A stretch of DNA of 64,000 bases from Rebecca billardiae RCC1528 (Eukaryota; Protista; Haptophyta), in assembly GCA_965240325.2 (NCBI GenBank), contig OZ251238.1:1607115-1671114 (forward strand). Reading direction: 5' to 3'. The position numbers were made by a program, and so were the translations under genes. The notes beneath the pieces are model-generated. The model saw only the letters and a program-made list of their open reading frames with translations, did no database searches and was not told the DNA's origin. Shown here piece by piece: positions 1 through 64,000 of the stretch. The number at the start of each line of letters is the position of its first letter. The first letter of the stretch is position 1.

Positions 1-3000
1 CTGCGCCTTTTTCCAGGCCGAGCATTTCGCGACGTGCCATTTTGTTTTTCTTTCTCGCCGAGTCGCGCGGCCGCGGGCCGCCGCGGTCCGCTCTCCGCGG
101 AAGGATGGCCGACCGGCCTTGCCGCACGGGCGCACGAGCACGTCGCCTCACAGCGACGGGCGCGGCAAGAGGGCGCGAGGGCGCGCTGCGCGGCGGGCAC
201 GCGGCGTGCGGCGCGTATGCGCGGTGTCCAGCTCATCGCGAGCTGGCGCACACGCTGCCATTGCGAAGGCGCGGCCGCTGCGACGGCTCGCGGTCGGCAG
301 GCGTCGCGCTCGAGTGCGGCAGCTGCACGCGAGGCGAGTCTGCGAGCGGCCGGCGCGCCGCGGGCTGGCGCGGGGCGCTGGCGTGCGTGCGCACGACCCA
401 CCGCACGCGCGCCCGCCCGAACGCTGCCTGCCGCACAGGCCGGATGCACCGCTCGTGCGCTGCCACCCTTGGCGGCCGCAGCGACCGGCGGACGGGTGCT
501 GGCCGTCATGCGCGCGCGCGCGCGCTCGGCGCGGCGCGCGCGGCGGGCGGGCGGCGGGCGCATGCGTGCGCGATGGATCGATGGCGCTGCGCTCGCGCCA
601 CTGCGAGGGGCTGCGTACGCGTGCCCGCGCGTGGCCTGCTCCCTTGCGGTTAGCGTGTGCATAGCTGTGCATGCGGCCGCGACCGCCGCGGCACGGCGCT
701 CGCTGCTCGGGGAGCAGGCGCGCGGGCGGGTGCGCGCCGGGCGCCGGGCGCCGCGTCTTCGCTGCGGCGCACGCCGCCTCAGCGCGTGCAAGACCGCGCG
801 CGCCTGCCGTCGCGCGAGCGGGCGCGGGCGGAGCGGTGAAGGCGCCGCTCGCGCCCGGAGGCGATGCCGCCATCGCTCTTTCTACCGGGCTGGCGGCCGC
901 TGACGAAACGAATCCGTGGTCGTCCGGGCCTTCGTCTTGTGCAGCCAGCATGGCTGCCGAGGCGGCGGTTGGCACGTGCTTTTGGTCGTTGGCGCTCACG
1001 GCACGCTCACGGCGGCGCGGTGGCGTGCTGCGCGAGCGCGTGCTCGCACAGCAGGCACGCCGCGCACTGCACCGCTGCTCGAGACCGCGAGTGCCGCCGC
1101 GCGCAAAGAGTGCCGCCGCTGAGCGCGCGGCCCGCGGCGGCTGTGCTTCCGGCTCGCCGCCGGCGAGCACGCAGGGCTCGGCGCGCGCGCGCCCTCCGGT
1201 GCCAGACGCGACGGCATGCGGCTTGGAGGCATACGCCACACGGCCAGCCCCTGTGCCACCGCGCCAGCGTGAGACTCAGCGCCAGTGCTCGGTCCGGCCG
1301 GCAGCCCGGCCGCCCTCGGCGTGCAGTCGGACGGCCTCGGGGGATGACTGGTTGGGCGGCGGACGAGCGACGACGGGCGCCTACTGGCGAGCCTTGGCCG
1401 CGTCGTGCGCGTCGTCAAGCCAAGCAGCCATCGCCCGCGCCCGCGCCCGCCGCCGCCATTTGTAGAAGTCTCAGTGGCCATGCACCCTGCGCACGGCGTG
1501 CCGACCACGCGGCAGCTGCAAGTCTGGCTGGCGAGGCGCGATGAACCGCTGCGCAGCACGCGGCGTTCAAGCCGAGCGCGAGGCGTGGGACCTCCCGGGC
1601 TACCCGCACGAGGGCGCACACGACGACCCCGAGCCAGCCTCGGGCTGCGGCTGCAGCGCCGAGGCTAGTGCGTCCGGAGCTGTGCCGGCTGCGCCGAGCG
1701 CGCGATGCCGGGCGCGCCCGCGTCCAGAGTGCGGCTCGGCTGGGCTCGTCTGACCTCTGCGAAGCACGCGGCGCCGCGGCCGAGGTCGAGGCGTGGCATC
1801 CAGCGACTATGCCCGCGCGGGCCCGCACGGGCTGCCCGTGCCCCAGGCTCGGGCTGTCGCGGCCGTACCGATTAGCTGGGCCTGGGGCAGCGCGCGCGGC
1901 CGTCGCGGGCCCACCCATCGCGCGCCCGCGTGGGCGCGACGGCAGCGCGTGGGGCGGTGCGAGCCAGTCGAGCGACCGCAGCGCGTGCTGCTCGGCGGCG
2001 CGTGGCGCGAGCGCGCCGCGACCGTGGTTGGCGTCACGCACCGGCTCAGCTGCCCCCGCCCCCGCGCCCCCATCTCCCACCTCGTCCGAGCTGCCTCTCG
2101 GGACGGTGCGCGTCTACGCGCAGCTGCTGGGTGCCGCTGGTCGCGCACGCGCCTCACGTCGAAGGCGCGGCCGCCCCTTACAGGGACGCGTGCACGTGGC
2201 GATCGAGACGAGCACACTCGAGCGTGGTCAGCGCGGGTCGGCAGTGGCGAGCAGCAGAAGAGCAGTCTCTATGTTGGACGGCCGCGCACGCCGCCGGGCC
2301 GAGCTCTGCGCGCAGACTTGGCGGCTGTTCACGTGCTGCCGACTGGCACCGAGCACTGCACGGCGTCGTGCGATGGATGGAGACGCGAATGCACCCTCCC
2401 AGCACGCGCGCTCGACCGCTCGGCAGTGCACGCGCGCGGCCGCGCGCAGCCGGCAGCGTGTGCGTGGCAGCGCGGCCGCGAGCAAGGGGCTGGCGGTGCG
2501 CTCGCGCCGCCTCGATGGCCGCGCGTGGGACGTGGCGAGCTGGCCGAGGCGCTCTGGGCGCACGCTTCGACGGCGCGTGGATCCTCTCGAGCACCACTGG
2601 GCTGCCGTGCGCGCGCACGCGACGCGCACGACAGCCGCCCTCCGGCGGACGGCGGGGATGAAGTGTGGCCATGCTGATCTTTGATGCCGGATTTCTCGCC
2701 GCCTGGAATATCGCGGTTGGTTACCTTTTTCGCGCGGTGACCGTTGCGGCGGCGCGCGAATTCAGCATGGCCTCTCCCCACGCGGGGCGGACAAGACTGA
2801 CGCCGCTGGCTTCTGCCTTTCTGGCTGGCTAGGTGCTGTTGCGCCAAGCGTGGCGCAGCACGGTATGGTTGTGTGCGGGCAATCGGGCCAGTTGGACGGC
2901 CGAATTGGGGTGTGGACGGGCCACGCCCGCGAGGGCATCCCCACGTACAGCAAGGGCGGCCCAGCCAGGGCGGGGGCGCGGCCACGGCGAGCAGCGTGTC

Positions 3001-6000
3001 ACTGCTGCCGATTGCACGGCTCCTGGCGTGGAACTTGTCGCGTGAGCCCTCGCCCCGCCGCGCACGCTCCTGCGGCACCGAGGCTGCCGCTCCGCGCCCG
3101 AGCAGATCGCGCGGCGCGCGCGGCGGCGCCTGCCGGGTGCTGCTGCTGCTGGCTGGGCCGCGCCGGAGAGGCGGGAGCTGCGGGCGTGGAGCGCCGCAGC
3201 CGTCCCAGCGCCTCGCGCCGGTCGAAGCTGCCCCCGCCCCGGCCCCCCATCTTACTCTTCGTCAAGCCTGCGCCTGGTGGGCCGCGTAGTGAGCGGCAAG
3301 CATCAGGTCCCTCCTCATCGCGCTTGAGCGCCCGCTCTCTGCGCACGGCCGTCGTGCCGCTGGGCGCGCGCGCGCCCCGCGTCGATGGAGCGGGCGCGCC
3401 TTGCCGCGGCGGCCGAGACGAGCACTGTCGAAGCACTGTCGAGCGCGATCATCGCGGCGGCGAGCAGCGGTCGTGGCTGGCGCAACACGCCGGCCCAGCC
3501 CGCCCCCGCCCCCGCGCCCCCATCCTCCACCCGTGCGCGCCATCACGGCCGCGCGGCCCACGCCGCTGGGTGCCGCCGCTCGCGCGCGCGCCTAGGTTAG
3601 GGCGGTCTGGGCGGGCAGGCGGCGATGGCGGGCGTCTCTGCGCGGGCCTTGGCTGCGGCGGGCGCATCGTCTAGTCGAGCAGCAGTCGCCCGCGCCCGCG
3701 CCCGCCGCCGCCGTTTGTAGTCTCAACCTGATTTTGCCGCCGCGCACTGGAGTGTTGCTGCGGGCGTGGTGCGCAGCAGCCGACCCAGCGCCTCGCACCG
3801 GTCGAAGCTGCCCCCGCCCCGGCCCCCCATCGTCCACCTCGTCCTATCTGACTCCGGTGAGCAGCAGCTGCTGAATGCCCAGCATACGCCCTTGCTGCCC
3901 GTGCGCAGGAGGCTGAGCCGTGCGGTGCGTGATGGCTGGCGGCCCGCGACTGGCGTCGCGCTCGGCGTACGTGAGGCGAGTCGGCGGGCAGCCTGCGCAC
4001 CACGGGTTGGCGCGCGGCACTGGCGTGCTACACCGAGACGAGACGACACATGCGCGCCCACGCCCGCGCTGCCTGCAGCACCGGCCGGATGCACCGCTGG
4101 TGCGTTGCCACACTCAACGGCAGCAGCTGCCGGCGGTCCGGTGCGGGATGCCACGTGCGCGCGCGCGCGCTCGGCGCGGCGGCTGTGGCGGGCCGGCGGA
4201 GGGCGCAGGAGTGCGCGATGGAATGACTGCAATGCTCCCACACCACTGCGCGGGGCCGCGTGTGCGCGCTCGCGCGCAGCGCGCTCTCTCCTCGTCAGCG
4301 TGCGCACTGCTCGGTGGGCGTGCGGTCGTGCCCGAGGTGCAGCGCTTGCGTTGGGCGCGGCGGCGCGGGCGGGTGCGCACCGGGCGCCGCGTGCGGTATG
4401 CGTGCGCGGAGGCCCTCGTGCCCGCGCGACGGCGCGCGCGGTCGACCTGGCATCGCGGGAAGAGGCATGGCTCCTGACGATGCAGTCTCGCTGCGAGGCG
4501 GCGGGCGCTGCCATCGTCCTGCTCTGCGCCTTTTTCCTTCCCGCGCATTTCGCGACGCTCCGTTTTGTTTTTGGTTTTCTTTCTCGCCGGCGCGGTCCGC
4601 TGTCCACGATGGCCGACCAGCCTTTCCGCACGGGCGCACGAGCACGTCGCCTCGCCGCAGCGACGGGCGCGGCAAGAGGGCGCGAGGGCGCGCTGCGCGG
4701 CGGGCACGCGGCGTGCAACGCGTATGCATCGTGTCCAGCTCACCGCGAGGTGGCTCGCACGCTGCCGTTGCGAAGGCGCGGCCGCGGCGACGGCTCGCGG
4801 TCGGCATTGCGCTCGCGTGATGCGGCCGCGCGTGAAGCGGGCCGGCGCGCGGCCGGCGCCCCACGGGCTGGCGGGGAGCGCCGGGTAACACCCACCTGGC
4901 CCGTGTCGCGCACGCGCGCGCGCGCGCTGCCCACCGCGCCGGCCAGGGGCGCGGTGGGAATGTTGCCACGCGCGACGGCCCGGGGGACGGTCGGGACTGG
5001 CCGCCCGCCAGTCGCGCGCGCGCGCGCGCGCCCGGCGCGCGGCGCGCGAGCGGAGTGCGCGTGCGTGCGCGAATGGCCGATGGCGCTGCGCCCGCGCCAC
5101 TGCGCGGGGCTGCGTGCGCGTACCCGCGCGCGGCCTGCTCCCCTGTGGACGGCGTGTGCACGCACGGCTCTGCATGCGGCCGCCGTGGCGCGGCGCCCGC
5201 TGCCCGGGGACGGTGGCGCGGGCGGGTGCGCGCCGGGCGCCGGGTGACGCGTCTTCGCTGCGGCGCGCGCCTCCTCGGCCCGTGCGCGACCGCGCGCGCC
5301 TGCCGTTGCGCGAGCGGGCGCGGGCGGAGCGGCGAAGGCGCCGCTCGCGCCCGGAGGCGATGCCGCCATCGCCCATCGCTCTTCCGTACCGGGCTTGGCG
5401 GCGCTGACGAAACGAATCCGTGGTCGTCTGGGCTTCCTTTCCGCGGAGCAGCCAGCATGGCTGCCGAGGCGGCGGTTGGCACGTTGCTTTTCGTCGTTGG
5501 CGCTCACGGCACGCTCACGGCGGCGCGGCGGCGTGCGGCGCGAGCGCGTGCTCGCACAGCAGGCACGTCGTGCGCCACACCGCTGCGCAAGGCAGCGAGT
5601 GCCGCCGCGTGCAGCTGCGCCGCATCAGAGAGCGCAGCCGCCAGGCGCGCGGCCCGCTGTGGAACGGCTTCCTGCCCGCCGCCGGCGCGCGCCGACGGCG
5701 AGCACGCAGGGCTCGGCGCGTGCGCGCCCTCCGGTGCCAGACGCGAAGGCATGCGTCTAGGAGGCATACGCCACACGGCCAGCCCCTGTGCCACCGCGCC
5801 AGCGTGAGACTCAGCGCCGGTGCTCGGTCTGGCCGGCAGCCCCCGGCCGCCCTTAGCGTGCAGTCGGACGGCCTCGGGGGATGGCGGGTTGGGCGGCGGA
5901 CGAGCGACGACGGGCGCCTACTGGCGAGCCTTGGCCGCGTCATGCGCGCGTCGTCAAGCCAAGCAGCCATTGCCCGCGCCCGCGCCCGCCGCCGCCATGT

Positions 6001-6574
6001 GTAGTCTCGGTTGCCGCGCGCGGCCTGCGCCGAGTGCTCCGACCGCACGGCAGCTGCTGGCCTGGCTGGCGAGGTGCGATGAACCGCGGCGCAGCACGCG
6101 GCGTTCAAGCCGAGCGCGAGGCGTGGAGCCCAACGGGCTGCCCGCACGAGGGCGCACGCGACGACCGCGAGCCAGCCTCGGGCTGCGGCTGCAGCGCCGA
6201 GGCCAGTGCGTCCGGAGCCGTGCCGGCTGCGCCGAGCGCTTGCCACACCGCGTTGCCTGGCGCGCCCGCGCCCCGTGCGGCTCGGCTGGGCTCGCCGAAC
6301 CTCGGCACAGCACGCGGCGCAGCGGCCGGCTGCGAGGAGTGACGCTCCGCGACTGTGCCCGCGCGGGCCCGCACCGACTGCCAGCGCCCCACGGCCGGGC
6401 TGTCGCGGCCGTACCGACGCTGGGCCCGGGGCAGCGCGCGCTGCCGTCGCGGGCTGTCCATATCGCGCCCGCGCGGGCGCGACGGCAGCGCGTGGGGTGG
6501 GCAGCGAGCCAGCCGAGCGAGCGCAGCGCATGCTCGGTCGGCGGCGTGAGCGCGTCGCGGCCGTGGCTGTCGGC

Positions 6575-7229
6575 ACGCATCTGCCCAGGCGCCGGACTCG
6601 GGGGCCTGCTGCAGACCTGCTGGACGCTGGTGGCCAGGAGATTCCGGGGCCAAAGCGCGCAGTCGTCCTTCGCGGTCATCATCATGTCGTCGTCATTGCG
6701 TGACGTGAACGAGCAGGCGTGGCTCACGCTGGAGCTGGTGAGGAGCCTGGGTAACGGGGACAGTCTCGCGCTCGAGAGCGTCGGTGAAGTCATGGCGTGG
6801 CCCGGGATGCGCTCGGCCTCGGACCTGTCCACGCGGCTCGAGGCAGGCACCCTGTATGCCAAGGCGAAGATTGACGCCGCGATCAGCCTGGCGGCGGCGC
6901 GGGCTGAAGTCGACGCGTTGCTGGGGGAGCCGGCAGGCGAGGGCACGGCCGGCGCGCAGTACCGGAGCGAGGCCCTGCCCGCACCGCCCGAGCGCGCGGC
7001 GCGCGTCGCCGAGCAGCAGCTGCGCGTCGACGCCCAGGGCCCGCCGGCGGCGCGGACGGGCGACGCGCAGGCGGCGCAGAGCGCGGGCCCGTCGCAGAAG
7101 CGTGCGCGGCGCGCGGCGGCACGGCGCGCGTGCCCGCCGCAGCGACGCGCGCAGGGAGAGTGCATGCGACCGATCGTCCCCGAGAACTACCACCCCCCGG
7201 CAGCCGATACTGCATCGTCCTCACCATAG
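6575..7229 (+). pseudogene. Captured 3' fragment of an unknown protein-coding gene inserted in the macro-repeat
   Basis: Repeat similarity stops at ~6570. The frame of ORF 5820..7229 then reads as balanced protein-like sequence (LLQTCWTLVARRF...EQAWLTLELVRSLG...LYAKAKIDAAISLAAARAEVDALLG), ends at TAG 7227-7229, and is followed by AT-richer DNA. The repeat resumes at ~7560. Confidence 0.5.
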
Positions 7230-10200
7230 TCCATAGCATAGCAGTCGTCGCGCCCGTGGGCGCGCAACCGCGCCGCGCGCAGTCTTATTCAACGATCGAT
7301 GGCACTATACTGCTGCCGCTTCGCGCGCATCATGACGTCGCGAGCATCAGCAGTGGCCGGCGCGGAGACACGGGGCCGGTATCCGGTCACGGCGCGGACT
7401 GAGGGCGGTTGATGAATTCGCGGGCATCGGCAAGTGCTGATCACAGCTACTTTACGCTGATATATATAATAATCGCGATCGATCATGGCCAGTGCGAGTG
7501 TCGTCCCGACCACGTGGCAGCTGAGACTGCGCGCGGCTTTCGCCTCACCTCCCGGTCTCAGCCGGCTGCATGGCGAGGTGCGCGGAACTGCGCTGCGCAG
7601 CACGCGGCGGCCAAGCCGAGCGCAAAGAGTCAGGACGACTACGAGGCCCGCGGGCTTATGACCGGTCCGTACTCGTTCCGAGTGCGCACATGACTACGGC
7701 GAGCGAGGCTCGGGCTGTCGCAGCACACGGCGCCGCGGCCGAGATTGAGGCGTGGCGCCCCGCGGCGTGCTCGCGCGCGCGTTCGCACTGGCTGCCCACG
7801 CCCCAGGCCCGACCTGTCGCGGCGGCCGCACCGACGCCGTGTCGGCGGCAGCGCTGCGCGTGGCCGGCACCGGCCGGGCGCGATGGCAGGCGATGGCAGC
7901 GCGCGGGGTGGGCAGTGAGCCAGCCGAGCGAGCGCAGCGCATGCTGCTGGGCGGCGCGTGGCGCGAGCGCGACGCGGCCGTGGCTGGCGCAACGCACCGG
8001 CCCAGCCTGCCCCCGCCCCCGCGCCCCCATCTTCCACCTCTGCCGAGCTGCCTCTGGTGCGCGCCATCACCGCAGTGAGCCGCCGATGCGCAGCTGCCGC
8101 ATGCCGCTGGTCGCGCACGCGCCTCACGTCGAAGGCGCGGCCGCGGCCGCCCAGCGCAGGGGCGCGTGCGCGCGGTGGTCGAGACGAGCACACTCGAGCG
8201 CGGTCAGCGCGGGTCGGCAGTGGCGAGCAGCAGTAGCGCAGTCTACATGTTGAACGGCCGCGGCCGAGCTCTGCGCGCAGACTTGGCAGCTGTTCACGCG
8301 TTGCTGATGGGCACCACGCACTGTGCGGCGGCCGAGCGGTGCAGTACGCGCGCCACCGCTCGGCAGTGCACTCGCACGGCCGCGCGCAGCCGGCAGCGTG
8401 TGCGTGGCAGCACGGCCGAGCGAGGGGCCGGCTGTGCGCTCGCGCCGCCGCCATGGCCGCGCGTGGGACGTGGGGCGCTGGCCGAGGCGCTCTGGGCGCG
8501 TGCTTCGACGGCGCGTGGCTCCCCTCGCGTACCACTGCGCCGGCGTGCGCGCGCACGCGACGCGCACGACAGCCACCTTGGCGGACGGCGGGGATGGCGT
8601 GCGGCCATGCTGGTCTTTGAGGCCGGATTTCTCGTCGCCTGGAATGTCGGTTGGTCAATCTTTTTTTCGCGACGCCACCGACGACCGTTGGTCGCGGCAG
8701 CGCGCGAATTCAGCATGGCCTCTCCCCACGCGGGGACGAGTCTGCATCCCGCGGCGCGATGGGCGCGAGCCCGCGTTGGACGGGGCTGTCGTGCGCCTGG
8801 AGGTACGCACGTGGAGCGCCGTCTCCGCCCCTGCCGCCTCGCACCAGCCCAAGGCGGCCTCCGCCCCCGCCCCACTCGTCGTCCGACCTGCCTCCGGCTA
8901 GCCCGCAGTGGGCTCTCCAACAGCTGCGCCCGGCGGCTCGGGCGGGGGATCCGCGATGCTGGGCGTCCACAGGCGAGCCGTCGATGCATCGTGAGCGTCG
9001 TCTCGTCGGCAGCCGTCCCCCGCGCCCGCGCCCGCCGCCGCCATTTGGAGTCTCAGTCGCTGCTGCCTGCACTAGTAGTGTGTCCAGCTGACCAGTCGGC
9101 AACTGCCGCTGGCGTCTGCCTTTCTGGCTGGCTAGGTGCTGTTGCGCCAAGCGTGGTGCAGCGCGGTATGGTTGTGTGCGGGCGATTGGGCCACTTGGAC
9201 GGCCGAATTGGTGGGTGAACGGGCCACGCCAGCGAGGGCATCCCAGCGTGCAGCAAGGGCGGCCCAGTCAGGGTGGGAGCGCGGCCGCGCCGAGCGGCGC
9301 GTCACGGCTGCCGATTGCATGGCTCTTGCGCGGTGGAACTTGTCGCGTGAGCCCTCGCCCCGCCGTGCACGCTCCTGCGGCACCGAGGCTGCCGCGCCCG
9401 AGCAGATCGCGCGGCGCGCGCGGCGGCGCCTGCTGGGTGCTGCTGCTGCCGCTGCTGCGGAGGGCTGCTGAGTGGGCCGACTCGCAGCCCACGCCGGAGA
9501 GGCGGGCAGCGCGGCCGGGACGGCTGCGGATGCGGAGCGCCGCAGCCGTCCCAGCGCCTCGCACCGGTCGAAGCGGCCCCCGCCCCGCCCCCCCATCTTA
9601 CCCTTCGTCAAGCCTGCGCCTGGTGGGCCGCCTGGTGGGCCGCGTAGTGAGCGGCAAGCATCAGGGCGCTCCTCATCGCGCGTGAGCGCCAGCTCATCTG
9701 CGCACGGCCGTCCCACTGAGGTGCGGCTGGGCGCGCGCGCGCCTCGCGTCGATGGAGCGGGCGCGCCTTGCCGCGGCGGCCGCGACGAGCACTGTCGAAG
9801 CACTGCCGAGCGCGATCATCGCGGTGGCGAGCAGCGGTCGTGGCTGGCGTAACACACCGGCCCAGCCCGCCCCCGCCCCCGCGCCCCCATCCTCCACCTC
9901 GTCCGAGCTGCCTCCACTGCGCGCCATCACGGCTGCGCTGCGCACGCACGCGCCCCGCTTCGAGGGAGCGGCCGTCCCTTGCCGTGGTGCGTGGCGGTCG
10001 AGACGAGCGCACACTCCGGCGCGCATGATCACCGCGGGTCGGCGGCGGCGAGCAGGAGTCGCGCAGCCTATATTTTCAACCGCCAAGGGCGCGCCGCGGC
10101 CGAGCTCTGCGCGCAGACTTGGCAGCTGTTCACGCGTGGCTGGCGGGCACCACGCACTGCGCGGCGTCGTGCGTGCGAGTGGCGGAGACGCGAGTGCGTC

Positions 10201-13200
10201 CCCCCAGCAAGCGCGCTCGGCCGCTCGGCCGTGCGCTCGCGCGGCCGCGCGCAGCCGGCAGCGTTTGCTTTCAGCGCGGGCCGAGCGAGCGGGCAGTGCG
10301 CTCGCGCCGGGGGCGCAGTCGCAAGGGCTACGGGTGGGGCGGTGCGAGCCGGAGGGGGTGCACCGAGCGCATGGTGCTCGGCGGCGCGTGGCCCCTCTCG
10401 CGCACCGCTGAGTCGCGCTGAGTCGGCGTGCGTGCGCACCGGACAGCACGACGTCCGCCTTGAGCCCTTTGAGTCTTGACCCCGCGAACGCCGAGGCGGA
10501 ACGAGGGCCGCCATGCTTGCCGAGGGCTGGTTTTTTTTTGCGTGGGTCGCCGGGCGGTGCTTTTTTCCCTCGCGCTCCCGAATTCCGTCGCTTGCTTGTT
10601 CGCGAATCAGCATGGCAGCCCGAGTTCTCCGCGGGGTGGGTCTCACTTTGCAGGCAACGGCGGGAGGTGCCGGCGGGTCAGCAACGCGCGCACGCGCGCA
10701 TGCGTGCTCCTCGTCCGCTACGCGCGCGTGCGCGCTCACTGCCTCGGCGCAGGCGTAGCTGCGCGCCGCGTGGCGGCTCGCGACCGCCGGGCGTCGCGGC
10801 TCGGGCCGCAGCGGCCTGGCAGGCGAGGCTCGCGCCGACGAGCAGCAGCCTGCGCACTGCGGTTTCGCGCGGGGTGCGTGCTGCGCGCTTGGACTGTCCT
10901 CTTGCCCGCGACTGCACGCACGCTCTGCGACGCGCATGCCGCTGCGCGGCGTGGCGGCTCTCCGAGGCTGCGTTGGGCGTCGGACGGCGGCGCGGCCGCG
11001 CGCCGGGGGTGACGCGCGCATGGCACCCCACTGCCGACCGAGCGCCTCGCACCGTTTGAAGCTGGCCCCGCCCCGGCCCCCCATCTCAGTCTTCGTTCAA
11101 ACTTCACCTGGTGCGCGCAGGGGGCCGCAGCCAGGCCAGGTTGCTCATCGCGCGCGCGCGCCGCCCAGCCCACGCGCGTACTGCAGTGCAGCCGGTCGCG
11201 CGCGAGCGCGCCTCGCGCGGAAGGGGCGGGCGCGCCTTGCCATGGCGCGAGCGCGTGGCGGTCGAGACGCGCACACTCGAGCGCGGGCAGCGCGTGTCGG
11301 CGCTGGCGCCAGCACTGGCACGGGCATTGCCCTGGGCCGCCGCGCGCGCAGGTCGCCCTCTCTCGTGCGGCTCCTAGGTCGGCGGGCTGGGGGGCCGCCA
11401 AGGGGAGCGACGCGCTGCGCGACGTCGTGCGAGGGATGGACTCTCCATCCACCTCGTCGCGCGCTCGACCGCCCCTCCGTGCGCGGCGGGCGCGTGGCCG
11501 CACCCAGCCGGCAGCGCGCGCGCGGCCGAGCCGGGCCGGGCCGAGGGGCCGGCGGCGCGCTCGCGCCAGGGGCGCAGACGCAAAGGCTACGGGTGGGGCG
11601 GTGCGAGCCAGCGGGGGCACGCTGGGCGTACGCTGCGCAGCGGCGCGTGGCGCCGCTCGCGCACCACTGCGCCGGCGGGGACGTGCGCGCCTTGACCGTC
11701 CGCCTTGACTCCGCCGGCGGGGACGGGGCGCCGCCATGCTTGCGGCCGAGGGTCTTGATGGCCTTTTGTTTTTCCGCGCTCGCTGTACGCCCAAAAAAAA
11801 CCCGGCGGATGTTCAACTTCCCCCCGGCACCACCAATCAAACAAGGCGCCCGGACTTCGCCAAAACCGGCGGCCGATAAATTTCACAGAAAAAACCTGAA
11901 AAAAGCCTTGCGCGCGGTGCCGACTGACTTGCGGCCGCCTGCGCCATCCACGATGCCGTCGACACCACTTCCATCGTCCCGCTGGGTCTTGGGCTCCCTT
12001 TGCAGACAGACGGGCGCAACGGCGGAGGGTGTCGGCGGGTCGGCAAGGCGCGCACGTGCAGGCGCGCGCTCCTCGCCCTCCACGCGCACGTGCGCGCTCG
12101 CTGCCTCCGCGCAGGACCAGCTGCGCGCCGCGTGACGGCTCGCGGCCGCCGGGCGTCGCGGCTCGGGCGGCAGCGGCCTGACAGGCGAGGCTCGTGCCGA
12201 CGAGCCGCAGCCTGCACACCGCGGTCTCGCGCGGGGTGCGTGCTACGCGCGTGGGTTGCCCTCCCGCTCGCCGGCCGCACGCACGCTCTGCACCGCGCAT
12301 GCCGTTGCGGTGAGCGGCGGCTCTCAGAGGCTGCGGCGGGCGTCGGACGGCGGCGCGGCCGTGCGCAGGGCGTCCTACTGCCGACCCAGCGCCTCGCACA
12401 GGTCGAGGCTGCCCCCGCCCCGGGCCCCCATCTCACCCTCCGTCCATCCTGCGCCTGGTGGGCCGCGTAGTGAGCGGCAAGCATCAGGGCGCTCCTCATT
12501 GTGTGTGAGCGCCAGCTCATCTGCGCACGGCCGTCCCACGGCGGTGCGGCTGGGCGCGCGCCTCGCGTCGACGGAGCGGGCGCGCCTTGCCGCGGCGGCC
12601 GAGACGAGCACTGTCGAAGCACTGTCGAGCGCGATCATCGCGGCGGCGAGCAGCGGTCGTGGCTGGCGTAACACACCGGCCCAGCCCGCCCCCGCCCCCG
12701 CGCCCCCATCCTCCACCCGCGCGCGCCATCACGGCCGCGCCGCGCACGCGGCTGGGTGCCGCCGCTCGCGCGCGCGCCTCGCTTCGAGGGCGAGCGGCCG
12801 TCCCTTGCCATGGCGCGTGGCGGTCGAGGCGAGCGCCCACTCTGGCGCGATCACCGCCGGTCGGCGGTGGCGGGCAGGAGTCGCGCAGCCTTTACGTCGA
12901 GTAGCCAATCGCGTGCCCAGCGCTGCGCGCACACCTGATGGCGGCGGCAGTTCGCGCGTTGCTGGCTGGCATCGTGCACTGCGCGGCGTCGCGCGCGCGA
13001 TTGACGGAGACGCGGACGCATCCTCCCGGCACGCGCGCTCGACCGCTCGGCCGCGCGCTCGCGCGGCCGCGCGCGGCCGCCGCAGCGCGGCCGCGCAGTG
13101 TTTGCGTGGCAGCGCGGCCGAGCCGAGGGGCGGCGGTGCGCCAGCGCCGCCGCGATGGCCGCGCGTGGGCGCGCGTGGGGCGCGGTGAGCTGACCGATGC

Positions 13201-14021
13201 GCACTCTGGGCGCGTGCCCCCACGGCGCGCAGATCCACTCGCGCACCACTGCGCCGGCGCGCGCGACAAGCCGCCCTCCGGCGGACGGCGGGGATGGAGC
13301 GCCGCGATGCTGGCTTCCGGGTCCCGATCGCTGGAGATGAGGAAATCCGGGAATCCCGGCAGCATGGCGACGCGCGAGTCAGCATGGCGAGTCAGCATGG
13401 CGGATGCAGTCTGCATCCAGCGGCGCCGATGGGCGCTAGCCGCGTCGGACGGGGCCGCCGCGCGCCGGCGAGTACGCGCGTTCCGCGCCGTATCTGCCGC
13501 TGCGCCTCGCTCCAGCCCAAGGCGGCCCCCGCCCCCGCCCCCCGTCTGCCACTCGTCGTCCGGCCTGCCTCGCGCCGCGCGCCGCGCGGGCCGTCCGACA
13601 GCCGCGCAGGGCGGTCTGGGCGGGCAGGCGGCGATGGCGGGCGTCTCTCGGCGGGCCTTGGCTGCGGCGGGCGCATCGTCTAGTCAAGCAGCAGTCGCCC
13701 GCGCCCGCGCCCGCCGCCGCCGTTTGTACTCCTCGATCTGATTGTGCCGCCGCGCACTGGAGTGTTGCTGCGGGCGTGGAGCGCCGCAGCCGGCCCAGCG
13801 CCTCGCGCCGGTCGAAGCGGCCCCCGCCCCGGCCCCCCATCTTACCCTCCGTCAAGCCTGCGCCTGGTGCGCGTAGTGAGCGGTGAACGTGTGCGGCGCG
13901 CCCAGCGCGCGCGAGCTGGATGGCTAACGCCAACCGACTGGTGGTTGCCCCCGCCGCGCATGCCAAGCACACGCAGCAGGGCACGCGGCGGGCGCGGCCG
14001 AGCAATGTGTGCCAGGAGGCC

Positions 14022-14255
14022 GCGTCGACGCGCGGGCGCTGGGGGCGTCGGCTGAAGGCGCGCCCCGAAGCAAGCGGTGGTGCAGTGCCGCTCCATACCA
14101 CCGGTAGACCGGGGCGTGGGGCGCGGCGCCCGGCCCCTTCTGGGCGCGCCCCGGCGTGTACATCTTGCCCGGCGTCAGAACTAGAACTGCCACTCGGACG
14201 GCGCGGCCGATCTCTGCGCCGACGAGCGGGCGCTGGGGGCGTGGGCTGAGGGCAC
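14022..14255 (+). repeat. Single diverged copy of the ~195-bp subtelomeric satellite monomer inside the macro-repeat
   Basis: GGGGGCGTCGGCTGAAGGCGCGCCCCGAAGCAAGCGGTGGTGCAGTGCCGCTCCATACCACCGGTAGACC closely matches the monomer of the 51.7-62.9 kb array. Confidence 0.85.
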
Positions 14256-15632
14256 GCGCAGAAGCACTGTGGACGTTCACGTCGGCCGATGCCCCGCGTA
14301 CCGCCTCTGGGTCCGTCGCTGAGTGCCACTTGACTGGCTCGGCCCGCCGTGTGCCACTGACTGGCTCGGCACCGCCCGCGGGCGCGGCTCCAACCAGCCG
14401 CGAAGCGCACGCTGTAGCGGCCCACTAGGCCGGTAATTGGGAGTGTCCTCGCGGTTGCGGCTCGCCCGGGGGTCACTGCGGCCGGCCACGTCGGCCGACG
14501 CCCCGCGTACTGGCTCTGGGGCTGTCGCTGAGGGCCTCAGTACGCGCTCGGCCGTGCCGTGTGCCACTGGCCGTCGTGGCTCCAGTCGTTGGCCGCCGAG
14601 CTCACGAGTCACGCTGTGGCGGCGCACCGGGGCGGTAGTTGGGAGTGCCCTTGCGGTTTCAGCTCGCCCAGGGTCCACTGCGGCCGTCCACGTCGTCAAA
14701 TGCCACGCACACACGCACACCGCCTCTGGGTCCGTCGCTGAGTGCTACCGTTCCCGCTAGGCCGCCCAGCTTATTCACTCAGTGTGCCACTGACGGACTG
14801 TCTCAGCGCCGCCCGCCAGACGCGACGCAGGCTCGTCTGCTGGGTCAAGCGACCCTGCTCTCGGGCCTGAACTGCGCGTTCCAATGAACGGCCCGACCGA
14901 CCTGCTGGAGGATCAGCCAGCGTCTGTTCGAGAGCTACGCTTGAGGTTGACCGCCCCCTGAGGCGCGCCCTGCTTGGCCGGCCGGACTGCGCAGCTGGCA
15001 CGTTACAGCGCTGGCCAGGACCTTACTGCTCAGAAAGTATGTGCTGGCTCCGGGTCAAGCGACTCCGCCCTCGGCCTCGAACAGCGCGTTCCGATCGGCC
15101 AGACCTGTCTGAGACTGGACGATCAGCTAAAGTCTGTCCGACGAGAGCCCCCAGCATAGGTTGACCTCAGTCTGGGGAGCGCTCTGTGGCGCTGGGTGCC
15201 GCAGCGCGCACGGCAGGCGGGCCGGCCGTGCGGCTATCCGAGATTGTGGGTATGCCTACCCAGCGCCCCGCACCGGTCGAAGCTGCCTTCGCCCCGGCCC
15301 CCCATCGTCCACCTCGTCGTCCTATCTGACTCCGGTGAGCAGCAGCTGCTGAATGCCCAGCATACGCCCTTGCTGCCCGTGCGCAGGAGGCGGAGCCGTG
15401 CGGTGCGCGGTGGCTGGCGGCCGGCTGGCGTCACGCTCGACGTACGTGAGGCGAGTCGGCGGGCAGCCTGCGCACCACGGGCTGGCGCGGGGCGCTGGCG
15501 TGCTACACCGAGATGGGCCGACACATGCGCGCCCACGCCCGCGCTGCCCGAAGCACCGGCCGGATGCACCGCTGGTGCGTTGCCACACTCGGAGGCAGCA
15601 GCTGCCGGCGGTCCGGTGCGGGATGCCATCAC

Positions 15633-17585
15633 TAGGTGGGTCCCTGGCGATTTTCCAGCGGTCTTTTAAACATTTACCGGGTTTTATGGCCGGATTTCTT
15701 TTCGCGCGGGGCGCGGCTCGGGAAAATCGCCGGGCCGCCGGCCGGGGTCCCGATCTGAACGCTCCCGACGATGTCGGAGCGCCTCTCCAGCGCGACCGAG
15801 CCGCCGTGTGTCGGGTAGACTACTGCCAACACCTATCGCGCGCTCCAGCGCTTTGCGCGTGCTCACGGATGGGATCCGTGGTCACACATCCCCCGCCTGG
15901 CACGGGCCGGCATGTTTGACTCTCGCCCGGCTAGACGCGTACAGACAACTTGAATCGATCGGCAGGTGTTCGACCCGTGCCTTCGAGCAGGGTCACTTTT
16001 CGCTACAAGCGGGTCAGGCGACGGGAGGCATGGGTCACCATCAGGCATGTGCATACTCTTGACGCTCCCGCCATCTTGAGCAGCTCTACGCACCGTGAAG
16101 GTGACAATTGGGCTGCGCGCAAGCTGCTCGTGAGAACGCACGACAGCCAGCCCCGGGCTCTCGGGGAGCCATGTGAGCGATTGGCGACTTCCGAGAGGGC
16201 GTGTTTGGTGGGGGTTGGTACCAATAATCGACCAGCAGGCCTGGGATGGGTGCACTGAGGACTTGGGATGCTAAGAAGCCGCCGCGATGTGCATCGAGCA
16301 CGCTGACTTGCCATCCGTGTGCACGATCAAGCGCCAGGAAGATCAGCAGGGCCTTTGACAGCGGCAGCAGGCGCTCAGCGATCCTTCCCTATGCCGAGTG
16401 TGGGCATAATATGCGGTGCTCGAGCGTGGTCGCAGGATATGGGTCCATTCTTGACAGAACTCGGTCGCGTTGACAGGCGCGGGTGCCACCCCACGCTGTT
16501 GCTCCTGCCATCGGGTGGTCCCACTCGTTCCGCTTGTTATCTGCGAAGACTCGTACTCAGCAAATCTACGGCTAGGCGTGGTAGACCCCTCAGACGCATG
16601 TCTGATGATTGCCCGGCACGTTCTCGTCGTCACGTTGGGTGTACTTGAGCGAGCGGAAGCCGCAACGTGATGGCTAGGCCAGCAGCTCAACCATCTGACG
16701 TCTCGCCGGCCAACTGGCTGAGTGCTCTCAGCCTAGCAGCAGCGTCGGGGAACCTATCGTATTGCTGCCTGGCAAGAAGATTGTAGGAGGTATCGTCCAC
16801 GGCATGGGCTGCAGCTGCGGTAGTCGTGGACTGGTGGCGGCCTCACGCGGGTGGGCATACGACGACCGGTGACACGCTGAGTACGAGCACGGAAGCCGCC
16901 GAGCGCGGCAAGCTCCGGCGGTGGCGTTGGCTGATAGTCCAGCCTCGACGGCGGAGGGCTCCCGTGTGACGACGGTGACATGCTCGGTGGCGGGCGATGA
17001 TGCGTGCCTCGGCACGCAGCCCGCCACAAACACTGCCACTCGCAGGCAGTCCCGTTGCGGCCCGGTTTGCCTGTGTCCGCGTCGCTCGGCGCCTATTCGA
17101 TGACCCAACAAACGTACCCACATATCGGAACGAATTTGAATATATAGTGAGCCACATCCATGGTCAATATAAAGTGGGTAACCGTCGTTATATATACGGG
17201 TAATTGGCTATATACAAAGTGGGTAATCTGCTCGATCTTGCTGTAGTTTGTTGGAGGTATCCGCGCACAGCATAGAGCCCCACTCTTTGCTTCATAAAAT
17301 GGTTCGGTCGGGTGTCAACGGTTGCCAATAAGTCATTCCGATCGCATGTCGCCATCTAGCCACCATAACCATCAAGTAACGCTTCGCAAAATCTCTATGT
17401 GACACTAGTGGCGCGGCGCGCGCGCGCTCGGCCGCGCGACGGCACGCGGAGTAGGATTTGAGGTCGAAACTTTTGCTCCGCCCCGATGGGACGCATTTAT
17501 AGCGTCGATTCTGGGTGAGAGACGAAATCTAGGACGCCATTCTGAGTGCGCCAGAATATCGCCCCAGTTGGGAGGGACCCACCTA
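15633..17585 (+). mobile_element. Decayed hAT-like DNA transposon (~1.95 kb)
   Basis: 13-bp TIR TAGGTGGGTCCCT (15633-15645) / AGGGACCCACCTA (17573-17585), with direct repeat CCATCAC on both flanks (15626-15632, 17586-17592). It splits a module that is contiguous at ~4140. The remnant LADSPASTAEGSRV (~16921-16970) resembles the hAT C-terminal dimerisation motif PASSAxSERxFS. Confidence 0.75.
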
Positions 17586-20518
17586 CCATCACGTGCGCGC
17601 GCGCGTGCTCGGCGCGGCGCCAGTGGCGGGCGGGCGGAGGGCGCAGGAGTGCGCGATGGAGTGGCTGCGCTGCTCCCGCGCCACTGCGCGGGGCCACGTG
17701 CGCGCGCTCGCGCGCAGCGCGCTCTCTCCTCGCCAGCGTGCGCACTGCTCGATCGGCGTGCGGTCGTGCCCGAGGTGCAGAGCTTGCGTTGGGCGCGGTG
17801 GCGCGGGCGGGTGCGCACCTGGCGCCGCGTGCGGTATGCGTGCGCGGAGGCCCTCGTGCCCGCGCGACGGCGCGCGCGGTCGACCTGGCATCGCGGGGAG
17901 AGGCGATGGCTCCTGACGATGCAGTCTCGCTGCGAGGCGGCGGGCGCTGCCATCGTCCTCTGCGCCTTTTTCCTTCCCGCGCATTTCGCGACGCTCCGTT
18001 TTGTTTTTGGTTTTCTTTCTCGCCGGCGCGGTCCGCTGTCCACGATGGCCGTCCGGCCTTTTCCGCACGGGCGCACGAGCGCGTCGCCTCGCCGCAGCGA
18101 CTTGGGCGCGGCAAGAGGGCGCGATGGCGCCCTGCGCGGCGGGCACGCGGCGTGCAGCGCGAATGCATCGTGTCCAGCTCATCGCGAGATGGCTCGCACG
18201 CTGCCGTTGCGAAGGCGGGGCCGCGGCGACGGCTCGCGGTCGGCATTGCGCTCGCGTGATGCGGCCGCGCGTGAAGCGGGCTGGCGCACGGCCGGCGCGC
18301 CACGGGCTGGCGGGGAGCGCCGGGTAACACCCACCTGGCCCGTGTCGCGCACGCGCGAACGCGCGCTGCCCACCGCGCCGGCCAGGGGCGCCGTGGGAAT
18401 GTTGCCACGCGCGACGGCCCGGGGGACGGTCGGGACTGGCCGCCCACCAGTCGCGCGCGCGCGCGCGCGCGCGCCCGGCGCGCGACGCGCGAGCGGAGTG
18501 CGCGTGCGTGCGCGAATGGCCGATGGCGCTGCGCCCGCGCCACTGCGCGGGGCTGCGTGCGCGTACCCGCGCGCGGCCTGCTCCCTTGTGGACGGCGTGT
18601 GCACGCACGGCTCTGCATGCGGCCGCGACCGCCGTGGCGCGGCGCCCGCTGCCCGGGGACGGTGGCGCGGGCGGGTGCGCGCCGGGCGCCGGGTGACGCG
18701 TCTTCGCTGCGGCGCGCGCCTCCTCGGCCCGTGCGCGACCGCGCGCGCCTGCAGTTGCGCGAGCGGGCGCGGGCGGAGTGGCGAAGGCGCCGCTCGCGCC
18801 CGGAGGCGATGCCGCCATCGCTCTTTCCACCGGGCTGGCGGCCAGCCGCTGACGAAACGAATAGAAACGAATCCGTGTGGTCGTCTGGGCTTTCTTTTCG
18901 CGGAGCAGCCAGCATGGCTGCCGAGGCGGCGGATGGCACGTTGCTTTTTGTCGTTGGCGCTCACGGCACGCTCGCGGCGGCGCGGCGGCGTGCGGCGCGA
19001 GCGCGTGCTCGCACAGCTGGCGAGTCGCGCGCGGCACCGCTGCTCGAGACAGCGAGTGCCATCGCCGCGCAGCAGCGTCGCGTCAAAGAGCGCCGCAGCC
19101 AAGCGCGCGGCCCGCTGAGTGTAACGGCTTCCTGCCCGCCGCCGGCGCGTGCCGGCGGCGAGCACGCAGGGCTCGGCGCGTGCGCGCCCTCCGGTGCCAG
19201 ACGCGAAGGCATGCGTCTTGGAGGCATACGTCACACGGCCAGCCCCTGTGCCACCGCGCCAGCGTGAGACTCGGCGCCAGTGCTCGGTCCGGCCGGCAGC
19301 CCGGCCGCCCTCAGCGTGCAGTCGGACGGCCTCCTGGGATGGCGGGTTGGGCGGCGGACGAGCGACGAAGGGCGTCTGCTGGCGAGCCTTGGCCGCGCCG
19401 TGTGCGTAGTCTAGCCAAGCAGCCTTCGCCCGCACCCGCGCCCGCCGTCGCCATTTGTAGTATGGTCGCCAGTTGCCGTGCACCCTGCGCACGGCGTGCC
19501 GACCACGCGGCAGCTGCTGGCCTCTGCCTTCCGGCCGGCGAAGTGCGATGAGCCGCGGCGCAGCACGCGGCGGTCAAGCCGAGCGCGAGGCATGGGACCC
19601 CCTGGCTACCCGCACGAGGGCGCACGCGACGACCTCGAGCCACCGATGCTGGGCCTGGGGCAGCGCGCGCTGCCGTCGCGGGCTGTAGTCCATCGCGTGC
19701 CCGAGTGGGCGCGACGGCAGCGCGTGGGGCGGTGCGAGCCAGCCGGGCGACCGCAGCGCGTGCTGCTCGGCGGCGGCGTGGCGGGAGCGCGCCGCGTACG
19801 TGGCTGGCGCCGCGCACTATCTGAGCTGCCCCCGCCCCCGCACCCCCCATCTTCCACCTCGTCCGAGCTGCCTCTAGTGCGCGCCATCACGGCCGCGAGC
19901 GGCCTACGCGCAGCTGCTGCATGCCGCTGGTCGCGCACGCGCCTCACGTCGAAGGCGCGGCCGCCCCTTACAGGGACGCGTGCACGTGGCGATCGAGACG
20001 AGCACACCCGAGCGCGGTCAGCGCGGGTCGGCAGTGGCGAGCAAGCAGAAGAGCAGTCTACATGTTGAACGGCCGCGCACGCCGCGGCCGAGCTCTGCGC
20101 GCAGACTTGGCAGCTGTTCACGCGTGGCTGGCGGGCACCGCGCACTGCGCGGCGTCGTGCGTGCGAGTGACGGAGACGCGAGTGCATTCCCCCAGCAAGC
20201 GCGCTCGGCCGCTCGGCCGTGCGCTCGCGCGGCCGCGCGCGGCCTGCAGCGTTTGCGTGGCAGCGCGGGCCGAGTGACGGGCGGGCAGTGCGCTCGCGCC
20301 GCCGCGCACGATCGCGATCGCAGCGCGTGGGACGTGGCGAGCTGGCCGAGGCGCTTTGGGCGCGCGCTTCGACGGCGCGCGGATCCTCTCGCGCCACACT
20401 GCGCCAGCGGGCGCGCGCACGCGACACAGCCGCCCTCCGGCGGCCGGCCGGGAAGCGGCGCCGCCATGCTGGCTTCCGAGGCCGAGTTGACCTTTCCGGT
20501 TTTCCCTCGCCTGGAATA
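17586..20518. repeat. Further copy of the subtelomeric macro-repeat
   Basis: Colinear with ~4150-6500 and ~1850-2700 (same modules in the same order). Confidence 0.85.
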
Positions 20519-22533
20519 GACCCCTTCAGGGACGGTTACGGCAGCCATGCTGACCCAGACCAGCGCAGGTCGTCTCGGGGTACGCTGGTGGCGTCTCTGG
20601 ATGCCCGGCGAGCACCTTGCTGCGGCGTCGACGTGCTAGCCGACGGGCGTTAAGGACTTGTTGAAGGACTTGGCGCCCGTCTCGGAGGTGATCGGCGTTG
20701 ATGAGCTCGCTGGTAAGGTGTTCGCCGTCGACGCGAGCATCTGGATCCACCAGCTCGCCACTATCCATGCTGATGTGCTCGATGCGGGTGATTATCCAAC
20801 GCGGCCTCTTCTTGTCGCGCGCGCGACGGCCCCATCGCATGGGACTGATTGCACAAGGTTGCCTGCGCGATAGTTTTGCGAGCGCGTCAGACTCGGCTGC
20901 TCGGAGCGATGCTGCGAATACGTGTGCGCGCCTGTCAACAGCGGGGCAATCCTTCACCACGCGACCCTACTGGTTTCTGCGTGGGCAAGACCACACCCAC
21001 CAGTGACATCTGTAGCCTAGCGATCAGCCAGCTGTTCGGCGCGTGCCACGTGGCTGGCGCTGCTGCACCGCGAGCGGCGCGCGGGCTGCGCTGTCACCGC
21101 ACGGCAGCAGCTGTGGCTGCGACACACCGGTCGAGCCGCGACAGGGTGCCTGCTGGCCCATGGCTGCACATGCGCGGATTCGTGCACAGCCAGCGGCATG
21201 CTGCTGGACGGTGCACGCCAGGGTTGGCCCCCACGCGAATATGAATCGCTCCTGGCAGGCTGGTAGCTTTTAGAGATGGACGACAAACTGCGCCGGGCGG
21301 GGCCGCGCTCGGCACCTCGGCCGAGAATCACAGCGTGTCGCCTCACTGCATGTCTCTCACATCCGCACTGGAGGCACAGTGCACGGCCGCCCGCGGAGCG
21401 CCGCAGACAGCCCTTAGAGCAGTGCGGCAGGTGTTTAACAAAACTGAGCAGAGAGCGCGGCAGCACGGCGCCGGATGCACTTACCCCCACGTGCGCGTGC
21501 ACGCCCGCAGTGCGGTCTCACTGAGTGACCTAATTCGCGCCGGAGTGTTAGGCTCCGCGTATACAATGAGCACTACGTAGTTCGGCTGGCACAGGGCAGG
21601 CAGCTCCGCTCACGCCTGACGGGCGGTGATGCCGTGGCGCGGCGCGGCGTGGCTGAGATTTCGATCAATGATAGGAGTAGGCAGCACGCTGATGCTGCGC
21701 CACCGCCGCAGCGGCGTGGAACCCCGCGGTATTACCCACACGAGTGTGCATATAAGCACTACATCACGGCCTGCACAGCAGCAGCGGTAGTGCACGACTC
21801 TAGCTGAAGCCGAGTGTGTCACACCGTCTGTCAAGACTGATGTGTGACGCGCACGACCCCTGAAGTGACGGCACTGACAGTGACTGACGCACACACGACG
21901 ATGAGTAGTAAAATATTCGAGCCGCGCTTTCGCGGATGCACTGATGATGCTGAGTTGGTGCCACTGAGATCATGAAGCGCGAGGCCCCGTAGCATACCCG
22001 CACGAGTGCGCACGAGCTGGCCACGGCTCAGATTCGAGCTGTCCGTTCGGCCGCACGCTCGCAACGGCAATGGCAGCGCGTGCGGCGGTATAGTGGCCCC
22101 AGTGCATGCTACTCGACGGCGCGTGGCGCGAGAGCGTTGCAACGTACCCGGCGCCACGCACCAGCCGAACTGCCCCCGCCCCCGCACCCGGTCTCACATA
22201 CCTCGCCCAACCTGACTCCAGTACGCGCCGTCACGGCCGAACCAAACGGCCGAGCAGCAACTACTGAATGCAGCTGGTCGTGGGTGCGCGTGGTGGTCGA
22301 GACGAGCACACTCGAGCGGGATCAGCGGGCCGGCGGCAGCGCCAACAGTCGCACACGCATCGACCTGTCCCACAGGGCAGGTCGCCCCCTCGTGGCTTCT
22401 GGCTCGGCGAGCTCGGCCGCCGCGCATGCTCACCCTCATGGCCCCCGAGACGCCCAGCGTACCCCGAGACGCTCCTCGAGACGGGCTGCGAACCGACATC
22501 AGCATGGCTGCCGTAACCGTCCCTGAAGGGGTC
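20519..22533. mobile_element. Non-autonomous TIR element (~2.0 kb) with TA target-site duplication, carrying captured fragments
   Basis: Perfect 35-bp TIR GACCCCTTCAGGGACGGTTACGGCAGCCATGCTGA (20519-20553; reverse complement 22499-22533) plus an 18-bp subterminal IR (20571-20588 / 22454-22471). TA at 20517-18 and 22534-35. Removing the element restores CGCCTGGAATATTCGGTTGG, similar to the empty sites at ~2700 and ~8637. Confidence 0.85.
20643..20795 (+). pseudogene. XPG/FEN1/EXO1/GEN1-family (PIN-like) nuclease N-terminal fragment
   Basis: Translates (ACG)GVKDLLKDLAPVSEVIGVDELAGKVFAVDASIWIHQL, matching the XPG-N signature MG[VI]xxLxxxL...GKxxAVDxSIW. The start codon appears mutated to ACG and similarity is lost after ~50 codons. 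Confidence 0.7.
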
Positions 22534-22709
22534 TATTCGGTTGGAATGGGCGGGTCACGCCCGGATTTGTGCAACATCCAGGAGAGCCCGGACGCTTCTC
22601 ATCGATCGCCAGATGAAGATCTGAGATAATTATCGGCGGCAGGTCGGCGACATTCGAGGCTGCCGGGCGGGCCGTCGCCAGCTCGCGGTGGGCGCCGCCT
22701 TTCCCTCCA

Positions 22710-23885
22710 ATGGCGCCGCGCCGACCCGCGAGGGCCCGGCGCCCCGCGGGGCCGAAGGGCGCGCGCGCGGCGGAGGCCGCGCTCGTGCGCGCCGCCCTGC
22801 GCGGCGGCGCTGCGGCGCGCGCGCGGCTGCGCGCGCGCTGGCCGGTGCTCGCCTCCGTGCGCGAGTCGTGCGCGTACCGCGGCTTCGACTTCCACCGGCT
22901 CAACCTGCTCGGCTGGGGCTCGAGCGTGTGGCGCGAGCGCGTGCTCGCCGTGCGCGGCGCGTCGCTCGTGCCGCCGCTGCCCGACGCGTCGCGCGTCACC
23001 GCGCCGCGCGGCGTCGCCGCCACGTCGTGCGCGCCGCGCGGCCGCGGCGGCCCGTACCACGCGCGCGGGCTGCCGATCCGCGGCGTGCGCGGCGGCGGCT
23101 ACCTGCGCTTCTTCGACGCGAAGGGGCGCGAGCTCGGCACGTCCGCGGGGCTGGGCGCGGGGCTGCGCCTCGCGCTCGAGACGATGGGAGTGCCGCGCGC
23201 CGCGCGCGTCGCCGCCGAGCTGCGCGAGCCGCGCACGCGCGCGCTGCTGCGGCGCTGGCTGCCGCGCGGCGACACGCGGCCCATCCGCGCGCTCGAGCTC
23301 GGCGTGCCCGTGCCCGCGTACCGCCGCGTGCTGCGCGGCGTGCTGGCGGAGCTGCGCGCGCGGCTCGGCGTCGCGCCCGCCGACGTCGCGTTCATCGACC
23401 TCGGCGCGGCGCTCGGCCTGACGAGCATCGCCGCGTGGGCGGAGGGCGTGCGCACGTTTGTGGGCGCGGACGTGGCGGACACGCCGTACGCGGCGCTGCT
23501 CGGCGGCGTGTACGGCGCGCGCGCGGAGCTGGTGCGGCTCGACCTGGCGTCCGAGGGCGCGCCGGCGCGCGTGTGCGCGCTCGTCGCGCGCGTGCGCGCC
23601 GAGCTCGAGGCGCGCTCGGGCGGCCGCCCCGTCGCGGTGGTCGTGCACGCGTCGCCGCCGTGCGGGCCGATCGCCGCGGTGAACACGACGGGCGGGCGCG
23701 CGGCCATCGCCGCGGCGCGCACGCGCGGCTTCGCCGTCGTCGAGCGCTTCCTCGACGCGCTCGTCGCGGTGATGGCGCCGGCGCGGCGCGGCGCGGCGCG
23801 CGGCGCGCGGGCCGACGCGTGCACCTTCGAGGAGGTCGCCACGCTGATGCCGTACCTGGTGCGCGCGGCGCGGCGGCGGCAGTAG
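22710..23885 (+). CDS. Circularly permuted C5-cytosine DNA methyltransferase-like protein (391 aa)
   Basis: Strong GC3 codon bias. Motifs in permuted order: VII/VIII GFDFHRLNLLGWGSSVWRERVLAV (~22881-22952), IX LETMGVP (~23175-23195), X IRALELGVPVPAYRRV (~23283-23330), I FIDLGAALG (23391-23417), II GADV, III RLDL, IV HASPPC (23646-23663), VI FEEV (23826-23837). A (TA)n tract follows the stop. Confidence 0.7.
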   Translation: MAPRRPARARRPAGPKGARAAEAALVRAALRGGAAARARLRARWPVLASVRESCAYRGFDFHRLNLLGWGSSVWRERVLAVRGASLVPPLPDASRVTAPRGVAATSCAPRGRGGPYHARGLPIRGVRGGGYLRFFDAKGRELGTSAGLGAGLRLALETMGVPRAARVAAELREPRTRALLRRWLPRGDTRPIRALELGVPVPAYRRVLRGVLAELRARLGVAPADVAFIDLGAALGLTSIAAWAEGVRTFVGADVADTPYAALLGGVYGARAELVRLDLASEGAPARVCALVARVRAELEARSGGRPVAVVVHASPPCGPIAAVNTTGGRAAIAAARTRGFAVVERFLDALVAVMAPARRGAARGARADACTFEEVATLMPYLVRAARRRQ

Positions 23886-24529
23886 CGTCGCGGGCCGTCG
23901 CCGGGCGCGGCGCTCTGCTATTACTATCATCTATATATATATATATATTATTGGGTAGTAACGCGAGCTCCGAGCGTGCCGAGCCCTGCTAAAAGCTCAC
24001 CGGCGCGCACTCGGGCGCGTCGTCGATGCCGTCGCTGAGTTCACTCGCTGCCACCGCGGACGGTGAGCAACCGCTTGACTGCGGCGATTAACCCGCCGGC
24101 GGGCCGATATCATTACTAGTGATATTACTACCGTGGCGGGCCCGCGGCGGCGCATGTGGGCGGGGTTCAGGGCCAGGCGAGGGCGGTCACTAGTGGCGGC
24201 GGTACGGGCGGGCGACCGCCCGGCACTGCGGTCCTGACCGGATCGCCGCGGGCCCCGGTGGCGGCGCCCACTGAGTGCGTCAGCGACCGGCGGGTGCCAC
24301 TGCGAGCGGTCAGCCGGCCCCGGGCACCGTGCTGACTGCTGCTCGCCTGCTCAGGGCCAGGCCCGTCGGTCGGTCACGACGATACTCGACGGTCAATTGA
24401 TCTTCTCAGCATTGGGACCGTATTTCGTCATGTTAGATATGCCGATGACGACATGCTGTATGATATGATATATGCGCGCTGTGCCGCTTGAAGCGTAGTG
24501 ACGACAGAGGGCGGGCGGCGCATGGTCTC

Positions 24530-25216
24530 TCAGCGCGTCTGGGAGAACGGCGCCGTGTCCGCCACCCCGTGGCGGGCGGCCACGCGCCCCTCGTTCACCT
24601 CGCACACCGCCGCCATGAGCGCCTTGAACGCCTTCGCGTGCATGGGTTTGTGGCGCTTCTGTTCGAGCATGGTCTCCAGCTCGTGCATGGTCATCGGCAT
24701 GTGGGGCGCCGGGTACGGCACGGGGCGCGCGAGCTCGATGGCGCCCACGACCGCCGATGCGGTGGGTTTCTCCGGCGCGGCGCCGCGCGTGAACGCAAAG
24801 CCCAGGATCGCGCTGTGAGGCAGGTCGCCGCGCAGCCCCTCGCGCGCCGCGCGCAGCGCCGTCGCCTCAGCCGCGTGCCGCCCGCGCACCGTCCTGTTCT
24901 TGCTCGCGCGGAAGGCCCATGCCACGAGCTCGCCGCTGGGCACGATCTGCGTCTCGCGGCGCTTCTCGAAGCACGCGATCGCGGAGGCGAAGGGCTGCTG
25001 TAGCGGGAAGATGCCACCCACGCGCGCGCCGAACGTGCGGAAGAAGGTCGCGAGGTGCCGCTCGTAGTGGCGCGCCGACGCGAGCTTGTACCGGCGGCCG
25101 ACGACCCCCTTCCGCCGGGGGTTGCGCTCGAGCCGCGCGATGGCGCACTTTGCGGTCCCCATCGCGTTTGAAGTTTGAACCCGGCCCAGTCGCAAACTCC
25201 GAGTGCTTACCCCCAT
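24530..25216 (-). CDS. ASCH/PUA-like domain protein (210-228 aa; likely start at ATG 25162)
   Basis: IFPLQQPFASAIACFEKRRETQ matches the ASCH signature (L)SxxQP[WFY]AxxIxxGxKxxExR. It is followed by LPHSAILGFA (LPxGAIxG) and IELARPVPYP (LxxPIP). Codon-biased, with an AT-rich tract downstream. Confidence 0.6.
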   Translation of the reverse strand: MGVSTRSLRLGRVQTSNAMGTAKCAIARLERNPRRKGVVGRRYKLASARHYERHLATFFRTFGARVGGIFPLQQPFASAIACFEKRRETQIVPSGELVAWAFRASKNRTVRGRHAAEATALRAAREGLRGDLPHSAILGFAFTRGAAPEKPTASAVVGAIELARPVPYPAPHMPMTMHELETMLEQKRHKPMHAKAFKALMAAVCEVNEGRVAARHGVADTAPFSQTR

Positions 25217-25658
25217 ACAGTAGTGGGACTAAACAGGCATGGCGGGTGGTTACGGCAGGGCTTTTAGGAGTGATAGTTGGGGCTTCGGTCCCGCTATGCC
25301 TGTCTGATCATATAGGAAGAGTACGACCGGCAGCAGGATGGCTGAACTCGGACTCCCCGGCGAGTCTGCATCCCGCGGCGCGAGCCTGGTTGTGCGCCAG
25401 GAGGAACGTACAGCGTCTCCCCCACGTGCCTTGCGCCTGCCCACTGTGGCCCGCCTTGCTGGCGGCGCGCGGGCCATCCGACCGAGCCGGGCGACGTAAC
25501 AGGGCCACCTGCAGTGGGGCCTTGGCGGCGCTTCGCGCGCATCGTTCCGAGGCAGCATCCATCTCCCGCGCCCCTGCCGTCGCCATTGGTAGCTCCTCGG
25601 ATGCCGCGTTTATATATATCACGAAGGCCCACTGATGTCGATCTGAGTCAGCACTGTC

Positions 25659-25706
25659 AATCTCGCCTGCCTGAGCTGTGTGCGTCTCTTATTCTTAGTA
25701 AACTGT
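25659..25706 (-). repeat. ~48-bp junction motif, copy 1 (ACAGTTTACTAAGAATAAGAGACGCACACAGCTCAGGCAGGCGAGATT read on the minus strand)
   Basis: Exact reverse complement of 42927-42974. Confidence 0.9.
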
Positions 25707-26084
25707 AGTAGTACTAGTACTGGAACGTCTCGGACACGGTAAACATACGCACGCGCAGTCCGTGCCCGCTGACGTGTACGGTGTATGTGAGCCTCTTCTG
25801 TCTTCACGGCGGCACTGCGGCGTCCGCGCCACTACTGTCTACTGCTCGGTCGAGTTAGACTGAGTGACTCTACATCATATAGCGCTGTAGTACCGCGCTG
25901 CGCCGTGGCGCGTCGTCCCAGAACTAAACTCGACGATCGCGTCGATGAATAATCGGCAACATCAGAGTAGTAGTCGTGTGCGTCAACTGTACACGTCGAT
26001 ACGTACATATGGCCTTCATTCGCTCGTCAGCGCCCTCTCCGACGACCAGACTGGTAGTAGCTGCTAGCAGTATCGTGCTGCGGC

Positions 26085-28703
26085 TCATCTCGCGGCCGTG
26101 GCCGCGTCCGCCTCGTCGCTGCGCCGCCGCTTGCGGCAGGGCGGCGGCGACGGCGCCGCCGGCTCCGCGGTGAGCCGGTCGAGCACGAGCACCGCGAGCT
26201 CGGCGCACAGCAGCACGGGCACGTGGTAGTACTCGCGCGGCGCCGCCTTCACCTGCGCGGCGTGCCGCACGCGGCCGGTGCCGGGCGCGCGCTCGCACTG
26301 CTCGCACGGCGCCGCGTCCGAGCACGGCGGGCGCAGCGCGCCCTCGGGCGGCGCCACGCTCGCGCTGCGCCCGCGCCCGACGAGGATGAGCTGCGTCGGC
26401 TTCCGCGCGCCGTGCACCGCTGGCTCGAACGCGCCCGCCTCGCCGGCGCCGCCCTCGCGCGCGCGCGCGCGCCCGCCGCGCACGCGGCCGTCGAGCGCCG
26501 CGTGCGCGTACGCGCAGTGCGTCGTCACGTGCAGGTGCGCGCGCGGCGCGGGCGCCTCCTCGTGCAGCTGGCGCACGAGCGGCAGGCTGAACGCGCTCGC
26601 GCCCAGCGGCATCTCGAGCACCGCCTGGCTGCCGCCGTCCGTCGCCTCGTCGGCGAGCCGCGCGGCGAGCGCGTTGCGCGTCGCGAGCTGCTCCGCCTCG
26701 TGCTGCGGCACGGCGCGCGCGAGCTCGGCGGCGAAGCGGTGCCGGTTGTGGCACGCGCCGCACGTCTGCCCGCCGTTGAGCACCGAGCTCTCGGAGCACG
26801 GGCTGCCGCCCGTGCCGAGCACGGGCGGGTTGGCCGCGCGCCACGCGTCGAACGCCAGCGCGAACCGCGGGTCGAGCATGTTGGCGACGATCGCGAGCCG
26901 CTCGCCAGGCCGCACGTGCAGCGGCGTGCGCACCTCGCCCCGCGCCCAGTGCTGCAGCGTGAAGCCCGCGTCGGCCACGAGCGTGCGCAGCAGGTCGGGG
27001 TCGCGGTCGACGGCGACGGCGGCGAGGCGCACGCGCGCGCCGCCGGGCGCGCGCGTGTGCGCCCCCACCGCGTCGCCCACGTGCAGGAACCAGCGCAGCA
27101 CCGAGGCGCCGCCCGCCGGCGCCTCCACCGCGACCGGCGCGACGCGCGCCGCGCCCGCCGCGCCGCCCTCGCCGCTGAGCGCGGCCTCGAGCGTGCCCGC
27201 GCGCAGCGGCGCGGGCGCGTGCGCGCTCAGGTCGAGCGGCCCGCCGCGCGCGAGCAGCCGCGCGAGCGCCGCCTCGGGCTGCGGCGCGAGCCGCGGCGCC
27301 GCGCCGCCGCCGCCCGCGCGGCGCCGCCACAGCGCGGCGTACACGGCGGCGACCGCGGCGGGCGGCGGCGGCCGCGGCGGCGGCGGCGCGGGCCGCGGCG
27401 GCGGCGGCGGCGGCGGCGGCGGCCGCGGCGGCGCGGCGGGCGGCACGCGCTCGGTGCGCAGCGCGCACGCCCGGGCGCCCTGCGCGAGGCGCGCGCCCAC
27501 CGACGTGTCGGGCCCCCGCCCCATCGGCAGCAGGCGCGCCGCCATGGCGGCGACGTCCTCCGTGCCGGGCTCGCCGCGCTGCGTGAGCGCGTGCGCGCCC
27601 ACGCACGACCCGCGCGGCAGGCCGCGCGGGCCGACGGCGCCGGCGGGCGCGCCGAGCACGGCGCACAGATCGCCGAGCACGGCGCCCGCCGCCACGTGCA
27701 GCACGCGCTTCGGGATCACCCGGCCGCCCGCGCCGCCGCCCACCGCCTTCTCGCCCGCGTACACGATCCACACGGGCGGCGCGCGCGCGCCGGCCGGCTG
27801 CGCGCGCAGCGCGGCCACCGCGCGCTCCAGCTCGCCGCGGCCCTGCCGAGCGCCGCCGACGGTGCCGATGTGGTAGCGCTTGGCCGGGCGCTCGAACTGC
27901 AGCTCGTCGCGCCACTTCGCGAGGCACGTCACCTCGACCACCGTGCCGCCGCCGAGCGCGGCGGCCAGGTCGCCCGCCGGCGGCTCGCCCGCCGCGAGCG
28001 CGCGCGCCACCGCGCGCGCGCGCGCGTCCGCGCACGCGGCGCGCACGTGCGCCTCGCACGCGGCGGCCGAGCCGCCGGCGCGCACGAGCTCGCACGCGGG
28101 CGCGGCGTCGAGCGCGCGCGGCGCGCGCGGCGCGGGCGGCGCGCGCGGCGCGCGCGGCGCGCGCGGCGCGCGCGGCGCGGTGCTCAGTGCGAGCAGCTCC
28201 TCGCGCGCGCGCTCGAGCGAGCCGCCCGCGCGCTCGAGCGCGCGGCGCGCCACGTCCGCCGCGCCCCCCGTCAGCCGCGCGCCGCCCCCGCGCGTCGCGG
28301 CGTCGCGCACGCACCGCAGCGCGTCGGCGCGCGCGCGCCCGTCGCCCGCGCGCGCGCACGCGTACGCGAGCTGCAGCAGCGCCGTCGGGCGCACGCGCGC
28401 GCCCGGGGCGGAGGCCTGCGTGTAGAGCCTCGCCAGCGCGTGCGGAGCGACGCCCGCCGCCGCCATCGCGGCGCGCAGCTCGCCCCACAAGCCCACGCCG
28501 CGCGCGGAGCGGCAGCGCGCGCCGCTGCCGGCGGCGCGCCCCGGCGCGCCCGCAAGCGGGCCTGCCCCGTAGGCCGCGATGAAGGCGCTGGCCGCGTCGG
28601 CGACGAGCAGCTGCTCGGCGAGCCGCGCGCAGCAGAGCAGCGCGTCGGCCTGCTCCAGCGCGTCGTTGAGCGCGGCGGCGAGCGGCGCGAGAGATGCCGT
28701 CAT
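26085..28703 (-). CDS. Divergent C5-cytosine DNA methyltransferase-like protein with long N-terminal extension (872 aa)
   Basis: Strong GC3 bias. The C-terminal half has motifs in normal order: I VEAPAGGASV, II AVDRDP, IV GGSPCSESS, VI VLEMP (ENP-like), VIII VTTHCAY...RKPTQL, X YHVPVLLCAEL. A poly-Pro linker precedes the domain, and the C-terminus has a basic NLS-like RKRRR. Confidence 0.7.
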   Translation of the reverse strand: MTASLAPLAAALNDALEQADALLCCARLAEQLLVADAASAFIAAYGAGPLAGAPGRAAGSGARCRSARGVGLWGELRAAMAAAGVAPHALARLYTQASAPGARVRPTALLQLAYACARAGDGRARADALRCVRDAATRGGGARLTGGAADVARRALERAGGSLERAREELLALSTAPRAPRAPRAPRAPPAPRAPRALDAAPACELVRAGGSAAACEAHVRAACADARARAVARALAAGEPPAGDLAAALGGGTVVEVTCLAKWRDELQFERPAKRYHIGTVGGARQGRGELERAVAALRAQPAGARAPPVWIVYAGEKAVGGGAGGRVIPKRVLHVAAGAVLGDLCAVLGAPAGAVGPRGLPRGSCVGAHALTQRGEPGTEDVAAMAARLLPMGRGPDTSVGARLAQGARACALRTERVPPAAPPRPPPPPPPPPRPAPPPPRPPPPAAVAAVYAALWRRRAGGGGAAPRLAPQPEAALARLLARGGPLDLSAHAPAPLRAGTLEAALSGEGGAAGAARVAPVAVEAPAGGASVLRWFLHVGDAVGAHTRAPGGARVRLAAVAVDRDPDLLRTLVADAGFTLQHWARGEVRTPLHVRPGERLAIVANMLDPRFALAFDAWRAANPPVLGTGGSPCSESSVLNGGQTCGACHNRHRFAAELARAVPQHEAEQLATRNALAARLADEATDGGSQAVLEMPLGASAFSLPLVRQLHEEAPAPRAHLHVTTHCAYAHAALDGRVRGGRARAREGGAGEAGAFEPAVHGARKPTQLILVGRGRSASVAPPEGALRPPCSDAAPCEQCERAPGTGRVRHAAQVKAAPREYYHVPVLLCAELAVLVLDRLTAEPAAPSPPPCRKRRRSDEADAATAAR

Positions 28704-29503
28704 CGCTGCCGGCCGTCCACTTCAGCCTGCCTGGAGCTGTGCCCATTCTACCGTAAGTATCGTTTCCATTTTGAGCCGACGAATCAGGGGACCCGCGTCG
28801 TCCTACCCGCGTCGTTACACCCGGAGCAAGCGCGGCGCGCGGCGTGAGAGGGTACTACGTGCTGTCTAGCAGGCGACCAACCACGCGCGCCGTGTCCGCG
28901 GCCGCTGCCGCGGCCGCAGGAGCACGCGGCGTGCGCTTCCCCACGCGCCCTCCAGGGCGGCGCCCCAGGAGACTTAGCCGCTGGGCCGCGAGGCCGCACG
29001 AGTTGAGGGGCCCAGAACCTCCGCCACTCGGCGCCACTGGGAATTGACAGCCCTTACCGCCCTTGCCAGAGATCAGGTGTGGGAGCGCTGCACGCTGCTG
29101 CAAAGCCGTGCCTGGTGCCACATCTGCAAGTTGGCTGCCGTCCTCGCCGTGCTCGAGCACTTCGCCCAGCGCTAGCGCCCAGCGCGCAAGCACGCCCTTG
29201 ACCCGCTCACACGCGCATGGCTCGCGCCGTGCGCCTCGCCGCTGCCCATCGCGACAGGTGTCTCCGGGCGGTGCGTGGGCGGCGCTTGCAGCACGGGCGA
29301 TGGCTGATGGCGTTCTGCGACGAGCCCCGTTGCGACATCGGTCCGCGTCCTATGAGCTCGCGTTCGATCTCGCGACCTGTAAGTCGTTTCGTACGCGAAC
29401 CGTCGGCAAGAAAAAACGGGCTTTTACCCCGAATACCCTCGGCGGAAATTTTTCCGCCGGGTCCAGAGAAGTTTATCAGTACACTCATTATTTTCAGGTA
29501 GTG

Positions 29504-29680
29504 CTGCCTGAGCTGTGTGCGTCTCTTATACTGACTTAGTAAACTGTAAAGGCAGTAGGCGCTGCTGCAAGCTTCGACTTATTAAATCATCATAGAATTA
29601 GTAGACGAGATTAGTACCCGCCCCGTACCGTCCTACAGTTTACTAAGAATTATCAGAGACGCACACAGCTCAGGCAGGCG
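29504..29680. repeat. Back-to-back pair of junction-motif copies (29504-29547 and 29635-29680) forming an inverted repeat
   Basis: CTGCCTGAGCTGTGTGCGTCTCTTATACTGACTTAGTAAACTGT and ACAGTTTACTAAGAATTATCAGAGACGCACACAGCTCAGGCAGGCG, each with small indels relative to the 48-bp consensus, separated by an ~87-bp AT-rich spacer. Confidence 0.85.
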
Positions 29681-30099
29681 GCCAGAACCAGTAGTAGTGG
29701 TAGTGCCGTGCGCAATCAACGGCCGATCCCCAGTGGCCAGTTCGTGATTCGTCAAGGGTTACTCCCCGTATCCTCGGCCAGCTGGCAGAGTTTGCCGCGA
29801 TGTTGGGCACTGCGGTTTCGTCAGATGCCGAGGGCGCCCGGCCTCGGCGCGGGGCGGCCCCGTCGCCCCCGCGGCGCTGCGCGGCGCCGCGCCGGTGGCC
29901 GGCGCAGTGGGCCGTGGGCGGTGGCAGCCGGGGCCGCGCGTCGGTGCGCGGGGCCGCCGATGCCGTGTCGTGCATGAGCCGCGGTGGCTGAGCGCGCTAG
30001 CCTCACGCCGCGGCGACGCGGCACGTGGCGCCGCGCCGCCTCGACGCATCCCCGCGGCGGCGGCGGTGGCCCGGCGGCGAGCCAGCCGAGCGCTTGCGC

Positions 30100-30300
30100 C
30101 ACGAGCCCGGCGCGCGGCACGGGCGCGTGGCGCCGCCCTCGCCTGCGCGGCCGCACCCGAGCACGGCTACGCGCAGCGCCCGCGCCCGACGAGGACGAGC
30201 CCCACCGAGCCTCCGCGCGCCGTGCATCGCCGGCCGGCTCGAACGCGCCCGACTCGGCGGCGCCGCCCTCGCGCGCGCCCGCGCCGCACGCCGCGCTCGC
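30100..30300 (-). pseudogene. Decayed paralogous fragment of the 872-aa methyltransferase (motif VIII/TRD region)
   Basis: 30176-30290 aligns with 26365-26485 (CGCCCGCGCCCGACGAGGA..GGCTCGAACGCGCCCG..GGCGCCGCCCTCGCGCGCGC) and is frameshifted. Confidence 0.75.
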
Positions 30301-30535
30301 GGCTGGCTGCCGGGCGCCGCGCCAGCGGAAGCGCCCGCGGGCCGCCGGCGCCTTTGGTGGCGATGTCGTCGGCCTCGCACGGGCTCGCGCTGGCGAGCGG
30401 CGCGCAGGGCGAGAGCGGCATGGGCGCGCCCTCGCCGCCGCTGCCCGGCCGCCTGTCGCGCGGCGGCGCTGTCGTCGCGGGAGGCGACGACAGACTCTCG
30501 CCCCGCCGCCATCGCCCCGCCGCCATGACCCGAGA

Positions 30536-30636
30536 GACCAAGGAGAATCACAGCGCAGGCAGGCGAGATTGAACACAGTTTTGTTGTGATTCTCCTTGGT
30601 CGTTTTGTTGTTTTATTGATGTGATTCTCCTTGGTC
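30536..30636. repeat. 17-bp inverted/direct repeat cluster enclosing a partial junction motif
   Basis: GACCAAGGAGAATCACA (30536-30552) has its exact reverse complement twice (30585-30601, 30620-30636). CACAGCGCAGGCAGGCGAGATTG (30549-30571) is a partial motif copy. Confidence 0.8.
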
Positions 30637-30699
30637 GCCGGTTCACGATGGTTGCTGATGACCGGCCCGGCCGGGTGCCCAACTTGGCGGGCGGCTCGC

Positions 30700-33600
30700 C
30701 GCGCAGGCGGGCGCGCTGCGTGGCGCGCACGCACACCGCGCGTCGCGCGTACGCGTGGTGCCCAGCTAAACTGCGAGATGGCGCGCCCGCTGCTGCGACC
30801 GCGTGACGGCGGCCCCGTCGCTCGCCGCGTGCGCGGCGGTTGCCCCCGTGGTCGCGCTCGGCGCCCGACAGTGCGCGTCGCGCTCCGAGCGCTCGCCGAG
30901 CGAAGCGGCGCGGGCCGCGTTGGGGCGGAGCCTCCATGCAGCCTCACACTGCACGCGAGCTGAGCCGATGCGCTCGCGCCACGTCCGCTCCCGCCTCGGC
31001 CCGCGCGTTGACTCCATCTGCGGCTGCGGCTGCGGCGGTGCGTGGCGCCGACCGATGGCACGGCTCTGGTGCCGCTTGCGTCCACGTTCCGCCGCGCGCA
31101 CGGCCGCTCTGCCGAGGCGCCTGCGGCCGCGCCGCGCTCGATCTGAGCGCGCGGCGCGCGCGCCCGCCGAGGGCTGCTGCTGTGGCTGGCTGCTGCCGGG
31201 CGGCTCCGACGTGGACGGCGGGCGCCCGGCATCTGCGGGCGTGGACGAGCGCCACAGCCGTCCAGGCGCCTCGCCCTCGGTCAGCGCTGCCCCCGCCCCG
31301 GCCCCCCATCCTGCCCTCGTCCAATCCGCACCTGGTGCGCGCAGTGAGCGGCAGCCACCAGGGCCCTCATCGTCGCGCGCGAGCGCCCGCTCTCGGCGCA
31401 CAGCTGCCCGCCCCGCATATGACACGCGCCCACTGCAGCGCCGCCGGTCGCGCGCGCGCCTCGCGTCGAAAGGGGCGGGCCCGCCTTGCCGCGGCGCGAG
31501 CGCGTTGAGGTCGAGACGAGCGAGCGCGTTCGAGCGCTGCCATTGCGTGTCAGCGGCGGTGATGGGCAGCAGTCGCGCAGATGCCGCCCTAGATCCCACC
31601 GCGCTGGGAGTCGCTCGCGCCATCTGCACTCGTGCCTGGCTGGTTTAGCCCTCCGCGTGCAGTCGGACAGCCTCGAGGGGGCGGGCTGGGCGGCGGACGA
31701 GTGATGGCGGGCGTCTACCGGCGAGCCTTGGCCGCGCCGTGCGCATCGTCTAGTCAAGCGCAGCCATCGCCTGCGCCCGCGCCCGCCGCCGCCATGTGTA
31801 GTCTCGAGTGCCGCGCGCAGCGCCTGCCCCGAGTGCTCCGACCGCGCGGCAGCTGCTGGCCTGGCTGGCGAGGTGCGACGAACCGCGGCGCAGCACGCGG
31901 CGGTCAAGCCGAGCGCGATGCGTGGGACCCGCCGGGCTTCCCGATCGAGGGCGCACGCGACGACCGCGAGCCAGGCTCGGGCGGCGGCTGCAGCGCCGAG
32001 GCCAGTGCGTCTGGAGCCGCGCTGGCTGCGCCGAGCGCGCGATGCCGGGCGCGCCCGCGTCCAGTGCGGCTCGGCTGGGCTCGTCTGAGCTCGGCGAAGC
32101 ACGCGGCGCCGCGGCCGAGGTCGAGGCGTGGCATCCCGCGACTATGCCCGCGCGGGCCCGCACGGGCTGCCTGTGCCCCAGGCTCGGGCTGTCGCGGCCG
32201 TACCGATGCTGGGCCTGGGGCAGCGCGCGCTGCCGTCGCGGGCTGTCCACCGCGCGCGGGCGCGACGGCAGCGCGTGGGGCGGTGCGAGCCAGCCGAGCG
32301 ACCGCAGCGCGTGTTGCTCGGCGGCGCGTGGCGGGAGCGTGGCCGCGGACGTGGCTGGCGCCGTGCACCAGCTCAGCTGCCCCCGCCCCGCGCCCCCATC
32401 CTCCACCTCGTCCGAGCTGCCTCTGGTGCGCGCCATCACGGCCGCGAGCGGCCTGCGCGCAGCTGCTGCATGCCGCTGGTCGCGCACGCGCCTCACGTCG
32501 AAGGCGCGGCCGCCCCTTACAGGGACGCGTGCACGTGGCGATCGAGACGAGCACACCCGAGCGCGGTCAGCGCGGGTCGGCAGTGGCGAGCAGCAGAAGA
32601 GCAGTCTCTATGTTGAACAGCCGCGCACGCCGCTGCCGAGCTCTGCGCGCAGACTTGGCAGCTGTTCACGCGTGGCTGGCGGGCACCGAGCACTGCACGG
32701 CGTCGTGCGATGGATGGAGACGCGAATGCACCCCCGCGGCGCGCGGATCCACTCGCGGCGCACCACTGCGCCGGCGCGCGCGACAAGCCGCCCTCCGGCG
32801 GACGGCGGGGATGGAGCGCCGCCATGCTGGCTTCCGAGTTCCGATCCCGATGGCTGGAAGTGAGGAAATCCCGGCAGCATGGCGACGCGCGAGTCAGCAT
32901 GGCGAGTCAGCATGGCGGATGCAGTCTGCATCCCGCGGCGCCGATGGGCGCTAGTCGCGTCGGACGGGGCCGCCGCGCGCCGGCGAGTACGCGCGTGGAG
33001 CGCCGTATCCGCCGCTGCGCCTCGCTCCCGTACTCACCTTGCCCGAACTGCCGCACTCGGAGGGCGCGGCCGAGCTCTGCGCCCCCACGCGCGGACACTA
33101 GTTGCGTCGGCTGAGGGCGCGCCCCGAAGCAAGCGGTGGTGCAGTGCCGCTCTATACGACCCGTAGACCGAGTCTGACCCGTGGGGCGTGGCGTCAGGCC
33201 CCCCAGAGGCGCGCCCTGCAGCGTGCACATCTTGCCCGCCAGCCCAACTGCCACTCGGACGGCGCACCCAAGCGCTGCGCCGACGCTCGCGCGCTGGGGG
33301 CGTGTGCTCTGCAGAGGGCGCCCCGACCCAAGCGGTGGTGCAGTGCCACTCTATACCACCGGTAGACCGAGTCTGACTCGTGGGGTGCGGCGCCTGGCCC
33401 CTCCCGGGCACGCCCCAGCCTGTAGATCTTGCCCTGAGCCAGCATAACTGCCATCACTAGCAGCTGGCGCGGGCGGCGGCGGGCTCTGCGCCGACGCGTG
33501 GGCGCTGGGGGCGTCTGCTGAGGGCACGCGCCAAAGCACTGCGGACGTTCACGTCGGCCGATGCCCAGCGCACTGCCTCTGGGTCCGTCGCTGACGAGTG

Positions 33601-34875
33601 CTACCGTCCCCGCTTGGCCGCCCGGCTTGCAGTCCGAGTGTGCCACTGACCGGCTCGGCGCCGCCCGCCAGCCGCGGTGCGGGCTCTGGGTCAAGCGACC
33701 CCGCTCTCGGGCGCTTGAACCGCGCGATCCAAACGGCCCGACCGACCTGCTGCAGGATCAGCCAGAGTCTGCTCGAGAGCCGCTGCTGTAGGTTGATGAC
33801 CGCCCCCCGAGGCGCGCCGTGGGTTTGGCGGACAGCAGCTGGCACTCGAGCTGGTGCGGACCGGCTCAGAGCCAGTATGTGCTGGCTGGCCGCCGGGTCA
33901 AGCGACCCCGCTCTCGGCCTCGAACAGCGCGTTCCGATCGATCGGCCAGGCCTGTCTGAGACTGGACGATCAGCAGCTCATGTCTGGCCGAGAGCCCCGA
34001 TAGGTTGACCTCAGTCTGGGGCGCGCTCTGTGGCGCGGTGTGAGCAGCGCGCACGACAGGTGGGCCGGGCCGCGCGGCGCAGATATTGCGGGTGGTATGC
34101 CTACCCAGCGCCCCGCACCGGTCGAAGCTGCCTTCGCCCCGCCCCCCCCCATCGTCGACCTCGTCTTATCTGCCTCCGGTGAGCCGCAGCTGCGGAATGC
34201 CCAGCATACGCCCTCGCTGCCCGTGCGCAGGAGGCGGAGCCGTGCGGTGCGTGGTGGCTGGCGGTCGACTGGCACCACGCTTGGCGCATGTGAGGCGAGT
34301 TGGCGGGCAGCCTGCGCACCACGGGTTGGCGCGGGGCGCTGGTCGGCTACACCGAGACGGGCCGACCCATGCGCGCCCACGCCCACGCTGCCTGCCGCAC
34401 CGGCCGGATGCACCGCTCGTGCGTTGCCACGCTCGACGGCCGCAGCGGCCGGCGGACCGGTGCGGGCTGTCGCGTGCGCGCACGCGCGCTCGGCGCGGCG
34501 CCCTTGGCGGGCGGGCGGCGGGCGCAGGACTGCGCGATGGAGTGGCTGCGCTGCTCCCGCGCCACTGCGCGGGGCCACGTGCGCGCGCTCGCGCGCAGCA
34601 CGCTCTCTCCTCGTCAGCGTGCGCACTGCTTGATCGGCGTGCGGTCGTGCCCGAGGTGCAGAGCTTGCGTTGGGCGCGGAGGCGCGGGCGGGTGCGCACC
34701 GGGCGCCGCGGGCGGTATGTGTGCGCGGAGGCCCTCGTGCCCGCGCGACGGCGCGCGCGGTCGACCTGGCATCGCGGGGAGAGGCGATGGCTCCTGACGA
34801 TGCAGTCTCGCTGCGAGGCGGCGGGCGCCGCCATCGTCCTGCTCTTGCGCCTTTTTCCTTCCCGCGCATTTCGCG
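30700..34875. repeat. Macro-repeat copy, including two diverged satellite-like monomers (~33100-33530)
   Basis: Colinear successively with ~5850-6500/1700-2670, 13240-13510, 14020-15630 and 3780-4550. Confidence 0.8.
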
Positions 34876-35512
34876 GCGTGCGCTGCAACGTCGTCGTCGG
34901 GCCAGAGCCTTGTTTGTTCGACCAATCGAATCATATGAATTATGCAATAAGCACACCTGAACGCAGCTGTTCGGACCCAAGCTCATGCGCGGCGGCGCAA
35001 GGTAGCGCAGTGCGTACAGTGTAGTTTCTCGCCACGCGGAAGCGCATGCTCCGTGTGTGTCTCGCCTCGCATGGCGCACGCGGGCGAGGCTGACCGTGTG
35101 GCGGTGTGCACAGCCCAAGTGCTGGCCCGAGCGGCAAGTACAGCCGAATGCGATGCGCGGCGCGAAGCGGCGAATGGCACTTCAGCACGACTGCCCAGCC
35201 TAGCTCGCCGGCTCTGCGCTCGCGGGATCGTCCACACGCACGGGAGTGCGGCGCCGTCGCCCGCTCGCCCGAGACGCGCGCGGCCGCCGCGAAGCGCGCG
35301 GCGGAATTAATGCAATAAGGCGGAAATAAAAAGCGCGCCGATTTGCTGATTTCTCCGACCCTGCGGCTGGGTGCCGTGTCCCCAGTCCTTGGGAGACGGT
35401 TGGCCGCAGTGGCTGGCCCGCTTTCAAGTCTTCGGACGACGGACGACGCGCGACCCCGCCGCCGCCGCCGCCACCAAGCTCTCGTCACAGTCCAAGCCGT
35501 GCCGCCATCGGC

Positions 35513-37072
35513 ATGCCCGCCCGCGCTCCCAATGCCGCGCGCATTCGCGTGCAGACCGGGCCCAACGAGTTCGTTGCGGCCTGCGCCGCGCCGCTGTTTG
35601 ACGCGCCCGACTCGCTCGAGGCCGTGTGCCTCCTCAACGGCCTCAAGCTCGTCGCCGCGACGGATGACGCGAGCGCGGCAGGTATCGCCAAGGCGCTTGG
35701 CGAGCGGCCCGACGTGGTCGTCGTCTCGTTCGAGGTACTGGCGGCCGTGAACAGCCTCGAGGGCGTCCCCGACGCCGCGGCGATGGCCAAGTGTCTCTCC
35801 GAGGTGAAGGACCTCCGCGTCATGGCGGGTTGCGCGTCGTCCCTGGCGGGTTTCGGCGCTCGCGGCGGCGCAGTCACGTCGTTCTCCAGCGACGCGCTGG
35901 CGCGGCTCCGTAGCCGACCTGTCGCCGACCTCCTCAACGAGCGCGTGCAGATCCCCGACGGCGCGTGCCAAGGCGCGACGGCTCGCACGTTGCTCCTGCC
36001 CGCGATCGCTGTCGACGCCGATGCCGACGCGCTCGTGGAGGCGTGCTGCGGCGCTGGGCGCGTAGGCGCGGGCGCCGGGTCGATCATGGCGTTCCTCGAG
36101 TTCGGCGTGCTGCACCAGTTCCCCGCGCTCCGGGCCATGAAAGCTGGCCTCGCCTCGCGCGGGAGCTCGGCCGGCGCGATGGTGCGTTGCATGCGCGCCT
36201 TCGCGGCGGTCACGGCGGCCGAGGTGGGCGACGCCGAGTCAATTCGCGCGCTCGTGCTCGAGTTCGAGGAGCGCGCCCTCCTCGACACGCCGCTGTGCGA
36301 CGCATTTACGTCCGGGCTCCTCGCCAGCGGCTTCGCGTGGATCGCAGTGAGCCTCGTCGACCTCGGTCTGTGCTCGCTGAGCATGGTGAGCCGCCTGCCG
36401 GCGATGGGCGGCAGGGACGGCACCGAGCACGCGCTCTCCCTCTCCACGCTCGCCGCTGCGGTCAGCTGGCTTGTCGAGGCGCGGCCGCAGGTGGACGACC
36501 CCGCGTTCGCGGCGAACGTCGCGAATGCGCTCGACCTCGAGAGCACGCACACGTATCCCGCGCGCTTCGTCGAGTTCGTTTGCGGCAATGCGGTCCGCGA
36601 GCAGATCAACCGGCTGCTCGCGGACGAGTCGCTCCCGTGCGCGCAGGCCGAGCCCTTCCACCTCGCGCAGCAGCGCACGCACGGGTTCGCCGCGGCTCTC
36701 AAGCAGACGAAGCGCGTGCTCCTCGGCGCCGTCCAGGCGCGCATCAACAGCGTCATCAGCGACGTGCGCGAGGCCAAATGCGTGCTTCCTGTGAGCGAGC
36801 GCGACCCAGTCGTGCTGCTGCGCGTGCCGTCCACGCGCGCGCAGGCGATCGTCGAGAAGCTCAAGGCTGCCATCGCGCAGGTGCCGCCCGAGCTGGGGCA
36901 TCCGTCCGAGACGATGTACGCGCTGGCCGCGGTCGGCGAGGGCGGCAAGCCTCTGTCCGCCGTGCTCCGTGCCCTGCGTGACGCGCACGGCAGCCAGGTG
37001 CCGCTCGTCGCCGCGCCCGCGCCCGCGGCCGGCACGCTCACGTCGCCGTCGGACGGCACCGGCGGTGGGTAG
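35513..37072 (+). CDS. Hypothetical protein (519 aa), intronless, no recognised domain
   Basis: Long ORF with GC3 bias and balanced globular composition; TA-rich tract downstream (~37309-37329). Confidence 0.7.
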   Translation: MPARAPNAARIRVQTGPNEFVAACAAPLFDAPDSLEAVCLLNGLKLVAATDDASAAGIAKALGERPDVVVVSFEVLAAVNSLEGVPDAAAMAKCLSEVKDLRVMAGCASSLAGFGARGGAVTSFSSDALARLRSRPVADLLNERVQIPDGACQGATARTLLLPAIAVDADADALVEACCGAGRVGAGAGSIMAFLEFGVLHQFPALRAMKAGLASRGSSAGAMVRCMRAFAAVTAAEVGDAESIRALVLEFEERALLDTPLCDAFTSGLLASGFAWIAVSLVDLGLCSLSMVSRLPAMGGRDGTEHALSLSTLAAAVSWLVEARPQVDDPAFAANVANALDLESTHTYPARFVEFVCGNAVREQINRLLADESLPCAQAEPFHLAQQRTHGFAAALKQTKRVLLGAVQARINSVISDVREAKCVLPVSERDPVVLLRVPSTRAQAIVEKLKAAIAQVPPELGHPSETMYALAAVGEGGKPLSAVLRALRDAHGSQVPLVAAPAPAAGTLTSPSDGTGGG

Positions 37073-37585
37073 GCGCCACGCCCGCGCGTCGGCCGTGCGC
37101 GTGCCGTGCGCCGCCTCGGTGTCGCCGCCTCGTCGTCGCGCTCGCCTCGCCGCCACGCTGCCCCTCGTCGCGCCCGTGACCCGCGGTTCGGCCTCGGTCG
37201 GGCCGGCCGCATGCATGCATGCACCACCATGTCCATACCATCTGAGTGACAGTTTCATCACCACGACGCCGTGCGGTCCCCTGGCGTTCGGACCCATCGA
37301 CGAAGCTCATATATAATAATATATATATACAGTCTGAAAGGCCCTGGGACCAAGCCAAGTTGATGCTCTGATATACGGAGGGCCTCGAGCATCATCAACC
37401 GGTCCGCGCGCCCGCGGCCGCGTTCTCGCGGGCCGTCTATCTATCTACTCGCGTCAACGCGGCGGCCGGCGCGCGAGTACGGAGTGATATATGGCATCCA
37501 TCGATCGTCACGCGTAGTGTACGTCACCGAGTCCGTGACCGTGTAGTCCGACTGTCCGACACGGACGACGACGACGACGAAATTG

Positions 37586-37587
37586 AT

Positions 37588-37638
<51 letters not shown>

Positions 37639-37707
37639 CATATATATACATATATATACATATATATACATATATATACATATATATACATATATATACA
37701 TATATAT

Positions 37708-37757
<50 letters not shown>
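37586..37757. repeat. Compound microsatellite (TACA)n (CA)n (TATATATACA)n (TA)n
   Basis: Directly visible. Confidence 0.95.
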
Positions 37758-37761
<4 letters not shown>

Positions 37762-38796
37762 TGAGCTGACGCAGCCTGGAGCGCGCATCTCAGCAGATGG
37801 CGTCGCCGCTGGGACGTCAGGGCCGGCGCCGCACCAGGCGGGCCGGCGGCATCAGCTACGGAGCAGTGGCTGGCTCTGGCGGCGCGCGCGCGCGGCGCGC
37901 GCGGCGGCAGGAGCGCGAGCGCAGCAGCGCTGGCGCGGATCGACGTGGACGCGGAGCGCGGACGCGGCAGCGCGGACGCGGAGCGACACGGACGCGGCGC
38001 GTGCGCGGGCGGTACGGCCCGGCGCAGCGCGGCACGGTGACGTCGCACGGGCATGGCCCGGCCGCCATCGTGGAAGCGTGTTGGAGTTCTCGAGAACGCA
38101 AACACGACCGTTTCATCCAGAAATTCATCACGGACGAGGACGTCCGGATTCAACGGGTACACGGATCCAGAAACCGTGTGCGACCAGCAGTTACGGCGGT
38201 GCGTCGGGAACACCTGTGATTGGTTGACGCACGGGGCGTGCGGCTCGGAATCATTGAGATTCCCCGAGCCGGGCCAGCAAACGCCGGGTCACCCCGCCGG
38301 AGCCGAAAAGAGCTCGGCGGGAGGTTAGTTTCGCTCGTCCGAAGAGCGAGGGTCAGATTGCCTCGTGGGCGTCATCGTCGACGCGCCCGGCTACGCGCCG
38401 GTGAGCTTTTAGCAGGGCTCGACACGCTCGGAGCTCGCGTTTACCCAATAATATGTGGCGCGGCTAGGCATCCCAACATAGTAATTAATTAGTGGGTTCA
38501 AAGCTCCGACCGTCACGCACCCGACGACTCCCGAGTGCTGACGATACACAATCTATCTCATTCAATCTCCCGAAATCTCGAAATGTATGAGCAAATATCT
38601 CCGTGCTGAGTCATCCGTCTACCCCAGCGGATAATCCGCGAAGCCTAAAGACGAACTGTTTATAATGCAACTTAATAGGTTCGTCTAGGCTTGATTCCTG
38701 GGTGTAGAATATTTCAGACTGTCGACTACATGTGACCCGTAGCCGGTGCGATTCTGTTGCGCAAGCGAGATCACCTTGGGCTTGGAGACCGTGACT

Positions 38797-40705
38797 TAGG
38801 TGGGCCCACAGCCATTTAATAATGAAAACAAAATCTCTCTAGCTTTTTCGGGCCGCTGCCGTGCTCTTTTTCTCGCGCTGAAGTCCCTTTTCCAGGCCGC
38901 CAAACTCCCTGTCCGGGAAGCCGGTCGATCGCGAAAGCGATGACCGGGATCGACCTTGTGCGCGTCGTCAGCGCGTTGTCCGCCGCGCTTGCCCGTCTGC
39001 CATGCGAGGCGCGCTGCGCCGCACGCCCGTGGCGTGCTGCGTAGCCCTCTGGAACGAGCCATGCGAACGGTTCATCCTTGGGCCATCTTCCCGGTCCGCC
39101 ATCTCTCGCCGACAGTCGCGCGTTCAAACACGGGAACAGCTTTGAGGATTGTAATGCGAGCACAACGCGAGCTTGGGACACCCTTGAACGAACTGGTACA
39201 CTCCGGAGCGTTACTGGTACAGCATCTACATGGTATCCTGGCAAGGCCCAGCTACTTCTGCGGCCCTGCAGAGACCCGCCTCGTCGGTCAGGTCCCCGGA
39301 AGTCTGTGCGGTGTGACCGAACGCTATGGCTGTTCACATGATCGTGGGCGTCTTGGGGAAGGATCTGATGGTCAAACAGCGGTCAAAGTGGATGCGTGTG
39401 CCGTCTGTTACCTCCCCGGCCTCGACTCAACTCTCAGTGCCGACGCACCTCAGGTGTTTGGAAGCCACGAGCCCCTTGGAGGGCCTCGAGCCACACGATT
39501 GCACGAGGTCGGGCTGCGCGTCAAGCCGGGTAGATCGCAGCTGATGCGCTTGTTGAGCCCTGTCGCGGCTCTACGCGTACCTCAAGAGCCCAGCTACTCC
39601 CCCGCGCGGCCGCACAGCAGTCGCCCCGCCTCTGCTTGGTCATCCGCTGTGCGCCGTGCTCGCTGCGGACAGTACAGTTGATGCGTTCACCAGTGATTTG
39701 AGCCCTTCGTGAGCCTGCCCGGGCACGTTGGTGGCGCCGCCGACGCCGGTGCACGGTCAGCAGGCGTACCAGCTTGCCTGCGAGCCATGTCTCGCCCTGC
39801 TGCCACGCAGGAAGCGGTGATGAGTGCACATAGCTACGCGCGCGCGCGCCACGGCGAGCCAGCTCGGCACTGCGACGAAGCGGCCAGTTGCGCACAGTTA
39901 GGCAGCTAGGACGGTCCAGCTGAGGACAGCTCGGACACACCTTGGTCGCAGTGTAGAGCAACGGTTAGGTCGCGGCATGAGAAAAGGCGTTCGATGCATA
40001 GCAGTGCCTGCCTTGCACGCCACAGATGAGCACTCGACGTGAACCTTGTCCGTGTTCAACGCTGCGGGCTGCTGGATGTGCCCGGCGCCGCGTGCACCAC
40101 TCCTGCTTGCCTTGACCACGGCGGGCGGGCTGGCTCCGCGACTCGGTGCGGCTCAATCTTTGCCCACGGCTCCTTAAGACTCATCCTTCGAGGGTAGAAG
40201 GGTTGGAAAAATTCTTAGGTGTCACATGCACGCCGTACGGCTGCTACGAGAGCAGTCTGAAACAGTCTGAAATACTATGGCAGCCATGCTGATCAGCATG
40301 GTGGTGTATATGTAACGCACGGGTGTAACGGCCGTTATCCCGTATTCTCACAGTGCCCGTATACGCCGTATATGTGACAATGGGTGTGCATGCTGCTGAA
40401 GACCTATGATCAGCTAGCATCAAAGTGCTATATCAAAGTGACGTCTGTTGACCCTACTATATATCACGTTTAAGACGCCCGTTACATGGCCGTTACATTG
40501 GTCACAGGCCATTTCCAATAAGTAAATAGGACCACCGTTACTCCCTATATTTACAGCATGTACCACTGGTTTTTTAACCAGGCAGGCCAGGGGCCAGCAT
40601 CTCCTGGGGCTGGAATCCAGCTCGAGACGAATATAAAGTAAACATCGCGCTATGAGCTCGCGCTCTGCGTCACTATAATCACACAGTGGCCAGTGGGCCC
40701 ACCTA
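38797..40705 (+). mobile_element. Second decayed hAT-like element (~1.9 kb)
   Basis: TIR TAGGTGGGCCCAC (38797-38809) / GTGGGCCCACCTA (40693-40705), with degenerate flanking duplication ACCGTGACT / ACCGTGTAT. The remnant QRELGTPLNELVH..[frameshift]WYSIYMV (~39160-39235) resembles the hAT TRWNSxYxM motif. Subterminal GTAACG/CGTTAC repeats lie at ~40310-40530. Confidence 0.65.
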
Positions 40706-41882
40706 ACCGTGTATCGTCAGCAGCATCTCCCCGCCTATATTATCATTAATGGTATTGCCGAGATCTCGTCGAGATTGACCGGTCGGTGTGTTTTATTTCA
40801 TCATCGCGTCACTCGATCGCCAGACGGCTAGCCCAAAGGCGACATAGGCAGCATTCATCAATTATTCGCCAAAACGTGGTGCCATGGCGGCTTGCCCGCT
40901 GGTGCGGGTGCCGGCGCTAGTCCGGAATAGTGATGGCACGCCATTCGCGCATTCTCGTGTTGAGGCGCTGCGCTGTGGCGAAGGATTCAGATATGCTGCT
41001 TCGCCTTGCCGTGGTGCTTCGCCTTGACACAGGGGTCACTCGCGGTGCACGGCAGTGTGTACGATGCAGCCGGCAAGCGGCGCCGCTGCGTCGCACCCAT
41101 GTCAGTTAGCGACCAGTTCACGGCCAGATGGACTGCAATCGCCACCAGCTCTAAGCGCTCCGCCGCCACTACCTTGTCGAGCTCGTTCAGTCACGTCGGG
41201 AACGCCGACGGTCACGTCGCGGCTTTAGATGGGCACATGTTTGCGGTCTCGACCACGATCGCTTACACAGCAACAACCAGCCAACCCTTCGCCTCAGCGT
41301 CGGCGTTCGAGCCTGGGTCGTCGATCAGCCAGGGGCCACTGTAGTGCGCGCGAGCTCATGCCATGTCGTGCATGCGGTCCAGCGCCTGTGCCCAACACCT
41401 CGATCGCGCGAGCTGCAACGGCACATCGGCGGGTGAGACAGAGACCTGCGACACAGCCGAGATACCCAGCGCGACCAATCACCTCCGTCTCGCGAATCGC
41501 CGCCACGTGTCCATTCTCATCCACGGGACCACCTGCTGCAGCTGATGCGCCGCCGGCGTGATGCGTACCGCCGGAGTGCCGATGAGCACTCAGAGCAGTT
41601 GCGGACGATCACCCCCGCCTCACGTCGTCGTCTTCTCGAGCCTGGGTGCCCATGCGCTCCATCCACCGTCGCACCCAACGCCGTCAGGTGTTGCCCGGCC
41701 CGCGGCCGCCTCTCCTGGGCCCAAGCACCCAAAGTGCCGGGGTTGTGGTGACGTTGTGGCAGCCATGCGTCGCTCGGCCAAGGGTGTCCAGGTCCGCAAC
41801 TCGCAGTGCGCAGCGCGGCGGAGGCTCACTACAGTACTGTACGGTGATCGCGAGGTCGCCGCTCGCCACTGTGGCACTCGCC

Positions 41883-42817
41883 CGCCCCCCGCCGTGCACG
41901 GTGGCCGAGCCGCTCGCGCCGTGCGCTCCTGCGGCCGTCGGATCGGGCTGCGTAGGCGGCGCGCGGCTTGGGCCGTCGCAGAGCCACCCAGCGCCCCTCT
42001 CTGCGCCGCGCGCCTTCCTCGTCCTCGCCTCCTCCGCGCCTTGGAGCAGCACGCACACGCGCGGCGCCGCACAAAGGCAGCCCAGGCGCTCGCGCGCAAG
42101 CGCGCGCGCGCGCAGCGCGACGGGCTCGACTCGGGGCTCGAACCGCTGCGGGAGCACGCAGTACCATCGCACACGCGCGCGACGCCACATCGAGCCTGCC
42201 TGTCTGTGCGTCAGTGCACGCTGATGCACGATACAAACTGCGCTGACCTGGCATCATCACACGTGCGACGGAAGCTCCCACAACGGGCCTTGCGTGCGTC
42301 GACGCGATCGATGCGGAGACGGTCATGCTTGCGTGCGCTTCTCTTGTGGTCTCCACGCTTGCTGAGAAGCGCCGCGTACGTAGCCGTCATCGTGTCCTGC
42401 CTAAGAAGTCGTCCTGACGCATGGCAAGTTCTGGTCAGATTGGGCCTACTTCAACGCGAGGACGTGTGAGCATTTGGCGCGTGCCGGTCACAGCGATGCG
42501 CAGGCTCGAGGTGGCGTCGCGCGCGCATGTGATGGCGCTGCATGCCCCCGCAGCGGCTCGAGCCCCGAGTCGAGCCCGTCGCGCTGCGCGCGCGCGCGCT
42601 TGCGCGCGGGCGCCTGGGCTGCCTTTGTGGCGGCGCCGCGCATGTGCGTGCTGATTCAAGGCGCGGAGGAGGCGAGGACGAGGAAGGCGCGTGGCGCAGA
42701 GAGGGGCGCCGGGTGGCTCTGCGACGGCTCAAGCCCCGCGCCGCCTCCGCGGCCCGACCCGACGGCCGCAGGAGCGCACGGCGCGAGCGGCTCGGCCACC
42801 GTGCACGGCGGTGGGCG
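41883..42817. repeat. Long inverted repeat (foldback): ~317-bp arms 41883-42199 and 42500-42817, ~300-bp spacer
   Basis: The arms are reverse complements with scattered substitutions, e.g. GCCGTGCACGGTGGCCGAGCCGCTCGCGCCGTGCGCTCCTGCGGCCGTCG versus its reverse complement at ~42760-42810. Confidence 0.9.
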
Positions 42818-42926
42818 ACCTTGCGATGACAGCCTCTGCCGCGCTCTGCCTGTTCGCGGACACACAACTGTGCAGTTTACTGTCTCTCAGATCTAAAGCT
42901 ATGTGCACACTTGGTTCAGTAGCTAC

Positions 42927-42974
42927 ACAGTTTACTAAGAATAAGAGACGCACACAGCTCAGGCAGGCGAGATT
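42927..42974 (+). repeat. ~48-bp junction motif, copy 4
   Basis: Identical in opposite orientation to 25659-25706; flanked by the near-duplication TTCAGTAGCTA / TTCAGTACCTA. Confidence 0.9.
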
Positions 42975-43852
42975 CAGTACCTAGCAGGCTAGCACGCCAA
43001 CTTTTCCCAGCAGAATCGTTCGACGATGGCGCTGCCGTCTCCAGGCGCGAGCTGGCAGGGAGGCGAGGGGCTCGCCGCGAGCAGGCTGGCGCGCACACTC
43101 GGACGACGGTGCCGACGACGTACAGGGCGCGTGACTGTCGCCGTGGTCAGCCCCGGCTGCCCGCGCGGCGGCGCTCACGGCTGGCTGATTGTCAATCCAA
43201 ACCTTGCGCACGGCGGACCCGGCCCGTCGGTGCTGGCGGGTGGCTGTAGCCGATGTCGCTCGCCTATGGCGGCCGACCGCGGGGGGTGTGGGTGCGTGAG
43301 ACACCCGCTGCTCCTTTCCGTGACCCCTTGCGGCCGTCCCGCCAGCGCTTCCCCGCACTCGTCCCCAGCCGCCGGCATGCGCCTCCTTGCAACCAGACGG
43401 CCTGAGCCGGGCCGGCGCGCCCGGCGCTGGCGTGCCGCCGCGCGGCTGCCGTGGCGTGAGTTGCGTGCGTGCGTGCGGCGAGCGACCGAGGGCAGTCCGT
43501 GATGCCGACCGACCCCGTGCGTGGGGCGCATACTTCGCGAGCCCGGACTCGTGTCGGGGCGGAGCCGTGCCGGGCTGCCCCCCCCCCCCCCCCCTTCCTA
43601 CCTCTCGTGCCCGCACCCGGTCGACTGCAAGCAAGTCATGGCGGGCCTTGCCTCACTCCACCCGTCCCAGCCCCCTACATCTGGCTGGTACTCTCCGCCA
43701 TCGCACTCGCTTCACGCGAGGTGCCCGCCGAGTAACGATGGCGGCGCAGTCCAGGAGAGTACCAGACAGCCCCTACATCAAGGCTCCCTGGTATTGAAAA
43801 ATACCCGCAGCTATTCGTTGCCAGCCCATTTCATAGTCACTGGGCTCAAAAC

Positions 43853-46800
43853 ATGCCGTCGGCATGTTTTGATGAGCCCGCTGAGCCGAAGACGGGCTCA
43901 GGGGCTTTCTGGGACGGGTGGAGCGAGCCCAAAGTGCCTCGTCGCGAGCGCGGTACCAGACGCCGCCGAGCGCGAGCCATGGCGAGCCTCACTACCGACG
44001 ACAGTGGTGCGAGCAGCGAGGCGGGCGCGCGGCAGGTGCCGCTCGTCGTGCTCCGCGAGCCCGACCTCGCCGCGCTCGCGCCTGCTGCTGATGACAGCAG
44101 CCACTCGTCTTCGCCCTTGATGGCCGCCGCTGCGGCGGCGGTGGAGCGCGCGCGCGCCTTTGCAGCCGGCGCCGACGGCGGCGGTGACATGGCTGGGGGG
44201 CGGTGGGCCCCGACGACTGGCCTGGTCCACGCGGAGCGGGTGTCGCTGCCGGGCGAAGTCGGCGACGCGCTGCTGGTCGCCGCGCGCCCCGCGTCCGTGC
44301 AGCCGCAGGCCGACGGTGGTGGCGCGGGCGCGGCAACGCAGCCGGTCGCAACCTTTGTGCTCTACCCCAACGGCCGCGCGGATGACCATTGTCGCCTCGA
44401 GCCGGTGGCGGTGGGTACCGCGTCGGCGCTCGACGCGCTCGGGGGCGCGTTCGACGCGCGCGGCGCGCGCGGAGGCGCCCGCCCCGCCATGTTCATCCTC
44501 GGCGACGGCGACGACGGCGCGGTCGCGCGCGCACTCGCGCAGCTGCGCGATGGCACAGTCACTGTCGGCGATTTGCACAAGGTGCTCGCGGCCCGCCCGC
44601 AGGGAGCGGCGCTGGCGCGGCTGCCGTGGGCGCAGGCGGTCCAGGCGGGAGTCGCGAAGGAGCTGGATGCCACCGACGAGGACCACGGGCTGTACGGTGC
44701 GCCCGACGCCCGGTGGTGCGTGCGGCTGCTCTACGAGGTGCTGGATACGGACGCGCCCGTGCCTGAGGGCGAGGCGGGCGACACCGTCGAGGCGTGGCGA
44801 GGCGGTCTCGTCCAGTCGACGGCGGCAGGCGATCGCATCTACGCCATCGTGTGCGACGTGAGGGACACGCGCGACGCGCGGTGGCTGCGCGTGCGGCTCC
44901 CTGGCCTCCGCCTGGCGGACGTCGATGAGGCTGTCGATGGCGACGCGGTCGATCGGGCACGGTCGCGTGCGCATGCGATGAGCGCGGTTGAGGCAGACGG
45001 GGCGGACGGCGCGCATCGCGCTTTCGACGCTCGACTCGCGCTGTTGGAGCCGGTGCGTGCGGCGGGCGTGCTAGTGCACGCGTGCGAGGCTGCCGTCGCG
45101 CAGATGGGCTCCTCATCCGCCGACGCCCCCAAACACCATATCGGCGTGCTGCGGCTCGCCGCGCCGATGGGCCGTTCAGACGAGCCGAGTATGGCGGGTC
45201 GCTTTGCACTCGCCGCCGGCGGGACGGTGGACGCGTGCGGCATCACTCGCGTGCTCACGCTGCAGTGCGCGCTGATTGCGCTCGCGCTGCGCACCGGCGG
45301 CGCGACGATCGAGCCCGCGACCGGTCGGAGTGGCTCGCTCGTCCGGCGCCTCACCATCCCGCACGGGACGCGAAGGGTCGCTCGGCACAACGTGCGGTGC
45401 GGGGCGGCTGCGCGCGTCCGCGCGGCGCTGGTGAACGCGTGCACGCATCGTCAGCATGGCGGCATGCGGGAGCGCGCCAGCGCGCCGGGGCTGTGGCTCG
45501 ACGTGCCCTCGCTCGCCGTGAAGGCAGGGCCCTCGAACGCCGTGGGCCGGCTCGCGTTCGGCCCGGATGGTGAGCCGCCGCCCGAGGGCGGCGCAGACTC
45601 GCCCGGGCGGCCGTTCACAGCAGGCGTGCAGGGCGGCGCGGGCCCGCCCGAGACGGCAGGCGGTGCGGATGGTCGTGGCGGCGCGCCGATGACGCCGGCC
45701 GGGCCTGTCGCGCGTGGGCCGGAGGCGCTGGCCTCCGCCGACGCGCACGCCGAGGCGGCGGCGATCACGGCAGCGGCATCGCGGCTGGGCGCTGCGGCGC
45801 CGCCGCTGCGCGCCGCCGCTGATGCGGGCGCGGACTCGACCGCGGCTGGCGAGTCGCTCGGCGCGGCGGTGCCGCCGCTGCGCGCCGCCGCCGATGCGGG
45901 CGCGGGCGCGGACTCGGCTGGCGAGTCGCTCGGCGCGGCGGTGCCGCCGCTGCGCGCCGCCGCCGATGCGGGCGCGGGCGCGGACTCGGCTGGCGAGTCG
46001 CTCGGCGCGGCGGCGCCGCCGCTGCGCGCCGCCGCCGATGCGGGCGCGGGCGCGGCCGCGGCTGGCGCGCCACTCGGCGCGGCGGTGCCGCCGCTGCCCG
46101 CCGCCGCCGATGCGGCAGCGGGCGCGGGCGCGCCCGGCGCGCCGCTCGGCGCCGCGGCGCCGCCGCTGCCCGCCGCCGCCGATGCGGGCGCGGGCGCGGC
46201 CGCGGCCGGCGCGCCGCTCGGCGCCGCGGCGCCGCCGCTGCCCGCCGCCGCCGCATCGGGCGCGGGCGCGGGCGCGGCCGGCGCGCCGCTCGGCGCCGCG
46301 GCGCCGCCGCTGCGCGCCGCCGCCGATGCGGGCGCGGGCGCGGCCGCGCCCGGCGCGCCGCTCGGCGCCGCGGCGCCGCCGCTGCCCGCCGCCGCCGATG
46401 CGGGCGCGGGCGCGGCCGCGGCCGGCGCGCCGCTCGGCGCCGCGGCGCCGCCGCTGCGCGCCGCCGCCGATGCGGCAGCGGGCGCGGCCGCGGCCGGCGC
46501 GCCGCTCGGCGCCGCGGCGCCGCCGCTGCCCGCCGCCGCCGATGCGGGCGCGGGCGCGGCCACGGCCGGCGCGCCGCTCGGCGCCGCGGCGCCGCCGCTG
46601 CGCGCCGCCGCCGATGCGGGCGCGGGCGCGGGCGCGGCTGGCGAGTCGCTCGGCGCCGCGGCGCCGCCGCTGCGCGCCGCCGCCGATGCGGGCGCGGGCG
46701 CGGACTCGGCCGGCGCGCCGCTCGGCGCGGCGGTGCCGCCGCTGCCCGCCGCCGCCGATGCGGCAGCGGGCGCGGCCGCGGCCGGCGCGCCGCTCGGCGC

Positions 46801-64000: not shown

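What the first reader, a model, noticed from the sequence alone, without database searches (positions are those of the whole stretch)
22710..23885. Circularly permuted C5-DNA-methyltransferase with an unusual breakpoint (between motifs VI and VII)
Seen: the ORF ends ~15 aa after a motif-VI-like FEEV and so looks truncated. The apparently missing motifs are at the N-terminus, in order: GFDFHRLNLLGWGSSVWRERVLAV (cf. GYxxxxxxLNAxxYGxPQxRxR, VII-VIII), a variable region, LETMGVP (cf. ExxRLMGFP, IX) and RALELGVPVPAY (cf. RxLGNAVPVP, X). Motifs I, II, III, IV (SPPC) and VI follow. Established: plant DRM enzymes carry VI-X ahead of I-V, and M.BssHII carries IX-X at the front. Inference: this is a different, independent permutation. 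The catalytic Cys (IV), Glu (VI) and RxR (VIII) are retained, while SAM-binding motifs I (DLGAALG for DLFxGxG) and X (EL for GN) are altered. That could mean a changed cofactor, weak activity, or a base-flipping/trapping role.
Basis: partly seen in the sequence, partly recalled or inferred. Interest (0 to 1): 0.9.

Follow-up and report, generated by a model that had tools for sequence, protein, structure and literature searches.

The report
Orphan gene with methyltransferase-like half
A real, intron-less gene near a chromosome end of a very GC-rich pavlovophyte alga encodes a protein with no detectable relatives whose last 170 residues look like the front (cofactor-binding and catalytic) half of a DNA cytosine methyltransferase, but the claim that the missing back half sits at the protein's start, making it a new circular permutation, does not rise above chance.

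Summary
The ORF at 22710-23885 (+) is a real, complete, single-exon gene. GC at codon position 3 is 99%, and that signal starts and stops with the ORF.

The C-terminal series of motifs I, IV, V and VI (residues about 224-382, with Pro317-Cys318 and Glu374) beats the controls:
- hhalign against a motif I-VI profile gave z of about 5.5-5.9, with 0 of 200 shuffles reaching it.
- It ranked first of 361 six-frame segments of the window.
- It scored above the E. coli class I methyltransferases RsmH and RsmB.
- Protein-language-model neighbours are PF00145 fragments (score 0.88).

These values are suggestive, not genome-wide significant. HMMER, Pfam, PHROGs, NCBIfam, PDB and an exhaustive search of 1.84 billion proteins found nothing.

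The N-terminal "motifs VII-X" are at chance level: p about 0.2, rank 40 of 361, language-model score 0.55. In an AlphaFold model guided by an I-VI alignment, that region stays unfolded and the proposed hairpin does not dock.

My verdict is an orphan protein with a probable C5-methyltransferase-type half-domain (about 0.5). A complete permuted enzyme is possible but unproven (about 0.2). No RNA run was listed.

The scan noted a same-length copy on another piece of this genome (s1-350562). I could not read it.

The parts
22710..23885 (+). Complete intron-less ORF, 391 codons plus TAG
   Evidence: GC1/2/3 = 0.83/0.64/0.99. The periodic GC3 signal coincides with the ORF limits. The antisense frame that shares third positions is open for only 247 aa and has GC1 below GC2.
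22710..22844 (+). Residues 1-45: Arg/Ala-rich low-complexity N-terminus
   Evidence: 36% Ala, 27% Arg, entropy 2.57 bits.
22845..22955 (+). Residues 46-82: most hydrophobic segment, richest in A/T at codon positions 1-2.
   Evidence: Hydrophobic fraction 0.43 and GC2 0.51; the lowest GC12 of the protein is at residues 54-70. The motif VIII PSSM scores only 3.4 bits here against a null mean maximum of 3.1. pLDDT is 24-33 in the MSA-guided model.
22956..23159 (+).
   Evidence: 53% P/G/R/S/Q/E/K/N. pLDDT is below 50 in both models.
23160..23375 (+).
   Evidence: PSSM IX scores -0.4 and X 5.6 bits at the claimed sites; the null mean maximum for X is 6.2. Helix 201-219 reaches pLDDT 88-95 although no alignment row covers it.
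23376..23882 (+). Residues 223-391: C5-methyltransferase-type motif I-VI half-domain. Motif I is at 226-237, III-like Asp278, IV at 309-325 with Pro317-Cys318 (nt 23658-23663), V at 337-350, VI at 368-379 with Glu374 (FEEV, nt 23826-23837).
   Evidence: hhalign covers 117 of 121 profile columns, z 5.5-5.9, rank 1 of 361. MAFFT independently puts P317, C318, E374 and V376 on invariant columns. ESM features score 0.88 to PF00145 fragments. The MSA-guided AlphaFold model gives five strands, beta1-beta5, at pLDDT 75-95.
22499..22538 (.). 40-nt element 170 nt upstream of the ATG, with a perfect inverted copy at 20514-20553
   Evidence: the repeat finder pair I8, 100% complementary. Its role is unknown.
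23960..24031 (.). 72-nt element 75 nt downstream of the stop, with an inverted copy at 38370-38441
   Evidence: the repeat finder pair I3, 92% complementary. Its role is unknown.

Best explanation
This is a genuine, lineage-restricted subtelomeric gene. The last ~170 residues are most likely a very diverged descendant of the SAM-binding and catalytic half (motifs I-VI, strands beta1-beta5) of a C5-cytosine-methyltransferase-type Rossmann domain.

What the sequence shows:
- A strand-1/loop element, FIDLGAALG.
- Acidic residues where motifs II and III bind the cofactor.
- The Pro-Cys nucleophile dipeptide after strand 4.
- A Glu in a FEEV version of motif VI.

What is inferred: this half could still hold SAM and present Cys318 to a flipped base.

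Several signature residues are not detectable: FxGxG, the Asn of ENV, the Gln of QxRxR and the GN of motif X. No target-recognition domain is detectable either. For that reason I expect weak, altered or no canonical DNA methylation rather than a standard enzyme.
For: - The gene is real: GC3 is 0.99 and bounded by the ORF. No + strand coding signal follows before the next gene, which lies on the - strand.
- I-VI likeness by PSSM chain: 30.0 bits, p 0.003, rank 1 of 264.
- I-VI likeness by hhalign: z 5.9 and 5.5, 0 of 200 shuffles, 117 of 121 columns aligned. Rank 1 of 361 native-like segments.
- In a calibration on 189 E. coli ORFs the same profile gave Dcm 262, RsmH 21.3, RsmB 20.8, KefC 20.5 and TrkA 18.0. 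The query's 23.9 is above every non-Dcm protein.
- MAFFT places P317/C318 and E374/V376 on invariant columns. The query is identical at 10 of 33 columns conserved at 70% or more.
- ESM Atlas: 93 of 100 nearest clusters for the whole protein carry PF00145. For residues 216-391 the score is 0.88 to short PF00145 fragments.
- Minima of GC at codon positions 1-2 fall on strand 1, the motif V helix and motif VI.
Against: - No hit at all in Pfam (whole protein or pieces, E up to 10), PHROGs, NCBIfam, PDB sequences, the 5.8-billion k-mer search, the exhaustive phmmer of 1.84 billion representatives, or tblastn of phages.
- HMMER local score against my own 71-sequence profile was only 1.3 bits, with 9 of 2000 shuffles reaching it.
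- The hhalign tail probability is about 3e-4 per segment, or about 0.1 per window.
- The ESM hit shares 153 features, below the 170 typical of same-family hits.
- Structure searches of the MSA-guided model return generic Rossmann proteins and class I methyltransferases (Z 9-10), nothing specific to C5 enzymes. That model is not independent evidence, because the alignment imposed the fold.
Confidence: 0.5

Rival explanations
1. One reading: a complete C5-DNA-methyltransferase circularly permuted between motifs VI and VII. Residues 57-82 would supply strands beta6-beta7 with the RxR of motif VIII, residues 83-150 a short target-recognition region, 156-162 motif IX and 193-219 the motif X helix, which runs straight into motif I. 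This reading is nested within the best explanation; the figure given is an absolute probability.
For: - A class I methyltransferase sheet needs beta6-beta7, and the protein ends 15 residues after motif VI.
- LNx4Gx4RER has the family's exact spacing.
- Residues 46-82 are the most hydrophobic and least GC-driven segment.
- Helix 201-219 leads into strand 1 with high confidence, where a fused motif X helix would lie.
- Engineered M.MpeI and M.SssI tolerate ten permutation topologies (PMC5944983).
Against: - The chain score of 13.6-14.7 is at null level: p 0.21, rank 6 of 319.
- hhalign gives z 1.65 and 0.62, rank 40 of 361.
- Single blocks VIII, IX and X are at or below the shuffle mean.
- ESM features for residues 46-220 score 0.55, with no family.
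- AlphaFold given an I-VI alignment leaves residues 46-198 at pLDDT 24-50 and does not dock a hairpin beside strand 5.
- The Gln of motif VIII and the GN of motif X are absent.
Confidence: 0.2
2. Chance look-alike: a real orphan protein with no methyltransferase ancestry. Its Ala/Arg/Gly/Leu/Val-rich sequence, written in extremely GC-rich codons, happens to give motif-like strings.
For: - Total absence of sequence hits.
- A high background of motif-like strings in this DNA: 140 block hits of 9 bits or more, with SPPC and ECARL each occurring 4 times in the six-frame translation.
- A non-coding minus-strand frame at 22197-22330 gives an equally 'good' motif IX-X match, hhalign E 0.0014.
- The per-segment tail probability of about 3e-4 is not genome-wide significant, and the ORF was picked for these motifs.
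- The tool's own calibration says 0.88 with 153 shared features is typical of chance hits or distant relatives.
Against: - The series covers a whole subdomain in the right order and spacing, and ranks first by two methods.
- It scores above true class I methyltransferases of E. coli.
- The invariant Pro-Cys and Glu columns are matched by an independent MAFFT alignment.
- 86-93 of 100 language-model neighbours belong to one family.
Confidence: 0.3
3. A Rossmann-type or class I methyltransferase-like domain of another kind, not C5-DNA-type. One example is an RNA m5C methyltransferase-like protein using Cys318 (PC) and Cys371 (ACT, compare the TC of motif VI in RsmB/NSUN). The comparison with RsmB motifs is from my own knowledge, not a test.
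For: - Structure searches give generic class I methyltransferases (KsgA, METTL16, METTL5, TGS1) and SDR dehydrogenases at equal Z of 9-10.
- RsmB and RsmH score close to the query against the C5 I-VI profile, 20.8 and 21.3 against 23.9.
Against: - No Pfam hit to PF01189 or to any other methyltransferase or Rossmann family.
- Language-model neighbours are PF00145, with only minor PF09445 and PF05175.
- The same truncation after strand 5 would still need explaining.
Confidence: 0.1

Closest known systems
Canonical C5-cytosine DNA methyltransferases (Pfam PF00145; E. coli Dcm, phage SPPCQxFS-type enzymes, M.HhaI)
   Same: The order and spacing of motifs I, (III), IV, V and VI are the same. The Pro-Cys dipeptide and the motif VI Glu and Val fall on invariant columns.
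   Different: There is no significant HMMER or Pfam similarity. FxGxG reads G-A-A-L-G, ENV reads EEV, and PCQ reads PCG. The domain sits at the C-terminus and stops after motif VI. No demonstrable motifs VII-X or target-recognition domain were found.
Natural circularly permuted C5-methyltransferases: M.BssHII, M.Alw26I, M2.Eco31I, M.Esp3I, M2.BsaI (IX-X before I-VIII; PMC5944983) and plant DRM enzymes (VI-X before I-V; from my own knowledge)
   Different: [quoted passage not shown] Here the break would lie between VI and VII, and the permuted half is not detectable.
Engineered permutants of M.MpeI and M.SssI (PMC5944983)
   Same: They show that many break points, ten topological types, can retain some activity, so a VI/VII break is not structurally absurd.
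   Different: They are laboratory constructs from recognisable enzymes, and most were much less active than wild type.
Generic class I SAM-dependent methyltransferases and Rossmann domains (KsgA/RsmA, METTL16, RsmH, RsmB, SDRs)
   Same: The MSA-guided model's strands beta1-beta5, with a helix before strand 1, superpose at Z 9-10. The profile scores are comparable.
   Different: Those proteins carry further strands after strand 5. The query ends there.

Membership tests
C5-cytosine DNA methyltransferase (PF00145) | Match to the family HMM at or above the curated threshold | tested here: not met
   No PF00145 hit at E up to 10 for the whole protein or its halves. An own 71-sequence HMM gave 1.3 bits.
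C5-cytosine DNA methyltransferase (PF00145) | Motif IV Pro-Cys catalytic dipeptide after strand 4 | tested here: met
   SPPC at 315-318. P317 and C318 lie on invariant columns of alignment A2. The block IV PSSM scores 11.8 bits, p 0.009.
C5-cytosine DNA methyltransferase (PF00145) | Motif VI ENV (Glu that contacts the target cytosine) | tested here: inconclusive
   FEEV: E374 and V376 lie on invariant columns, and Asn is replaced by Glu. Block VI is only the second-best site, at 5.9 bits.
C5-cytosine DNA methyltransferase (PF00145) | Motif I FxGxG SAM-binding loop | tested here: not met
   The query reads DLGAALG. The family's F, G, G columns hold G232, A234 and G236. The block as a whole still scores 11.3 bits, p 0.024.
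C5-cytosine DNA methyltransferase (PF00145) | Motif VIII QxRxR on strand 7 | tested here: inconclusive
   WRER at 74-77 with LNx4Gx4RER spacing, but no Gln. The block scores 3.4 bits against a null mean maximum of 3.1.
C5-cytosine DNA methyltransferase (PF00145) | Motifs IX and X (GN) and a target-recognition domain | tested here: not met
   IX scores -0.4 and X 5.6 bits at the claimed sites, at or below null, and GN is replaced by EL. hhalign against VII-X gives z 1.65 and 0.62.
C5-cytosine DNA methyltransferase (PF00145) | Seven-stranded class I methyltransferase fold | tested here: inconclusive
   The single-sequence model is useless, pLDDT 38.8. The MSA-guided model shows strands 1-5 only, with the N-terminal region unfolded.
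C5-cytosine DNA methyltransferase (PF00145) | SAM-dependent transfer of methyl to C5 of cytosine | not testable with these tools
   Needs a biochemical assay.
Circularly permuted C5-methyltransferase | A recognisable motif X (and IX) ahead of motif I, the criterion of the REBASE search in PMC5944983 | tested here: inconclusive
   The best-scoring X-like site (189-208) does precede motif I (226), but its score is below the shuffle mean.

The most novel reading that the evidence does not exclude
This would be a natural eukaryotic C5-methyltransferase circularly permuted between motifs VI and VII. That break point is unknown in nature and independent of plant DRM and of the bacterial BssHII type. 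The enzyme would have a rewired SAM pocket and would be kept in at least two subtelomeric copies in a pavlovophyte alga.
Probability: 0.2. Interest if true: 0.75.

Novelty: new variant of a known kind. Interest (0 to 1): 0.35.

Why it matters
If the C-terminal domain is truly methyltransferase-derived, this is an architecture not described for the family: the motif I-VI half alone sits at the end of an orphan protein. It would either be the third independent natural permutation type of C5-methyltransferases or an example of a catalytic half-domain recruited to a new role.

It would also add to the sparse picture of DNA-modification genes in haptophytes. The survey I read reports DNMT5 and DNMT1/CMT-like enzymes there and found DNMT3 apparently absent (PMC9998398).

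As it stands, the case mainly shows how easily motif series can be read into translations of 75% GC DNA, and what controls are needed.

Tried and rejected
**Searches that found nothing**
- Pfam, PHROGs and NCBIfam on the whole protein and its pieces.
- PDB sequences (only a 0.24 E-value hit to PilM).
- The k-mer search of 5.8 billion proteins and the exhaustive phmmer of 1.84 billion representatives.
- tblastn of phages.
- Scans of metagenome and viral contigs for relatives.
- tblastn within the window for paralogues.
- RNA-seq runs: none was listed, so read laying could not be used and exon structure rests on GC3 alone.

**Structure**
- Single-sequence AlphaFold gave pLDDT 38.8 and is unusable.

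**A poorly spent search**
- One homologue search on E. coli Dcm returned only close orthologues. I replaced it with viral-contig scans.

**Hypotheses considered and rejected**
- A downstream + strand exon supplying motifs VIII-X. There is no GC3 periodicity until 24530-25216, and that ORF belongs to the - strand.
- A decayed methyltransferase remnant on the minus strand at 22197-22330 (PLIPLECARL...AYWSQVGRGM). Its hhalign E is 0.0014, but there is no coding periodicity and ECARL is common in this DNA, so I judge it a chance match.
- A 'DNA-modification island'. The neighbours at 24530-25216(-) and 26085-28703(-) have no Pfam hit at or near a family's curated cut-off (only a weak UBA_4 match, E 0.09, 13 bits against a cut-off of 21.8, for the 872-aa ORF). 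They have no match to the methyltransferase profile, and the 872-aa protein has no homologues.

Full report
**The gene**

The window is about 75% GC. It ends in a 194-bp satellite (51751-62879) followed by TTAGGG telomere repeats (62879-64000), so the locus is subtelomeric, about 40 kb from the chromosome end. Earlier notes of the scan place the genome in a very GC-rich haptophyte (pavlovophyte) alga.

The ORF at 22710-23885 (+) has GC1/GC2/GC3 of 0.83/0.64/0.99. The three-base periodicity begins at about 22700 and stops at about 23880, while the flanks show none. The antisense frame that shares third positions is open for only 247 codons and has GC1 below GC2. The + frame is therefore the coding one, the gene has no internal intron, and it is complete.

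The next periodic stretch downstream (24530-25216) belongs to a minus-strand ORF. I find no coding signal for a downstream + strand exon that could supply motifs VIII-X. Transcripts could not be checked, because no RNA run was listed.

**The observation**

The protein is 21% Ala, 16% Arg and 11% Gly. That composition makes motif matches found by eye risky.

**Sequence searches**

Nothing was found by any of these:
- Pfam, for the whole protein or its pieces, at E up to 10.
- PHROGs and NCBIfam.
- PDB sequences.
- The k-mer search of 5.8 billion proteins.
- The exhaustive phmmer search of 1.84 billion cluster representatives.
- tblastn against phage genomes.
- Metagenome and viral contig scans.
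- The window itself, searched for paralogues.

The protein is an orphan at the sequence level, and the gene itself appears not to be in the protein collection. The GC3-supported ORFs I scanned between 24 and 51 kb likewise have no Pfam match at or near a family's curated cut-off. The nearest is a weak UBA_4 hit, E 0.09, on the 872-aa ORF. That neighbour also has no homologues.

**Language-model neighbours**

For the whole protein, 93 of the 100 nearest ESM Atlas clusters carry PF00145, at scores of 0.80-0.81. For residues 216-391 alone the score rises to 0.88, against short phage PF00145 fragments that hold the front half of the enzyme. For residues 46-220 the best score is 0.55, with no family. 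By the tool's own calibration, 0.88 with 153 shared features is a lead, not proof.

**Own profile tests: setup**

I collected Dcm-like and SPPCQxFS-type methyltransferases from viral contigs. I reduced them to 71 sequences below 60% identity and aligned them.

**Own profile tests: results**
- HMMER local scoring was marginal. The C-half scored 1.3 bits, with 9 of 2000 shuffles reaching it. The N-half scored -2.4 bits, with 121 of 2000.
- Ungapped block PSSMs placed the best motif I hit at 226 (p 0.024) and the best motif IV hit at 309 (p 0.009). Blocks VIII, IX and X were at or below the shuffle mean.
It scores 30.0 bits against 11.6+-4.8 for shuffles (p 0.003). It ranks first of 264 six-frame segments of the window; the next scores 20.1.
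- hhalign of the C-half against a motif I-VI sub-profile aligns 117 of 121 columns, with z of 5.9 (global) and 5.5 (local), and 0 of 200 shuffles reaching it.
- hhalign of the N-half against a VII-X sub-profile gives z of 1.65 and 0.62. Both cross-controls are at null.
- Against 361 six-frame segments of the window, the query ranks first for I-VI (23.9; the others average 10.5+-2.3 and the next is 20.3). It ranks 40th for VII-X.

**How strong the I-VI match is**

A Gumbel fit puts the I-VI tail at about 3e-4 per segment, or about 0.1 per window.

As a calibration on real proteins, I ran the same profile against 189 E. coli ORFs. Dcm scored 262, and the next-best were true Rossmann or class I methyltransferase proteins: RsmH 21.3, RsmB 20.8, KefC 20.5 and TrkA 18.0. 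The query's 23.9 exceeds all of them.

MAFFT, run independently on the query plus 60 I-VI pieces, put P317, C318, E374 and V376 on invariant columns. The query is identical at 10 of 33 columns conserved at 70% or more.

**Background warnings**

Six-frame translation of this DNA gives 140 single-block hits of 9 bits or more. SPPC and ECARL each occur four times. A non-coding minus-strand frame at 22197-22330 reads PLIPLECARL...AYWSQVGRGM and scores hhalign E 0.0014 to motifs IX-X. It ranks first of 361, yet it has no coding periodicity. I take that as a chance match, and as a measure of how far such matches can go here.

**Structure**

The single-sequence AlphaFold model is useless, with pLDDT 38.8. 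I then supplied an alignment that covers only the C-half (A2) and asked whether the network would complete the fold from the N-terminus.

It modelled residues about 200-391 confidently (pLDDT 75-95). The order is helix 201-219, then strands at 226-230, 248-253, 272-276, 309-314 and 370-373 with helices in between. Residues 46-198 stayed at pLDDT 24-50, and the proposed hairpin was not docked. This model cannot count as evidence for homology, because the alignment imposes the fold. It gives no support to the permutation.

Foldseek and VIA-align return generic class I methyltransferases (KsgA, METTL16, METTL5, TGS1) and SDR dehydrogenases at Z of 9-10. The match covers strands 1-5 only, and nothing is specific to C5 enzymes.

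**Points that keep the permutation alive**
- The protein ends 15 residues after motif VI, so a full class I sheet would need strands from elsewhere.
- Residues 46-82 are the most hydrophobic segment of the protein and the least GC-driven (hydrophobic fraction 0.43, GC2 0.51, GC12 minimum at 54-70). That suggests a constrained structural element.
- LNx4Gx4RER has the family's spacing.
- A long helix leads straight into strand 1, where a fused motif X helix would sit.

**Comparison with what is known**

Natural permuted C5-methyltransferases of prokaryotes all have the break in the variable region, with IX-X first. Engineered M.MpeI and M.SssI permutants of ten topologies keep some activity (PMC5944983). 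A survey of microeukaryotic DNMTs reports DNMT5 and DNMT1/CMT-like enzymes in haptophytes, and the text never uses the words permuted or rearranged (PMC9998398). A VI/VII break would therefore be new if it were real.

**Verdict**

| Reading | Probability |
|---|---|
| C-terminal domain is C5-methyltransferase-derived | about 0.5 |
| of which a complete permuted enzyme | about 0.2 |
| of which a half-domain with an unrelated N-terminal region | about 0.3 |
| Another Rossmann or class I methyltransferase type | about 0.1 |
| Chance look-alike | about 0.3 |

The figures add up to about 0.9. The remainder covers readings I did not name.

The decisive data are an alignment with the second genomic copy noted by the scan (s1-350562) and with pavlovophyte orthologues, plus transcripts and a SAM-binding or methylation assay.

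Noticed in passing
window 20514-20553 and 22499-22538: A perfect 40-nt inverted repeat brackets 1.9 kb of non-coding DNA just upstream of the gene. The right arm lies 170 nt before the ATG.
   Followed up: no
window 23960-24031 and 38370-38441; also 25659-25706 and 42927-42974: A 72-nt (92%) and a 48-nt (100%) inverted repeat pair link intergenic spots many kilobases apart. The first lies just after this gene's stop. They may be shared regulatory or mobile-element ends.
   Followed up: no
window 22197-22330, minus strand: A non-coding frame reads PLIPLECARL...AYWSQVGRGM, then a stop, and resembles methyltransferase motifs IX-X (hhalign E 0.0014, best of 361 segments). There is no GC3 periodicity, and ECARL occurs 4 times in the window's six-frame translation, so it is probably chance.
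   Followed up: partly
window 51751-62879 and 62879-64000: A 194-bp satellite array (about 57 copies, 91-92% matches) runs directly into TTAGGG telomere repeats. The window reaches a chromosome end.
   Followed up: partly
window 24530-25216(-), 26085-28703(-), 35513-37072(+), 43853-49234(+), 49357-51426(+): The GC3-supported ORFs scanned in this subtelomeric block have no convincing Pfam match. The only hit is a sub-threshold UBA_4 match, E 0.09, on the 872-aa ORF. That ORF also has no homologues in the 5.8-billion-protein search. The earlier notes calling these ORFs ASCH and a second methyltransferase found no support in these searches.
   Followed up: partly
window 45767-47338 (+), inside ORF 43853-49234: The 1793-codon ORF, in a stretch that reaches 91% GC, contains repeated units such as [14 protein letters not shown]. 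These mimic methyltransferase motif X in PSSM scans at 12-17 bits.
   Followed up: no
window 37568-37773: An AT/AC-rich microsatellite palindrome (ACATATATAT units) lies in an otherwise GC-rich region.
   Followed up: no
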